Shown in pieces: positions 1-64,000 of a stretch of 64,000 nt of DNA (its first letter is position 1; every line of letters starts with the position of its first letter). The notes below the pieces were generated by a model. The model saw only the letters and a list, made by a program, of their open reading frames with translations, was not told the DNA's origin and did no database searches. The stretch comes from a virus, in IMG/VR virus record IMGVR_UViG_2579778703_000007, positions 11,499 through 75,498 of that record. One strand, given 5' to 3'. The position numbers and the translations under genes are program-made.

Positions 1-26
1 TATCCAAAAAATAAAAGGCACGTTCA

Positions 27-3000
27 ATGAACACTGATTTAATCCGCAGTATTGAACAGGCGACAACAATCGATGAACTGGTCAGCCAGTTTAAAGCCTT
101 GCTCGCTGTCGATATTAGCGATAATCCAAAAGGCAACCAGCGCCTTAAGGCTAACCAACTAGCCAAAGACATTCTCACCAAGTACAACGGCGACTACTCC
201 AACGTTTCACCCGAAGATAAAGCAGCTCTGCGCGACTACACAGGCTTTGGCGGTATCGGTGGCTCTACCAACGAATACTACACGCCTAAATGGCTGGCTA
301 GCGCGACTTGGGATGCCGTTCGTTCCTATGGCTTTGATGGCGGTAGCGTACTTGAACCAAGTTCGGGCGTGGGTGTATTTAGCGAAACCAAACCTAAAGG
401 CACACTGACTACATCCGTAGAAATGGATCAGACCTCGGCGGCCATTAACCAGATTCTTCACCCCGAAGATCATGTAATTCAATCGGCATTCGAAGCCGTG
501 GCCAGCAATCCCGATATTGGCGATTTCGACCTAGTGATCGGCAACCCGCCTTATGGTGTTCGTGATGCGAGTGCGATGAAAGACAAAGCGTACAAAGACA
601 TTAAGTACGCCGATCAGTATTTCGTTTCTCGTTCTATCGATAAAGCGAAAGCTGGTGGCTTGATTGCCCTAGTGCTTCCAACTCGTATTTGTGATGCGAA
701 AAACCTTGAGAAGTGGCGTACACAACTCGCACTTAAAGCGGAGTTCTTGGGCGCGCACCGACTACCAACGGGCACGTTCGCTGATACGGGCGTAGTGACT
801 GACCTTGTTATCTGGCGCAAACACAGCGACCAAGCGAAAGCGCTGATTGATAGTGCCGACCGTGACACGCTGATTGAATCTAACGTGCTTTGGGATACTT
901 GGCTTAAAGGTAAGTGGTTCGAGCGCGAGGGTAAGAAATTCATCAACGGCGAACAGACTGTTGAGGGCGTAGGTAAGTTTGCGCGCAAAGTCGTGAAGCG
1001 TGGCAACCGTTCTAACGAGGACATTAAACAGTCCCTAATGCGCCGCTTTAACAGCCGTATCGACTGGATGTTGCTTGATGAATCGGTAAGCGAGCCAGTG
1101 AGCGCGAAATACTCCGAGGGCGACACAATGTTCCGCAATGGCCAGCAATACGAAATGATTGATGGCGAATGGGAAGTGTCTGAAAACAACGCGAAAACAG
1201 GCGTTATCAGCAAGGCGACCTATGGCGTAGATAACACCGATGAGATCGGTTCTATCACCTACTCTACTGAATCGATGCTTAAGCTATCGGCCAGCCAAGC
1301 GCTACAGATTTTCGAAGATTACGGCTACTTGTGTCATGACGACTTTAAAGCCCTAATGCGCGAGATTGCCAAGCTGCCAAAAGCGAGCCAAGAACACGCT
1401 TACAAAGGCATTCTACTTGGCATGAAAGTTCAAACACTTGCAACACTGGTTGCTGGTGGCCGAACCACATCCAATAGCGACTTGGCCAACATGGCAATGG
1501 GCGCGGAGGACTTCCAGACCGAACAATATCGCGTGAAGTTAAGCGGCGAAGTGTTAGAGCTGAACGCACTAATGGGCGGCTCTAAGGTATCGAAGAAAGC
1601 GCTAAGCAACTTAAGCGAGAAGTACGTCTCTGCATGGAATTACTACCACTCATCGATCGATTCTAAGGGCAAACTGTCTGACCTACTCAAAGGCGACCTT
1701 AAGCGTGAACTTACTGTTCAATACAGTTCGTCTCGCATTGGTGACGTGTTCCATCTATGCGACCGTGAACTAGGCATAACCACACTGACACTGAATGACG
1801 TTCGCACGTATTACACCGCCAGCGGTATCGATGCGATGAGCGATGAGCAGTTGCTTGATTACCTAGCGAACATGGATGAGGTAGCCGTAAACCCTGACGG
1901 CACGGTGACGGCATTCCACAAAGCGACGACTGGCCTAGTCGGTAAACGCATGGATCAGCTGACCACACAATTAGTATCGGCCACCAGCGATACTGTGAAA
2001 GCTAACATCATGCGCCAAATCCAAGCCATCGAATCTAAGCGAAACAAGATCTCGATTGCCGATGTGAAGATGAAGCTTACCGATAAGTGGATTCCTAAAA
2101 ACATCATGCTTGAGTTCCTGCATGACCGTGGCTACACGGAATTTATCTTGGGCGACTTTACCGAGGATAAGGACGGCTTTGAAGATTTCGTACAAAGCGA
2201 ATCTGGCCAATACCTCACTGGCTACCGTTGGCGTGATGGCGAATGGATTGATGGCCTAACTCGTAATGGCGTTAAAGGTAAAGCAGCGAACAGCGATGAG
2301 CGATTTGAGCGTCAAATTGAATCGTACATTAACTATGGTGCGGTTCGTGGCGGTAGTAAGAACGAAGATAAATCACTTATCCGTGAACAAATGCGCCGCC
2401 TCGATGATGAGTTTTCTACATGGATTGCATCATCTGACCATTCAGAATACTTGGAACAGGTTTACAACAACACGTTTAACGGTTGGATTAAACCGGAGTT
2501 CGATGACACTCCATTATCGCTAGATGGCGTATCTGGTGCGATTGAGTTCCTACCTTACCAAAACTCAACGATTCGCCGTCACAGTGCAGACGGTAACGGC
2601 ATTATTGCCTTTGGTACTGGCTTGGGTAAAACGCTCACTGGCCTTGGCCTAGTGCAGTACAACCTAGAAACCAAACGTGCAAACCGTGTGGCCATCGTTG
2701 TTCCTAAATCAGTGCTAGAAAACTGGTTCTATGAAGCCGATCTGTTCTTTGGTGAAAGCAATCTATCTGACAAGGTATTTATCGGCCTTGAGGTTCACAA
2801 AGACGATGACGGCAAAATCATTCGTGAACCGGTATTAGATGAAACGGGCGAACCTAAGCTAGACAAGAAAGGCGATCCTATCTTGCGCGCCAAACTGACC
2901 GTAGATACCAACGGCAAGCGCGTAGCAGAACAGCTCCACCAGCTTACACAGTCAACCGCTCGCATCGTGGTAATGACAAAAGACGTGTACAACCGCATTC

Positions 3001-6000
3001 CATTGAAGCCGGACACGATTACGGCCAACGTGCTTGAAATGCGCGATGCTGGTTTGATTGCTGGTACAAGCAAGCTAGTTAAGGAAGCGGAAAGCCACAC
3101 AGAGAAAGCGAAGAACGCGCGCTTTGAAGCGAAATACTCTGACGATGGCACGGCCAAAAACGAAGAACTACCGTACTTCGAGGACTTGCTATTCGACTCG
3201 GTTATGGTCGATGAGGCGCATGATTTCCGTAACTCGTACAAGGGCGGCTCATACCGAAACAACCTGGCATTCTTGCCTAGCCAAGCGCAAGCCGATCGCG
3301 CTATCGATATGCAGCTTAAGAACAACGTCATTAAAGCGCGCAATGACGGTCGAGGCGTTTACTTCCTAACAGCTACGCCAACCGTAAACAGCCCTGTTGA
3401 TATGTTCAATATGCTGTCCCACATCATTCCGGCAGACACGTTTGCCAAGATGGGTATCTTTGACAGCGACGACTTTATCCGCATGTTTGGTAAGACTGGC
3501 GAAGCGCTGGTTACTAAGATTTCGGGCGAAGTTGAACAGCGTGAAGCCCTACTCGGATTCCAAAACCTAGACGCACTTCGAAACATCGTTAACCGATACA
3601 TGACGATCGAGGATGCTAAATCCGTTGGTGCCAACGTTCACATTCCTGACCTGATTAGCCAACAAAGCGTTGTCCAAATGAATAGCGAACAGGAAGCGCT
3701 ATATGAGGAACTTCGCCAACGCGCTGACGCTATCAACAATCCAGACAAAGACGAAAACCAAGAGATTGTCGAGCAATACCCTAACGACACGGTTTTCGGC
3801 CTAATCCGTAAAATGGACAAGGTAAGTACAGACCTTGATTTGTACTATGAGCGTGTTACCTACCGATTCGCCAAGGACAACAAGAAAGAGGTTGAGGCGG
3901 CAGTAGCCAAGCTACCAAATACCGTCACAGTCACTTTTGAGGATGTAGCACCAGACGGCACGGTTAAGCTAAGCAAAATCCAAGTTAAGGTTGATAAGAG
4001 CGTTAAGGTCGAGGGCGATCACTGCGTGGTTCAGCTCCACCAGCAACTTGATGACAAGTTCACAAGCATTTGTGACAAGGCCAAGTTGAAATTTACGCAC
4101 CCTGTCTCTCCTAAGTACGCCAAGTTCCTTGAGAACGCGCGCGAGATTTATCTAGCTGGCGGTAAGCAGCTTGTCTTTACCGAAGAAAAAACACAGCACA
4201 AAAAACTGGCTCGCATCATTGCGGATTTCGTTGGTTGTAAGCTGTCTGAAATCGGTATTTTGAACAGCGATACCGTTGCGGGTAAGAAAGGCTCTAAGGC
4301 CACTGAGGACGATGAAGAAGCGGGTTTGGAAGCAATCGCCAATGCTTACAACACCACGAAATACAAATTCATGATCCTCAATAAAAAAGGCGAAGTCGGT
4401 ATCAACTTGCATCATGGCACAACCGATATTCACCACTTAACGCTACCGTGGACTCCAATGAGTATCACACAGCGTAATGGCCGTGGCGCGCGCGTTGGCT
4501 CTAAACAAGATAGCGTGAACGTTCACTACTACACGTCAAAAGGCTCATTCGATGACTTCCGCTTGTCCACAATCCAACGTAAAGCCACTTGGATTGAGAC
4601 AATGTTCAAAGGCAATGACAAGTACATTGCGAACGCCGATGCAGACGCAGCCGACGAAACAGCAATCATGCTGGCAGCGAATCCAGAAGAAGCGAAAGCC
4701 CGTATCGAAGCGGCCAAACGTGAAGCGGAGCGCAAGCGCAAATTAGAGGAACGCCGACTAGCAAGTATCAACGTTAGCAAGTACATCAAAGCTACCCAAA
4801 TGCTTGCTTTGGATGTGACCGAAGTTGAGAGCGAGCTGGCCGAACTACGCGAGAAGTTAGAACCGCTACGCAATGAAGTGGAAGAAGATCGCCTACGCGC
4901 AGAGGGCGAGAAGCGAGGCAGTTGGCAGCACCAAAACTACCAACGCACTAAAGGCAGATTGTTTGCCCTAGAAAGCAAAATCAAAACCTTTGAGGCAGCG
5001 ATCAAAAACCGCGACAAAGCGAGCGATACCATCAAGAAATTGAAACCAGCAATGGAGCTGGCCATCAATGACGGTGTGTTAAAGGATTACCCTGACTTCC
5101 TAACTCATCCAGAGTTATACATTGTTCGCAACGGTGTGATTGTTCGTAATGGCTACACCTACAAAGCCGAAGTTAAGAGCCGTTCTTGGAGCGCCGAGTA
5201 CGACTCAAAAGCAACAATCATGATCACCAACTTCGACCGTAAATCTGGCACGGTGGACGGCTTTATTACTGAAATGGACGGCGAACCAGCGTCACGCAAC
5301 TATGTCGATCTACCTGTTGAGCGCATCATTGAAATTGCGCCAGTGAATCAAGATAGAGCAGCACTAGAAGCAAAAGCGCTCCAAGGTGTACCACTAAGTG
5401 AAGTCGCTCATACGTTTGACCGTGAGACGTTCTTTGAACTGGTCGCAGAGAAGAAAATGAAAGCCTACGGTAACAGTCGCCGTTGTTTGGTGCGTAATGC
5501 TGACGGTTCATTCTCTACGCCGTGGGGATTGGATGTTGAACCAGACCAAACGCTGATTTATCCAGATGCTAGCGATAAAGCGATCGTGAAAGCCCTACTC
5601 GACCAAGTAACCAAGCAATTGGAAGATAAAGGTCGCGTGATGTTGGAACACGACATTCTAAGTTTCTTTATCGGTAGCGATTGGGACAAACAAGCGATGG
5701 AAAACGGCAACCAAGTGACCGAACAGGAAGTCGTTGAACTGGTGACACTTGAGATCAAAGCATTCGAGGAAAAATACCCTGAGCTTTATCAAGAGGCACT
5801 ACTGAAAGCGGAGACAACTTACAAAACGTCTATCACTTTCCTTAAAGACCTAGATAACCATCTAAGCAATTTGAAATGGACAGGTTACACCAACGCACAC
5901 GAAGCGCGCCGCCTATCGGCTCGTGAGTTCACTCGTTACACCGATATTCTGACCGAACGCTCTAGCGAATACCGCACAGAGCTGGAAGATAAGCTATTCG

Positions 6001-6746
6001 CTGACTTCACTAAGCTGGTGGCCAACGACCCTAACCGTACGAAACGTCTATCACAGATCGCGTACTGGATGACGCAATACAAACCAACGACCGATACTCA
6101 CCTACTGAAAAAGATCGATGCGATTTACGGCGAAAACTCACAAGAAACCATGCTTAAGGTATGTGCCGACCTACACGCTATTGGCGAACGTGAGTTCCTA
6201 TCCGGTGATGGCCTAATCTTCTCGGATGACTGGTCATTGAATCGCATGAAAGGTGCGTATGGTTCGCTATTCACTTACCGCAGTACACAGCGCGAAGAAT
6301 TTATCGAGAAGTACCTAAATGCGGATAAGCCGGAAAAGGCCGAGGTTCAAGTGACCGAAACGCAGAAAGTGAAAATCGATAATATCTCTGCCATTAACGT
6401 AGAGAGCATCGAGAAGTTTAGCGAACTAATGTCACGCATTGGCATCGACGTTAAAATGGTGACTTCACCAATTAGCTGGAAGCCTAAGCGCGGTCGCAAC
6501 CGAAAAGAGATTGTTGTAGAGCCATACGAACGCATTGGTTTGATGGACAACAACGGCCTTAAAGGTTCGCTGAAAGTGATGTTCGCTGGTGACAAGGAAG
6601 CCAAGGCCGAGTACGGCGCTGACTTCGCTTCGAACGCAAGCAGTGAGTTTAATGGTGGCTGGTGGTTTATCTCTGCGAAAGCGGATTTGGAACTGCTGGC
6701 GAAATCGCTATTAACCATTCACAACACGTTGGCCGAAGCTGCCTAA
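27..6746 (+). CDS. darB: DarB-like virion-injected antirestriction protein (N6-adenine methyltransferase + SNF2-type helicase)
   Basis: 2239 aa; VLEPSSGVG (SAM motif I), IGNPPY (N6-MTase motif IV), GTGLGKT Walker A, VDEAH Walker B, TATP, QRNGRGAR; followed by an ulx homologue as in P1. Confidence 0.92.
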   Translation: MNTDLIRSIEQATTIDELVSQFKALLAVDISDNPKGNQRLKANQLAKDILTKYNGDYSNVSPEDKAALRDYTGFGGIGGSTNEYYTPKWLASATWDAVRSYGFDGGSVLEPSSGVGVFSETKPKGTLTTSVEMDQTSAAINQILHPEDHVIQSAFEAVASNPDIGDFDLVIGNPPYGVRDASAMKDKAYKDIKYADQYFVSRSIDKAKAGGLIALVLPTRICDAKNLEKWRTQLALKAEFLGAHRLPTGTFADTGVVTDLVIWRKHSDQAKALIDSADRDTLIESNVLWDTWLKGKWFEREGKKFINGEQTVEGVGKFARKVVKRGNRSNEDIKQSLMRRFNSRIDWMLLDESVSEPVSAKYSEGDTMFRNGQQYEMIDGEWEVSENNAKTGVISKATYGVDNTDEIGSITYSTESMLKLSASQALQIFEDYGYLCHDDFKALMREIAKLPKASQEHAYKGILLGMKVQTLATLVAGGRTTSNSDLANMAMGAEDFQTEQYRVKLSGEVLELNALMGGSKVSKKALSNLSEKYVSAWNYYHSSIDSKGKLSDLLKGDLKRELTVQYSSSRIGDVFHLCDRELGITTLTLNDVRTYYTASGIDAMSDEQLLDYLANMDEVAVNPDGTVTAFHKATTGLVGKRMDQLTTQLVSATSDTVKANIMRQIQAIESKRNKISIADVKMKLTDKWIPKNIMLEFLHDRGYTEFILGDFTEDKDGFEDFVQSESGQYLTGYRWRDGEWIDGLTRNGVKGKAANSDERFERQIESYINYGAVRGGSKNEDKSLIREQMRRLDDEFSTWIASSDHSEYLEQVYNNTFNGWIKPEFDDTPLSLDGVSGAIEFLPYQNSTIRRHSADGNGIIAFGTGLGKTLTGLGLVQYNLETKRANRVAIVVPKSVLENWFYEADLFFGESNLSDKVFIGLEVHKDDDGKIIREPVLDETGEPKLDKKGDPILRAKLTVDTNGKRVAEQLHQLTQSTARIVVMTKDVYNRIPLKPDTITANVLEMRDAGLIAGTSKLVKEAESHTEKAKNARFEAKYSDDGTAKNEELPYFEDLLFDSVMVDEAHDFRNSYKGGSYRNNLAFLPSQAQADRAIDMQLKNNVIKARNDGRGVYFLTATPTVNSPVDMFNMLSHIIPADTFAKMGIFDSDDFIRMFGKTGEALVTKISGEVEQREALLGFQNLDALRNIVNRYMTIEDAKSVGANVHIPDLISQQSVVQMNSEQEALYEELRQRADAINNPDKDENQEIVEQYPNDTVFGLIRKMDKVSTDLDLYYERVTYRFAKDNKKEVEAAVAKLPNTVTVTFEDVAPDGTVKLSKIQVKVDKSVKVEGDHCVVQLHQQLDDKFTSICDKAKLKFTHPVSPKYAKFLENAREIYLAGGKQLVFTEEKTQHKKLARIIADFVGCKLSEIGILNSDTVAGKKGSKATEDDEEAGLEAIANAYNTTKYKFMILNKKGEVGINLHHGTTDIHHLTLPWTPMSITQRNGRGARVGSKQDSVNVHYYTSKGSFDDFRLSTIQRKATWIETMFKGNDKYIANADADAADETAIMLAANPEEAKARIEAAKREAERKRKLEERRLASINVSKYIKATQMLALDVTEVESELAELREKLEPLRNEVEEDRLRAEGEKRGSWQHQNYQRTKGRLFALESKIKTFEAAIKNRDKASDTIKKLKPAMELAINDGVLKDYPDFLTHPELYIVRNGVIVRNGYTYKAEVKSRSWSAEYDSKATIMITNFDRKSGTVDGFITEMDGEPASRNYVDLPVERIIEIAPVNQDRAALEAKALQGVPLSEVAHTFDRETFFELVAEKKMKAYGNSRRCLVRNADGSFSTPWGLDVEPDQTLIYPDASDKAIVKALLDQVTKQLEDKGRVMLEHDILSFFIGSDWDKQAMENGNQVTEQEVVELVTLEIKAFEEKYPELYQEALLKAETTYKTSITFLKDLDNHLSNLKWTGYTNAHEARRLSAREFTRYTDILTERSSEYRTELEDKLFADFTKLVANDPNRTKRLSQIAYWMTQYKPTTDTHLLKKIDAIYGENSQETMLKVCADLHAIGEREFLSGDGLIFSDDWSLNRMKGAYGSLFTYRSTQREEFIEKYLNADKPEKAEVQVTETQKVKIDNISAINVESIEKFSELMSRIGIDVKMVTSPISWKPKRGRNRKEIVVEPYERIGLMDNNGLKGSLKVMFAGDKEAKAEYGADFASNASSEFNGGWWFISAKADLELLAKSLLTIHNTLAEAA

Positions 6747-6752
6747 CTTAAA

Positions 6753-6789
6753 TTTTCGCATGCGAAAAAGTTCTCGCATGCGAAAACTT
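6753..6789. repeat. Two abutting palindromic sites TT(T/C)TCGCATGCGAAAA (putative parS)
   Basis: TTTTCGCATGCGAAAA then AGTTCTCGCATGCGAAAACTT immediately after the darB stop. Confidence 0.75.
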
Positions 6790-6802
6790 TTTGGAGATAA
6801 CA

Positions 6803-7228
6803 ATGATTACCCAAGTGAAATTGCCTACCGTTGAAGATCTACAGCCCCTACTCGATGAGGCTTTAGAAACAGCGCAAAGCAAAGAGGCATTTATCCAAAC
6901 TCAAGTAGATGGCATTTACAAAACACTTCAAGCCAATCCGCTCATGTACCGTCACTATGGCGCTTATTGGTGGGCGGTTAAATCGCTAATGGCCAAGCAT
7001 GGTTATGACCTTGGCAGCGATTCAGAAGTGATCACAGAGCAACACTTCAATTTCGAAGACCCTGCGATTTTGTTGTGTGCTGCGTGGGCGTACCAGCAAG
7101 AGCAAATTGATAAAGGCTACTGGCAAGCAAACCTACATACCTACTACGCCGATGATGAAGAATTTGAATATTCTATCGAAGACGTAAATCTCGAAGCGTG
7201 GAGTGTTAACAGCAAATCGATGCGTTAA
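6803..7228 (+). CDS. ulx: Ulx-like protein (aids DarB incorporation into virions in P1)
   Basis: NPLMYRHYGAYW resembles P1 Ulx NPRLYRSYGPYW; acidic C-terminus; directly after darB; GGAG RBS before ATG 6803. Confidence 0.8.
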   Translation: MITQVKLPTVEDLQPLLDEALETAQSKEAFIQTQVDGIYKTLQANPLMYRHYGAYWWAVKSLMAKHGYDLGSDSEVITEQHFNFEDPAILLCAAWAYQQEQIDKGYWQANLHTYYADDEEFEYSIEDVNLEAWSVNSKSMR

Positions 7229-7690
7229 GTTTTCGCATGCGAAAACTTTTTCTCATATGCCCGTCATTTTTGGCGGGTATTTTTTGCATGGAATTTGGTA
7301 GAGAGTTCTCGCATGCGAAAACTATACGGAATGGGATGTTTTAAAGTTCTCGCATGCGAAAACTTTTGAGAATGAACCCCGCCACCGGAAATGGCGGGGA
7401 TTGCACGTTGAATCGATAAGCGTTAATGCCCCACTACTACCCCTAATAGTTTTGTTGCTGCCTATCTGGTGCGTAATTTATATGAAATATATTTCATATT
7501 CAACAAGTTTTTTGAGTCTTTTTGATTAAAAACAATCAGTTATGCAACCATGTACACTTGCCATTTACGCGCTGGCAATTCTGTCACTTTGCTGGATTGA
7601 GTAAGTAATAATTCTGTCAAAAAGTTTTCGCATGCGAAAACTCTCTGAATCGGCCTCACATTTTTTTCAAAGTTCGCGCATGCGAAAACT
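7227..7690. repeat. Cluster of five palindromic AGTT(T/C)TCGCATGCGAAAACT sites upstream of parAB (putative centromere)
   Basis: Copies at about 7227, 7304, 7344, 7622 and 7670 (the last is a TTCGCG variant). Confidence 0.75.
7259..7285 (+). terminator. Intrinsic terminator after darB-ulx
   Basis: GCCCGTCA-TTTT-TGGCGGGT stem followed by a T-run. Confidence 0.6.
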
Positions 7691-7792
7691 TGTGCAATCG
7701 GTTCTGTTTGCTCACTTTTTCTCTTGTGCTGTTGCTTCTGGCAACGTATAGTATGAGCCCGTTGCCAGTGACAACAATTAAGAGGCGTTGAT

Positions 7793-8035
7793 ATGGCATC
7801 TAAGGAACGATGCGAAAGACTAATTCAATTAGTCGAAAAAGCAGGAAGTACCAGAAAAGCCAAGCTGCTTATTGATGGCGTTAAGGGAGTGAGCCCCTGT
7901 CATACTGCCATCTACAAAGCAATGAACGGCGGCGGTACGACCGATTATGTGGTTCAGTGCTATATCGATGATCTTGAAACAGCACTGAGCAATTCAAAAC
8001 AGCAAACAAATTCCACCAGCAAAGGAAATCATTAA
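7793..8035 (+). CDS. Small hypothetical protein, possibly DNA-binding, translationally coupled to parA
   Basis: 80 aa; GAGG RBS; TAATG overlap with parA. Confidence 0.6.
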   Translation: MASKERCERLIQLVEKAGSTRKAKLLIDGVKGVSPCHTAIYKAMNGGGTTDYVVQCYIDDLETALSNSKQQTNSTSKGNH

Positions 8036-8808
8036 TGAGCACTATCATGGCGATTGCCAACCAAAAAGGCGGCGTAGGTAAGACAACTTGTACTTACAAC
8101 TTTGGTATTCACATCGCTAGCCAAGGCAAGAAATGCCTATTCCTGGACTTTGACCCACAAAACAACTTGGGCGGCTCTATTGCACCGGAAATGGTCGAGA
8201 ATCCAGAGTACACATCTGCGAGCTGCCTACACAACGCTTACAACCTTTTCGAAAATCCAGTAAAGGCTAAGCCTTTCGAAGTAAGCGAAAATGTACACGT
8301 TATTGGCGGCGATAAGCGCATGGGTAACATTACCCAAGACCAAATCCTAAACGTGGCTGAGTCTATCGACCTTATCAAAGACGATTACGACTACATCCTT
8401 ATCGACTGTCCACCAGCGGCGAACTCACTACAGCATGCGGCTCTACTTGTAGCTAGCAAGCTGCTTATCATTAGCCAAGCACAAAAAATGTCGATTAAGG
8501 GCGTTAATGAGCTGGTTAAGACTTCGCGCCAAATCCGTCGAATGAACCCTGAATTGGAAGTGTTAGGCATTGTCCTAAACCTTATCGAAGCCAATATCAC
8601 AAACGACCAACGCGAACAGGAAGCAGAACTTCGTAAAGAGTACGGCAACCTAGTTTTTGAAAACAAACTGATTAAAACAACGCGCGTAAGTGAAGCTCTA
8701 AACCAAGGCAAAGCACTGATTGAAACCAACCCTAAAGCGGCTGATAAATTCGGCTTTACAGCGGTTTGTGATGAACTTTGCATGCGCATGGCAGAGGTGA
8801 CAGCATGA
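8035..8808 (+). CDS. parA: ParA/Soj partition ATPase
   Basis: NQKGGVGKTT deviant Walker A, DFDPQ, YILIDCPP. Confidence 0.95.
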   Translation: MSTIMAIANQKGGVGKTTCTYNFGIHIASQGKKCLFLDFDPQNNLGGSIAPEMVENPEYTSASCLHNAYNLFENPVKAKPFEVSENVHVIGGDKRMGNITQDQILNVAESIDLIKDDYDYILIDCPPAANSLQHAALLVASKLLIISQAQKMSIKGVNELVKTSRQIRRMNPELEVLGIVLNLIEANITNDQREQEAELRKEYGNLVFENKLIKTTRVSEALNQGKALIETNPKAADKFGFTAVCDELCMRMAEVTA

Positions 8809-9722
8809 CCAAAAGCTTAAGAGATCGAATCAAGCTTAGCGACCTAGATAATCTCTTGGATGAATCAGCGGTAGAAATCCGCGATGCAGCGAAAGTGTTG
8901 GCCATCCCTAAAGACTCTTTGTATTCAGTCGAGCAAGTACGTGAAGAATTTAACGATGAGTCACTACTTGAATTGTGCGAAAGCCTAGAAGAAAACGGCC
9001 AAATTCAACCTGTCGTTGTTTACCCGTTCGATGGCAAGGGATACAAAATCCAAGAGGGTGAACGCCGTTGGCGCGCCACCATGTTGAGCGACAAGCTAAC
9101 TCACGTTGAATGTATTGTCCGTGAAAAGGGCGATATTTTTGGCCAGCTCATTGAAAACATCCAACGTGAAGATTTAACGCCAATCGAATTAGGTAAGGCG
9201 TTTGACCAAGCTAAGAAAAAGCACAATCTGGATAACCGTGGCTTGGCTAAGCGCCTTGGCAAATCAGACGGCTACATTTCGAAATACCTAAATGTACTTA
9301 AAGCCCCTGACTTTGTTTTGGAAGCATTCCAAAAAGGGATTATTGGTGATGTGGAGTCCATCAACGAACTACGCAAAGCAACCATCGATAACTCTGAGCG
9401 CGTTCGTGAAGCACTGGAAAGCGGTGAGAAGCTAACACGCCAAGATTGTGTAAAACTGCGTACTGGCGAGCTAGATAGTAAGGCGGAAGTTACCCCTCAA
9501 CCTAGCGAACCCGAGAAAGCAGAAAAGACCCAAACGACACCAGTAAGCAAAAAGCCTACGGCGAACCAAAAGCCTACCAGCATTTGTGTCATGGTTAATG
9601 ATCGTCACGGTTTGGTGTTCGCATCCGGCAAACATAGCGACAAGCTAACGGTACTGTTTGATGATGGCGAACTTGAGCAAGTGCCAGTTGGTGAAGCTCA
9701 ATTAGTAGGTTATCGAGTGTAA
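8805..9722 (+). CDS. parB: ParB CTPase partition protein
   Basis: QVREEF, GERRWRA, ENIQREDL and HTH; ATGA overlap with parA. Confidence 0.95.
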   Translation: MTKSLRDRIKLSDLDNLLDESAVEIRDAAKVLAIPKDSLYSVEQVREEFNDESLLELCESLEENGQIQPVVVYPFDGKGYKIQEGERRWRATMLSDKLTHVECIVREKGDIFGQLIENIQREDLTPIELGKAFDQAKKKHNLDNRGLAKRLGKSDGYISKYLNVLKAPDFVLEAFQKGIIGDVESINELRKATIDNSERVREALESGEKLTRQDCVKLRTGELDSKAEVTPQPSEPEKAEKTQTTPVSKKPTANQKPTSICVMVNDRHGLVFASGKHSDKLTVLFDDGELEQVPVGEAQLVGYRV

Positions 9723-9743
9723 AGTTCTCGCATGCGAAAACTT
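9722..9743. repeat. Palindromic parS-like site
   Basis: AAGTTCTCGCATGCGAAAACTT overlapping the parB stop. Confidence 0.75.
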
Positions 9744-9744
9744 T

Positions 9745-10077
9745 TTAAAGCGGGTGGCTGATAGGCTGCCCGTTTTTCGTTAGGACGTAATACCCGCCGT
9801 CACGGTACACACCAACCAAATAATGATCGGTTGGTAGGTGAAACCAATCAAATATCCCCAACTCGTCGTGAGTAAAGGCAACGATATTCACCAGCTTCAC
9901 TTTCTGGACGTGAAGCAGATAGACGTTATCCAGCGACCCCTTATAAGGTCTATAGATATACTCGCCGTTTTTCCTTAAGGCGGGGATCTCGTTCTTGGTT
10001 ATCGCTTTGCCATTGATAACACCGTCTTTGTTTATATCTGCGTTCCCGTAATGATAGCGATGCCGGATAGTTAACAT
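9745..10077 (-). CDS. Hypothetical protein
   Basis: 110-aa ORF with GGAG/GGGG RBS; no recognised motif. Confidence 0.6.
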   Translation of the reverse strand: MLTIRHRYHYGNADINKDGVINGKAITKNEIPALRKNGEYIYRPYKGSLDNVYLLHVQKVKLVNIVAFTHDELGIFDWFHLPTDHYLVGVYRDGGYYVLTKNGQPISHPL

Positions 10078-10095
10078 CCCCTACTCCCTTAAATG

Positions 10096-10133
10096 CAAAA
10101 ACGCCAGATTTGACGTTTAAATCTGGCGTTTTT
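10096..10133. terminator. Bidirectional-type intrinsic terminator after ddrB
   Basis: AAAAACGCCAGATTT-loop-AAATCTGGCGTTTTT. Confidence 0.75.
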
Positions 10134-10173
10134 GTTGCGTCTTCTAGGTTGTCACAGGCTTGGAAGCCTAAAC

Positions 10174-11583
10174 CTATTTTATAGTCGCATAGTGGATTCT
10201 TGCAAGTTCGTCCGGTCGCAGAACGGACTCGAACATAAAGCCTGTTTGTACGCCCTCGTTTTCCAGCTCTTGATTCACGCGGCCAAGAATATCGATAAGC
10301 GATGCACTACCGCCGCCAAACATATCCCCTAGCGCTTGGCCTTGGTGAAGCAGCTCACTATTGATTGCATCGGCCATTGTCTTAAATGCCAGTGTCATGC
10401 GTTTTGCGCTTCGGTTATTGGCAGCAATGAATCTCGCCAGCGCTTCGGCCTCGGGATCGTTGTCGCCAAACAAACCGGACTGAGCCAATAGCTCGTCAAT
10501 GTGCTGGCCGGATTCTTTTGCCTGTCTTACCAGCTCGGTTGCTTGCACCAGTGAGTCAAGTGCTGACTTAGCGAGGTCAGGTTGTGAAGCGTTAATTTCC
10601 ACTGCCTCTGCCAGCGTTTCAGACGTGTTTTTGTGTACCTCCCCGCTAAGGTATTGCATCTCAACAAACGCGCTTGCTGCGCCGTTTAGCGCGCTCAAAA
10701 TATTGCGAATTTCCGGATCGGCTTCCTCGGCTACCAGCTTCACCAACTTCTCGTTTTTGTACGCTTTGGCGAACACGGCATTTTGCATGCGCTCGATCAG
10801 TTGCTTGGTTGGTCGGCCATCTTCGGTCAGTAGTCCGGCGGTTGAGTTATCCCCAATTTCGGTTAGGAAGCTGTTTATAAATCCTTGGTTCGATTTGGCC
10901 AAAAGGTTGCCTGTTTCGCTCGGTTGGAACAGGGCAATCATGCGGTCATCGATGCGCTCTGCGTCAACCCAAGCTGTCTCGGCTGCGCTCATTTGTTGCA
11001 AGTCAGAGAGGTTGGAATCTCGGGCAAACTTAGCACGGTTAACTTGGGTAACACGTTCTCGAACCAACACTGGCTCGCGCATGCTCTCAACTTTCTCCGG
11101 TGATAGGTCGAAGCGCTCCGCATTGTCGATTAGGAACTGGCGGTACTTTTCAGCTTTGCCCTCTCTATACGCTTTAATGATAGCGATGGTTCGACCGTTC
11201 CCCGACTCCACCACATTGTCCGAGCCGACAATCGGTGCGCCGTGGCTAGATAGTCCAGAATCGGTTAATTGTTGTGGGCGCAAATCGTTGGCCATTTTTG
11301 AGATCTGCAATTTTGAGGATACGCGAGTACGGTCGCGCGGTTGCAGCTCTTGTGGGAAATTCGGATTGATTCGACCGTCCAAATCGTTCGATGGAATAAG
11401 GTCGCTGGCTTCCACGACTTTAAAGCCTGTTTCTACTTCGTCGCCTTTTGCTGTCACAACGTAGCTGGTTCGACCTAGCTTGGGTTTTGGATTGTCTGTT
11501 GCGTACAGTTGAACAATCTCGGCTAGGTCATTGATGTTTTTTGCCTCTTTGATTTCGGCGTTAATTGATGTGAGTTGATTCAA
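10174..11583 (-). CDS. ddrB: DdrB-like protein (ParB-like N-terminal domain)
   Basis: QELQPRDR, GAPIVG, VESGNGR motifs; last gene of the darA operon; likely TTG start at 11583 after GGAG (the ORF-track ATG lies inside the palindrome). Confidence 0.82.
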   Translation of the reverse strand: MNQLTSINAEIKEAKNINDLAEIVQLYATDNPKPKLGRTSYVVTAKGDEVETGFKVVEASDLIPSNDLDGRINPNFPQELQPRDRTRVSSKLQISKMANDLRPQQLTDSGLSSHGAPIVGSDNVVESGNGRTIAIIKAYREGKAEKYRQFLIDNAERFDLSPEKVESMREPVLVRERVTQVNRAKFARDSNLSDLQQMSAAETAWVDAERIDDRMIALFQPSETGNLLAKSNQGFINSFLTEIGDNSTAGLLTEDGRPTKQLIERMQNAVFAKAYKNEKLVKLVAEEADPEIRNILSALNGAASAFVEMQYLSGEVHKNTSETLAEAVEINASQPDLAKSALDSLVQATELVRQAKESGQHIDELLAQSGLFGDNDPEAEALARFIAANNRSAKRMTLAFKTMADAINSELLHQGQALGDMFGGGSASLIDILGRVNQELENEGVQTGFMFESVLRPDELARIHYATIK

Positions 11584-11608
11584 TTTGACCGCTCCGGTTG
11601 GAGTGGCG

Positions 11609-11629
11609 AGTTCTCGCATGCGAAAACTT
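11609..11629. repeat. Palindromic parS-like site
   Basis: AGTTCTCGCATGCGAAAACTT. Confidence 0.75.
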
Positions 11630-11648
11630 TTGGGACAGGGAAAAAGGA

Positions 11649-11771
11649 TTAAAGGTTCTTAAGCAATGCGAAAAGCGCCTTGGCGTAGTTGTGACGCTCA
11701 CTGGCTGCTAGTGCAAGGTTTAGAGATTGCTTGTAGTAATAGTCTGCTCGGATTTTAGTTAAAACATTCAT
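11649..11771 (-). CDS. Possible 40-aa small protein between ddrA and ddrB
   Basis: MNVLTKIRADYYY... ORF lying between two palindromic sites; weak RBS. Confidence 0.3.
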   Translation of the reverse strand: MNVLTKIRADYYYKQSLNLALAASERHNYAKALFALLKNL

Positions 11772-11818
11772 TGTCGTTTTCTCAAGTTCTCTGAAAAGTT
11801 TTCGCGCTCCGTGCAAAA

Positions 11819-11840
11819 AAGTTCTCGCATGCGAAAACTT
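11819..11840. repeat. Palindromic parS-like site
   Basis: AAGTTCTCGCATGCGAAAACTT overlapping the ddrA stop; degenerate half-site at about 11796. Confidence 0.75.
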
Positions 11841-12543
11841 AAGCGGCCAGTTTGTCAGGATTGTGCTCGAACCATTCAATCGCTTTTTGCTTGATGCTAT
11901 CTAGCTCCAAGCCCTCTGAGTGAACGTCTCGCATTACATCAACAAACACCGATGGTTTGGCGTTATTAAACTCGCCAGCAAGGAATCTCGCAACTAGCTC
12001 GCTTTGCTCAACTGGACGTTCGCCATTGTCGCGCTCACTCTGCTCGATGTGCTTAGTGATGGTCTTAATAGCTTTGCTACGGTCAGCGCGCGACCAGCTA
12101 CCAAAGCCACCATTTTTCTTGGCTGAACCCGCATCGTTTTTCCAGTAGTCCAAACCGAGAGCAATGTGCCCCTTGTACCCAAACTGGAAGTTTTCGCCAT
12201 CCTTGTACACAACGTAGTTATCGCCCTTTTCAACCACTTGGTAGTTAGGGAAAAACGCCATTTCGTATTCGTACCAGTTAGGCAGAAATAGCACTTCATT
12301 GAGCTTTTCAATCTTATCGGAGCGGCCTAACTTGGAAAATTCTTCTACCGATATTGGCTCATCCGAACTTGATACCGGCTTCTGCTCAACCTTTTGGTTA
12401 GCGCCAGTCAGTTTATTAAGAATTTCCACCAGCTCACGGTTCTTTTTGATGCGTTCACCAATCGATAGCTGGCCACTCTTAAGCTCTTTCAACAAACCCG
12501 CAGCATCGCGGTTGAGCGTCATTTTTTCTCTTAAGCTTAACAC
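11839..12543 (-). CDS. ddrA: DdrA-like protein with a central insertion
   Basis: C-terminal LVARFLAGEF...KQKAIEW resembles P1 DdrA (recalled); located between darA and ddrB. Confidence 0.65.
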   Translation of the reverse strand: MLSLREKMTLNRDAAGLLKELKSGQLSIGERIKKNRELVEILNKLTGANQKVEQKPVSSSDEPISVEEFSKLGRSDKIEKLNEVLFLPNWYEYEMAFFPNYQVVEKGDNYVVYKDGENFQFGYKGHIALGLDYWKNDAGSAKKNGGFGSWSRADRSKAIKTITKHIEQSERDNGERPVEQSELVARFLAGEFNNAKPSVFVDVMRDVHSEGLELDSIKQKAIEWFEHNPDKLAA

Positions 12544-12590
12544 TTGATTCTCTCCGGTTTAGGCCGCCGATGTGGCGGCCTTGGTTGTGA

Positions 12591-15500
12591 TTAGATTTGC
12601 GCTTGGATCATGCTAGTGATGTTGCTTAGAGCGGCATCCATCAACGCTTCGTTCTCTGCCACTTGGTCGTTAGCTTCGAAGTAGGCGTAAGCTTGTTCTA
12701 GTGCGGTTTGGAACTCATCAACCAATTCCGGCGTAGGTTCACCAGTGAAATCTCGGATTTCTTTTAGTTTCTCTACATGTTCCATTTCTTCGTTATTACC
12801 CTCTGTTTCTGATTGAGGCGCCTCACTACTTAGATTGAACGCTTTCACTAATAACGCTTCCATTTCCGCTGTATCGTCAAATTCACCGATCAAGTCATTG
12901 CCTTGGTATAGCGCGAACTTGTACTCACCATCTTTAGCGATTGGGTAAATATCAACGTAGCGTTCGTTTAGCCATGAACGCACGGTTAGCGGAGCGTACA
13001 CGTTCGCTGGTACAGAGCCATTTACTGAATGGATACCAGCCGCAACGCTTGGTTGTACCAATGCGCCTTTTTCGTTGTAGTAGCTATCCGCAGATTGCCA
13101 GCCCTTAATCGTCTCAAGCTGAGCTTTCGCTTTTTCGCTTAAGTCGGTCGCTAGAATGTCGAATAGAACGTCTAGGCTGTCAGTTAGTCCGTCCTCATCT
13201 TTCGCATTAATCGACTTCACTCGGCCTGTTGGGAATGTCACTTCCTGCTTACCAAGTTTTAGCTCTAGGTTGGTAAAGGCTTCTAGCTGCTCAAGCGCTT
13301 TCGCTTCTTCTTCGTCTAGGCTTTCACGGAATGAGTTAACGTCTAGTACGTCATCCTCTGCCTGTTCGTCTTGCTGGTGAATTTCAGTTAGAGACGCGAG
13401 CTCTACCACTTTGCGCTCTTTACCAAAATCAAAGTCCACGGTTAGGCGGCCACCAAAGAAATTGCGATCGTGGTAATCGGTCATTGTGTCGCTGTTGTTG
13501 TAGTCGTATTGGCCTACATAAGCGTTAACGAACTCGATCAGCTGATCTACTGCTTCGGTGTAACGGCTCATTCCGTGTGGCGTAGTCGAGTTAGGGTTAT
13601 CAATCTCGAACTGTAGGTAAGCTGGATTGTAGAGCGTGACGTTTCTTGGCAAGTCGGTCAGCGTTAGGTCTAGTGTGCCGTAGCGAGGCTTGCGCACTGA
13701 GATTTTAACGTCATTGCTGATTTTGCCAGCTTTCTTAAGTTGAGCGATAAAGGCGCGGATTCGCTTAGCGATTTCACCCGTATCTCGAATGCCCTCTTTC
13801 TCGTAGATTGAGCCAAATGAATATTGAGTTGGGTCTAGCGCGAGAAGTTGTTTTTCTTCCTCGGACGCTTCCTTATTCACTTCATCTGCTGTGTCAGATT
13901 CTACGGCGTTCTTAGCACCCAATAGCTCAAGCAGTTTGTTTGCACCGTCAACCGTTAGGTAGCTGCGAGAATTGGTGTTAGCGATAAAGTGTAGCTCTTT
14001 ACCCTTGCTCGATTTTGCAGAGAAGAAACTGTAGCCAAATGTGTTTTCCATTTGGTTCTCTTGTTCTTCGGTTAGCGCAATACCGTTAATCTTGCCGTCA
14101 TCGTCCACCTTGGCCAGTAGCTTGTCGGCGTTCTCGCGTAGTGTTGGGCGCGAGTGAAGCGAACCTGAGCCGTTAATGGCCAACGTTGAATACAATGATT
14201 CAAAGCCGTTGATTGTGGTGAACATGGCCGGACTGACAGGCTCTAGTGGTGCGCTGTATTCCGTCTCTGCAATTTGCTCAAGCGTTTTGCCGTCCTTAAG
14301 CATGTTAAAGATTGCAATAGTGCTTTCTTTCACTGCTTGGTCGTTTAGTTGAGTCGCTTTTTGCTGCGCTGCTGCACCCTCTAGGCCAGTTTCCAGCACC
14401 TTACCTGTGTACGTGTCGATAACGCTAAAGTCAGCTTGGCCAATAGTGCCTACTGGTGCGTAGCGCTTCTCGCGTGTCGCCTTGAATTGGCCTTTGTGGT
14501 TCAAGTCAGGCAATGCAGCAAGGCTAGGGAAGCCACGGCTTTCGTATTCCGCTTCGATAGCTTTTGTGTACCACAATGGCATGACTGAGTTATGGATAGC
14601 GCGCGCCATCTGTTCGTTGTCGATCTGCTCATCGTTATCCAAGTATCTAAAGCCATGAACAGCCAGGATGTCTTGGTTAGTTACACCCGCCATTGCGTAG
14701 TGCTGAGCAAAGAGCTCATCTGAACTTAGTTCGGATAGGTCAGGGTAGCTACCGTCATCGATCGCCTTAATGAAGCGCTCAACTTTTTGGTAGTCCTCGC
14801 CTTGGTCTGCCATTGCTGGAATGACGGTTTCACCTTTTGCCTTGGTGTAAGCTACGTCACCCTCATGGTAAACCGTAGTTGCGCTAAACGCTTTTTCTAC
14901 GTCATCCAGTGCCAACGCTTCGCCGTTCTCAAACTTCTCGTATAGGTCGCCACGTAGCGCGCGTAGGTCGAACATTTTCGCCGTTGCGCTAAAGAATCCG
15001 TCACGGTAGTTCAAGATAGCTTGCAGTAGGTCAGCACGTTTCGCACGGCGGTTAAATGGGATGCGATGAGCCGTTAGGAAATCAGTGATCTCTTTACGGT
15101 TCTTAAACTGCGCTTCCAATGACGCTAGGGTTTCACCTTGTAGTGATTCCACTAGGTGCGCTTGCTCTGAAATGCGCTTAGCTTGGTCATCCACTTTCTC
15201 GCCACGTTTTAGCGTTTTGCCAGTGCCTAGCGTTAGGTCAGCCAGCATAACGAGACGTTTGCGATCGCTTGTGCTCACTGACTGCATATCTTTAAGTTTG
15301 GATAGGGCTGTTTCTTGGAAGCGCATGCGGCCTTGCGTGTGTTCTGCTTGGCGTTGCAATTCAGCATCGCTTTGAACCAGCATTAGGTCTTCGGCAATCT
15401 CTTGAATCATTTCCGGTGTCACAAGGTCAATCGATGCGCTCCATAGCTTGTACGCTTCTGGATTTTCCTTGCGGTTCTTCATTTCCGGTTGCTGGCGTAG

Positions 15501-17384
15501 CTGCTTAGCGAACGCTGCTTTGAAGCTCACTTGTCTTAGGGTATCGAGCGTAGACTGAGGAATTTCATCAACGCCTTTGTCCTCAACCCATTGGTCTAGC
15601 GCTTCGGTTGCGATGCGCTCCGCTTCCTCTAGGTCGCCCTCAACCATGCCAAATAGCGGCTCTAGGTCAAAGTTGCTTACTAGCTCTGGTGGCAGTTTTT
15701 GGTCATAAGCGATCGCACCGTGGCGAATGCCATTACCAGCGTCAGCGAATTGCTCTTTAGCCGATTCTGGATCGAGGTACTTAACCACTTGATGTTGTGG
15801 CGGCGTTGTACCAAAGCCATAAGGGCGTAGACGTAGGCCATACCAGAATAGGTTATCCGTGGTTTCGTCTTTGTCTTGGTCGTTCGCGTTTGGCTCGTCG
15901 TTCTCAATTGGTTGCGGTTCTTCGTTGCTGTCATCGGTATCTTGAAGCAACTTAGATTCGCGGTCGTAGTCAGCCAGAATAAGCGACTTAGCTGCTTCCC
16001 AACCTTGTAGATCGTCGCCACCAGCAAGCGGTGAACCCTCGCCGTAAGTGACAGCCAAGGTTTGGTTATCGCGCGCGTGGATCATGTACTGGCCAAAGCT
16101 ATCATCATCGTTCGCGTCAGGCGCTTCGAAGTAGACAAACGGCTCGCTATCTTCGCCTTTATCCATCTTCCAGCCCTTAGCAATGGTCTTGCGGCCAATA
16201 AGAGCCAATAGCCATTCTTTGCGCTCGATATTCGCTTTTCGCTCGCGTTCTTCGTCTGACAACTGAGGAAAATCAGCTTCAATTGAATCACGGATGTATT
16301 CTTTAGCCTCGGCAAGCTCTGATACCGCCATAGCGCCTTTATCGAGCTCATAAATCGCATCATTGATGTACGACTCTGAATAAGTGCTAGGAACATTTTG
16401 ATTTGCTGCACCTGCAAACTCTAATGAGTCTTTAAACTCTTGGCTTAGCTGCTTAACAAAGGCATCGAGATCGCCATTGAAAGCGCGTTCAATGATGAAG
16501 TCGCGTTTCTCTTGCTTAGTCCATGAAGCGTCCCATTGCTCGATCACTTGAGACGAACTGCCACCAGCGTCCACATTGGTCGCTGCTGTATTTGCTGCTG
16601 GCTTGATAGCAGCAAGCTGTTTGCGTAGTTCTTCTTGGATTTCGTTTTGCGTAGCAATCTGAGTTTTTAGGCGCTTCTCTTTCTTGGCCAGCTCATCAAG
16701 TTTCTGTTCCAAGTCTGTTGTTTCTTCGCCTAGTTGAGCGGCTTGCTCATCGAGCTCTTGTGCCTTTTGTTGCGCTTCTTCCAGTGCTTTTGCGTCAGCG
16801 TCTTTCTTGGCCTGAGCGGCGACAAATTTCTCGCTGTTGTTCTCAAGCAATTGCGCTAGCTTGTCGGTCACTTCCTTAAGAGACAAATCCATGTTGCCTT
16901 TTGGCGCGACTACGTGAGTAATATCGCGCGAGTTCATTAGGAAGCGGAACGCGATTAGCGTGTCATCTGGATTGATTTTTAGCGGATCGTTATCCGGCGC
17001 ATGGAACGCAATAGAAATGCTCTGGCCATCCGAGAATGGGATTTTCACCATTTGAACAGCGACCGCACCAGATTTGCGCGGTTTACCCACTTCTACAGCT
17101 TCTACCGATAGCGTAGGCGTTTTACGTTCTAAGTGCTTACCAAATTGCTGAGCACGAAACTCAAGCTTTGACGCTTTTGATTTGAACGCCTCTAGCATCA
17201 TTTGAGGCACTGGTTTGCACTGGTATAGGTAAGTGTTTTCCAAATCCTCAAGCGATAGTGCTTCTAGGATTTGGTCGGCGTTTTCACCTTGCAGTACCGC
17301 TTCGATTTGCTCCGGTGTTAGCGTTTTAGCTAGATGGTCGATGCGATCCACAATCTTGATTTGATTTTGACTGGTAAACATCAT
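12591..17384 (-). CDS. darA: Extended DarA-like polyvalent head/antirestriction protein
   Basis: N-terminal FSDGQSISIAFHAPD..FRFLMNSRDITHVVAP (DarA_N); internal YGLRLRPYG..GAIAY (DarA_C-like); late AKRIR..KISVR..NSDTMTDY (LPD29-like); follows hdf. Confidence 0.85.
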   Translation of the reverse strand: MMFTSQNQIKIVDRIDHLAKTLTPEQIEAVLQGENADQILEALSLEDLENTYLYQCKPVPQMMLEAFKSKASKLEFRAQQFGKHLERKTPTLSVEAVEVGKPRKSGAVAVQMVKIPFSDGQSISIAFHAPDNDPLKINPDDTLIAFRFLMNSRDITHVVAPKGNMDLSLKEVTDKLAQLLENNSEKFVAAQAKKDADAKALEEAQQKAQELDEQAAQLGEETTDLEQKLDELAKKEKRLKTQIATQNEIQEELRKQLAAIKPAANTAATNVDAGGSSSQVIEQWDASWTKQEKRDFIIERAFNGDLDAFVKQLSQEFKDSLEFAGAANQNVPSTYSESYINDAIYELDKGAMAVSELAEAKEYIRDSIEADFPQLSDEERERKANIERKEWLLALIGRKTIAKGWKMDKGEDSEPFVYFEAPDANDDDSFGQYMIHARDNQTLAVTYGEGSPLAGGDDLQGWEAAKSLILADYDRESKLLQDTDDSNEEPQPIENDEPNANDQDKDETTDNLFWYGLRLRPYGFGTTPPQHQVVKYLDPESAKEQFADAGNGIRHGAIAYDQKLPPELVSNFDLEPLFGMVEGDLEEAERIATEALDQWVEDKGVDEIPQSTLDTLRQVSFKAAFAKQLRQQPEMKNRKENPEAYKLWSASIDLVTPEMIQEIAEDLMLVQSDAELQRQAEHTQGRMRFQETALSKLKDMQSVSTSDRKRLVMLADLTLGTGKTLKRGEKVDDQAKRISEQAHLVESLQGETLASLEAQFKNRKEITDFLTAHRIPFNRRAKRADLLQAILNYRDGFFSATAKMFDLRALRGDLYEKFENGEALALDDVEKAFSATTVYHEGDVAYTKAKGETVIPAMADQGEDYQKVERFIKAIDDGSYPDLSELSSDELFAQHYAMAGVTNQDILAVHGFRYLDNDEQIDNEQMARAIHNSVMPLWYTKAIEAEYESRGFPSLAALPDLNHKGQFKATREKRYAPVGTIGQADFSVIDTYTGKVLETGLEGAAAQQKATQLNDQAVKESTIAIFNMLKDGKTLEQIAETEYSAPLEPVSPAMFTTINGFESLYSTLAINGSGSLHSRPTLRENADKLLAKVDDDGKINGIALTEEQENQMENTFGYSFFSAKSSKGKELHFIANTNSRSYLTVDGANKLLELLGAKNAVESDTADEVNKEASEEEKQLLALDPTQYSFGSIYEKEGIRDTGEIAKRIRAFIAQLKKAGKISNDVKISVRKPRYGTLDLTLTDLPRNVTLYNPAYLQFEIDNPNSTTPHGMSRYTEAVDQLIEFVNAYVGQYDYNNSDTMTDYHDRNFFGGRLTVDFDFGKERKVVELASLTEIHQQDEQAEDDVLDVNSFRESLDEEEAKALEQLEAFTNLELKLGKQEVTFPTGRVKSINAKDEDGLTDSLDVLFDILATDLSEKAKAQLETIKGWQSADSYYNEKGALVQPSVAAGIHSVNGSVPANVYAPLTVRSWLNERYVDIYPIAKDGEYKFALYQGNDLIGEFDDTAEMEALLVKAFNLSSEAPQSETEGNNEEMEHVEKLKEIRDFTGEPTPELVDEFQTALEQAYAYFEANDQVAENEALMDAALSNITSMIQAQI

Positions 17385-18013
17385 GCTTTGGCAGCCTCTA
17401 ATTGCGCTTCAAGTTCCTTGGTTTCTTGCTTCTCTTGCTCTAATGCAGCTTCAAGATCGGCTACACGGCGTTGGTCTTCTTCCAACTTCGTGCGAACACT
17501 GTCCCGAGCGGCTAGGGCGTTGGTGTAATTGGATTGTGCAACCTGCTCGGCTGCCTTGGCTTCTTCCAATCGCTTAGCAATAGAACGTGTGGCTGGTTGA
17601 ATGTCTGAGGTGTCTTTAACGGCCTGTGCCGCTTTGCGAGCAACTTGCTTGTCAAACTTGCTTTGGTTGCGCTCCATTAGGCGAACCATTTCACGCGCAA
17701 GCTCGCGCTCGTTCTTCACGCTTGGGATAGGCTGTTTCGTGTTGTTCAGTGTCATTTGGTAAATGTCACCCTCATCACCCACAAACAGCGTCATGGACTG
17801 GCCATTATCAAAGAACAGTTTGGCGCGTTTTACTGTCTCGCCGTCACGCTTCGTTTTCTTGTTGGAAGCTTCTACGTCCGTAACAGTCGCACCCGCTTGT
17901 TTTAACGCAGTGATCAGACTCTTAAGGCCGCGTTCGGTCACGTTGTCAAAATCGACCACCACATAGTTGTGCGACTGGTCTAGTGCAAACTTGCTGTTGT
18001 TACGCAATTTCAA
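17381..18013 (-). CDS. hdf: Hdf (DarA N-terminal homologue)
   Basis: VDFDNVTERGLKSL, FDNGQ, GDIYQ and C-terminal coiled coil; immediately precedes darA. Confidence 0.82.
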   Translation of the reverse strand: MKLRNNSKFALDQSHNYVVVDFDNVTERGLKSLITALKQAGATVTDVEASNKKTKRDGETVKRAKLFFDNGQSMTLFVGDEGDIYQMTLNNTKQPIPSVKNERELAREMVRLMERNQSKFDKQVARKAAQAVKDTSDIQPATRSIAKRLEEAKAAEQVAQSNYTNALAARDSVRTKLEEDQRRVADLEAALEQEKQETKELEAQLEAAKA

Positions 18014-18413
18014 ATTCCTCTGAATATGTCGTACAGGTAGGGAAGATTTTGTATAGCGGATTGATTAGGGAACAGGAGCGCTCAATCTTCACGTCCAGAA
18101 TCCACTCGCCATGTAGCTTTTCCCCTGCTTCACGTTCAAGCAACTTGCGGTCGAACGTTAGGTATTCGCTGTTATTTCCGGCGTGTGAAAAGTCGAGTTT
18201 ACGTGTGCGAGTAATGACGGCCTTTGGTCGTTTCTTACTTCGCAACGAATAGGTTAATGTCCCATTCGTAATAGCTCGTTTGGATTGATAACCAAGAACG
18301 AATCGAATCACTTCGGGATCGTCCATCTGGTTTGCATGCAGTATTTTTACTGCGTTTCGTTTAAGCAAAAATCGGTCAGCAATGGCTAGGCCAATCACTG
18401 CAAATTCCATCAT
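18000..18413 (-). CDS. lydB: LydB-like protein
   Basis: N-terminal hydrophobic segment, NSEYL and INPLYKIFP motifs; between lydA and hdf as in P1. Confidence 0.65.
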   Translation of the reverse strand: MMEFAVIGLAIADRFLLKRNAVKILHANQMDDPEVIRFVLGYQSKRAITNGTLTYSLRSKKRPKAVITRTRKLDFSHAGNNSEYLTFDRKLLEREAGEKLHGEWILDVKIERSCSLINPLYKIFPTCTTYSEEFEIA

Positions 18414-18733
18414 TTGCTCTGCCCTCCGGTATTAAAGAATCTCGCTAACGTGTGGCTAGCTAGTTTGCGGATAAAGTTAATTGAGTCTGCTCCGTTGTTT
18501 GACGCGATGAGGACAAGCGCGCTGGTGTAACCAGCTTCCACACCCTCACTGTCACACAAGTAAGCGACTATCAAACCGACGACCAACGCCAGCGTTAGCT
18601 CGGTTAAAAAGTCAAGGAATCCACCAGCCAAACGTTGCTCGCGTATGCCTTGGAGATATGACCCAACACCACTGAGGACGGATAGAGCCAGAACGCTAAT
18701 AGCAAAGCTCTCACCAACAACTGATACTGGCAT
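18410..18733 (-). CDS. lydA: LydA-like holin
   Basis: 107 aa, 2-3 TM helices, LIASNNG motif; first gene of the dar operon. Confidence 0.75.
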   Translation of the reverse strand: MPVSVVGESFAISVLALSVLSGVGSYLQGIREQRLAGGFLDFLTELTLALVVGLIVAYLCDSEGVEAGYTSALVLIASNNGADSINFIRKLASHTLARFFNTGGQSK

Positions 18734-19034
18734 TAAATCCCCCTTTTATATGTGTCCTGCAAAGTGTATTCGGAATGGTGGCAATTGCTCAATAGACGGG
18801 CGTTACTTACTTTTTAAAGGCTATAAAATAGGGCTGGTTTTTGGGAAAAAGCCATTTATCAATGGTCTATGTAAAGAAAAACCTCTCACCCAACGAGTGA
18901 GTGAGAGGCCAATCCAACCGTTTTGTCGCGCGGCAACGCGAACAAAACATTCCACGAGGAAATAATGAGGTGAAATCTATATTTGAGAGATTTGGATTAT
19001 AGCCAATTTCGTTTTCGCATCAATATGCGTCAAT

Positions 19035-19095
19035 GTTCTCGCATGCGAAAACTATATGGAACGAAATGCTTTAAAGTTCTCGCATGCGAAAACTT
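19035..19095. repeat. Pair of palindromic parS-like sites about 40 bp apart
   Basis: GTTCTCGCATGCGAAAACT at about 19035 and 19075. Confidence 0.75.
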
Positions 19096-19134
19096 TTGCA
19101 AGAAAAAATGGACAACGAATTGCCCCTTTGATTG

Positions 19135-21849
19135 CTATGGCTTGATGTAGCGGATAGCGAAGTGCGAACCCTCAATCGAAGTCGAAGCACCCCAATCGAG
19201 GAATTGCAGCGTGTCACCTGCGTTTAGTTTACCAACCCAACGAACGTTAACTGGCGTACAGTCGTAGTCGTTCGACAAGCCTTGCGTTACAGCAAGAATG
19301 ATAGACTTGCCTTTTGAGATAGCCGCTTTACACACAGAGTCACTACCATGACTACGGCGCATCGCTGTCCATTCCAGTTCGTAGTAACCGGCAACTTTAA
19401 CTTTAAAGCCATCTGCCGCACTAACTAGATCGACTAGATTGAATGGGTCTTGATATTTACCCGTCCAATCTTTGTATGCCCAATTAACGCTACTTAAAGA
19501 TAATGTACCAGCACCAGCGCGATTACCGTTATTGCCTACAACCACCTCACCACAACGGTTCAAAGCGGCAACTTTAGAGTCAACGTAATCCTTGCGCGTT
19601 AATGAGTGACCCGCCGAGCTTTGAGGCGAACCCGCATACACATTACCGCCATATACCTCTACGTAGTTGCTTTTACGGTTAGTGTAGAACCTGATTCGAC
19701 CGTCAGAGTTAGAAAGAATCTGAATACCAGCACGAATGTTAGTTGCATCATAGTAAGAAGCTAAAGCCCAATGAGCGCCAGAGCTATCACTACAACGGAG
19801 GTTATAAGCAGCTACACCATTACCACCCCATGAAGAGTCATAAAAGTCCTTATTTACTTTTGTTGTTTTGCTTTGGTTATTCCAATCGCCAACAGTAAAG
19901 TAACCATCAGTACGAACTACACCAACGTTACCAAAGTAAACACCAGCACTAAAGTGACCGCTAGGGTTCAAGCGTAACCAAGTATCACCCTTAATTGCTT
20001 CTTTACCAGCTACCTTAATACCTACATCACTATGTACGTTAATACCCTTAGCAAACTCAAAATGGCTGTAAGAGTAGAAACCACTGGTAGCATCAGTTTC
20101 AAGATGAACCCAAGAAGTATTACGGGCACCTATCCAAGCTTTCTTGCCTGAATCAGTAAAGGTAGTGCCTTTGCCAGATGTAAAAGATAAGGAAGGCAGA
20201 CCCACATCAGAAGCAGTTGGTTTAAGAGCTTCTGAGTAAATCTTTTTCCACGGAGTCCAAGCCAAACCACCATCATTGCGAGTACGGATGTATTGAGAGC
20301 CGTCTGCTTTTCGTGTAAAGATTTGAGTAACAAAACTCTTAGACTCATTTTCACGCCCAATAACGTCCAGTGTACCGTAGTCAGCATTAGGTGGACGGTT
20401 TGAAGCAGAACTAACACCGTAGACGTTGTATGAGCCAGTTAGTGTGTAGTTGTTGAAGTCAACTTCACCCTCAATTGACAAAGAACGACTTAGTACACCA
20501 GTACGGTTTGGTGAAGTGCTCTTGTAGAAACCACCCTTGTCGAACTGAACAAGCTTACTACCTTTAGTAACAGCACTATTTGGGTCACTTACACCAGTAC
20601 CGAAAACAGAACTACCATTAGTATAAGTACCACTTCTAATAGCTTTTACATTAGCGTTTGTTCTAATAACAGCGTGTTGATTACCGCGAACATAAAACAC
20701 AACACCAACAAAGTTTTCATCACCCTCCCAAACAGAGTGAATAGTTGTTTCGGTATCCAGATACTTAACGCAAGTTAGCTCATACGCTGCATGCAAGTCA
20801 GACCAACCACCGCCACGAACAAAACCTGTTACAGTATTATTGTTATATGGGTCACTACCACCAGTAGATTTAGTTGAAATATCTACATGGAAGAGAGCGC
20901 CAACACTATTACTGCTAGTTGGTTCAAGCACTACTGCGTAGAATTTAGTAGCATCAAGACCATCTAAGTCTATTACAGTTGTATCAAGGTCACTTAACTT
21001 AGGTTTGTAACCCTCATGGAATACACGTTTTGCAGCAGCACCATTAGCCCCAATGACATTAATCACACCATCTTTGGCGTTTAGATTCATTGGGCGAGCA
21101 TATGTAGCGTCACCAAAACGAGTACCCGATGCGCTTGCCCCCATCATGTTCACACCGTCCATGAGGAACTTAGATGAGCCGACATTTAAGATGCCAGTCA
21201 TCGTGCCACCTGCAAGTTTTAGGTAGCGGCCATCGGCTTGCGCTTGTGTCATCTTCGATGCTGCAAGGTCATACGCTTTCTTAACTGCACCCGCCGCCGC
21301 AAACTTCACGTCACTGGCATCGTTAACCGCCGCAGTGAATGCGTAGTTAGGTACGTTGGATAAGCCAACTTGAGCTTTTGTAACCTTGTGTGGGTTTGAT
21401 GTGTCGGATTTGTGTTGAGCGATATTGGTTGTAATGGCCGCTACCGCATCACCTTGATCCATTAACGCATCGCCTAGCTCTTTGATTGTGTCGAGCGCTT
21501 CTGCTGGCGCACCACCAATCAAAGCGCTGATACGGTTGTCGGTGTGCTTGTTCGCGTTTGTCTCGGCTTGCTCTGCACGAGTGTAAGCAGCGTTACCGCG
21601 ATTTAAACCCTCAACGCCTTTGTCGTATGCCTGTTTAACAGCACCAGCGGTCGCAAGTTTGCTGTTGGACGCATCCGATACCGAGCTGGTGGCCGGATAG
21701 TTTGGTACGTTACCTAAGCCTACTTGTGCCTTTGTGACTCCGTGCGGGTTTGTTTTCTTGCTAGCATGCTCATCAACTTTCGTAGCGATTTCTTCACGAA
21801 TTTTGCGAGCCGGACTACCACCAACTTGAGTCAATTTTTTTAATGCCAT
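19135..21849 (-). CDS. Long tail fibre / receptor-binding protein (pyocin-knob-like module, C1q-like C-terminus)
   Basis: NPHxVTKAQVGL repeats, APAEALDTIKEL, knob motif DFNNYTLTGSY..WTPWKKIY, C-terminal GYYEL..LNAGDTL. Confidence 0.88.
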   Translation of the reverse strand: MALKKLTQVGGSPARKIREEIATKVDEHASKKTNPHGVTKAQVGLGNVPNYPATSSVSDASNSKLATAGAVKQAYDKGVEGLNRGNAAYTRAEQAETNANKHTDNRISALIGGAPAEALDTIKELGDALMDQGDAVAAITTNIAQHKSDTSNPHKVTKAQVGLSNVPNYAFTAAVNDASDVKFAAAGAVKKAYDLAASKMTQAQADGRYLKLAGGTMTGILNVGSSKFLMDGVNMMGASASGTRFGDATYARPMNLNAKDGVINVIGANGAAAKRVFHEGYKPKLSDLDTTVIDLDGLDATKFYAVVLEPTSSNSVGALFHVDISTKSTGGSDPYNNNTVTGFVRGGGWSDLHAAYELTCVKYLDTETTIHSVWEGDENFVGVVFYVRGNQHAVIRTNANVKAIRSGTYTNGSSVFGTGVSDPNSAVTKGSKLVQFDKGGFYKSTSPNRTGVLSRSLSIEGEVDFNNYTLTGSYNVYGVSSASNRPPNADYGTLDVIGRENESKSFVTQIFTRKADGSQYIRTRNDGGLAWTPWKKIYSEALKPTASDVGLPSLSFTSGKGTTFTDSGKKAWIGARNTSWVHLETDATSGFYSYSHFEFAKGINVHSDVGIKVAGKEAIKGDTWLRLNPSGHFSAGVYFGNVGVVRTDGYFTVGDWNNQSKTTKVNKDFYDSSWGGNGVAAYNLRCSDSSGAHWALASYYDATNIRAGIQILSNSDGRIRFYTNRKSNYVEVYGGNVYAGSPQSSAGHSLTRKDYVDSKVAALNRCGEVVVGNNGNRAGAGTLSLSSVNWAYKDWTGKYQDPFNLVDLVSAADGFKVKVAGYYELEWTAMRRSHGSDSVCKAAISKGKSIILAVTQGLSNDYDCTPVNVRWVGKLNAGDTLQFLDWGASTSIEGSHFAIRYIKP

Positions 21850-21946
21850 TCAGAAATATGCCTTTCTCATTTCTTTGACTAGCAACTCCGACAAAGCGCC
21901 AGAGCCACGTTGTTAGTGGGGAAAGTAGGAAAGAAAAGGGCATGGC

Positions 21947-23065
21947 TTATTTGAGGCCGATAACAGTCACAATGTCGCCAGCTTGTAGCTGCTCACCGAA
22001 CGTAATTGTGTTGCCAGATAGACTCCATACACCTGCGTTTTGCATTACACCGCATACGCTTAGAACAAGAACGGCAGTGATAGTACCTGCTGGCAGAGTG
22101 ACGGTAGTTGATGCCGCTTCGACGGTAATATCGACAGTGCGGATCGCGTCTTTGATGGAGGTTGCTACGCTTGCTTTGGTCGCGTATTTGCCGTCAGATT
22201 CCGCTTTGGTGTATGACGCGCCACTTGCAGCAAGGCCGCTACGTGCTTCTGAAATGATTTGCGCTTTTGTTGAGTTCTCAAGTTTCGCAGCGTTAGCGGC
22301 AGTTTCGCCAGCACCTAGCGCGCCCACGTCTTCTGCTGTTAGCTCGATGTTTTGGCTTAGCGCGTGACCGTTGATAGTGCGAGTCTTTGGTACTGCATTC
22401 ACAACGCGAGAGTCGTTACCCTCCATTACTGTGCCAGCGGCATTACCAAAGTTTTTGTTGAACGCTGTGTTTTTGCTAAACGCTGGCTCTGCACCTACGT
22501 CTGTAGCTTCAAGCACTACGTTACCGCGCTGGCCGTTAACAGATGAAACCGCATCGGTAGGTGTTAACAGCTCTTGCCAGTTCGCTAGTGTGCTTGCTGG
22601 TTGGCGCATAAGAACGAATGATTTACGCAGATCCGAACGGATTGCCATATCACCCTCTTGTGCCACCAGCGCAAGCATTTCCGCTTCTGACTTAACAGGG
22701 AACGTTTCTTTGATAGCGATAGCTGGCAATTGGCCTTGTGGGATCTTACCTGTGCTATCTAGCGTAGCCACACCCTCTGCAACGCCTTTCTTGTTGTTCG
22801 GGATGTAGTCGTGCGTGTGGCTTACTGGCGCTGCGCCAACGTCAGTATGAGTTAGAGTTACATCGCCTGTTAGCGGCTTGCTGTTGATAGTGCGAGAAGT
22901 AGGGACAAGGTTCGCGCGCGCTTCACTGACAACTTGCGCCTTAGTCTTACCCTCAAGTTTCGATGCGTCTGCCGCGCGAGCACCTGCTGGCAATGCGCCA
23001 ACGTCTTGTGCTGTTAAGTCAGAAACGAGGCGGTTAATGCGAGTTAATTTGTTTTGTGTAGCCAT
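21947..23065 (-). CDS. Tail fibre / fibre adaptor protein
   Basis: TINxxxLxxxIxLTAxDVGA repeats, GVATLDSTGKIP, VSSVNG. Confidence 0.85.
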   Translation of the reverse strand: MATQNKLTRINRLVSDLTAQDVGALPAGARAADASKLEGKTKAQVVSEARANLVPTSRTINSKPLTGDVTLTHTDVGAAPVSHTHDYIPNNKKGVAEGVATLDSTGKIPQGQLPAIAIKETFPVKSEAEMLALVAQEGDMAIRSDLRKSFVLMRQPASTLANWQELLTPTDAVSSVNGQRGNVVLEATDVGAEPAFSKNTAFNKNFGNAAGTVMEGNDSRVVNAVPKTRTINGHALSQNIELTAEDVGALGAGETAANAAKLENSTKAQIISEARSGLAASGASYTKAESDGKYATKASVATSIKDAIRTVDITVEAASTTVTLPAGTITAVLVLSVCGVMQNAGVWSLSGNTITFGEQLQAGDIVTVIGLK

Positions 23066-23136
23066 AAAAGATCCAATTTATTTGTTAGTTAAAAAGGGCA
23101 TTTATGGGGAATAGGTTTTGGGGAATTTGAAGTTGA

Positions 23137-24396
23137 TTAGCCGACCAAGGTGATCTCCGTTCCTGCTGCAATTTCGTCAACAAACCGGATAACACCAGTG
23201 TCAGGCACAATGGTGTAAGCAAAGTCTTTCGATTGCTGCACACCCTGTAGGAACACAAGCTTAATCGCGCGCTCTGCAAAAGCTGGCGGGATAGCGAATG
23301 TGTTCGAGGTGTTAGGGAAGTGGCTATGGAATACTTCCATAGGCGAGCCAGTAGCACCGCTATTGATGATGGATTCAAGCTTATCGATGTATTCTTGAAG
23401 CTCGGCAATGATCGTGCTTGATGTTGTCGATGGTGAACCAAGCGTAATCACCACTTCATCACCCGCCTCAAGTGGCTCGGCCACTTCGACTTCGTTCGTG
23501 TCTTTGAGGAACTGCCAAGCGCTGCCTTTGGTCTGCACAATGCCCTGAATAGACATTGCATCCACTTCTGGCACTTCATAAGGCAATGCGATTTTTGTCT
23601 CACCACCAACTGCAATATATGGCCAATGCTCAACCGCTTTGTTGTAGGCCGCGACCGCTTTATCGTGGACTAACTTGATCGCTTTTGCCGTGGCATACAG
23701 CTGATCGCTATCTACGTTAATCTCACTGGTTGCCGCCCAGTTGTTTACCAAGCCAAGGCCAACTTGAGCTTTGGTTACGTGGTGCGGGTTTTCACGGTCT
23801 GCGTAGTGCGCTTTAGCCTCGGCGCGCATCGCATATTGCTTGTGTGGGTCTGGATGTGAAACGTGACCTTGTAGGTCATAACCGCCTTGCTCACGGTCAT
23901 CAAAGTTGAGGTGTTCTTGTTCCAGTTGGGTAGCGGTATCTGGCACGGTGACACGGCACAAAATCAAATGATGATCTTCAACCGATTCCAGTGGCAGCAC
24001 CTTAACTTCTGACGCTTCAATCTCTGACGCCAAATCGACTTGTTTTGTCTTTACGCCGTACTTATAGAACGCCTCAAGCACTACGTATGACGTAGCACCC
24101 GCCGGAATTTCCACATCAATATCGTGCTGCTGGCGAACAGTTAGGATGTAGTCGTCACGCTCAACCAGCGCCACGCCAAATTGTTCACCACTGCTCACAC
24201 GCAGTTTCATTCCACCAGCCGGAGCACATTCAAAACCACGGAAAATACCAGCGCGAACGATGCCGTAAAATTTTCGGTTTAAGCTGTTACTGGCCAGTGG
24301 TTCTAGGTACTGCGTATCGGTGATAAGCGGTAGCGCTTGCCAGTCCGTTAGCAGTGGTGGAATGATGATTGTTTCTTCGAAGTTTGGGCGACTCAT
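23137..24396 (-). CDS. Tail fibre protein with P1 gpS-like N-terminal baseplate anchor
   Basis: QYLEPLASNSLNRKFYGIV resembles the P1 gpS N-terminus; DPHKQY and NPHHVTKAQVGL; follows the R homologue. Confidence 0.82.
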   Translation of the reverse strand: MSRPNFEETIIIPPLLTDWQALPLITDTQYLEPLASNSLNRKFYGIVRAGIFRGFECAPAGGMKLRVSSGEQFGVALVERDDYILTVRQQHDIDVEIPAGATSYVVLEAFYKYGVKTKQVDLASEIEASEVKVLPLESVEDHHLILCRVTVPDTATQLEQEHLNFDDREQGGYDLQGHVSHPDPHKQYAMRAEAKAHYADRENPHHVTKAQVGLGLVNNWAATSEINVDSDQLYATAKAIKLVHDKAVAAYNKAVEHWPYIAVGGETKIALPYEVPEVDAMSIQGIVQTKGSAWQFLKDTNEVEVAEPLEAGDEVVITLGSPSTTSSTIIAELQEYIDKLESIINSGATGSPMEVFHSHFPNTSNTFAIPPAFAERAIKLVFLQGVQQSKDFAYTIVPDTGVIRFVDEIAAGTEITLVG

Positions 24397-24857
24397 TACG
24401 CACCAACCTGCGCCACTCTAGCGCTATCAGTGCGAGCCGTGTTGATCACGATTTCAATCGATAGGCCACGGTCTGAGTAAATCCAAACTGGTTGCGTGAC
24501 AGCCACCAGAATTAGGCCGCCGCTTGCATCTTTCACGCCCACGCAAGAGAACTGGTGTTGTTCATCTTCTGCAAGCGTACCCGCTGGCAAGTTTGCCGTG
24601 ATCACGATGTTGCCATTCACATAGGCATAGTTGGCCTTAGAACGGTAAAACACGTTTTCAATGGTTTTCTTGTCCAGTGGAATAGGCATGCAGCTAGGCT
24701 TGCCCTCAATATCTTGGATAAGGTCAAAACCCCATTCAAGATCGCCAAATTGGAAATAAGGCGAAGTACCATTGGTAGGCAACGACGACAAGGCGCGTTC
24801 GTCGTAATAACGGTTAAGCAGTTCACACTGCGATAGGACTACTTTTTGTGTAAGCAC
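24396..24857 (-). CDS. P1 gpR-like tail fibre attachment protein
   Basis: LLNRYYDERA resembles P1 gpR LLDYYYQRRA (recalled); synteny. Confidence 0.7.
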   Translation of the reverse strand: MLTQKVVLSQCELLNRYYDERALSSLPTNGTSPYFQFGDLEWGFDLIQDIEGKPSCMPIPLDKKTIENVFYRSKANYAYVNGNIVITANLPAGTLAEDEQHQFSCVGVKDASGGLILVAVTQPVWIYSDRGLSIEIVINTARTDSARVAQVGA

Positions 24858-24914
24858 CTTTACGACCTCGTATAAGTCGTGGCGCTTTAATGGGACGGGG
24901 AATAGGAGTAGGGA

Positions 24915-25754
24915 TTAATAGTACCGTCTATCAATGGAGATCGCATCCAAGGGGATAGCATCCATTCGAGGTGTACCATACATCGGGCTAACTGGACGTT
25001 CTTCCTGTGTCGTCGTTCCAGTCCGAACAAAGTCCTGTTTATAGCTTGGTGTTGATTCTATATCGGTCGTGACCTGTTTTCCAACCGTAACATGGTCGGA
25101 ATAGTGGGGAATTTCCACCATATCCATGACTTCGAACTCGATTGAGTACAATTGGCCGTCTAAAACGATGCGTAGCGGGATAAGTGGATGTACCACACGT
25201 CTGATTTTCGCCTCGAACGCTCGAATGGCTTCCTCGGTGATACCGTCCTCTCCTGCAATGTCATTCAAAGGGATTCGAATCGCACCGCGACTGGTCAGGA
25301 AAAAGTCACTCGGGTTTAGTCCGTTTTGCAGCTCTAACTCTGACTCGGGAACTAAGAACGTGCCGTATGGGAATAGGTCTTGATCTACTGGTGCGTAGAT
25401 TCGTTCCCACTTTACACGTAACCCTTTAAACTCACGCGCGAGCGTAGAGATAAGCGGGTAGATGGTCTTTTTAAAGTGGATTTCATCCTTACGCTGCATC
25501 ACAACGTGCGGCAAGTCCTCGTCGGCCACTTCACCTAGTGGGAAGATTTTTCGCAGCTCTTTAATGTCCTCTAGCAGCGATTCTTTATCCATTTCGTACA
25601 GAGACGAACGCGCCTTAAGCTTTTCAATGTATGACTCTACGTGCGTCTCGATAGAGTCAGCGATGGCGCTTGCCAAATCCACCCAAGCCGTTTCTTTTTG
25701 ACGCGCCTTGGTTAGCTGGCCAGATAGCCATTTTCTAAAGTCTCCAAATGCCAT
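24915..25754 (-). CDS. P1 gp16-like baseplate wedge protein
   Basis: QRKDEIHFKKT, YAPVD..YPYGT-like, FLTSRG; synteny. Confidence 0.78.
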   Translation of the reverse strand: MAFGDFRKWLSGQLTKARQKETAWVDLASAIADSIETHVESYIEKLKARSSLYEMDKESLLEDIKELRKIFPLGEVADEDLPHVVMQRKDEIHFKKTIYPLISTLAREFKGLRVKWERIYAPVDQDLFPYGTFLVPESELELQNGLNPSDFFLTSRGAIRIPLNDIAGEDGITEEAIRAFEAKIRRVVHPLIPLRIVLDGQLYSIEFEVMDMVEIPHYSDHVTVGKQVTTDIESTPSYKQDFVRTGTTTQEERPVSPMYGTPRMDAIPLDAISIDRRYY

Positions 25755-25776
25755 GTTTTTCGCCTTGTTGGTCTGA

Positions 25777-25887
25777 AAGTTTTCGCATGCGAAAACTATA
25801 CAGGATAGTGTTTCCTAAAGTTCTCGCATGCGAAAACATCCGTGTTTTCCATGCTCCGTGCGAAAAAGTTCTCGCATGCGAAAACTT
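25777..25887. repeat. Three palindromic parS-like sites
   Basis: Copies at about 25777, 25818 and 25866, between bplA and gene 16. Confidence 0.75.
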
Positions 25888-27285
25888 CTATGAGTAGTCG
25901 TAATTCAGTTGAATTGTTGACGTGCTCACATTCAAGTAGTGGTAAGTATCGATAGGGATGCGATCAAGAATACCGACTACCTCAACCTCAAATTCCTTAA
26001 TGCCTAGTGTTGTGTTGAGGTCTTGGATTACGTCCCAAATCTGGTTTTTGGTAATGCGCTCATTGCGGCTCGCTTGCTTACCAAATTTCGCATCCAACGC
26101 ATCGGCCAGTACCTTTGTCGCCCATTCTGGATTTGAACTTGGGTAAAGCTTGCCTTTGACCGTCACGGTAAATGGCACGTCCTTGCGTTCCACCAGCTTA
26201 TAGCGCTCGTTATAGCCCTCACGTCCAGCGAATAGATCTTGGATTTCCTTATTCAAAATCTCGTCGGTCTTATCGGCAGAGTAAGCACAAATAAAGATCG
26301 TGTTGATATTGCGAACGTCCGGCGTTCCAGTGAGTTTTTCCTGCTCCGCTTCGCCCCAAATGGACAGCCAAGTAACACCCGAAATATTGCGCTTAACAAA
26401 GGTCATGTAATCCGAGTCCCACGCAATCTGCTCGTCATAGATTGGCGAGTAAAGGGCGTTGTTTCGGATTGATTCAATATCCTCCGGCTCAGCACCACCG
26501 ATAATGCTGGTGGCGGTTTTGATGGCAAGCTGGTCTTTGTAGGCGCTTTGAATACCCATATCGATAAGCTCTAAAGGTTGCGCATCGAGTAGGGTAGTTA
26601 CGCCATTAGTCAGCCATAGCTCAAACTCAATTACATCGCCCGTAGCTGGCGCGCGACCGTTATTGTTGTTACCAAAACGAACGCCTAGCTGGTCGGTTGG
26701 CTTGTAATATTCCATGTAGGCTTTGGATTTGCCGTCCGTATTACGAAACTTAAAGACGTGCTCCCACACCTCACCGTTCACGCGCACAATGATGTTATGA
26801 ATGCGCTTAGTCAGCGCTTGCGGGAATGCAACGGCTAACCAGTTATGCCCCTCATCGACCGTGTAGGTCATCTTGGACACTTCGAACTGTTGAACTTCTA
26901 CAGACGCGCTTTCCTGTGGCATAAGATCGATGGCTTCCATTAGCGTATAGCGTAATTGGTTGCCAGCAACGCATTGGCTGTATTTCGGCAAGGTAACGCG
27001 CTTAGTTCCAGTATTGGTCACTAGCGCACGGCCTTTCGATGGCGCTGCTTTTCGACCTACATAGCCCTCAGTTTCAGCACCCGCCAAAATGGAAGTGCGC
27101 TTAGTCGCTAACGTCAAATAGGACTCTTGCAAAGCACGGCTACTGATCGCTGCCACACGTTCAACAATCTTGGCCACAAACAAGCAAAGGTAGTCAACGA
27201 ACTGCGAACCAATATGACGCGACCACCAGCTTGAGCCAGCAATCGCCTCGTTAAAGGTCTTTTTGACTTCTTCTAACTTACTCAA
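25888..27285 (-). CDS. bplA: Baseplate wedge protein BplA
   Basis: SYLTLATKRTSIL, LGVRFG..GRAP, GGAEPE, WGEAEQEK (baseplate J/T4 gp6-like). Confidence 0.85.
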   Translation of the reverse strand: MSKLEEVKKTFNEAIAGSSWWSRHIGSQFVDYLCLFVAKIVERVAAISSRALQESYLTLATKRTSILAGAETEGYVGRKAAPSKGRALVTNTGTKRVTLPKYSQCVAGNQLRYTLMEAIDLMPQESASVEVQQFEVSKMTYTVDEGHNWLAVAFPQALTKRIHNIIVRVNGEVWEHVFKFRNTDGKSKAYMEYYKPTDQLGVRFGNNNNGRAPATGDVIEFELWLTNGVTTLLDAQPLELIDMGIQSAYKDQLAIKTATSIIGGAEPEDIESIRNNALYSPIYDEQIAWDSDYMTFVKRNISGVTWLSIWGEAEQEKLTGTPDVRNINTIFICAYSADKTDEILNKEIQDLFAGREGYNERYKLVERKDVPFTVTVKGKLYPSSNPEWATKVLADALDAKFGKQASRNERITKNQIWDVIQDLNTTLGIKEFEVEVVGILDRIPIDTYHYLNVSTSTIQLNYDYS

Positions 27286-27629
27286 AACGTAATACCTCTT
27301 TCCAACGTTTGACCGTTCACAACGATCGTCAATTTGTAGGCATCGATACCGCTGACGTTTGGCTCTACGGCAATGCCGTGAACCACTGCGCCTTTCACGT
27401 CAATTGGGAGGGTTAATAGGATTGAGTTTTCGATAGCTGCTGCTGTGGTTTCGTTTACTGGTTCATGCTTGTATGTTCCTAATCTGTTGCCCCATTGCGG
27501 AGCACCCCAAACTTGGCCTTGAGGTGTATCGAGCCATTCAGAGACGCGCGCAACGATCGCGTGTTTCTCATCGGCCACCTTTACACCGTCAATATCGACC
27601 CGTAGTAAGTAATCAATTTCTTGGCTCAT
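27282..27629 (-). CDS. pmgA: PmgA (gp25-like baseplate protein)
   Basis: EWLDTPQG.VWG.P.WGN..YKHEP; synteny. Confidence 0.78.
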   Translation of the reverse strand: MSQEIDYLLRVDIDGVKVADEKHAIVARVSEWLDTPQGQVWGAPQWGNRLGTYKHEPVNETTAAAIENSILLTLPIDVKGAVVHGIAVEPNVSGIDAYKLTIVVNGQTLERGITF

Positions 27630-27632
27630 CTA

Positions 27633-30296
27633 TTACTCCATATCAGCGCTTTGACGCTGTAACGAACGGTCATCAAAGTTGAGAGGAATAGAGCCACTAG
27701 CCTTAGTGGATGACGCTGGCTTGTCTTTGCTTGAGCCACCGCTCGGCGCAGCAAAGATAGTGGTTGGTTTGGTTGCATCACTGCCGTTAACCGCGCGCCC
27801 AATGGCATCCAGTGAATGCTTGCTAAGTTCCACGGTTTGAGGCTTACCACTCTCTTTGAGGTCTTTCATCGCTGCCTGTGCTTGCAGCTCGCTAACTCGC
27901 TCATTGCGTTGGATGGATGATTGAGTTGCAACCGTCTTATTCGAGGTGTTTTCGGTATCCACTTTCACCACGGATGGCGTGTCCGTTTTCTGGTTACTTA
28001 GCTCGGTATTGATGGATGATTCATGGCTGGCCGTGGTCACGCTGTTGGTTTGCGTGTTGTTCGCTGCCTTGGTTAGAGCGGCTACAGCCTCGGCCTCTTT
28101 ACGGCGTTTGATCTCCGCATCGACGGCGGCAATTTGCTCGGCTTTCTTCTCTGGCGAGTAGACTTGGCCAAGGTCGGGATGCTCGACCATACCGGACATA
28201 TCCATGCCCGTTTCCTTGGCCACTTTCACACGTTTGTCCTGGCTATCTTGCTTTTCGCTTTTCACGGCAAGGTAAGCCTCTTTGTAGCTAATGCCTTGCT
28301 CGTTGGCCTTTTGCGCCACCTCTTGAGAGGTCACTTGATTTGAGTTTTTCGCATCAAGTTCGCGCATGGTTTTCTCGTCGCCGGACACTTTAGCTGTGTG
28401 GTAGGCTTCGGCGCTCTTGAGGTGTTCCTCTTTCTCTGGCTTGGCCTTTTTGTCGCTCTCAATCTCGCCGCCAAACAGCTTGTAAATGCCCTTGGCCATA
28501 TCGCCAGAATCAAAGGTCAACGCTTCCTTAGCACCATCAAAACCGAACGCCCCAAGCGCCGAACCAAGCAAACCAGCACCGCCACTGACTAGACCACTCA
28601 AATCAAGCACGTTCGCCAATGCCATTGAGCTTTTCTGGCCAGTTGTCGCCTCTTGGCCATCTTTGAGGTTGAACGTCTCTTTCTGCTTGTCTTTGTCAGT
28701 GAATCCGCTAAACGCATCGTAGGCCATTAAGGCCGGAGCAAGGAAAGGGATCGCCTTGCCAGCAACAGAGCCGATTTTAGACATACCTTTAAAGGCAGCA
28801 CCCGCCATCGATACGCCCTTGCTGGCCACGTTTGAGGCTTTGCTGCCAATGCCTGACATAACCGACTTGATTCGGCCACGTTTGCCACCCGCTTTACGGC
28901 CAGCACGGCCACGCCCACGGCGGTGTTCAAACATATCGCCAGCTAGGTCTAACAGACCGCCTTGGCCATCGTTCGCCGCTGCTTTGGTTGCCGAAATCAG
29001 ATCATCAAGCTTATCTAGCACATCATCGAACTGGCGTTCGCGGTCAGCACTGGCCTCGTGCAATACCTCAAGCATGTTCGCTCGGTAGGTTTGCTCTTTG
29101 GTGTTTTTGATCTCGCTAGCTGTGCTTATCCGGCTAGAATCGACCCCACCACGATTGACAGACACGTTACCCCTAGCACCATCACGGTTAGGTCGATCAC
29201 TAGGCGTAATTTGCGTTGAATGGCTTGTCTCGAACGAATCTTTTGTCGCTGATAGTTGTTCATGGCTAATTGTCTCTATGGCTGTAACGGCCTGACTGTC
29301 TGCCTCGGGCGCTTGTTTGCCTCGGGTAAAGAGTCGGCCTAGTTTCGATTCTTTTAGCTTGTCTTTGGTTGAGGTGGCTTTTTCGGTCACATCATCCAGT
29401 GCGGTTTTAGCGTCTTGGCCTAAGTGGTAAAGCTCTTTAGCGGAGTAGAAGAACGAACCACCAGCCGCAGCGCCAGCCGCATCGGTCGCGTCGTTTTCTT
29501 CCTGTAGGAACTCTTTCACGTTATTGATGGCCAGTTGCTTAAGGCTGGTGGCCACCTTGGCAAAAACGTTCTGGCTTTCCTTTTCCGTGTCGGTTTGCTT
29601 TTCAATCTGGCGCTCTAATGCCGTTTGCTGCGCGTTCTTGTAAGCCGATTGCTCTTGCTTACTCGCATAGCGGCCATCGGAGCGTCGAAGCTGGCCGTTA
29701 GCGTCTTCCCAATAGCCCTCAAACTCTGCCAGTGCGTCAGAGACAGCCTTTTCTAGCTTCTCTGGTACATTATCAAGGATTGAGGTATCCAAACGCTCAG
29801 AATTGGATTCTGGCGCTTCTACATTCACGACAACAGGCGCTTGTTTTACTGGTTCGCGCGCGTCCTCGTTTTTCAGTGTGTCAGCAATCGGCGTAACGCC
29901 ACTTACAGAGCTGCTTTGCTCGACCGCTTTAGCGTCCGGCTTGGCCTGTGTCTCTGCTGGCTGACTGGGCGCAAATGACAGCTCAATTTCACCTGTTCGC
30001 TTGGTCTTGGTTGAGCTGGATTTAGGCGTGTCACTGGTTTGTGATTTTAATCCTTTTTGTGGATTGTTGCTCGGAATGGTGGAGGCGTTAAAAGAGGCAT
30101 TGGAAACGCCCTTAGTCACCGCCTTTTCGATGCCTTTAGTATCTACAGCAAGGACAGCCTTTTTCTGGTTCGTTGGCAGCGTCTTACCATCGAGTTTACG
30201 ACTAATCTCAGATAGCACGGCCAGCTCTCTGTCACTGGCTCGCTTCACTGCATCAACAACCAGCGATAGATCGACCTCTTGTTGATTTTTGTCCAT
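27633..30296 (-). CDS. sit: Tape measure protein Sit
   Basis: 887 aa, helical Ala/Gly-rich, DAAGAAAGG; between pmgB and pmgA as in P1. Confidence 0.78.
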   Translation of the reverse strand: MDKNQQEVDLSLVVDAVKRASDRELAVLSEISRKLDGKTLPTNQKKAVLAVDTKGIEKAVTKGVSNASFNASTIPSNNPQKGLKSQTSDTPKSSSTKTKRTGEIELSFAPSQPAETQAKPDAKAVEQSSSVSGVTPIADTLKNEDAREPVKQAPVVVNVEAPESNSERLDTSILDNVPEKLEKAVSDALAEFEGYWEDANGQLRRSDGRYASKQEQSAYKNAQQTALERQIEKQTDTEKESQNVFAKVATSLKQLAINNVKEFLQEENDATDAAGAAAGGSFFYSAKELYHLGQDAKTALDDVTEKATSTKDKLKESKLGRLFTRGKQAPEADSQAVTAIETISHEQLSATKDSFETSHSTQITPSDRPNRDGARGNVSVNRGGVDSSRISTASEIKNTKEQTYRANMLEVLHEASADRERQFDDVLDKLDDLISATKAAANDGQGGLLDLAGDMFEHRRGRGRAGRKAGGKRGRIKSVMSGIGSKASNVASKGVSMAGAAFKGMSKIGSVAGKAIPFLAPALMAYDAFSGFTDKDKQKETFNLKDGQEATTGQKSSMALANVLDLSGLVSGGAGLLGSALGAFGFDGAKEALTFDSGDMAKGIYKLFGGEIESDKKAKPEKEEHLKSAEAYHTAKVSGDEKTMRELDAKNSNQVTSQEVAQKANEQGISYKEAYLAVKSEKQDSQDKRVKVAKETGMDMSGMVEHPDLGQVYSPEKKAEQIAAVDAEIKRRKEAEAVAALTKAANNTQTNSVTTASHESSINTELSNQKTDTPSVVKVDTENTSNKTVATQSSIQRNERVSELQAQAAMKDLKESGKPQTVELSKHSLDAIGRAVNGSDATKPTTIFAAPSGGSSKDKPASSTKASGSIPLNFDDRSLQRQSADME

Positions 30297-30451
30297 TTTT
30301 CACCTTGTCTTGGAGCGCTTTATCTAGGCTTATGGCCATCGTTTGAGGCGTTTTGAATACCGCATCGATAGGTTGGCCACCGTAGATCGTTAAGTTCTCA
30401 ATCAGTACGTTCCAACCAACGTAATCAAAACGTTGTAATGAAGTCGTTATT
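30253..30451 (-). CDS. Putative frameshift extension of PmgB (G/GT-type tail chaperone)
   Basis: +1 frame open from CCC TTT CGG to a stop inside the sit 5' end; no obvious own start or RBS. Confidence 0.5.
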
Positions 30452-31237
30452 CCGAAAGGGTAAGAGCAACGTTCGAGTTGCTTCACCTCCTTGCTCGATA
30501 ACTTTCTGGCATTGCGCAATGGTAGCGACTAGGTAATAGCGACCCTCATCGTACTTAGTGAGTAAGCCGTGACGCACATTGCGTAGGCACTTTTCAACCT
30601 TGGTAAAGGCCACACGAAATTCCGTGTTGAGGTACATCGATTTCAATAGGTCGATTTTCCACACTAGAGCATCGTCTTGGTCTTTCGGTTGTTCTTCGAA
30701 CGTTAGGCAGTAGGCCAGCTCAGTGAGCGCCATGCGGTTAGCTTGTTGCTTCCATTCAGCGCTGTCCGGTTCGTACTGGTCGCGCTCATTACGAATGTTC
30801 TCAAGTTGCTCCGCTTCGTAACCGGTTAGTGGTTTCACGTTCGCAAGGTATGGCTTGCCTTTCACGCTTAAGGTGATCTCTTGTTTTGGCAATCCATTGA
30901 GCGCTTTGGCCGATTCCATTAGCTCGCCCATATTGAGATCGAGATAGTGAGTTTCTTTGCAGTGCTCGCACTCATAACTAAATGGAATTGTGCCTAGCTC
31001 GCTGGTGGACATAAAAATCCACCACAACGCTGCACGGCGATCTTCACCAGTCCATAGGCCGCTATCACTCATAGGGCGCTTGCTGGTGTCTTGCATGTGG
31101 TTCAGATAGCGAGTTGTGTTGGCTTCCTCTTGGTACTCGTTGAGGTCGCAGAACAATAGAGCGTCTTCCACGGTTGGGACTCGAAACTCAATCACTTCTG
31201 AAATGTTACTTGGTAGTGGAAATGATGGAATGTGCAT
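30425..31237 (-). CDS. pmgB: PmgB tail/baseplate assembly protein
   Basis: FPLPS, WTGEDRR.ALWWIF, CEHC, ends LLPFR; synteny. Confidence 0.78.
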   Translation of the reverse strand: MHIPSFPLPSNISEVIEFRVPTVEDALLFCDLNEYQEEANTTRYLNHMQDTSKRPMSDSGLWTGEDRRAALWWIFMSTSELGTIPFSYECEHCKETHYLDLNMGELMESAKALNGLPKQEITLSVKGKPYLANVKPLTGYEAEQLENIRNERDQYEPDSAEWKQQANRMALTELAYCLTFEEQPKDQDDALVWKIDLLKSMYLNTEFRVAFTKVEKCLRNVRHGLLTKYDEGRYYLVATIAQCQKVIEQGGEATRTLLLPFRNNDFITTF

Positions 31238-31752
31238 TACAGTACCTTGTTACCTACAGACATAAATTTTTGGAGAATGAGCGGGAATGACTGGATCTGG
31301 TTGCCGTTTTCGCGTGAAAACATCACGTTGCCAATCTTGGTAGGAAAGACTTGATAGCTCTTATAGAGTGACTTTTTGCCGTCCTCGTTGAGCGTAAAAA
31401 TGTTGACCTTAAACACGTACTCTTTAGGGATGTTTAGTGTGCCGTCTTGGTTTCTGACTTTCTTGATTCGGTTTTCAAACCACTTGGAGATAGTCAGGTT
31501 TTGGTCATCACGAACCGTTAGCGTGATTTCACCAACGCTGCTGTATGTAGGCAGTGCAATAGAGCCCGAACCGACTTGGAATGAATCTGCATCGATAGAG
31601 CCAGCACCAAAATCAATATCCTTTACGTAAATATCAAAGTCCGTTGGCGCGTCCGGCGAGTCGATTTCTACCGCCCATTGCCAGCCTTGTAGCCACGGTT
31701 TATTCATAAAGTTATTGGTCGCGCGTTTGGCGAGCTGCATGTATGGATTCAT
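31237..31752 (-). CDS. tub: Tub (tube-fold baseplate/tail protein)
   Basis: QGWQWAVEI, KDIDFG, TVRDD, DGTLNIP; synteny. Confidence 0.78.
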   Translation of the reverse strand: MNPYMQLAKRATNNFMNKPWLQGWQWAVEIDSPDAPTDFDIYVKDIDFGAGSIDADSFQVGSGSIALPTYSSVGEITLTVRDDQNLTISKWFENRIKKVRNQDGTLNIPKEYVFKVNIFTLNEDGKKSLYKSYQVFPTKIGNVMFSRENGNQIQSFPLILQKFMSVGNKVL

Positions 31753-31763
31753 AGCAACCTCGC

Positions 31764-32324
31764 TTAGAGCAACGATACTGGTGGAACAATGGCACGGTTC
31801 GCGCGCATTGAGTTTTCAATCTCGGCTTTACGTGCGGCTAAGTCAGGTTCGGCAGCAATATCGGTCACATCCAACTTGCCAGCGATGGCAATACGGCGTT
31901 GACGCTCTGCGTTCGGGATAGTGATCAGCAATTCCAGATAGTCGCCAAGCAAGCTAATGCACGGCGTTGGAAGCTGGAACGAATCAAACGGCTCATTGAG
32001 TACGTTTTGCATGTACATCAATGTCAGTGGGAATGTTTCTGCGCCCGTTAATTTCAGTTCAAGAACGTTGCCCCAAACCTCGCTACGTACATAACGGCCA
32101 CGGTCATCTTTGACCACCAGCCTTGCAGCAAAGTCGGACGGTAATTCAAACTGATTGTTATCGGCTAAGTCGCTTTGGCGGATGCGGGTTTTAGTGGTAA
32201 ATCCGGCAATCTCTTGGTACTTGGCCAGCGCTTTACGCAGTAGGCTTAACAGCGCCTTTTCGTCGTCGTGTAGCAAGATAGGGAATCTCGCTTTCACGTC
32301 TTCGAGTAGTTCAATCGGTGTCAT
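31764..32324 (-). CDS. pmgC: PmgC head-tail adaptor-like protein
   Basis: MTPIELLEDVKARF, IPNAERQRR, GKLD; synteny. Confidence 0.78.
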   Translation of the reverse strand: MTPIELLEDVKARFPILLHDDEKALLSLLRKALAKYQEIAGFTTKTRIRQSDLADNNQFELPSDFAARLVVKDDRGRYVRSEVWGNVLELKLTGAETFPLTLMYMQNVLNEPFDSFQLPTPCISLLGDYLELLITIPNAERQRRIAIAGKLDVTDIAAEPDLAARKAEIENSMRANRAIVPPVSLL

Positions 32325-32655
32325 GGCCGCTCCGGTAGTGGCGGCGCATTTTGAGATAGAGGATAGGCTTGGTGAATCTTAACTCAAACCAATTAGGCAC
32401 GCGATTTAAACTTTGTTATTGTCGATGGACAACAAAGACCGAAACTCACTTTTGGACAAAGGCGAGTTTGACTGCCGCAAGCAAGTCTCTCTCAAAAAAG
32501 GCCGTTTGGCGGTATTGATTTATTGCTTAATGTTCCCAACTGTAAAACGTCGGAATCAAGATGAACCCTTTGTGATAAAATGCGTGTGAATAGATGATAT
32601 GAAAATTAATTTAAAATAAAGGTATATTTTTTTTAATTAATCTGTATAGTGGTCT

Positions 32656-32821
32656 TTGCTCTGACACAGAGTTGTTTCAAGATAAAATATATAGAAAGTT
32701 TTCCAGCGTCATCCCTAGCAAGTTTATCTCTGTAATCTCCTTAATGCTCTATCCTAAAATAATACCTATGTTCAGTGCACCTTAATTTTAATTTTATAAG
32801 GGGCATAATATGTCTAATCAA
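32656..32821 (+). repeat. csp leader region, copy 1 (about 165 bp)
   Basis: Near-identical to 33067-33232, including the RBS and first codons ATGTCTAATCAA. Confidence 0.85.
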
Positions 32822-33019
32822 GTAATTGGTACAGTAAAGTGGTTTAACGAAACTAAAGGTTTTGGTTTTATTTCTCAAGCAAATGGCGATGATTTATTTG
32901 TTCATTTCAGGAGCATTTTAGGTGATGGTTTTAAGAAGCTTATTGAAGGCGAACAGGTTTCCTTTACTGTAGGTAAAGGTCCTAAAGGCCTTCAAGCAGA
33001 AAATGTAACGACTATTTAG
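32810..33019 (+). CDS. Cold-shock protein (CspA family)
   Basis: [15 protein letters not shown] (RNP1), LFVHF (RNP2). Confidence 0.96.
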
Positions 33020-33066
33020 TCTTACAATTGAATTTACACTGCCTCGTCATACGCCTGGCGAGGTAG

Positions 33067-33232
33067 TTGCTCTGACAAAGATTTGTTTCAAGATAAAATA
33101 TAAAGATAGTTTTCCAGCGTAATCCCTAGCAAGTTTCTCTCTGTAATCTCCTTAATTACCTATCCTAAAAATACTTATGTTCAGTGCACCTTAATTATAA
33201 TTTTTATAAAGGGGCATAATATGTCTAATCAA
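33067..33232 (+). repeat. csp leader region, copy 2
   Basis: Direct repeat of 32656-32821. Confidence 0.85.
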
Positions 33233-33376
33233 ATATTTAATAATGAGAATAGAAATAATAAAAACAAATCTATTCAAAATAAAGAAACATCAATACATAA
33301 AAAAACAAAGATGAATAGTCTTCTCCAAAGGATTGCTAATGGTGAGACTGGTGTTGTTTTGGAGGAATTACTTTGA
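33221..33376 (+). CDS. 51-aa orphan peptide behind the duplicated csp leader
   Basis: MSNQIFNNENRNNKNKSIQNKETSIHKKTKMNSLLQRIANGETGVVLEELL; same RBS and first four codons as the csp gene; below the ORF-track cutoff. Confidence 0.55.
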   Translation: MSNQIFNNENRNNKNKSIQNKETSIHKKTKMNSLLQRIANGETGVVLEELL

Positions 33377-33798
33377 AAAAGCATGGTAGAAAGAAGATCT
33401 GGTTTAAGTTAAAAAAGTGCGAATCATACACTAAAAAAATTTTATCATATTGAATGTAAGGTTTGTAAAAGGTTGCTCATAGAAAGACTATGCTCTTCAA
33501 CAGATGAGCTTTGGGAATCGCAACCACGAAATATCTGGGGCACACATCATATTATGACAAGTGGAACGTTAAGTTGCTTAAACTGTAGGGAGCGATGAAA
33601 CATACTCGTAGTGCTCAGGCTTGTGAGATGAGGTAATAGCCATTCTGTGATGGTTTTTTGCCGTCCATACTCCTTGATAATCAGTTGCTTGCCTAGTCAG
33701 CTTTTAGGGAGAAACCAAGTCAGTTCGAACGTTTAAGCGTGAAACAATGTTATATTGAAAGCGTCATACCACTACGTCTCCTCAAAAGGAATAGGACC

Positions 33799-33981
33799 AT
33801 GCCGACCTAAGTCACTTACTTCAACGCGAAACACGCCGTGATGGATAGCGAAGCTATCTTCATGAAAAGTCTAACGAACGCCAAGCGCTCAGCTGAACAT
33901 CATGCGCCAGAGGGTGCAATACTAATTGAGATTAGAGATTTAATGGATCAGATGCTAAGTCGAATGACGCTTGATGCTTGA
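33799..33981 (+). pseudogene. Possible small pseudogene
   Basis: AGGA RBS, ATG CCG ACC TAA, then the same frame stays open for about 56 codons. Confidence 0.3.
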
Positions 33982-34018
33982 TGATAGCTGGGTAGATAGC
34001 TGTGAAGGCTGACGTTGG

Positions 34019-34204
34019 TTAGCAATCATGATTCGTTTTTCGTAGTAGCCTTTGACACAGTTTGGCTTGTTTGTCTGACAAGACTTGCTCACGATTAAGT
34101 TGATCTCGTAAACCTGTCAGCATGTCTCGGTCCAAGTTGCTCAGCTTTTCGGAATGTAAGAGGAGTGTCGTATTGATAAGCTCAGAGAGGTTTCGTGAAC
34201 TCAT
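34019..34204 (-). CDS. Small hypothetical protein
   Basis: MSSRNLSEL...; ATGA overlap with the upstream 52-aa ORF. Confidence 0.5.
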   Translation of the reverse strand: MSSRNLSELINTTLLLHSEKLSNLDRDMLTGLRDQLNREQVLSDKQAKLCQRLLRKTNHDC

Positions 34205-34359
34205 AGTCCCCACTCTTTATCCCACTTTTTTTGTTCTTCAATCTCTTCTATGCGTTTGCGAACACCCATTTTTTTCAACTCTTCTGGTATCCGTTTAATC
34301 CCTTTCTGATTAATACTAAATTGCTTCTGCTTTTGTGTCGGTTTAGGTAACTTGCTCAT
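34201..34359 (-). CDS. 52-aa basic small protein
   Basis: MSKLPKPTQKQKQF...RKRIEEIEEQKKWDKEWGL; AGGA RBS; not in the ORF track. Confidence 0.55.
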   Translation of the reverse strand: MSKLPKPTQKQKQFSINQKGIKRIPEELKKMGVRKRIEEIEEQKKWDKEWGL

Positions 34360-34424
34360 ATATCATCCTATTGATGCTAAGAAAGATGATTTTATTCAGA
34401 TTAGAATAAAGCCATCTCAATTCA

Positions 34425-34625
34425 TTATCTCTTATTAATGTATCGTTCCGCGTTTGCAAAAATTTTATCGCATGCTTTTTTCTGTGCTAAATATTCTGAT
34501 GAACCTTCAGTCATAGAGTCGAGAATTTCTTTCGCTTCTTGATATTCTTTTACCATCGCAGCGAATCGTTCTTCGAAGTTGTTTTTCTGTGTTTTCTTGC
34601 TTGATTTTCTTACTGGCTTTCTCAT
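34425..34625 (-). CDS. Small hypothetical protein downstream of the second csp gene
   Basis: 66-aa helical ORF. Confidence 0.65.
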   Translation of the reverse strand: MRKPVRKSSKKTQKNNFEERFAAMVKEYQEAKEILDSMTEGSSEYLAQKKACDKIFANAERYINKR

Positions 34626-34632
34626 ATTGCTT

Positions 34633-34667
34633 CTTATCTTATCTTATCTTATCTTATCTTATCTTAT
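34633..34667. repeat. (CTTAT)7 pentanucleotide microsatellite
   Basis: Seven perfect copies, 7 nt upstream of the 34625 start codon. Confidence 0.92.
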
Positions 34668-34729
34668 CGAACCCAACATTTATTTTTATTCGTATTTCGA
34701 ACGTTCAGAATCTTTATTAAACATAAAGT

Positions 34730-34759
34730 AAAAAGTCTCCTCGACAGAAGAGACTTTTT
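34730..34759 (-). terminator. Terminator after the second csp gene
   Basis: AAAAAGTCTC-loop-GAGACTTTTT. Confidence 0.75.
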
Positions 34760-34768
34760 AGAAATATC

Positions 34769-34981
34769 TTACACTAACGTGACATTATCTGCTTGAGGGC
34801 CTTTGTTACCTTGTTCAACAACAAAAGAAACCTTTTGACCTTCAGATAATGTTTTGAAGCCTTCACTAACAATTGATTTGAAGTGAACAAATAGGTCAGA
34901 ACCGCCGTTATCAGGGGTGATAAATCCAAAACCTTTGGATTCATTAAACCATTTTACTAAGCCTGTTGATTTATTTGACAT
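34769..34981 (-). CDS. Cold-shock protein (CspA family)
   Basis: [26 protein letters not shown]; true start 34981 (ORF track over-extended). Confidence 0.96.
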
Positions 34982-35441
34982 AATATATCTCGATACATTG
35001 ATTAAGTTAAAAAGAAAGCTACTAAATAAGGAATGAAGAAAAAGGTATCGCAGGATAAATATGACGAATTTAATCGAATAAAAACTGAGAAGATCTTGAA
35101 CTAAATATTTTACTAATAGCTCACCGTTTGAGCTTCTGACACTATACACTATATGAACATAATAGATATCTATTTCTTGATTGATTTTTATTGTCCATAA
35201 AATCAATGACATAAAAAGTGAAAGGTTGAATTGATATCAACAGCATCATTAAAAGTAATTATTGCAAAACAGATATTCGATACAAGCATGATCCCTATTT
35301 CTAACTTTGAATGGGGCATTTTTGTGTTACACGATCCGTCAGCACACTTCTGGATAAAAATGCGTTACGAAAAATCGAAGATTAGCAATTCATTAATAAC
35401 TCTTTGTAAGTCAAATATTGCCAGTTAATAAGCTTTCGTAT

Positions 35442-35470
35442 AGTACGCACTTTGGGCGCTTATGTTGAAT
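35442..35470 (+). other. dif-like XerC/XerD recombination site
   Basis: AGTACGCACTT-TGGGCGC-TTATGTTGAAT; the right arm is one mismatch from TTATGTTAAAT; 7-bp spacer. Confidence 0.6.
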
Positions 35471-35522
35471 GCGATTGCATATGCATATCCTATAAAATGT
35501 CTCTCTTTTGAGGGACAATTCA

Positions 35523-35888
35523 ATGAAGTATCACGAAATGACTAAAAACTATATTTTTCGTGAATTTGAATGTGGTTTAACCGTCGAAGAAGCTGCCAAA
35601 CTTTGTTTAAAAACTGTGAGAACGGTCAAAGAATGGGATAAAGGAAAATCTATTCCGCCAGAGTGTAAACGCTTGATGAGGATGAATAAGGGTAGGGAAT
35701 TGAGCTCTTGTGAAGATTGGAAAAACTTCGTAATGCGGCATGATCGCTTAGAGCTTCCAACTGGTCAGTTGGTTACTGCGCAGCAAGTGCTAATTGGTGT
35801 CGCCCTCCTAGAGTTAGGTGCTTCAAATGATATTAAGATAGCTCACAAAATCATAAAGTATGCTCGTGCGCTGAAAAAAATGGTGTAA
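35523..35888 (+). CDS. Vibrio filamentous-phage regulator (DUF3653/Vpf122-like HTH)
   Basis: MTKNYIFREFECGL.VEE.AKLC.K.VRTVK.WDKG..IPPECKRLMR, LELPTG. Confidence 0.8.
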   Translation: MKYHEMTKNYIFREFECGLTVEEAAKLCLKTVRTVKEWDKGKSIPPECKRLMRMNKGRELSSCEDWKNFVMRHDRLELPTGQLVTAQQVLIGVALLELGASNDIKIAHKIIKYARALKKMV

Positions 35889-35917
35889 AACAAAGGCTCC
35901 GCTCGGAGCCTTTGTTT
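35888..35917. terminator. Bidirectional terminator
   Basis: AAACAAAGGCTCC-GCTC-GGAGCCTTTGTTT between convergent genes. Confidence 0.8.
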
Positions 35918-35949
35918 AAAACAGAATTGCTTTGAAAGCTTTTATCCAG

Positions 35950-36231
35950 TTATTTCTTGACCACTTCTAAACGGTGGAACTCTTCATAAAGTCGTCCGTC
36001 CTCCATAAATGCTTGTTTACTCAATTGCTGAAATTGTTCAAGAGTATAATTCTTTTTAGGTGAGCTTCCCGTGTTCAGTTTGATATGAACTTGGGCGTTT
36101 TCTTCATCGACTGTTACTTCTAGGTTCTCGTCATCAAGTAAAGAAGTTAGAGATCCTGCTGAACAATTTAATGCCATTTCAAAATCTTCTTGTTCAGCGT
36201 GTTCATTTTTAAAAGCAGTTAAGATAAACAT
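35950..36231 (-). CDS. Hypothetical protein
   Basis: 93 aa; GGAG RBS. Confidence 0.65.
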   Translation of the reverse strand: MFILTAFKNEHAEQEDFEMALNCSAGSLTSLLDDENLEVTVDEENAQVHIKLNTGSSPKKNYTLEQFQQLSKQAFMEDGRLYEEFHRLEVVKK

Positions 36232-36240
36232 GAAAAGCTC

Positions 36241-36441
36241 CTAGTTGTTTTTCGATATCATTCTAGAACGCATATTGCCCAGTTCTTCAATTAGAATATC
36301 CAACTGCTCTAGAGGTGTGGCTATTGGATGATCTGTTACTGCATCACGAAGGTTTTCATGAGGATCTACATAAAAAAGTTGTGCTGTTACCATTTCGCGA
36401 TAACTTTCGTCATCCAGAGCTGACATTGAATGAATATCCAT
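36241..36441 (-). CDS. Hypothetical protein
   Basis: 66-aa acidic ORF; may start further upstream. Confidence 0.5.
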   Translation of the reverse strand: MDIHSMSALDDESYREMVTAQLFYVDPHENLRDAVTDHPIATPLEQLDILIEELGNMRSRMISKNN

Positions 36442-36558
36442 TGCTCTGATTGTTGTATTCAGTTCGACATAATAAGGTTTTTTTTCATAGTAATTACTCT
36501 GTATTTCTTTGCTTAGTGATTCAACAATATGTGGAGAGGCAAAATTGATGCAACCGTA

Positions 36559-37143
36559 TTAACGCATTTTCCTCAGCATTTCTGAGAATTCATGAACTGG
36601 AGCCCACTCGTAGCCTGCATACTTCTCTCCATCCCAAGAGAATTGAGGATGGGTAATCATCTTAGTAATAATAAAGTGATACTTTGTATAAAACTCTGCT
36701 AAAGAAATTTCTGTTCGTTCGTCCAAGGATTGCATTCGTCGATGATCTGCATGAGAAATACGATTACGAATAGTACGAAATTCTTGCCCAAATTCCGATG
36801 GCACCTCTTTTGGGAAGTGAGGGTTAAGTACACTTTCAACAGGGCGATAAAAATTCAGTAAGTTTTGTGCGACTTGATTCATTCTCTGGTCGAGTACGTC
36901 TGACGACAGCTTTCTTGTCTCTCCATCTCTAAACTTAAATATACCGATATAGTACTCATATAAACTTCTAAGCATATTCGAATATGCCAAATATGTCCTA
37001 ACCTCTAGGAAGCGTTCATTATGGATTCTCAACAACAGAGAACATTGCATGAACGTCTGATAGTTATCACTAGCGGAAAACAATTCTTGTCCTAAAGTAT
37101 CGGTTAGCTTCTTTCCAACATTATCTTCTGTTGTAAATTTCAT
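36559..37143 (-). CDS. Putative HEPN-domain protein
   Basis: All-helical 194 aa with the RNRISH (R-x4-H) motif; AT-rich. Confidence 0.6.
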   Translation of the reverse strand: MKFTTEDNVGKKLTDTLGQELFSASDNYQTFMQCSLLLRIHNERFLEVRTYLAYSNMLRSLYEYYIGIFKFRDGETRKLSSDVLDQRMNQVAQNLLNFYRPVESVLNPHFPKEVPSEFGQEFRTIRNRISHADHRRMQSLDERTEISLAEFYTKYHFIITKMITHPQFSWDGEKYAGYEWAPVHEFSEMLRKMR

Positions 37144-37327
37144 TGGAGCTTAGATCCTTCTTTGATGTCCAACATTTGTTAGATTCCTTTTAAGCCAGCC
37201 TATTCGTACATTGTGTCGAATCAATGACTAATTCTCAATAAATAAACGCTATAGTATCAATAGTATAATCCTGTTGCATATTTTTAATTATCTTAGCCCA
37301 ATAATATTTGAGTTGTGGGGGAATTTA

Positions 37328-37348
37328 CCCCCGTAATACAACACGGGG
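37328..37348. other. Inovirus-like rolling-circle origin hairpin
   Basis: CCCCGT-AATACAAC-ACGGGG preceded by GGGGGAATTTA. Confidence 0.45.
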
Positions 37349-37714
37349 ATTTACAAACGAACACCACTAGAAGAATGGATAAATTTTTGTAGGGGAAAAG
37401 CCCATGAAAAGGATGTGAATGAGTAAAGGTCTACCAATAATGGGGCACTTATGAGTGTTACGAAGTGAATTTGAGAGTGACTTACTGAAAAGCCAACTAT
37501 TCGAAATGTTTTGAACTTTAATGTCTACCGACAGTTGTTAGTCACTGGCATAAAATATTGATCGATCGGGATGGCAGTTAAGGGAGCAACTGTACTATTG
37601 AAAGTATTCAGCAAAGCATTACACCTCTTGCAATTCTTAGATAGATAAGCGATTGACTCCCACTGCCTGTGTGCAATACTGGATGCATTAAACATTTGCA
37701 AAAAGTTTCACGGC

Positions 37715-39046
37715 ATGAGCAAAAAGATTGCGGGAGTTAGCATCCCACCAGCAAAACCCACTGATTTCATTAAAGTAGTAGAGTTAATCGACAAGTTAGA
37801 CCCAAGTAAGTACGGGTTTGATAGTAGCGGTAACTACTTGCATTGGGATGCGTTCCAGTACCGTTCAAAAGAGTTTAAAGGCGACCAAAAGGGCTATGCT
37901 TGGCATGCCCTAAAAATTAGACGTGGCCTTAACGACATTCCGCTTGTTGATGAAAAGGGCAATCCGTTCCAGGTTAGTGCAGCCAGCCTTGACGCTAAGC
38001 TATTCCACATCGATAAACAGCTCAAACTAGAAGATTTGCCGCTATCTGCTCAAGACAAAAAGGCGCACCTAGTGAAAAGCGTGATCATGGAAGAAGCCAT
38101 TAGCAGCGCCCAATTGGAGGGAGCTGCCACAACGCGCAAAGTCGCTAAGGAAATGCTTGAAACGGAGCGTGAGCCTAAAGATGACTCCGAACGGATGATT
38201 ATCAATAACTGGCGTTTGATCATGATGGCCGATGAACTTAAGGATGTAGAGCTCACACCAGAATTGATTAGCGGGTTTAATGGCATCGCCACCGATGGCG
38301 TGCTAGAGAATGAGCACGTTGCTGGCCAATACAGAACGGATGCGGTCATGGTTAGAGACGTGGCCACTGGCGATATTATTCACGAAGCGCCAGAACATGA
38401 GCACGTTTTGAAGCTCATCGAGCAACTATGTGACTTCGCCAACACCGACCATACCACCAGCACCAATTTTATTAATCCAATCGTTAAGGCTTGTATTCTG
38501 CACTTTATGATTGGCTACATTCACCCATTCATGGACGGAAACGGAAGAACGGCTAGGGCGCTTTTCTACTGGTTCATCCTTAAGCATGGTTATGAAAACT
38601 TTAAGTACGTCTCGATCTCTGCACCTCTTAAGAGCGCGCCAACCAAGTACGTTAGAAGCTACGTTTACACCGAAACGGACGACAATGACTTAACGCACTT
38701 TGTGGACTACCAGCTAACGGTCATCATCAATGCGATTGAGCGCTTTAACGAGTACATCAAGTCTAAGATTGAAGATACGAGAGAGGTGCGCGAACTGCTA
38801 GACGACTCCAAGCTTAAGGGCGCGTTGAAACTGCCGCACATTGTGATTCTGGCCAAGGGGTTAGAAACAGCCGGACGTGTCTTTTCAGTTAAGGAAATTC
38901 AGTCTGATTTTGACGTGTCTCATACCTCTGCGCGCAAGTATCTTGAGAAGCTGGTGGAGCTGAAATTGCTGTTCAAATCAAAGGATGGCAACGAGAATAC
39001 CTACATTGCACCAGCCGACTTGAAAGATAGGCTAACCAAAGCTTAA
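37715..39046 (+). CDS. Fic family protein with C-terminal wHTH
   Basis: HPFMDGNGRTAR catalytic motif; EEAISSAQLEG inhibitory-helix motif. Confidence 0.93.
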   Translation: MSKKIAGVSIPPAKPTDFIKVVELIDKLDPSKYGFDSSGNYLHWDAFQYRSKEFKGDQKGYAWHALKIRRGLNDIPLVDEKGNPFQVSAASLDAKLFHIDKQLKLEDLPLSAQDKKAHLVKSVIMEEAISSAQLEGAATTRKVAKEMLETEREPKDDSERMIINNWRLIMMADELKDVELTPELISGFNGIATDGVLENEHVAGQYRTDAVMVRDVATGDIIHEAPEHEHVLKLIEQLCDFANTDHTTSTNFINPIVKACILHFMIGYIHPFMDGNGRTARALFYWFILKHGYENFKYVSISAPLKSAPTKYVRSYVYTETDDNDLTHFVDYQLTVIINAIERFNEYIKSKIEDTREVRELLDDSKLKGALKLPHIVILAKGLETAGRVFSVKEIQSDFDVSHTSARKYLEKLVELKLLFKSKDGNENTYIAPADLKDRLTKA

Positions 39047-39053
39047 GAGCATC

Positions 39054-39082
39054 AAAAAAGCCGCCAAACTGGCGGCCTTTTT
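39054..39082. terminator. Bidirectional terminator between fic and bplB
   Basis: AAAAAAGCCGCCA-AAC-TGGCGGCCTTTTT. Confidence 0.8.
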
Positions 39083-39111
39083 GTAGGGAATAGAATAGGA
39101 CTGGTTGGCGA

Positions 39112-39609
39112 TTAGAAATCTACCCAGTTGTATTGCAGTGTGATAGCTGGCTTAACAAGTGCTGCTGAATCTTCTGTCGATAGGTCGATCACGTCTGAAC
39201 GTACTTTTACGTGCTCCAAACGGAATCGATGCGAGGTTGAACCCTTACCCTTAGTTGATTCAGGCGTAGACTCGATAACGACAGTGACCATTTTCTTTTC
39301 ACGAACGATCTCACGTAGCATTTCTAGCACTGTACCTGTGATAGTTTCTACGCACGTTACCGCGATTTCGCCTTTGTTTTCAAGCGCACCATTTTGGATG
39401 TAGCCCAAGCCCATTTGGCCAAAATCTTCTACGTCTGCACGACCCATTGCTGGAAACTGAGTAGAACGAACCAAAACAGTGACGTTAGGGTATTCTTCGA
39501 TTTTCATTTCGAACTCTGTACCCATCATTTTTTCGCCAGCTTGGACGTTCTTAGTGAATTTCTGTTTCAAGAAATTCATATCGCCTTTTGCGTTAAATGC
39601 TCCGGCCAT
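39112..39609 (-). CDS. bplB: BplB tail tube protein
   Basis: LVRSTQFP, DVEDFG, CVETI.G, STED, YNW match recalled P1 BplB. Confidence 0.85.
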   Translation of the reverse strand: MAGAFNAKGDMNFLKQKFTKNVQAGEKMMGTEFEMKIEEYPNVTVLVRSTQFPAMGRADVEDFGQMGLGYIQNGALENKGEIAVTCVETITGTVLEMLREIVREKKMVTVVIESTPESTKGKGSTSHRFRLEHVKVRSDVIDLSTEDSAALVKPAITLQYNWVDF

Positions 39610-39622
39610 AATTACACCTATT

Positions 39623-40231
39623 CTATTGGAAGTGGTTAGGAATCTGTGACTGATTAATCATTTGCTTAGGAGCGGCGGTAATAGTTACCGTGTTGTAAGC
39701 GAAGTTCCCGTCTCGCGTCTTAGGTGCGTTAATGTCATAACTCACCTCGCTAATTCGCATAGGTAGATTGAGCGCTTTGCCAATCTTGAATCTCGCATCA
39801 CTTGGAACACGGCCACCAAGGCCATCGGAACTGACTGGAACAGTATTTTGCAGCTCGGGACTTATCATCTGAGCCAGGTATTTAATGGGATCATTAACCT
39901 CGGATTTGGCATTGGTGAACGCGACAAATTTAAGCGTTACGGTTATCTCTGGCGGTTCGTTCCCTTGCCAAACTTGCTGACTGTTCCATAGTGTTTTACT
40001 CGTCTTATCCGACACGGTTTGCGCGATTGAGGACGTTTTATCTAGGGCATTGATGTTACCCACGGAATCGCCCTCAAACGGCGCTTCCCATATCGCTCTA
40101 AAGGCAAGCTGACACTCATCAGTCATGTAACCAATGACCGTAACCTCTTGACCGCCTATGACTTGTGTAATGGCGCATTTGTTGTGGATAGACACGCCAT
40201 CATCATTAGGTACGCCGACAATTACAGCCAT
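39623..40231 (-). CDS. pmgG: PmgG tail tube initiator-like protein
   Basis: DGVS, WEAPF, SPEL, GGRVP; synteny. Confidence 0.78.
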   Translation of the reverse strand: MAVIVGVPNDDGVSIHNKCAITQVIGGQEVTVIGYMTDECQLAFRAIWEAPFEGDSVGNINALDKTSSIAQTVSDKTSKTLWNSQQVWQGNEPPEITVTLKFVAFTNAKSEVNDPIKYLAQMISPELQNTVPVSSDGLGGRVPSDARFKIGKALNLPMRISEVSYDINAPKTRDGNFAYNTVTITAAPKQMINQSQIPNHFQ

Positions 40232-40240
40232 TGCTTACCC

Positions 40241-40909
40241 TTACTTGTCCATACCGCGAGAATCGCGCATGCGGTTAGACTTTTTGCGAGCTGCTTTAGC
40301 CGCAGAGCTGTGAGCTTTCGCGCGCGCTTTCTTAAGTGCTGCTTTTTGTGCTGCACTCATACGGCGCTTACGGCGATTGGTTTTGATGTAAGTCACCTTG
40401 CCGTCACGGATCACTTTCTTAAGCGCTTCAAGCATCATGGATTCACGAACGGCGAACTCTGCGATCGCTTCGTCTGAGTCCACGTTGTCTAGGCCACGCT
40501 CTAGGGATTCAAAGATGCGATCTGCCGCTTCTGGATCTTCCAGTGCTTCTAGCATGTCGCCCTCTTTTGGCTGGCCAACTTGAGCAATAAACTCGCTAGC
40601 CGCTTCTTGTAGCGATTCGTATAGTGCTGCTTGGCCATCGGTTAGCTCTGCATCGTCATCGCCACCAGCCATGCCAAATAGCATTGCGTCTAGGTTGTCG
40701 ATTGAGCTGTCACCACCGTTAACCCACTGAACACAAGCCGCTGCTGCGTCTTGGCGAGCCATGATGGTTGATGCACGGTTGATTGACTCAAGAAGTTGGT
40801 CTTCTGTTACAGACTCAAAAAATGCAGTTTCAGTTTGTTCCTGCTCGGCCACTTGTGGCATCACAAATGGGCGAGCAAGAACAGAACCCTCAGAAAACAT
40901 TGATTTCAT
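40241..40909 (-). CDS. P1 gp21-like protein (acidic body, basic tail; prohead core-like)
   Basis: KKVIRDG..SAAQKAALKKARAKAH..RKKS; repeated xxES/xLEA motifs. Confidence 0.78.
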   Translation of the reverse strand: MKSMFSEGSVLARPFVMPQVAEQEQTETAFFESVTEDQLLESINRASTIMARQDAAAACVQWVNGGDSSIDNLDAMLFGMAGGDDDAELTDGQAALYESLQEAASEFIAQVGQPKEGDMLEALEDPEAADRIFESLERGLDNVDSDEAIAEFAVRESMMLEALKKVIRDGKVTYIKTNRRKRRMSAAQKAALKKARAKAHSSAAKAARKKSNRMRDSRGMDK

Positions 40910-40931
40910 TCTATTCTTGCTCTTTTGTTGA

Positions 40932-42506
40932 TTAACGGATTAGTACAGGTTCACCAAGGATTCGACGTGCTGAGCCAGTTGGACAGAACGCCCAAGTGAC
41001 TTTCCAGTAATCGATTTCCACTTGCTTAACTTCCAGCGTCCAAGCGTTCTCGCCGTCTTGCTCTGGATTACGAGGTGTCACTAGCGCACCAACGGCTTCA
41101 TAGCCCTCTAGGATGCTGGCCATACCGTCAGTTAGCCCCTCAAGCGTTGCACCGTCAGGTTGGTGTTTTAGGCGATTACCTAGTGCGTAGAAGTCGCGTG
41201 AGATAGCGTCAGCAATAGACACGACTTGCTCAAAACGTAGGTAGTTTTCAGCCGCAGATGACGTTAGAGAGTCATCAATGAACAGGTTGCCGTTTTCGTC
41301 TGTGCCTAGTTTGTTTAGACGTGCCTTGTACATTTCTTGGTAGTTAGGCTCGCCAGCACCTTGGATTGGTTTTAGGCCAGTACGTTGGATAACAGCACGT
41401 TCAACACCCGCTGGTGTGTAGTGCCAACCGCCGACCGGAGAGGTCTTAGCAACGCCAAGCGCTTTAGCTGCAAAGCCGATACCTGAGCCGCCCCATACCG
41501 CCATGTTGCCGTAGAAACGACACTTCGCTTGGTAAGGGATATGCACGAATGAAGCGCGATGGTTGTTGAAGTTCAGACCTTTTTTGAACTCCAATGCCGC
41601 TTCGTGCGTTAGGCGAGGATCAACATCGAAGTAGCCAGAAATGCGTTTGTCTTTACAGATTTGCGCTAGGTCAGTGATTACCGCTGTTTCGTAACAACCC
41701 AAACCACAAACGTAGTTAAAGCTGTAAACGGTAGTGCGTAGTGCTTTCACTGCTTTCTGGTAGTCGTCAGCCGTAATGTCGCTAATATTGCCGTTGGTCG
41801 CGCCAGTGAATTTGGTTTTAGCAATTGCAGTAACTTCGCGTTTCGCTACTTCTGCATCGATGCGACAAGTTAGGTACTGCGAACGTTCTTCAAGAACAGT
41901 CTCGATAAACGCAGCGCTACCCATTTGGTCTACTGCTGTAGGCTCTAGGGATACAACCCATTCTTCTAGCACTACAGAGCCACCAGCCGCTTGTTCTTCC
42001 TCTAGGGTAAGAGTGAACATGCCAGCGCCATAAACTTGCTCATCGGCTTTTGCTAGTGTGATAGAACGGTTGTCTGATTGAGCACCGTCTTTGATAGCGA
42101 ACGCTAAAAATTCGCCATCTTCTAGCGATAGGTCAGCCGAGTAGTTGATCGCTTCGTTAGTGATCGTTACATCGTCTGCTGGTTTAGTTAGCTTGATAGC
42201 TGGGTAAGTTGCCGTTTTTGGTACGACACGAACCACATAGCCATTACCGCCGCGCAATGCTTCATCAAGAACGCGCATGCCGTCAGCCAATTTGCCAAGG
42301 CTTGAGTGGTAAGGCTTACCTAGTTTGTCTAGGAAGTTAGCCGCCGTTACCGGAATAACATCGAACGGCTTACCTTTTTGAGCCACAATCACACCGCCAA
42401 ACACTAGCTGGTTAGAGCCAGTGCCTTGCTTAGTTGTCGAGTCAGCGTTAATTGGCGCAACCGCAACTTGTGAGACGTTATCCATTGAAAATTCAATCTT
42501 ACTCAT
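40932..42506 (-). CDS. Contractile tail sheath protein (P1 gp22-like)
   Basis: GYVVRVV, WHYTPAG, NYLRF, CPTGSARRI.GEP; 524 aa; synteny. Confidence 0.88.
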   Translation of the reverse strand: MSKIEFSMDNVSQVAVAPINADSTTKQGTGSNQLVFGGVIVAQKGKPFDVIPVTAANFLDKLGKPYHSSLGKLADGMRVLDEALRGGNGYVVRVVPKTATYPAIKLTKPADDVTITNEAINYSADLSLEDGEFLAFAIKDGAQSDNRSITLAKADEQVYGAGMFTLTLEEEQAAGGSVVLEEWVVSLEPTAVDQMGSAAFIETVLEERSQYLTCRIDAEVAKREVTAIAKTKFTGATNGNISDITADDYQKAVKALRTTVYSFNYVCGLGCYETAVITDLAQICKDKRISGYFDVDPRLTHEAALEFKKGLNFNNHRASFVHIPYQAKCRFYGNMAVWGGSGIGFAAKALGVAKTSPVGGWHYTPAGVERAVIQRTGLKPIQGAGEPNYQEMYKARLNKLGTDENGNLFIDDSLTSSAAENYLRFEQVVSIADAISRDFYALGNRLKHQPDGATLEGLTDGMASILEGYEAVGALVTPRNPEQDGENAWTLEVKQVEIDYWKVTWAFCPTGSARRILGEPVLIR

Positions 42507-42936
42507 TCTCTGTCTCTGTCTCTTTCAGCGTTAGATTCTGTGCTGCAAGCTGGCCGACAATTTCTTGCAAACCCGCTTGAGCAATACCTTTCACCGAAAT
42601 CACGTCTTCTTTCGTCATTTCGGTTAGTTGCTCAACCGTTGCTACACCGTGGTTAGTCAGTGCTTTTTCAACGCTCGCGCTTAGCTCAAGTGCTGATAGC
42701 GCTGTGCCTTTTTCGCTGGTGGCTGTGTTTGGTTGTTTTTGAACTGCTGGTAAAACCGTTGGCTCAAGGCGAACCGAAACGAGGCCGTTTGGATAGGCCG
42801 CTTCCACTTCGTGTTTGAAGCGGTTCACGTTGAAAACTGAGAGAGGAAAATCTTTAGCCAGTGGTGGCATGACGCGACCCTGTACCGTGATTTCCTTTGG
42901 TGTGTGGTTGGTGATTAAAACGATCGTTTCTTTCAT
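42499..42936 (-). CDS. Protein with C-terminal RNA polymerase alpha-CTD-like (HhH) domain
   Basis: LSALELSASVEKALTNHGVATVEQLTEMTKEDVISVKGIAQAGLQEIVGQL aligns by eye with alpha-CTD. Confidence 0.7.
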   Translation of the reverse strand: MKETIVLITNHTPKEITVQGRVMPPLAKDFPLSVFNVNRFKHEVEAAYPNGLVSVRLEPTVLPAVQKQPNTATSEKGTALSALELSASVEKALTNHGVATVEQLTEMTKEDVISVKGIAQAGLQEIVGQLAAQNLTLKETETENE

Positions 42937-42982
42937 CAAATCCCCCAAGAGCGGCAGCCCGTAAGACTGCCGCTTACTTGCC

Positions 42983-44632
42983 TTATGCCGCTGCTGCTAC
43001 AGGAGCTTCGTCGATAAGTTTCACACGGTAGAAGTAGTTCTCACCGTCGAATGGATGGATCTCGCCGTAGGCCAATTCGTATAGCGTGTTAGACGCTACT
43101 AGACCTTTGCCGATTGGATGTGTGTACATGGTTGCTGCGATCGCATCACCCGCTACGTAACCGGCTTCTGAGTGAGAAGAACCGCGACCGTAACAAAGCA
43201 TGTCGTTCGTACCGATAACGACTGGACACTCGAACACTTTCCACATACCGAACAATTTACCCGCGTAGTGGATAGCGTTTTTCTGTTGGTAGTTAGCCGG
43301 AGCAACGAAGTATGGAGCACCTAGTGACTTAAGGATTGTTGACGCGCCAGTACCAGCAAAGATACCTGTCATGCCAGTTGTGCGAGTCGCTTGTAGGATC
43401 TTCGTAGAAACGTTTAGAAGAACTTCGTTTAGACGTTCACGATGTAGACGCCAATCTTCACCAGCCGCTACGTAGATATTGAATGTTTCTTCGCGTGTAC
43501 ATGCGAAGTCCATATCTACTAGGTGGCGAGTAGACTTCTCTGATGCCAATGTGTTGCGCATGTGGCTCATTTGCAGCGATTTCAGATCTTGGCCAAACTC
43601 ACGTTGCATTGCGAACATCGCTTGGATTGTTGCGTCTGCTGCGATTGCGTTTTGACGTGGACGTAGTATGCGAGAATCCATATCATGGTCGATCGTCGGG
43701 ATCAGGTCAGGGCGTCTTTCAATGTCTACTTCGAACTCGATATGCAGAACGGTCTCTGCTGGTAGGGCCGATGTTGGAGTGACGGTAACTTTGCCTTTTG
43801 CATGGTCTATCTGACAGTTAATAACCATACCATTGTGAGTGCCAGTCATTATTTGACTGCCGTTGCTGTCTAGGTCGCGAGCCACACGTTTATGGTTAAT
43901 AAATAGGGAAACAGATGTCTTCGTGAATGGGATTTCAAACTTTGTGTGTTGTAGGTCAGTCTTAGAGTCAAAGACGTGAGTTGTCTTAGTGCCGTCTGGT
44001 TGCTGTTCAGCGACAAACTTGTAACGCTGACGCATTGACGAGTATTGACCAACCGTTGCTTGGTCGATTTCAGTACCCGCTGCGAAGTCACCAAAGTTTG
44101 AGCCAGTGCGGCGGTACACTTTGAAGATCTCAACTTCGTTGGCTCCCGCTGGGATCATCGTTACAGCGTCAAGTGTTGCTGTTTCAAGAAGAACAGGAAG
44201 CACTAGGCCAACCATTTTCGCGCGGATTTCAACACCCTCTGACGTTGATAGAGACTGACCGATAGACTCAAGCATCATTGCGCCTGTTGAGCCGTCACGT
44301 TTAGCGCCCTCTAATGTCATCATGTTACGCATAGTTGCGTGAGCTGATGCCATTAGTTCGTCGCTAGGTAGGTGGCCGTAAGTCTTTTCGTATTCACGTA
44401 CCGCAGATTGCATACCTGACACGATGCCAACCGCTGTTTCTTGAGGCACTGACTCGAACATTGGCTCATTCGCAATGGCTGACAAAATAGCCGCGCCACG
44501 AGAATTGTCGTCAGTTAGAAACATGCCTGTTTGCGCATCGAATTGGGATTCGATACACAGATTACGCATTGCTTGAGCGCCTAAATGAATCGCCTCAATG
44601 CGTTTGTTGAAGTTAGAACGTTTATCTGCCAT
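42983..44632 (-). CDS. Major capsid protein (P1 gp23-like)
   Basis: 549 aa; MMLES propeptide motif; YSSMRQ, AGYVAGDA; synteny with 22 and 21. Confidence 0.88.
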   Translation of the reverse strand: MADKRSNFNKRIEAIHLGAQAMRNLCIESQFDAQTGMFLTDDNSRGAAILSAIANEPMFESVPQETAVGIVSGMQSAVREYEKTYGHLPSDELMASAHATMRNMMTLEGAKRDGSTGAMMLESIGQSLSTSEGVEIRAKMVGLVLPVLLETATLDAVTMIPAGANEVEIFKVYRRTGSNFGDFAAGTEIDQATVGQYSSMRQRYKFVAEQQPDGTKTTHVFDSKTDLQHTKFEIPFTKTSVSLFINHKRVARDLDSNGSQIMTGTHNGMVINCQIDHAKGKVTVTPTSALPAETVLHIEFEVDIERRPDLIPTIDHDMDSRILRPRQNAIAADATIQAMFAMQREFGQDLKSLQMSHMRNTLASEKSTRHLVDMDFACTREETFNIYVAAGEDWRLHRERLNEVLLNVSTKILQATRTTGMTGIFAGTGASTILKSLGAPYFVAPANYQQKNAIHYAGKLFGMWKVFECPVVIGTNDMLCYGRGSSHSEAGYVAGDAIAATMYTHPIGKGLVASNTLYELAYGEIHPFDGENYFYRVKLIDEAPVAAAA

Positions 44633-44914
44633 GTAAATAAACCTTATTTATTAATTGAGTGTGTTCGGAATTGTTGTGCCACAGAAAAGCGGTAAACATT
44701 CGCTCAATTTCGGATAGTAATTAAGATTTATTGCGAAAAAAACAGGGCAAAAACAGCGTTTAACTTATTGTTATATAATGATTTTGTGTCTTTTTGTGTG
44801 TCTTTGTGGGAATGGTAACGACAGGGTGTTTCTATGTCTTTGATTGTGTATTTTTGGAGAGGCGAAAGGGGATGGGAAAGGACAGCTAAAAAAATTTTAA
44901 AAAAATTTTATCCG

Positions 44915-45262
44915 TTATAGCGTTCCAGCCAAAAAGCCGAACACATTGCTTAGCAGCTCTTGTGTGTCAGTCTCCAAGCTGGGAAGCTGTACACCGTAGA
45001 AAACCGCTAAAAAGTCACGAACGATGAGCTGATAAACGACCACCAGCGCAATGCTCCACATCATCGCTGAGCGTCCAGTGCGTACCAGCGTGTTAGAGCT
45101 GGCCGCCTCAAGTTCTGCCAGTTGGTAGGCGAACTCTTTACGTTCTTCGTCGCTGGTAAACACGCGATCCCCAAATTCGGCCAGTTCGTGAATAATACCG
45201 CCCACTTTATCGCTGGTGGCACTCTTAAATAGACCTTTAGTAAACACTTTTGCTAGTCCCAT
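44915..45262 (-). CDS. Putative holin
   Basis: FTSDEER motif plus TM helices; coupled to the amidase. Confidence 0.65.
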
Positions 45263-45264
45263 AT

Positions 45265-45813
45265 TTAGCCCTCTTTGATGTGTTCTGCGAACGCTTCTGC
45301 CAGTACCACGGCAAGCTGTTCACGTAGTTCTAAGCCCTTTTGCAACGATTCATCGTTAGACAAAAAGAACGGCTCTAAAATCACGGCTGGCATCTTGGTT
45401 TTCATCAAGAAACGCCAACCGCGAGTATCAGTACCAGTGTTCGAGATAGGCTTAAGACCACGATTACGCTGTCCGATAAGTTCAGCCACCGCTTTTTGTA
45501 GGCACTGCGCGAGCGCTTGGCTCTTGGCGGATTTGTGCCAGTACAATGTCTCTGAGCCTTGAACGTTCTTATTGGCCACGCTGTTACAATGTAACTCGAT
45601 GGCGTAGTTAGCGCCCAAACCGTTCACGTCATCGATCATGCGTGAGTAGGTATCTCGGTACATGATCACTGGAAGAATGTCGCGCTTATGCAGTTCGGCA
45701 GCCAATAAGCTGGCTAGGGGATGATTGTATGCGTACTCATTCATTCCGAATGTTTCATTGTGCGCGCCACCATCTTTAAAACTATGTCCAACGATAATAC
45801 AGACTTTTTTCAT
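45265..45813 (-). CDS. N-acetylmuramoyl-L-alanine amidase (Amidase_3) endolysin
   Basis: [21 protein letters not shown] zinc/catalytic motifs. Confidence 0.92.
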
Positions 45814-45857
45814 TTTTCAGTTTTCCAAACTCAATATAACTAATTAACAGTTAAGTG

Positions 45858-45886
45858 TTGACTGTGTTCGGAATAGGAAATATGTT
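45858..45886 (+). promoter_or_regulatory. Sigma70-type promoter for the candidate sRNA
   Basis: TTGACT-17 bp-TATGTT. Confidence 0.6.
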
Positions 45887-45891
45887 ATTTG

Positions 45892-46015
45892 CATCTACTC
45901 GTTCTCCCAAGCGAGTGATGCCAACTGACGTTGAGATACTTCAATTTACTTCGACTGACAGCCTGACATTAGCTTCCAGTTTCGCCGCGACTCACTTACC
46001 TCGCGGCTTTTTTTT
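45892..46015 (+). ncRNA. Candidate Qrr-like small RNA
   Basis: Promoter, 5' hairpin, GCCAACTGACGTTG (Qrr core) at 45920-45933, GCCGCGA/TCGCGGC terminator with long T-run. Confidence 0.6.
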
Positions 46016-46061
46016 GCCTGTCGCATAGAAAAAACCAGCGCGAACGTTGGCTTTACTTGGA

Positions 46062-46403
46062 TTATGGTCGGTTTTGAACGGGCTCTATCTTGTTTGATTT
46101 AAAGTAATCAATAACAGGATTTACTCGATACGGCTCTACATGGAAGCTGGCCATTACCTGATCGTTGCGCATCAAGTAAAACTGATTCCCGTTGTATCGT
46201 ACCGCATCAAATATCACGTTCATTCTGCATCCATCGTACATGTACTCGCCATCGACGCTAAGGCTTTTGCGTACCACAAAGGATAGGCGCGCCTTGGTCG
46301 CTTTAAGCTCGTTACGGACTTTAACTAAGTTAATCGTCAGTACGATAAGGAGCGACAATAATCCGCATAACGCGTATGCGTTAAGGTTAATTGAATAGCT
46401 CAT
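46062..46403 (-). CDS. Hypothetical membrane-anchored protein
   Basis: N-terminal TM helix, 113 aa. Confidence 0.6.
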   Translation of the reverse strand: MSYSINLNAYALCGLLSLLIVLTINLVKVRNELKATKARLSFVVRKSLSVDGEYMYDGCRMNVIFDAVRYNGNQFYLMRNDQVMASFHVEPYRVNPVIDYFKSNKIEPVQNRP

Positions 46404-46453
46404 ATTGTTATTTTTTATGTACGAATAGGAAATTTACAACATACGGAAACATT

Positions 46454-47221
46454 CTACAGTGGAAACACATCTGCTGTCGCGTCTTTGATGCTCGGTTTTT
46501 TCGTCTGGTTGCTGCAAATGGTAAACGAAATCGCCTTAGTGAAGTAGTCCAGCGCCAAGGTGCGTTCCTCTTTCGACGCAATGATCATTGCCTCAATCAC
46601 CTTGCTTGAGCTGGCCACGCCACCAGCAAGCGGAGTCATTACCTCGTTTAGTGCATCGGCCTTGTTGGCCAGTTCTGGCGGTAAGACTGGCGGCGGCAAG
46701 GTTGCACCGCCACCCGTACCACTACCGCCCGTTGGTGGCGCTGGTGGCGTTAATGCGCCGTTGATTTGTGCCATTAGGGACACGGCCTCATCAACATGGC
46801 CAGAAAGACCGTTGATCACTGCCTCAAGCGCTTTCAGTTCTTCCTTGCTGGTAATTGGCAATATACTCGGAGCGGGTACGTTGTCCTCTGTACCATCCAC
46901 CTTGCGCTTAATGTTCACACCAATAGACACTTGCTCTAGGTCGGTTGGGTCGGTGATCAACACTAGGTGCTCATTCCATTGCGTTAACGTGGCCACGGTT
47001 GCGCTCACTGAGCCATTTAAGCCCTTAAGCGTTGCGACTAGCTTTGATGCGCCTTGGTAGTCCTCAATATCCTCGCTCACGCAGCCTGATAGCTTCTCTG
47101 ACAAACTTTCACACTTCACCTTAAGGGATTTACCTCGGGTAAGGTTCTCCGCTTCCTTAAGGCCGCCTACGTCTAAAAACTGGCGAAACTGCTCGATTTG
47201 CTCTTGTGTGTCTAACATCAA
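46454..47221 (-). CDS. UpfB-like protein
   Basis: Follows PAAR as upfB follows upfC in P1; helical with a Pro/Gly linker. Confidence 0.55.
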   Translation of the reverse strand: MMLDTQEQIEQFRQFLDVGGLKEAENLTRGKSLKVKCESLSEKLSGCVSEDIEDYQGASKLVATLKGLNGSVSATVATLTQWNEHLVLITDPTDLEQVSIGVNIKRKVDGTEDNVPAPSILPITSKEELKALEAVINGLSGHVDEAVSLMAQINGALTPPAPPTGGSGTGGGATLPPPVLPPELANKADALNEVMTPLAGGVASSSKVIEAMIIASKEERTLALDYFTKAISFTICSNQTKKPSIKDATADVFPL

Positions 47222-47227
47222 ATTGCC

Positions 47228-47512
47228 TCAATCAATCGTCATCAAGTCGTTGCCGTTCACCAGCGTAGCGCCACACCCAAGGGCATCGCCTACTACTGCG
47301 ACCGGAACGCCATTAACAGTAAGTTTTGAACTACCAGTAATAACGCCAACGTGCGGCGGGTTATCTGGTTTTACGTGCATGACGGATATATCACCCGTCC
47401 CTAAAACGTTGACTCCATTCACGGTTAGTAGTGGCTGGCCAGTAACAAAAACACCTGGACTAAAGCCACCATGACCACTATCCACACTCCCTACAATTCC
47501 TACGGCTGGCAT
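47228..47512 (-). CDS. PAAR-domain spike tip protein
   Basis: GHGGF.P, HVG.I..GS, VGDALGCG. Confidence 0.88.
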   Translation of the reverse strand: MPAVGIVGSVDSGHGGFSPGVFVTGQPLLTVNGVNVLGTGDISVMHVKPDNPPHVGVITGSSKLTVNGVPVAVVGDALGCGATLVNGNDLMTID

Positions 47513-47518
47513 AGTGCA

Positions 47519-48289
47519 TTACCCTAATGTAAATGGAGCTGCGGCAGCCTTAACAGCGAACTGGCCACCAGCATCGATATTGACGTTACCACTCGCTTTA
47601 ATGGTCACTTCATTGCCCTCTAGGTTGGCTTTACCGGACGCTTTAACGGTCGCATTACCACCCGCTTCGATGTTCGCATCGCCTTTCACTTTGATAGTTA
47701 GTGCGCCTCCAACTTGCTCCAATGTGTTCCCTGTTGAGCTGCGAAACGCATTGCCCTCGACGTGAATAACACATTGGCCATCTGGTGTGATTTCAATGGC
47801 CGTGCCGCTTTGGGTATGCGTGACTGAGTAGCCGCCTTGATGCGTGATGAGCTCGCGCAAACCAAATCGCACAAAGAGCGCATCTTTGCGGTCATAGGCT
47901 GGTGGCTCGGGTTCACCCTCGGCTCGTTTAGGCTGATAGGCTTCGCCGTTCACCTCGCTTGGTAGGTACGATTCGTAGTTAGGCGCGTAGTAAAGCGATC
48001 CGGTAATACGGGGATAACGGGTATCGCCATTGCGAGGAAAATCCACCCAAACCAGATCGCCTTTTTCCACTGGCACGACTTGGCCACAACTCGGTTTTGC
48101 ACCTAGTGGCAGTAGAAACTCGGCAAAGGGGAGATCTTTATCGGGGATTGCATCCCAATAGCCAAGCAAGCGAACCGATACCATGTACAAGCCTTTCGGA
48201 TGGACAGGATTAACCACCTCGGCCTGATAGCTACCAAACAAGCGGTTAGTGACGTTGGTGCGTGTTCTGTTCTCTGACGAATCGCTCAT
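47519..48289 (-). CDS. Baseplate central spike (P1 gp5 / gpV-like)
   Basis: OB-fold GDLVWVDF..GDTRYP and beta-helix repeats; ATGA overlap with gene 6. Confidence 0.85.
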   Translation of the reverse strand: MSDSSENRTRTNVTNRLFGSYQAEVVNPVHPKGLYMVSVRLLGYWDAIPDKDLPFAEFLLPLGAKPSCGQVVPVEKGDLVWVDFPRNGDTRYPRITGSLYYAPNYESYLPSEVNGEAYQPKRAEGEPEPPAYDRKDALFVRFGLRELITHQGGYSVTHTQSGTAIEITPDGQCVIHVEGNAFRSSTGNTLEQVGGALTIKVKGDANIEAGGNATVKASGKANLEGNEVTIKASGNVNIDAGGQFAVKAAAAPFTLG

Positions 48290-49263
48290 AGGTTTCTGAC
48301 TCCTAACTCGATACGACACTGATACCGGTTGCCACGTTGGCAATGGGCGACACGGTTCATGATTTGTTTCTCTGGCATGGACTCATCCAGCTCGGTAGCG
48401 GGTAGCCGTTTATGGAATAGCACTGAGCATACCGAAAGAGGCGTAAAGGCAGTATTTCCGGTAAGTTCCACATCCAAAATAGGGATGATGGCCATGTGTT
48501 GATTATTCAGCGCCTTGGCTTGTGGGACGCTAACCATAACCATAGCGCCCGAACGTTTACCACCTTGGAAGCCCTCGACGGTATCCCAAGAGGCATAGTT
48601 ACGGTTAAGAACGCGCTCAAACAGGGCTTCCTCTCCGATAATGGAGTAGTTCGCAATGCTGTGCTCTGCTTCCTCTGGGTTCGACTGTTCCAGCTTGAAT
48701 TGCTCGCTCATATCCATGTTCTTGAGCGACTTAAAGTGCATAACACCACGGCAGATAAACGCTGCTGAACCGTAATCTCTAGCCATTGTTCGAATTAAGC
48801 GAGACTTAGTGCCACCAGCGTTTAAATGGTACGTAGCGCCACGCTCAAAGCTGTCACATTCGATTTTTAGGTCGGGCAATAGCTCGGCCAGAATGTCTCT
48901 AGGCTGCATTTCGACAAAGAATCGAGGCGTTGTGACGGGCTCTTTAAGTAGGTGCGCATCCTTTTGGAACGCTTGAACCGTTAGCATGCCGTCAGCGCTG
49001 GTGGACTTGGCCACAATGAATTTTTCAATCCAAACCTGATCGCCTCGCTCGTTCACATCGGCCATCGTGACCTCGATCTCTGAACCGCGCTTAATCCCGT
49101 AGTCATCCCGATAAACGGCAGCCTGATCCATGATTTCCATTACCAGCTTATTGCCGTCCATCGAAGCGCACTCGATGTAGGTAAACGAATGCACGTCCTC
49201 GATGGTGATGTCATTTCCGTTGGTGACAACTTTTTGGGCGAGAAAGTATTCTTTGTTACTCAA
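48286..49263 (-). CDS. Baseplate hub protein (P1 gp6-like)
   Basis: TYHLNAG, LDESMP; synteny 24-6-5; TTG start after GGAGG. Confidence 0.75.
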   Translation of the reverse strand: MSNKEYFLAQKVVTNGNDITIEDVHSFTYIECASMDGNKLVMEIMDQAAVYRDDYGIKRGSEIEVTMADVNERGDQVWIEKFIVAKSTSADGMLTVQAFQKDAHLLKEPVTTPRFFVEMQPRDILAELLPDLKIECDSFERGATYHLNAGGTKSRLIRTMARDYGSAAFICRGVMHFKSLKNMDMSEQFKLEQSNPEEAEHSIANYSIIGEEALFERVLNRNYASWDTVEGFQGGKRSGAMVMVSVPQAKALNNQHMAIIPILDVELTGNTAFTPLSVCSVLFHKRLPATELDESMPEKQIMNRVAHCQRGNRYQCRIELGVRNL

Positions 49264-50017
49264 TGACTCGACCTCCCACACCAATCGTGCCCTGACGGAC
49301 AGTAATCGACTCGGCCTCATAAACTTCTGCAATCACTTCAAAAGAGATTGAGGAAGCAAACAGGCGAGTATTTTCATGGTCTACTTCGGCGGGTTCGGTC
49401 ATCGCATCTTTACGGCCACGTATCTCGATGCTGATTTCCATTTCAGCACCAGCAAGCATGGTTTTCGCTCTGAATACGTGTTTACGCTTGCCCTTGGTAT
49501 GACGTAACCAAACCATTAAACCTAGCGCTAGGCGGCTAAGGGTAGACTGATTCCAAGCTAGGGCATTAATGCGGTAGGTAAGCGCGACAAAGGACTTATT
49601 AATCACGGCATAAGGCTGGCCTTGCTCATTGGCCAGTTCGCCATAGTCAGCAATATCGATGTACTCCGCGCCATCAACAAACCCAATCACCGGATCGCGC
49701 GTGATGTAGCAAACAGGCACAAGCTCATTGCGGTTTGCTTTCACCTTGTCGCCTAATTTGGCCGTTAACTTAGATAGGAATGACACTGGATCGGTAAAGT
49801 TGCCGTAATAAATCTTTCTCGACTTATCACGGCCAACAAAGCGAGAAAACTCACTGTTCTCTCGCCGCTTAGTGTCAGTCACAACTAAGGAATCAAGCAC
49901 GTTCTGGAAAAAGGCTGCCACCGCACGGTCAATGTCGGTTAACTCTGTGTGTTCCACCTTGCCATCGAATGTCACTACATCGCATGGGATTTCAAAGAAC
50001 GCATCGTCCAGTTGCAT
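49256..50017 (-). CDS. P1 gp24-like tail terminator protein
   Basis: Synteny with 6 and 5; 253 aa. Confidence 0.6.
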   Translation of the reverse strand: MQLDDAFFEIPCDVVTFDGKVEHTELTDIDRAVAAFFQNVLDSLVVTDTKRRENSEFSRFVGRDKSRKIYYGNFTDPVSFLSKLTAKLGDKVKANRNELVPVCYITRDPVIGFVDGAEYIDIADYGELANEQGQPYAVINKSFVALTYRINALAWNQSTLSRLALGLMVWLRHTKGKRKHVFRAKTMLAGAEMEISIEIRGRKDAMTEPAEVDHENTRLFASSISFEVIAEVYEAESITVRQGTIGVGGRVIE

Positions 50018-50019
50018 GA

Positions 50020-50559
50020 TTAGTCCTCCAAATCGTCCAGCTCGTAATACTTACGGCCTTTCACGATAGTGATGCACTTATCGCTTCGGTGTAAGGTCAC
50101 ATCGAACTTGTGGAAGTTGCTCGTTAGGGTAGGGAGGTAAGCCGATACTGGCTCATTGCGTTGGTAGCCGTCTCGCGTTTTGCGGCCTTTACCGGATCGG
50201 TTGCCCTCATAGATTTGAATGACTGCGCAATCAAAATCAATCTTGGCCATATCTGCGATCGCTGCGTCTAGGTCTTTGCACACGTTAAGTACGTTCGCGC
50301 ATAACATGACGCAAAAACGGCGTTTTGAGCTGTCAATTTCGGCAATATTGCTCACTACGCCTTTCGCTTTCGAGTTCGGGTCATAGTGAGTGACCGTCAT
50401 GATCTGCTTGTGGTAGTTAGTGAGGTATTCTTCTGTTAGGTCGGGAAACTTACCGCAACCAAAGTTAAGAATGTTGTTCGCGTATGACCAGTTAGGTGCA
50501 AGTCTGCTAAGGCGCTTGGCACTGGCTGGCACTTGCTTTCGGCTAGTCTGTAATGTCAT
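50020..50559 (-). CDS. Small class I SAM-dependent methyltransferase
   Basis: ILNFGCGK, YDP, NVLNV, YEG..SG.G..T..GYQ. Confidence 0.72.
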   Translation of the reverse strand: MTLQTSRKQVPASAKRLSRLAPNWSYANNILNFGCGKFPDLTEEYLTNYHKQIMTVTHYDPNSKAKGVVSNIAEIDSSKRRFCVMLCANVLNVCKDLDAAIADMAKIDFDCAVIQIYEGNRSGKGRKTRDGYQRNEPVSAYLPTLTSNFHKFDVTLHRSDKCITIVKGRKYYELDDLED

Positions 50560-50778
50560 GCCCACTCCAAAATTGGAGTGGCGCTTTAAGGATGGGGTGG
50601 GCTAGGGCTGATATGAACGCAAATTATACACCTCGACGCTATTAACCCTAAATAATCAAAATGGCGCATATAAATGTGATGCAAATCATATACATATCTT
50701 TAACACTCAAGTACATTGCGCGCGATTACAAATCATTATCATTTACATTAACGTCAATTAAGTAGCAAGGGCTGTATT

Positions 50779-51375
50779 ATGCGTATCTATACTTTGATAT
50801 TTTTCTTCCTCTTTTCCACTATTACACCAACTATCGCAATGGCTGACTATCCGCCTCTTTGTAATATTGTAAAGGCAAAAGAGCACCATAAAATACCTGA
50901 CGAAAGCCCATACTGTATTGAAACAGAAGAAGCTCAGGTCACGTTTGTTAATCTATCGTCAAACCCTGTTGAAGTGGTCAGCTTAAAAGATGCTACTCAC
51001 CTTGTTTATCCAAATGAGTATGTAGTTACTACAGGCAGATTTGTAGTCGCAAACTCTAAAGGCTCTGTAGTTGGTAAAGAAGAACGAGGCATCGTTGTGG
51101 CTCGTGATTATGGTGGTAAAAAAGCAAATGTGAATCAAAGGATTGCCCCTTTAGCTGTTTGGATTCCTAGCGCTGTTGGTGGAGCAATCTTGGGCGGAAT
51201 GGGAGTTGTAGCTTCGAACCCTAGCGCTGGCCTTAGACCTATTATTATTGGAGCATTCTCAGGAGCGCTTGGTGGAGCACTTGGCCCATTGATGGGAGCT
51301 GGTCAGTTTGGAGTAGTTGCAGGTGGTGCTTTAGGTGTCTCTGCTGGTGGAGCGTGTAGCAGTTGTCATATTTAA
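50779..51375 (+). CDS. Secreted protein with glycine-zipper C-terminus (bacteriocin-like)
   Basis: Sec signal ending AMA; last ~78 aa hydrophobic with many GxxxG, ending CSSCHI. Confidence 0.6.
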   Translation: MRIYTLIFFFLFSTITPTIAMADYPPLCNIVKAKEHHKIPDESPYCIETEEAQVTFVNLSSNPVEVVSLKDATHLVYPNEYVVTTGRFVVANSKGSVVGKEERGIVVARDYGGKKANVNQRIAPLAVWIPSAVGGAILGGMGVVASNPSAGLRPIIIGAFSGALGGALGPLMGAGQFGVVAGGALGVSAGGACSSCHI

Positions 51376-51647
51376 TCTGGACGTTTGCAGTCGCATCATA
51401 CTTGGTGCTTTGCTTTACTCTGTTAAAGGGAAAGAAAGAACGATTATTATATGGCTGCATAATAATCACTTTAATTGTAGTGAACATCATATTTGACTTC
51501 AGGGAGCCTCATTTTTTTGATGTTTTGTCTGTGTTCATTATCTATGTTCTTTCTAAGTGGGTTAAAGCAGATCCTAAGTACTTTCTTATCACAACCACAG
51601 TCATATATTGGCTCTACCCTCTAGTGTTGAGTGTTACAACGACTTAA
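51363..51647 (+). CDS. Small multi-TM membrane protein (candidate immunity)
   Basis: 94 aa, 3-4 TM, overlaps the 3' end of the previous gene. Confidence 0.55.
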   Translation: MSYLIWTFAVASYLVLCFTLLKGKKERLLYGCIIITLIVVNIIFDFREPHFFDVLSVFIIYVLSKWVKADPKYFLITTTVIYWLYPLVLSVTTT

Positions 51648-51711
51648 AGCTTATGATGAAGCGCAGGTGTAACAACACAATAATGACGAATAAGTAATCA
51701 TTATATGACTG

Positions 51712-51745
51712 AAAAGAGTCGCCTGAGAGGCGACTCTTTCTTTTA
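51712..51745 (+). terminator. Intrinsic terminator
   Basis: AAAGAGTCGCC-TGAGA-GGCGACTCTTT plus T-run. Confidence 0.8.
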
Positions 51746-51769
51746 GAAACGCTATAAACAAGCCAATTG

Positions 51770-51843
51770 CGTTGCGTTTGATGTTTAAGGTGGTATGCGG
51801 CGGCTTCGGTAATGCGTTGCTCACACCTTAACAGGGTGTTAAA
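51770..51843 (+). repeat. Partial attC (3' half)
   Basis: ..GCGTTGCTCACACCTTAACAGGGTGTTA. Confidence 0.7.
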
Positions 51844-51941
51844 TGTCGGGAGTCGGTATGTACACTGGATATTGGATCGATGATGGTCACATTTATGGTC
51901 CTTCAAAAATACTACCGTGGTTAAAGAAATAGGAGTTTCTA

Positions 51942-52106
51942 ATGACAGAATGGGTAAATGTTAGTTCAACAGCAATTCGCCGAATTGGATATGAAGCTGA
52001 GTCTATGCGAATGTATATTGACTTTGAAGATAGTGACCCTGTCTATACATTTCGTAGAGCTCCTGATAGTGTTTTTATGTTCAGAGGTGTCGCACTTCGT
52101 ACTTGA
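51942..52106 (+). pseudogene. Truncated KTSC-domain cassette
   Basis: VSSTAIRRIGYE..IDF..VYTF..P; AGGAG RBS; C-terminal half missing. Confidence 0.6.
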
Positions 52107-52116
52107 ATCCAAGGTT

Positions 52117-52240
52117 TATAACAAACTGTTTAAGGGTGATTCGCAATGCGTGGCATTTTTGGTATGCGTTGGTTTTAGTGGTTAAGGCGTTATGCGGTGG
52201 CATCGGTATTGCGTTGCTCAGCCCTTAACAAGGCGTTATA
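52117..52240 (+). repeat. attC (VCR-type)
   Basis: TAACAAACTGTTTAAG...CTTAACAAGGCGTTA. Confidence 0.9.
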
Positions 52241-52553
52241 TGCCTGTAATAAGAAAGTCGATAGCAGAGATGATCTCGTCTCTAAAAGTGCTTAGATCAT
52301 TTACAGGCTCTCTTAGAATTTTGGTTGGTACACTTGCCATTTGATGAGTCAGAATTACGAAGTCACCTTCATCAATATGGATTACGGGGCATAGATGACT
52401 GGGCGCTTTTTTCTCTAACAACTCAGTAGGCGTTAGCGGAATAACTAATCGAGTGTTCAATGTATCAAGCAATTCACTTTGAACGTCAACAAAGTATGGG
52501 TATGCGGTTGAAGTGCTTTTATCGTTGTTTTTGTATAGCGAAAATTGTGGCAT
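52236..52553 (-). CDS. ccdB: CcdB gyrase toxin
   Basis: QFSLYKN, YFVDVQS, TRLVIPL, AIDFLITGI. Confidence 0.95.
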   Translation of the reverse strand: MPQFSLYKNNDKSTSTAYPYFVDVQSELLDTLNTRLVIPLTPTELLEKKAPSHLCPVIHIDEGDFVILTHQMASVPTKILREPVNDLSTFRDEIISAIDFLITGI

Positions 52554-52798
52554 TAGAATACTCGGTAAGAATCAGAAAATAGTCCGTGGTTTTCAGTTAG
52601 CTCGTTGCAAGCATTAATGGCATCAGCATTTTGCTCTAACCATTCAGCTTTCAGGCGTTGACTCACTTCTTTCTCAAGTGCCTTTTCCATTGTTGCCGAA
52701 AGGTTTATATTTAAGCGTTTAGCCTCAGCAAGTAACTCACTATTTAAGCTTAAGTTTGTAGCTTTCTTTGGTGCTTGCGTACTATGTGCGTTTCTCAT
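52553..52798 (-). CDS. ccdA: CcdA antitoxin
   Basis: KKATNLSLN, INLS, WLEQNADAI, GLFSDSYRVF. Confidence 0.95.
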   Translation of the reverse strand: MRNAHSTQAPKKATNLSLNSELLAEAKRLNINLSATMEKALEKEVSQRLKAEWLEQNADAINACNELTENHGLFSDSYRVF

Positions 52799-52853
52799 GA
52801 TAGTCACCTATGCGTATTGTGTGTGCGCATGAATTATAGGCGCAATACAAGCA

Positions 52854-52979
52854 TATAACAAGGCGTTTAAGAGGGGTTCATGCCGCGTGGCGTTTTTGGT
52901 CTGCGGTGAGTTTTGGTGGTGAAAGTGGTCTGCGTAAAGTTGGTTTAGGCGGCACTCACCCCTTAACGCAGCGTTATAA
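52854..52979 (+). repeat. attC (VCR-type)
   Basis: TAACAAGGCGTTTAAG...CTTAACGCAGCGTTA. Confidence 0.9.
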
Positions 52980-53001
52980 AGCTCGAAGAAAAGGACATTT
53001 C

Positions 53002-53511
53002 GTGGAAATTCGAACAGGTAAATTAGAAGATGTTGCTGGCATCACCGACATCTTTAATTTTTACATTGAACACACCAATGCACGCTTTGAGGAAGTTCCA
53101 TTTACTCTGGAAAATCGTCAGAAATGGTTTTCTCAGTTTTCTAACACTACCAAATATCAGCTATATGTAGCTATAGAAAACGGCGTATTGCTCGGTTTTG
53201 CATGTTCTCAACAGTACAGAGCAATTTCAGCTTTTGACGACACTGTAGAAGTGACCGTTTATCTGGCTCAAGAAGCTAGGGGGAAAGGTTTAGGCTCTAA
53301 ACTATATACTCAGTTGTTCTCATCCGTTCGTGCTTATGGCGTCCACCGTGTATTGTCGGGTGTTGCATTACCAAACGACGCATCAGTTGCATTACATAAA
53401 CGGTTTGGTTTCAGAGAAGTTGGTGTTTTCAATGAATATGCGCAGAAACATGGGCAGTACATAAGCTCGGTGTGGTTAGAAAAGGCGTTTAACGTAGAGT
53501 TCGCTTTATAA
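53002..53511 (+). CDS. GNAT N-acetyltransferase (phosphinothricin/YncA-like)
   Basis: ARGKGLGSKL, PNDASVALHKRFGF; GTG start after AGGA. Confidence 0.9.
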   Translation: MEIRTGKLEDVAGITDIFNFYIEHTNARFEEVPFTLENRQKWFSQFSNTTKYQLYVAIENGVLLGFACSQQYRAISAFDDTVEVTVYLAQEARGKGLGSKLYTQLFSSVRAYGVHRVLSGVALPNDASVALHKRFGFREVGVFNEYAQKHGQYISSVWLEKAFNVEFAL

Positions 53512-53631
53512 CAAACAATTTAAGAGTGATTCGGCACGCGTGGCATTTTTACTATTCGTTGTGTTTAGTGTTTAAGGTGATATGTGGCGGCTTCGGCATT
53601 GCGTTGCTCACACCTTAACAGGGCGTTATGC
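53507..53631 (+). repeat. attC (VCR-type)
   Basis: TAACAAACAATTTAAG...CTTAACAGGGCGTTA. Confidence 0.9.
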
Positions 53632-53655
53632 CTCACGATGAAAAAGGAACTTTCG

Positions 53656-54243
53656 ATGTTTAAAATCGAGACTAAGCGTTTGATTATTAGGGATATGAAT
53701 CCGAACGATGAAAGTGCTTTTGTTGCTATGTCTCAGGACGCTAAATATCAGCGTTTCTATGACGAAAGTGATTGTGACCCTAATAAATATAAAGAGCTAA
53801 CAAACTTGTTTATAGCTCAGGCTTTTGAAGAACCAAGAAAGTCATATCAGCTAGCTGTTGAATGTAAGGATTCAAGGCAGTTTATTGGGACTGTTTGTTT
53901 GCGCTTGGAAGACAATCAACAAGCTTCAATGGGGTGTGCGTTTTCAAGATCATCGCAAGGATATAAACTAAGCTATGAAGCTGCTTTAGCTCTTGCAGAC
54001 TTTGGTTTTTCTGAGTTGGGTGTTCACCGTATCTATGCGGAGACAATTAGTAAGAACCTAGCAGCAATTAAGCTCTGTAAATCTTTAGGTATGCGTCAAG
54101 AAGCACATTTTAGAGAGCATCGCTTTTTCAAAGAACAGTGGTGGGATACAGTAGTTCTGGCAGTTCTTCGAACCGACTGGGACAAAGGCATAACAAAGCA
54201 TTTAAGACGGATTCCCAACGCTCAGCATTTTCAGTTCAAATAG
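53656..54243 (+). CDS. GNAT acetyltransferase (RimJ/RimL-like)
   Basis: IETKRLIIR, HRIYA, N.AAIKL..SLGM..E; the frame reads into the attC. Confidence 0.88.
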   Translation: MFKIETKRLIIRDMNPNDESAFVAMSQDAKYQRFYDESDCDPNKYKELTNLFIAQAFEEPRKSYQLAVECKDSRQFIGTVCLRLEDNQQASMGCAFSRSSQGYKLSYEAALALADFGFSELGVHRIYAETISKNLAAIKLCKSLGMRQEAHFREHRFFKEQWWDTVVLAVLRTDWDKGITKHLRRIPNAQHFQFK

Positions 54244-54313
54244 GTTTAAGTGATTAGGGCACAATGGTTTAGCTTGGGTGGGACGTTGCTCACTCCTTAA
54301 CGCGGCGTTATGT
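54188..54313 (+). repeat. attC (VCR-type)
   Basis: TAACAAAGCATTTAAG...CTTAACGCGGCGTTA. Confidence 0.9.
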
Positions 54314-54337
54314 GTAATCGAAAGTAAGGAGGCTTTT

Positions 54338-54757
54338 ATGGCGAATAAATATCGAGGTTCATGCCTTTGTGGTAGTGTGAAGTATGAGCTTTTAGGTGAG
54401 TTCCAGTCTTTCTTTTTATGTCATTGTACTCGTTGTCAAAAAGGTACAGGCTCGGCTCATGGTGCCAATTTGTTTGCCAAAGCTGGCACCTTAACTTGGT
54501 TAAACGGTGAAAGTGATGTCAGAACGTATAAACATCCAAATTCATTTCATGCAAAAAGCTTTTGTTCAAAATGTGGGTCTGCACTCCCAACGTTTGCAGA
54601 AAGTATTAACAGCGTAGTGGTTCCGGCAGGCAGTCTCGATAGTCCAGTTCCAATTCCGCCTACTGCTAAAATCTTTGTTGGTAGTAGCGCTAAATGGTCT
54701 ATGAAATTGTGCGATGTACCTAGCTACGAAAAGCTTCCAGAACAAGCTAAGAGCTAA
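54338..54757 (+). CDS. GFA / CENP-V family zinc protein
   Basis: GSCLCG, CHCTRCQK, FCSKCGS. Confidence 0.92.
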   Translation: MANKYRGSCLCGSVKYELLGEFQSFFLCHCTRCQKGTGSAHGANLFAKAGTLTWLNGESDVRTYKHPNSFHAKSFCSKCGSALPTFAESINSVVVPAGSLDSPVPIPPTAKIFVGSSAKWSMKLCDVPSYEKLPEQAKS

Positions 54758-54759
54758 AT

Positions 54760-54887
54760 GCATAACAAAGCGTTTAAGGCAGATTCGCAACGCTCGGCAT
54801 TTTTAGTTCAAGTCGAGTTTTGGTGTTTACGGTGCAATGGTTTAGGTTAGGTGGTAGCGTTGCTCACTACTTAACGCGGCGTTATGC
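54760..54887 (+). repeat. attC (VCR-type)
   Basis: TAACAAAGCGTTTAAG...CTTAACGCGGCGTTA. Confidence 0.9.
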
Positions 54888-54916
54888 GCCAATAAAAAAC
54901 AAAGGTTGGTCTCTAA

Positions 54917-55462
54917 ATGTTAACAACAAAAATTGAAACGGAACGACTAATACTAAGAGCTTTAGTTGACGATGATGCAAGAGACTTGTTTGGTATTTTC
55001 TCAGATCATGATGTCATGAAATATTGGAACTCTAGTCCCTGGGTTTCAATTGATGAGGCTAGATTATTTATAGCCAATAGCGTACAGGCAATGAATAGTA
55101 ATACAGAAGTGACCCTAGGTATTTACCTAAAGAGTACTGGTCAACTTCTGGGTAAGATAATGCTATTTAACTATGCGAAAGAGTCTAGGCGCGCAGAAAT
55201 TGGGTTTGGCGTCAGCCGTAATTTCTGGGGTAAAGGTATTGTACTCGAGGCGGGAACTGCGCTTATTGAATACGCATTTAAAAACTTGCAGTTACGTCGA
55301 ATCGAAGCTGAGATAGATCCAGACAATATTTCTTCAGGTAAAGCCTTGGAACGGTTAGGGTTTGTTAAAGAAGGCTTTCTAAGGCAGCGGTGGGAAGTTA
55401 ATGGGATTGTCTCAGATTCCGCAATTTATGGGTTACTAGCTAAGCCTTTGGGCAGCGCATAA
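54917..55462 (+). CDS. GNAT acetyltransferase (RimJ/RimL-like)
   Basis: IETERLILR, FWGKG, N..S..LERLGF..EG. Confidence 0.92.
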   Translation: MLTTKIETERLILRALVDDDARDLFGIFSDHDVMKYWNSSPWVSIDEARLFIANSVQAMNSNTEVTLGIYLKSTGQLLGKIMLFNYAKESRRAEIGFGVSRNFWGKGIVLEAGTALIEYAFKNLQLRRIEAEIDPDNISSGKALERLGFVKEGFLRQRWEVNGIVSDSAIYGLLAKPLGSA

Positions 55463-55582
55463 CAAACTGTTCAAGAGGGATTTGCAACGCGTGGCATTTT
55501 TACTATGCGTTGATGTTAGTGTTTAAGGTGGTATGCGGCGGCTTTTGTATTGCGTTGCTCACCCCTTAACAGGGCGTTAGCA
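55457..55582 (+). repeat. attC (VCR-type)
   Basis: TAACAAACTGTTCAAG...CTTAACAGGGCGTTA. Confidence 0.9.
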
Positions 55583-56160
55583 ATATAAGAGGGGATTACA
55601 GATTTAGATGAACTGCTATGTTCGATATTTCGTACCCACTCTTTAAGGAGCTTCCAATCTTCAGCCGCAAGGAGGTCTTGAGCCATTGGTAATTGGAAAA
55701 AGAAGAGATACCATGACATTTCACGTTGTTTAATATCAGGCATGCTTAGTGGACCGAATGGATGCCCAACAGAAATTGCCGTTAGCGATTTTGTTGTTTC
55801 TGGGTAGATACCAGCAAACGCCCAAGAGACAGCTGCGCCCCAGTCATGGCCAACGACATGAACTTTTTCGATATCGAGGTGATCTACAACCGCTTTTACA
55901 TCCGATGCTAGCATGGTGATGTGGTAATGTTCTTTTTCAATCGGCTTAGAAGTTTTACCGTAGCCACGCATATCTAAAGTAATCACACGGTAGCCAGCAT
56001 TTACAAATGGATCAATTTGGTTACGCCAAGCGTTGGCAGAGTCGGGGAAACCATGTACAAAAACAATCGGCTCTCCTTGACCCTTTTCATAAGCCTGAAT
56101 GGTAATATCACCATTTTGCACTTGGAACGCACGACCCAGATATGATAAATCGTTATTCAT
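55516..56160 (-). pseudogene. 3'-truncated alpha/beta hydrolase (epoxide hydrolase-like)
   Basis: HGFPD and GHDWGA present; C-terminal catalytic region absent; frame runs into the attC antisense. Confidence 0.75.
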
Positions 56161-56218
56161 ATTTTTATCCTTTTGGAATAAGTAGTAGCCGTAGCTACTA
56201 CTTATAAGCTACATAGAA

Positions 56219-58114
56219 TTATTGTTCTGCAGAACTAAGCATTTTTAATAGGTCTTGTAAGCCTTTATCTTTTTTCCAATCATAAATAGGGTCAAATAAT
56301 CCCATTAGCTGAGAGGCTTTAGCGTTACTACCTTGAATGACTTTAACTTTTCCATCTTTTAGCAGATCATCAAAAGTCGCGAGGTTGTTGTAAATTTCAG
56401 CCCAAACCTCTGGTTTCATTTGTATAGTGACATCTGATTTAGCTTTGCTCATTACAGCGTTATCAAGGTAATTTACTACTGCTCGGCTGATTTCCAATCC
56501 ATAAACATGGTCTCCCCCAAAATCAAATTTAATTGTTGCTTCAGTATTATCTGAACGTTCAGGGTTAATACGAATACGGTAATAGTTAACGTAATCATTG
56601 ATGTTTTGCACGATTGAAGCAGGGGAAGCTGGAACATTCTTAATAATATTTACTTGGCCACGAAGTTCAGCAGCTTGTGCTAAATAGAACGAACGTGAGT
56701 TGGTTGATGTGGCACGGTAGCCCATTTGTTCCAATGCATCGGCTTTTAACTCTTTGTTTTTCTTATTCGGGTTACTTTGCACTAAGTAATCAGACACTTG
56801 CGCTGACCACAAGTAATCACCGTTATCAAATGCTTGTTTGGCTAGGCTGTAGGTTTTATCTTCCCCTCCCATCGCGCTAACCATACGCATCGCTTCATCT
56901 TTTGGATGTAACTTATTTAAGTGGGCGGCATTGCGGTCATATTGACCAAACAACGCGGTATAAATACGCGGCGGCATAATCGAAATTTCACCATAGTTTT
57001 GAACCAGAATCGGTGATTCTTTCAGGTATTTAGGCAGTTTTACGCTATAGCGAAGTTCGTCAGGCCCCTGACCCAAGGCAATATTTTTTAATGACTGATC
57101 AAGAACAAACGCTAAACCATCGTGGTAACTTTTCAAGCGAGCATCGATTTTATCTTTCCCCACAAGTGGAGTGGAATGAGTTGAAAGTAAGATTTCAGGC
57201 TTTAGTTCTTTTATCTTGTTTAATGCTCCCATCCAATCATTTGGATTGCGGTAACGACCACCACGGGCACTGTAGATATTAGGGAACCAACCCCAGACAA
57301 CATTATTCAATACCGCTTTTTTGCTTGGAACATAGACCATCAACTGGTTTGAGGTATCAGTACCAATTCCGTCTATGTAGAACACCATATCCAAGCCTGC
57401 TACATTGATCGTTTGACCATCATGAGTTGGCGATAAATTCACGGGTACGAAACCACTTGGGTCTAGCATGACGGTATTTTTATAGCCGGCATTATCCCCT
57501 TCATTAGGCAGGTAAGCGTTAAACTGCTCGATACTACGAGCCATGGTGATGCCGCTAGTCTCAGGATGTATTGACGATAGACCACCATTTTGGGCAATAG
57601 ATGCATTGGTGTTCGGGTGTCCAATAATCTTAATATCAGTATTACCACGGGCCGCTTCTTGTTCTAACATGTAGCGTGCGCCGAAAGTGTAGTGTTCATG
57701 CGAATACACAATGGCAGCAATAGGTTTATCAGTTTCTTTACGCAGCATAGTATAGAACTCTTCCGCATCATGATCGTTGTCGCCAGTGTCGTAGATAATT
57801 AGGCCTTCAGGTGCTTCGATGGCACTCATGTTAACAATTGATCGAGAGCCAAAAGTCCAGATACCGTCGGCAACTTTTACAGTAGTTGAGTCATCATAAG
57901 AGGCTCGCTGCTCGCTATGTGTACCCAAATTCCAAAATGAAGCGGTTTCTTGATTGACCTTTGCTTTATTGCCATTTTCTGGAAGGTGAGTTAATGGGGT
58001 CTCTTTAGCATTCATGTAGGGAGAACTAAAGTCAGGATTATTTGCTGCAAATGTAGTGGTGGTTGTTAACGTCATTGCAGAAATTAAGGCTATGTTCAGA
58101 GCTTTCATTTTCAT
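56219..58114 (-). CDS. Alkyl/aryl sulfatase (SdsA/BDS1-like metallo-beta-lactamase fold), secreted
   Basis: Signal peptide, IIYDTG, YSHEHY, PNIYSARG, dimerisation and SCP2-like C-terminus. Confidence 0.85.
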   Translation of the reverse strand: MKMKALNIALISAMTLTTTTTFAANNPDFSSPYMNAKETPLTHLPENGNKAKVNQETASFWNLGTHSEQRASYDDSTTVKVADGIWTFGSRSIVNMSAIEAPEGLIIYDTGDNDHDAEEFYTMLRKETDKPIAAIVYSHEHYTFGARYMLEQEAARGNTDIKIIGHPNTNASIAQNGGLSSIHPETSGITMARSIEQFNAYLPNEGDNAGYKNTVMLDPSGFVPVNLSPTHDGQTINVAGLDMVFYIDGIGTDTSNQLMVYVPSKKAVLNNVVWGWFPNIYSARGGRYRNPNDWMGALNKIKELKPEILLSTHSTPLVGKDKIDARLKSYHDGLAFVLDQSLKNIALGQGPDELRYSVKLPKYLKESPILVQNYGEISIMPPRIYTALFGQYDRNAAHLNKLHPKDEAMRMVSAMGGEDKTYSLAKQAFDNGDYLWSAQVSDYLVQSNPNKKNKELKADALEQMGYRATSTNSRSFYLAQAAELRGQVNIIKNVPASPASIVQNINDYVNYYRIRINPERSDNTEATIKFDFGGDHVYGLEISRAVVNYLDNAVMSKAKSDVTIQMKPEVWAEIYNNLATFDDLLKDGKVKVIQGSNAKASQLMGLFDPIYDWKKDKGLQDLLKMLSSAEQ

Positions 58115-58218
58115 ATCTATAGTCTTCTGTTTGGATCAAACAAATACTATTTTGCTATTGTGAAAGTAGTAATGATAGTTAAGACTATCTTGCGAATATC
58201 GCAAGAAGGTACATATGC

Positions 58219-59118
58219 ATGGATTTACATAATCGCTATTTAGATTTGCCATTAGAGCTAATGAAAACGATGGTGTTGCTCTATCACAATCCTAATCTTA
58301 AAAAAGTTGGAGATATTCTAAAGAAGTCTGAAAGCGCCGTTAGCCGCGATATTACCAAGCTGCGTGAAAGGTTGAATGATCCAATTTTCATTCGCAGCGC
58401 TCAAGGAATGGAACTAACCCCTTTAGTACAGCAACTCGCACCACAGATAGAGCAGAACTACAATCAAATCGCGAATATATTGAAGAAAGCCACAACTTCG
58501 TGTACTGATTTTTCACAATATACACAGCCTATTGTTATTGCGCTTAACTCTTATATTTATCAGTATGTAGCAGCAAAATTGACAAGTGTGTTGCTACAAC
58601 ACTTTCCTCAAGCGACATTTCATATTCAGCGTTGGGGGAAGGATACCCTCGATGCTATTACTGCTGGTGATATCGATATTGGAGTTCACTTTAGTGACTT
58701 TGAAACCAACAAAGATATTGCTCTACAGCATATTTCTGAGTATCACGTTTATTTAGCCTGCCATCCCGATGTGCAAATCACTAAGTTAGATGATGTACTT
58801 GATAATTTGCTGATTATCGCTAGATTACCGTCTTGGAATGAACATCGTTATCGTCTTTTAGAGAAGCTAAAGATTGAACCTAAGAAAGTTGTTTATGTTG
58901 ACTCATTAGCTACAGCTTATGAAGTCGTGCAAAGCGTGCCATCGGTTTCTTTTTTACCTGATTTTATCTACGACAATTTAAAAGTTAAGGTCATAAAATT
59001 AGATGAGAATATGAGTTATTCGTTTTCGTCTTTTTTTAAACAAAGTCATCGCCGAGAACCATTTACTCAACATCTACATAACTTAATACAATCCGTTGTT
59101 TCACCCAAAGAGTCCTGA
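58219..59118 (+). CDS. LysR family transcriptional regulator
   Basis: SESAVSR..KLR..LNDPIFIR; divergent from the sulfatase; TTGCGAATATCGCAA inverted repeat upstream. Confidence 0.92.
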   Translation: MDLHNRYLDLPLELMKTMVLLYHNPNLKKVGDILKKSESAVSRDITKLRERLNDPIFIRSAQGMELTPLVQQLAPQIEQNYNQIANILKKATTSCTDFSQYTQPIVIALNSYIYQYVAAKLTSVLLQHFPQATFHIQRWGKDTLDAITAGDIDIGVHFSDFETNKDIALQHISEYHVYLACHPDVQITKLDDVLDNLLIIARLPSWNEHRYRLLEKLKIEPKKVVYVDSLATAYEVVQSVPSVSFLPDFIYDNLKVKVIKLDENMSYSFSSFFKQSHRREPFTQHLHNLIQSVVSPKES

Positions 59119-60002
59119 TGTTTAGTTGGATTAAAAAGTTGGAATACAAAAGTTATCCGTAGCTACCTAATTTAGCAAAGTCACTGACAAAGTTTTGTCC
59201 TGAGGTGTGCTGACCGAGAATGAACCACGAAAATTACGCAAAGCTGCTTAGCTTTACAACATTGACCCGATATTGGTGTTATTTAGAGAATTAGGTATCA
59301 GGCCCCATTGCATGTGGGTTTTCTAAGTTTTAGTTAGATGTACTTTATTGTCCTACGACAATATGCCCATGCACCTTGACTGAGCCCTTTACACGGACTG
59401 TGACTACAGGATATAGCTTTTGCACAAAAGAAAAGTAACAACCGAGAATGACTCGGTTGTTTCCATTCGGGATTTAGTTTTCAATTTTTATGTATGGGTA
59501 ACGGTCTTTAATATTTTCGTTAAAGAATGCCTCGTGACTTGTAGAAATGTAAAAGTCCCTCCATGTTTCTTCGTCAACTCCTTCATATCGGTATCCACCG
59601 CCATATCTGAACCGGACATGGCGTTAAATTATCGATTATTTCACTCATCATATCCGCTATGTATGGTGCGGCGTTATCTTGTCAGTATGAGTCTTTCAGT
59701 CCATGCCCAGAAGGATCAAATTGAAGCGAGGCTGAAACAGGATTAGCTTCAATTGCACCGAATATAATGCGAACGCCAGCCATTGGAGCGTCGTTCGAGT
59801 TCGTAAATGTTTTTGCTATGTGTGGATTATTGACGCCGATGGGACCACCATAAAAAAAGTTGGGTTTGCGATTCCTATGTATCCGAGCATGGGGTACTCT
59901 GACAATTCAACCCCATTGGGGTATATATAGTTATTGCTTACTTCTGTAAATAATCTATTTCCATAAAAGTTACCTTGGGAATGGGTGACTAACACCGTTC
60001 TC

Positions 60003-60086
60003 GCGCGTGGCATTTTCACTATGCGTTAGATTCAGCGGTTAAAGTGGTATGCGGCGGCTTTTGTATTGCGTTGGTCACACCTTAGC
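60003..60086 (+). repeat. Eroded attC remnant
   Basis: GCGTGGCATTTT...GGTATGCGGCGGCTTTTGTATTGCGTTG.TCACACCTTA, similar to the attC at 55457 but lacking both ends. Confidence 0.7.
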
Positions 60087-60343
60087 AATGACTCTATGGG
60101 GGGGATTATCAAGGAACAAACTAGAAGCAATAATGCTCTCTTTATAATAAACAGTTCATCTTTTAATTCGTATGTTTCCATTTTTGTTTGCGATTCCGCA
60201 AGCCTATGAGCCCCCAATCCACTGGAACAAACACAGATGGCCATCATAGATATCTCGGGAGAAGGGGGCATCCTCGTAATGCTGGCGAATTCGGCTGCTA
60301 TGTAAGCGGCATCGCATTACGTGCGTGGTATTTCTAATTCAAG

Positions 60344-60847
60344 TTATTGATGAAAATCACGCATTGGTATGCAGATATAAATCACGCCCACGTTCGCCGT
60401 GCCATAGCCAACGGTCTTATGTACGTACCACCAAACGGTTCGTAATCCCTCGGCGGTTTCTTCGTCCCATTCCAGTACACTACCGACAGGAACATGGTGC
60501 GAAGCAATACGCAGCATTAGTGGCTCTAAATACTCGCCAAGGTTTTCGTCGCCATCATCCATCATGAAAAAGTTCTCTTGCTCATCTGGACAATCTAACA
60601 AAGCCACCAGCTCTGGATCGCTATAAGTGAGCGTATCTTGGTTAGTTTCTAGCTCTAACACGGACTCGTTTTGGTAATTATCATCCGTTGGTGCCGATTC
60701 TGGTTCCGCAGGGCGATACAGGGACGCTTCAAAGTGGTCAGGTGATAGTTTGATAGCCTTAATCCAATCATCCCTTAAAACACGATTAAAGGGCTCATGG
60801 CCTTGGTATCGAGCATTTCTTACTACAGGTTTAACTACATCACTCAC
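60344..60847 (-). CDS. P1 gp7-like tail/neck protein
   Basis: DWIKAI, LDCPDE, VGSVLEW, WWYV, YGTA.VG; synteny. Confidence 0.75.
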   Translation of the reverse strand: MSDVVKPVVRNARYQGHEPFNRVLRDDWIKAIKLSPDHFEASLYRPAEPESAPTDDNYQNESVLELETNQDTLTYSDPELVALLDCPDEQENFFMMDDGDENLGEYLEPLMLRIASHHVPVGSVLEWDEETAEGLRTVWWYVHKTVGYGTANVGVIYICIPMRDFHQ

Positions 60848-61995
60848 TTGATGATTCTCTCTAATCTGCTTGGTGTTACGTTCATCAATTTTGCGAAGTC
60901 GGTCAGTGCTTCACTCTTAGTCTTGCCTCGCAACTTGTAGCCGTCATGGAAGTTCTGGAAGCCGACCTTAATCATATCGATAAAACCTTTCTTCTCGTTG
61001 GACTCCTTACGTAGTTTGCGCGCTTGGCGCTTAATGGTTTCGCTTTCCCGTTTCTGCTTGGCGATCTGTTTTTCCACTGCTTTCTGAGCGCGTAGGTATT
61101 TCGCGTGTTCGCGTGTAGCGGCTGCCTTATCCACCACCGTTTTACGGTTTCGTGCGGCGGCTTTCTTCTCGTTCTCGTTAAGCAAGTACGTTTTGTTATC
61201 CGAGCCAAAACCAACACGGCGCGCTTGCTGCTTCATTTGGTTGGCTAAGATGCGTTGCCATGCCAGCGATTGCAGCATGGTTGTTGCCTTGAGAGCATGT
61301 TTACATGCCACACCGGACAATTCAGGGTTTCGGATTTTTGGGAACGCAAACTCTTTAGGCGGTGCTATGCAGTAGTTACCCATAGTGGCCAAGTATCGAT
61401 ACCAATACTGGTGACGGCCACAGTCGCAATCAAAGGAAATACGGCCAGCACACGCCAGTTGTACCGCTTGGTTGTAATCCCCATTAGGCGGTTCGTGTAG
61501 TAGTTCATCCCACTGCTCAAGACGCACTTTTACTCGGTGTTCTTCATGTCTAGACACGCTTGAGGCTCGGACACGAATAAGTGCGATATTGTTCTTAATA
61601 CCGATCAACGTGGCCTTTTGAATACCCGTACCGTCATCGACACGGTTGTTAGCGCGGTCTACGTCAATTTGACGCGAGTTCTTCACCAAAAAGGCGTAGG
61701 TGATACCCGCTGTCTTACTGTCATAGACCTCTTTGTGTCGCTGGCGAGCCTTGTCGAACTTGATCAGGTCTTCTTTGGTAAACCGTTGCCCTTTAGCCTT
61801 TTCGCCTAGCGCCTTTAATGCCTTATTAGTTGGCTTGGTCAGCGTTGAGGCGGTCAGCGTTCGCTTGGCATTGCGGCGGTTTTTCTTTTGCGCCCGTTCA
61901 ATCTTGTTGAATAGCTGGTTGAACTGTCTCTCATTGAGGCCAAGACTGGCAAATGAGCCGTTATCCCGTTTTTCCGCTTCAAACTTCTTCGGCAT
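60844..61995 (-). CDS. P1 gp25-like protein (SWIM-type zinc motif)
   Basis: FDCDCGRHQYWYRY..ACKH; synteny. Confidence 0.78.
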   Translation of the reverse strand: MPKKFEAEKRDNGSFASLGLNERQFNQLFNKIERAQKKNRRNAKRTLTASTLTKPTNKALKALGEKAKGQRFTKEDLIKFDKARQRHKEVYDSKTAGITYAFLVKNSRQIDVDRANNRVDDGTGIQKATLIGIKNNIALIRVRASSVSRHEEHRVKVRLEQWDELLHEPPNGDYNQAVQLACAGRISFDCDCGRHQYWYRYLATMGNYCIAPPKEFAFPKIRNPELSGVACKHALKATTMLQSLAWQRILANQMKQQARRVGFGSDNKTYLLNENEKKAAARNRKTVVDKAAATREHAKYLRAQKAVEKQIAKQKRESETIKRQARKLRKESNEKKGFIDMIKVGFQNFHDGYKLRGKTKSEALTDFAKLMNVTPSRLERIIK

Positions 61996-61998
61996 AAG

Positions 61999-62322
61999 TT
62001 ACAGCCCCATTTCATCCATGAATTGACGCATGGAACGACGCACCCAAGATGCTGGTGGCAGTTTGATGGTTTCGCCAACAGGTAGCGGATTCATTGGGTC
62101 GTCTACGTCACAGACCAGACTGACCAGCCAATCAAGCTCAACCGTGGCGTAAGCTCTGTAAGAGACAAGATCCGCACGATAAACCTCATCAAGTCGAATG
62201 GTGTACTCAAACAGATCGGTATTGCCCGAACGGTTGACGTATTCCATGACGATGGCAAAGAAATGCGCCCGTAGAATATCGTCTTCGATGTTCTCTGCTG
62301 AGAGGCGGGATAACTTACTCAT
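61999..62322 (-). CDS. P1 gp26-like baseplate protein (LysM-like)
   Basis: YRADLVSYRAY, G..IKLPP..W. Confidence 0.78.
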   Translation of the reverse strand: MSKLSRLSAENIEDDILRAHFFAIVMEYVNRSGNTDLFEYTIRLDEVYRADLVSYRAYATVELDWLVSLVCDVDDPMNPLPVGETIKLPPASWVRRSMRQFMDEMGL

Positions 62323-62947
62323 GATCTCCTCCCATACGATACTTACCGTCTGCGATTAGCCCCGTTTTTGCCTTGAACAATCCCGTTGCGCGCGAGGCCA
62401 TTCCTGGCTCTTTCTTAGGCTTACGTAACAGGCCAAACAAGCTCTTAAGCGTTACCGTGTCGCCGATGCTGTCTTGTGTAGCTGCATAGACCACAAACAT
62501 GAGCGCGTAGGTATCAGGGCGCAGTTCTGACCAGTCAATGTTGTAGGTTGGTTTACCATCCGTTCCCCGCACTTCTTCTACGATGGACGACGACACTTCG
62601 AAGCGGCCACCAGCGTTAGGCGGGTAGGTGATAGCACTTAGGGATGTGAGATAGTTATAGGCTTCCATTGCCGACACAATGATCGGTCTGCCTTTTGCGT
62701 CCAGTTCGGACATGCGAACGGCGCGCCCATACTTCGAAAAGTAGGGCGTAACCTCGTCCACTAGCACAATAAAACCGCCTTTTTTGAGCTTTTCTAGCTT
62801 CTTAGGCAAGGTAAGTTTGAGGCTCATTAGAGAGCGCTCTAATTGCTGGCATTCGATGATATGGAGTCGGCCATCATCCACACCAGCAAGCATAAGCCGT
62901 GGCTGGCCGGATGATAGAGTAAGTACAGCTATGCGCTTTCGTGCCAT
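62315..62947 (-). CDS. pmgM: PmgM-like protein
   Basis: VLVDEVTP, YNIDWSEL; synteny upstream of gene 26. Confidence 0.6.
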   Translation of the reverse strand: MARKRIAVLTLSSGQPRLMLAGVDDGRLHIIECQQLERSLMSLKLTLPKKLEKLKKGGFIVLVDEVTPYFSKYGRAVRMSELDAKGRPIIVSAMEAYNYLTSLSAITYPPNAGGRFEVSSSIVEEVRGTDGKPTYNIDWSELRPDTYALMFVVYAATQDSIGDTVTLKSLFGLLRKPKKEPGMASRATGLFKAKTGLIADGKYRMGGDHE

Positions 62948-63044
62948 GTTGTGACCTCTAAGCGCGCTTTTTAGGATGGGGGATCTTGGTCAGTTTAACA
63001 CCATTAACCAAGCTTTTGGGCCTCGTTAATAATGTTTATGTTAA

Positions 63045-63710
63045 TTAATGTTCGGACTGTTGAGGGTAAATATTTTCCAGTAGTTCAAGCGGTAATCCCG
63101 CCAGCTTATAGACCTTAAACAACAGCTCTATCTCTGTACCGTTGTAGATCTTCCATTGCGCTTTACCGCCGTATTTCCCTTTCGCATGGAGCGGTATCAT
63201 ATTTGGATACTGAGCGCGCTTATCCGCTTCCAGTAGCGTGTCGTGGTGATAACAACACAACGGCAATACGTAGGCATGCGCCCGTTCTCCAACACGGCCA
63301 AATACATGATGTAAGGAAATCATCGGATTATCTCGGCCATGCAGCCAACACGCAATACATGGTAAGCGGCCAATGGCATCCATGATGCGCCTTTCCTCTG
63401 CCGTGGGCGTTCGGCCTTTCAATCCCTTACTGGCGATCTTTTTGGTCGGTTTCTTCGCTACAGGCTTCGCTTTTTGGCGCTCGATGCGCTGTTGCTGTTT
63501 GTCACGCTGCTTTTTCTGGTATTCGGGAGCATTTAAGCGCTCGATTTGTCGCTGGCGCTGACGCTCTTGCTGCTGTAATTGCTTTTTGAAGCGCTTCTGC
63601 CGTTCCTCGGGATCGTTCATTTTGGCGATTTGCTTTGCTCGCGCCCGTTCCATTGATTGTTTTTGCTTCTCTCGTTGTCTTTGAACTTTCTCTGCTATTG
63701 TCAAAGCCAT
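63045..63710 (-). CDS. ref: Ref-like RecA-dependent HNH nuclease
   Basis: GLKGRTPTAEE, LPCIAC, SLHH, LPLC..HH; long basic N-terminus. Confidence 0.85.
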   Translation of the reverse strand: MALTIAEKVQRQREKQKQSMERARAKQIAKMNDPEERQKRFKKQLQQQERQRQRQIERLNAPEYQKKQRDKQQQRIERQKAKPVAKKPTKKIASKGLKGRTPTAEERRIMDAIGRLPCIACWLHGRDNPMISLHHVFGRVGERAHAYVLPLCCYHHDTLLEADKRAQYPNMIPLHAKGKYGGKAQWKIYNGTEIELLFKVYKLAGLPLELLENIYPQQSEH

Positions 63711-63817
63711 TAAAAACACCTACTATTTGCTTGCTCTTGTTTCACATTTGCTGGTGGAACATGAAAAGGCTGGTAACTCGAATTTGCTGATTCGAACTGT
63801 TTGCTAAGGCCAGCCGC

Positions 63818-63846
63818 AAAAAAACCGCGTTTATTCGCGGTTTTTT
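63818..63846. terminator. Intrinsic terminator
   Basis: AAAAAAACCGCG-TTTATT-CGCGGTTTTTTT. Confidence 0.8.
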
Positions 63847-63853
63847 GTACCTA

Positions 63854-64000
63854 TCAAAAGTAACTCTCAATTAAAACCCGATGGCATGGCTTGCCGTCAT
63901 CGTTACGCATGCGTTGCCCCAAACTGACGATCTTCATGAGCTTGCCCTCGTAGTCCCAAGGCTGATTTCGAGTTAAACACTCTTTGGCTCGTTTAAGCGC
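63854..64000 (-). CDS. 3' end of a hypothetical gene entering from outside the window
   Basis: Open frame ALKRAKECL...LIESYF* ending just before the terminator. Confidence 0.5.
   Translation of the reverse strand, partial: ALKRAKECLTRNQPWDYEGKLMKIVSLGQRMRNDDGKPCHRVLIESYF

Follow-up and report, generated by a model that had tools for sequence, protein, structure and literature searches.

It is known that phages eavesdrop on Vibrio quorum sensing, as VP882 does through VqmA, and that they carry Hfq-binding RNAs. The closest described counterparts of the RNA considered here are the Vibrio sRNAs Qrr1-5 (RF00378), which share with it a 14-nt seed in the second stem-loop (SL2) following a 5' hairpin, four stem-loops, a terminator, a similar length and the predicted register of luxR pairing; they differ in that our RNA is phage-borne, has an unrelated SL1, SL3 and terminator, lacks the bases 5' of the seed, and is preceded by a sigma70-type promoter with a phage operator-like box rather than by a sigma54 site. 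For Qrr4, SL2 is needed for luxR repression and SL1 and SL3 are dispensable, while SL1 is needed for aphA activation by Qrr2-5 (PMC3730234). Among phage RNAs, VpdS of VP882, an RNA of ~50 nt that competes for Hfq and promotes phage replication, is likewise encoded by a temperate Vibrio phage and tied to quorum sensing, and is set apart in that the review describing it does not present it as a copy of a host seed (PMC12197685). VqmA of VP882 and the AphA homologues of prophages (phrog_13512) each represent a phage's own copy of a host quorum-sensing part; what is copied in the present case is an RNA seed. The AgvB, Pas and PreS RNAs of enterobacterial prophages resemble our RNA in being small trans-acting RNA genes that occupy intergenic slots as variable alleles; however, AgvB mimics an mRNA target to sponge GcvB, whereas our RNA holds the sRNA's own seed in the same sense and thus would add to Qrr action. 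No phage- or plasmid-borne Qrr was found in the literature, most subscription papers lying outside the search, and no phage-borne Qrr appears in the available portions of PMC12197685, PMC13501541 or the prophage-sRNA preprint 10.64898/2026.05.13.724894, in keeping with the remark in a first-pass annotation of this DNA that it knew of none. The locus reported here is best explained as a phage sRNA gene that carries the exact Qrr SL2 seed on a different scaffold behind a sigma70-type promoter and that, on release of this promoter, would likely repress translation of host luxR/opaR (and other SL2 targets) by Hfq-aided pairing, an explanation to which we give an even chance of being right.

The locus lies in a 64,000-nt stretch of DNA (the window), which is part of a 105,843-base virus record. 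Judging by its gene content and its relatives, the record is a P1-like phage-plasmid of Vibrio. It carries portal, terminase, holin, Ref-like and SSB genes, and its probable major capsid protein (42983..44632, minus strand; phrog_1014; 33-34% by tblastn to annotated capsid proteins), which served as the query for relatives, has counterparts of 97-98% identity on 10 plasmids from V. alginolyticus, V. diabolicus and Vibrio sp.; the capsid relatives comprise 936 plasmid records, 777 of them distant ones from Escherichia. The sRNA locus is situated amid late genes and is divergent from an Amidase_3 endolysin gene (45265..45813, minus strand, 182 aa; PF01520, E 1e-26; phrog_435) and a holin-like gene (44915..45262, minus strand, 115 aa; phrog_3427, E 6e-19), and its right neighbor is a gene of unknown function (46062..46403, minus strand, 113 aa) with no PHROG or Pfam match. 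For the 2.3-kb region, no matching cultured phage was found in the phage collection. Elsewhere in the window, inspection by eye pointed to a cold-shock-protein-like ORF of 69 aa (32810-33019, plus strand) and to a cargo block (52236-59118) with a toxin-antitoxin-like pair and acetyltransferase-like, hydrolase-like and LysR-like ORFs.

The promoter, the 5' hairpin, the 14-mer and the GC stem with its U tail were all recovered where the first-pass annotation had placed them. The sigma70-type promoter, TTGACT-17-TATGTT (45858..45886, plus strand), has its -35 element at 45858-45863 and its -10 element at 45881-45886 and matches 9 of the 12 consensus bases; five such sites occur in 1.3 kb, compared to 2.2 +/- 1.6 in shuffled sequences, and taken alone the promoter match is weak. 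With a start site placed from the -10 box, the sRNA would extend over ~124-125 nt (45892..46015, plus strand) and is predicted to fold into four stem-loops: SL1 (45891..45921), which is unrelated in sequence to SL1 of Qrr; a small SL2 (45922-45933) built from the seed GCCAACTGACGTTG (45920..45933), the first two bases of which are overlapped by the SL1 hairpin; a weak SL3 or variable region (45953..45980), which is a candidate second seed or Hfq site; and an intrinsic terminator (45984..46015), consisting of a 7-bp GC stem (45984-46007) followed by U8 (46008-46015). The terminator loop of 10 nt is above the limit of 8 in the hairpin scan, which therefore did not list it. Folding of the plus strand yielded -36.1 kcal/mol (z = -4.2), a value equaled by none of 200 shuffles, and the minus strand of the RNA stretch gave a z of -2.9. 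In addition, CTGAC occurs twice 3' of the seed (45953-45971), resembling a decayed second seed copy.

Contigs from four RNA runs (X1, X2, X3 and X5) are ~99% identical to the window. The X1 contig spans the RNA (45805-46039, depth 4.6), the X3 contig reaches into it, to 45949, and the X2 and X5 contigs do not cross the seed; such contigs cannot show level, strand or ends. Three raw-read runs (X21, X22 and X24) had no reads on the stretch and were thus uninformative on transcription. In a contig of the seawater RNA run X6, both flanks match and 126 different letters replace the 117 of the RNA body (45890-46008), which marks the RNA body as the variable unit.

For comparison with host Qrr, we used the five Qrr loci of one V. 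diabolicus genome as a stand-in host (81-113 bits in Rfam). All five contain the 14-mer, so the Qrr core that the first-pass annotation had given is correct, and this 14-mer is the longest word that they have in common with the window RNA. Its claim that the identity exceeds chance also held: the longest shared word averaged 6.8 and did not exceed 11 in 150 shuffles, and the alignment score against V. diabolicus Qrr was reached by none of 400. The 14 central bases of the conserved SL2 pairing core are identical, with flanking core bases differing on both sides, and the predicted fold has the four stem-loops and 3' intrinsic terminator of Qrr, SL3 being weak and of unrelated sequence; a Qrr-type SL1 sequence is absent, the 14-mer being the only shared word. 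When the whole 105.8-kb record was searched with RF00378 (E<=10), a scan of the kind that the annotation had proposed, this locus was the sole Qrr match, but its 15.7 bits (E 0.18) fell short of the gathering cut-off of 50. Sub-threshold Qrr matches were also obtained in 6 of 14 control genomes, indicating that the location carries weight and the score does not. A scan of 45000-47000 against Rfam (E<=10) gave six unrelated weak matches and no Qrr. The Qrr mimic that had been proposed is thus upheld as a predicted sRNA gene, independent of LuxO and sigma54, with an SL2 seed and predicted luxR pairing, but not as a member of the family: the window RNA is Qrr-like in its working by prediction and is not an RF00378 member.

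The 14-mer is partly self-complementary and therefore carries less information, and IMG/VR holds at least 119 loci with it (about 430 estimated), which among the matches inspected lie mostly inside unrelated genes. Since the 14-mer is common in large collections, the case rests on position and conservation. Several other candidates were discarded. The bare 14-mer loci of IMG/VR other than pTHAF64_c, among those inspected, looked like chance or one conserved coding motif; a 17-mer match (L006/L075/L173) was antisense within a transposase gene of an unrelated phage; and a scan for the promoter-plus-hairpin pattern returned 12 loci, five being known family members and seven chance hits.

The most informative comparison is with pTHAF64_c of Vibrio sp. 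THAF64, the capsid of which is 76% identical to that of the window. At the same place beside its amidase gene, this plasmid has a promoter of the same spacing followed by another SL1, another SL3 and another terminator, and its RNA has 17 bases identical to the Qrr core. The syntenic locus is the sole Rfam Qrr match in that record (20.7 bits), both RNAs fold as four stem-loops with the seed as SL2, and the two are 51% identical overall, their best local alignment being an 18-nt block over the seed. Because pTHAF64_c keeps 17 bases of the Qrr core in an RNA that otherwise fails to align with that of the window, chance would be an unlikely source of the seed at this locus. Conservation of the 14-mer relative to its flanks, the check that the first-pass annotation had put forward, thus gave a divided result, favorable in pTHAF64_c with its unrelated flanks and unfavorable among 14 close relatives that were aligned (capsid 97-98% identical; the plasmid match H5 was left out). 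Only one of these (L128, nearly identical to the window) has an intact seed; in the other 13 the seed is changed, matching at 12 of 14 positions in 12 relatives and at 11 in one, and the predicted luxR pairing is lost.

The relatives with a changed seed nevertheless keep the promoter, the SL1 stem, a four-pair SL2 stem and the terminator, with variation in the SL2 loop, as if in these degenerate alleles structure counted more than sequence. In the common allele the SL1 stem is kept with altered letters, two pairs being changed on both sides (relatedness inflates such counts), and about 97-97.9% of the cells of the terminator and kept stems are paired over the 16 aligned rows. Promoter spacing at the syntenic place is identical in all 16 rows and, by eye, in L131, L137, L138, L182 and L194. 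A promoter and a terminator were present at this place in all inspected members down to 65% capsid identity, with differing bodies between them; within the neighborhood, conservation is lowest in the RNA body (69% identity, vs 89% in the amidase and 95% in the 113-aa gene). L131, a third lineage, keeps both seed arms, its score being reached by none of 400 shuffles, and L137, L138, L182, L183 and L194 have weak or no Qrr likeness (their scores are reached by between 16 and 296 of 400 shuffles, the five counts being 16, 35, 101, 121 and 296; L183 was grouped with the syntenic RNAs though it is not beside an endolysin). In L138 and L131 the amidase has given way to a glycosyl hydrolase 108-type lysin (annotated in L138), but the divergent sRNA slot is retained. 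In five records from Photobacterium, Aeromonas and V. vulnificus, the stretches examined near the capsid gene contained no match to the 14-mer within two mismatches. With THAF as the outgroup, we infer that the intact seed is either ancestral or a reacquisition from a host Qrr.

The degenerate majority allele would be explained if the locus were a fast-changing phage sRNA slot acting through its 3' variable region or through Hfq occupancy, for which VpdS provides a precedent (PMC12197685), and the seed were a relic that is kept in some lineages and is decaying in others. This arrangement, which we consider rather unlikely, is consistent with the family-wide retention of a promoter and terminator around differing bodies, as well as with a common allele that has lost luxR pairing yet has kept its fold and terminator. 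Moreover, most of the best-scoring partners predicted for the whole window RNA pair with its nt 55-109, many top partners using SL3 or the variable region, and two short blocks downstream of SL2 occur in both the window and the common allele. However, these blocks are absent from THAF, and a relic would not be expected to persist at 14 of 14 bases in both the window and pTHAF64_c while the remainder of the two RNAs has diverged to 51% identity.

Pairing was predicted with our own script, which adds an opening cost to the ViennaRNA duplex energy, rather than with IntaRNA, and was applied to the leader of the luxR locus and 1031 others taken by a simple rule from 1.2 of the 5.1 Mb of V. diabolicus. 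When a 26-nt seed window was used, the window RNA placed luxR 16th of the 1032 leaders (-13.3 kcal/mol, leader bases -27..-13), V. diabolicus Qrr placed it 12th (-13.6 kcal/mol) and THAF 3rd (-16.3 kcal/mol); with the degenerate alleles it came 445th and 474th, and with the reversed seed 218th. When each RNA was folded whole, the luxR rank fell to 94 for the window RNA (8 for V. diabolicus Qrr, 2 for THAF and 240 for the fourth RNA ranked), indicating that the window RNA would need to have its seed opened. The luxR pairing for which the first-pass annotation had asked is predicted for the seed (16 of 1032) and less so for the whole RNA (94 of 1032). Hfq opens the seed for Qrr, and the U8 tail after the terminator stem fits Hfq binding. 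The predicted duplex between the seed stretch (45919-45934) and the luxR leader at -27..-13 (-15.2 kcal/mol, 13 pairs) is in the register of Qrr and adjoins the ribosome-binding site without covering the Shine-Dalgarno sequence itself. Directly after the seed, both the window and THAF have an A that pairs with the V. diabolicus luxR leader; in Qrr this position is a U. One of 151 Vibrio genomes contains the exact leader pattern of V. diabolicus, and the extended pairing of THAF ranked 3, 19 and 3 on three stand-in leaders. As a positive control, the known Qrr targets luxO (rank 149) and aphA (rank 549) were missed by the script even for Qrr, so a negative result for these two genes is soft. 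Nevertheless, since the window RNA has neither the SL1 of Qrr nor the bases 5' of the seed that paired luxO in the control, it is predicted to be luxR-biased.

Several further leaders match the score of luxR, with Qrr as with the phage RNAs. One V. diabolicus leader (G001:C20:368783, minus strand) was among the top eight for the window RNA, the THAF RNA and Qrr through the seed, and on this model may be an unrecognized Qrr target. Such leaders fit with an alternative in which the locus does encode a Qrr-seed regulator whose selected target is not luxR but another SL2 target that sets lysogeny or defense. Published findings point the same way: lysogeny of VP882 is promoted by Qrr sRNAs by way of an unknown target and without a need for OpaR (PMC11315295), and the ddmABC defense operon is turned off at low density by repression that is described as HapR-independent (PMC9455884). 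We judge this alternative unlikely, given that the additional A following the seed, present in both intact alleles, specifically strengthens the match to luxR and that a search of 131 phage leaders yielded no seed-pairing target shared by the alleles. A cis-antisense target was rejected as well, there being no perfect 12-nt match elsewhere in the record.

The first-pass annotation saw no -24/-12 element, and the best sigma54 site indeed scores 4 of 10, compared to 8-9 for V. diabolicus Qrr1-5. The start of the -35/-10 spacer is filled by an operator-like box, GTGTTCGGAAT (45864..45874, plus strand), a putative site for a phage regulator, presumably a repressor. The box occurs at 23 sites in the 105.8-kb record, 19 of them outside called ORFs, and those listed within the window are at 18766, 34145, 44661 and 45864; sites precede ssb, holin, capsid and terminase genes as well as a gene of 295 aa that converges on the terminase genes, and vary in position and direction. 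In five related records the box core was found 22, 19, 9, 9 and 0 times, vs 1, 4, 1, 1 and 3 times for a reversed control, amounting to enrichment in four of the five, and the core lies at the same place in the sRNA promoters of relatives. Phage P1 resembles the record in having many copies of one operator-like box, that of C1, a repressor that maintains lysogeny from operators close to promoters; the late genes use a separate activator, Lpa (PMC8198154). The varied position and direction of the window box would fit a C1-like repressor of this kind. A candidate repressor gene is the 295-aa gene itself (G000 93155-94042), which has one box upstream and one inside; the only match found was a weak one to a PHROG of unknown function, and there was none in the phage collection. 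The sequence of the window box differs from that of P1.

Because the operator-like box lies within the promoter, expression of the sRNA is probably phage-controlled and not constitutive. Repression of the promoter in the lysogen is favored and, in our estimate, fairly probable; alternatively, the box may be the site of a late-gene activator that shuts the sRNA off late, which is possible because the box also adjoins a divergent promoter-like site (TCAACA-17-TATATT, 45833..45861, minus strand) that faces the endolysin. Under both alternatives, expression of the RNA would be linked to the phage program. With the box between -35 and -10, it is doubtful that the RNA holds the host in a low-density state when the phage is a resident plasmid, as the first-pass annotation had suggested. 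In another explanation, the locus is cis-acting DNA only, with a divergent promoter, an operator and a pair of back-to-back terminators insulating the lysis genes, and the 14-mer is a hairpin that arose by chance. A convergent terminator-like hairpin with a U run (46028..46050, minus strand; read from the sequence, its stem being listed on the plus strand also) adjoins the locus behind the 113-aa gene, and there is no sign of an abundant short RNA in the RNA-derived contigs, which cannot show level. The self-complementarity of the 14-mer, its ~430 estimated stretches in IMG/VR and the sub-threshold matches in 6 of the 14 control genomes are also in line with such an origin. Set against these points are the seed with 17 identical bases found at the syntenic place of a distant relative, the compensatory changes that keep SL1 and the plus-strand promoter spacing that is kept throughout the family, and we regard the explanation as improbable. 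Finally, a 36-codon peptide from ATG 45918, whose conservation the first-pass annotation had named as grounds for abandoning the sRNA and for which the frame is open over 36 codons and, in the common allele, from a GTG at the same place, is a most improbable product and by comparison of the alleles appears largely refuted, since its stop codon is beyond the terminator, THAF has a stop codon where the start should be, the common allele differs from the second residue on and shifts frame, and a longer 57-aa frame has no PHROG match.

In the preferred reading, that of an sRNA gene with a functional Qrr seed, a C1-like repressor would silence the sRNA promoter in the lysogen, and a phage regulator would release it after infection or induction. 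The seed would then pair, presumably aided by Hfq, with the luxR leader at -27..-13 in the register of Qrr, and LuxR/OpaR would be lowered without a cell-density signal, moving the host toward the low-density state. Lacking both the SL1 of Qrr and the Qrr bases that precede the seed, the RNA would be expected to have little effect on luxO and aphA. A low-cell-density switch may have its other half in the AphA homologue of the phage, a PadR regulator of 177 aa encoded just past the right end of the window (G000:C1:75537-76070, minus strand; L262:538-1071), which is 47% identical to host AphA over its first 87 residues (E 5e-25). Homologues are encoded on the 10 closely related plasmids and on those of THAF, V. 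campbellii and HNV2, and also occur in 91 Vibrio phage records. A published paper already reports the AphA homologue of this phage family, and neither 'qrr' nor 'sRNA' occurs in its main text (PMC13670528). The likely benefit to the phage would be damped density-controlled defenses or a tilted lysis-lysogeny outcome. Titration of the QrrX sponge, also suggested by the first-pass annotation, is unlikely, given that V. harveyi is without qrrX and that carriers of the close relatives are not among the species listed with qrrX (PMC9732341).

If this reading is true, a phage copy of the central quorum sRNA seed amounts to writing to the circuit, past autoinducers and LuxO. Because Qrr levels steer VP882 lysogeny (PMC11315295) and some Vibrio defense operons are off at low density (PMC9455884), a phage-made Qrr would offer a direct and cheap test of why a phage wants the low-density state. 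The natural alleles (intact, extended and degenerate), together with the fuller Qrr of the cultured vB_Alvi_H905 and K303, provide ready controls.

Scanning IMG/VR with the 17-mer gave 11 loci, comprising pTHAF64_c, four contigs with a near full-length Qrr and six loci in coding regions. In the four contigs (L168, L169, L170 and L174; 40-44 kb) the Qrr is directly upstream of holin/endolysin genes on the same strand, and both of the contigs that were scanned, L168 and L170, score above the Rfam cut-off (74.5 and 62.2 bits) and have no sigma54 site. We take this layout to resemble that of a lambdoid late-promoter leader RNA. When V. diabolicus Qrr was used as a query, 86 records of the phage collection were matched, 82 of them Vibrio phages, with Aliivibrio phage vB_Alvi_H905 (L265, PP986400.1) and the K303 group at the top, and in both records examined the match was just upstream of the lysis genes. 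The Qrr copy of vB_Alvi_H905 is near full-length, has no sigma54 site and shares the strand of the holin/endolysin genes that follow it. No AphA match was found in the four smaller Qrr-carrying phages searched. Two 'plasmid' Qrr matches, including H231, were of chromosomal type, in records of chromosome size, and were dropped. We tentatively propose, with somewhat less than even confidence, that temperate phages of Vibrionaceae have repeatedly captured the Qrr seed and rewired it from LuxO/sigma54 to their own promoters beside lysis genes, and that in the P1-like family a luxR-biased mimic and an AphA homologue would form a two-part switch forcing the low-cell-density quorum state at infection or induction. 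New here are the operator-like box in the promoter, the co-encoded AphA homologue and the fuller Qrr copies beside the lysis genes of unrelated Vibrionaceae phages.

The K303 group (L266, OZ195676.1; L268, NZ_CP098035.1; L276) comprises ~80 records of ~36 kb and represents a third phage group, in which the 5' half of Qrr and the seed are followed by the phage's own terminator upstream of a holin gene. Full Qrr genes with an intact sigma54 site were also observed on two Vibrio plasmids (L269, NZ_CP019123.1; L270, CP035920.1), adjoined in L269 by umuDC-like genes.
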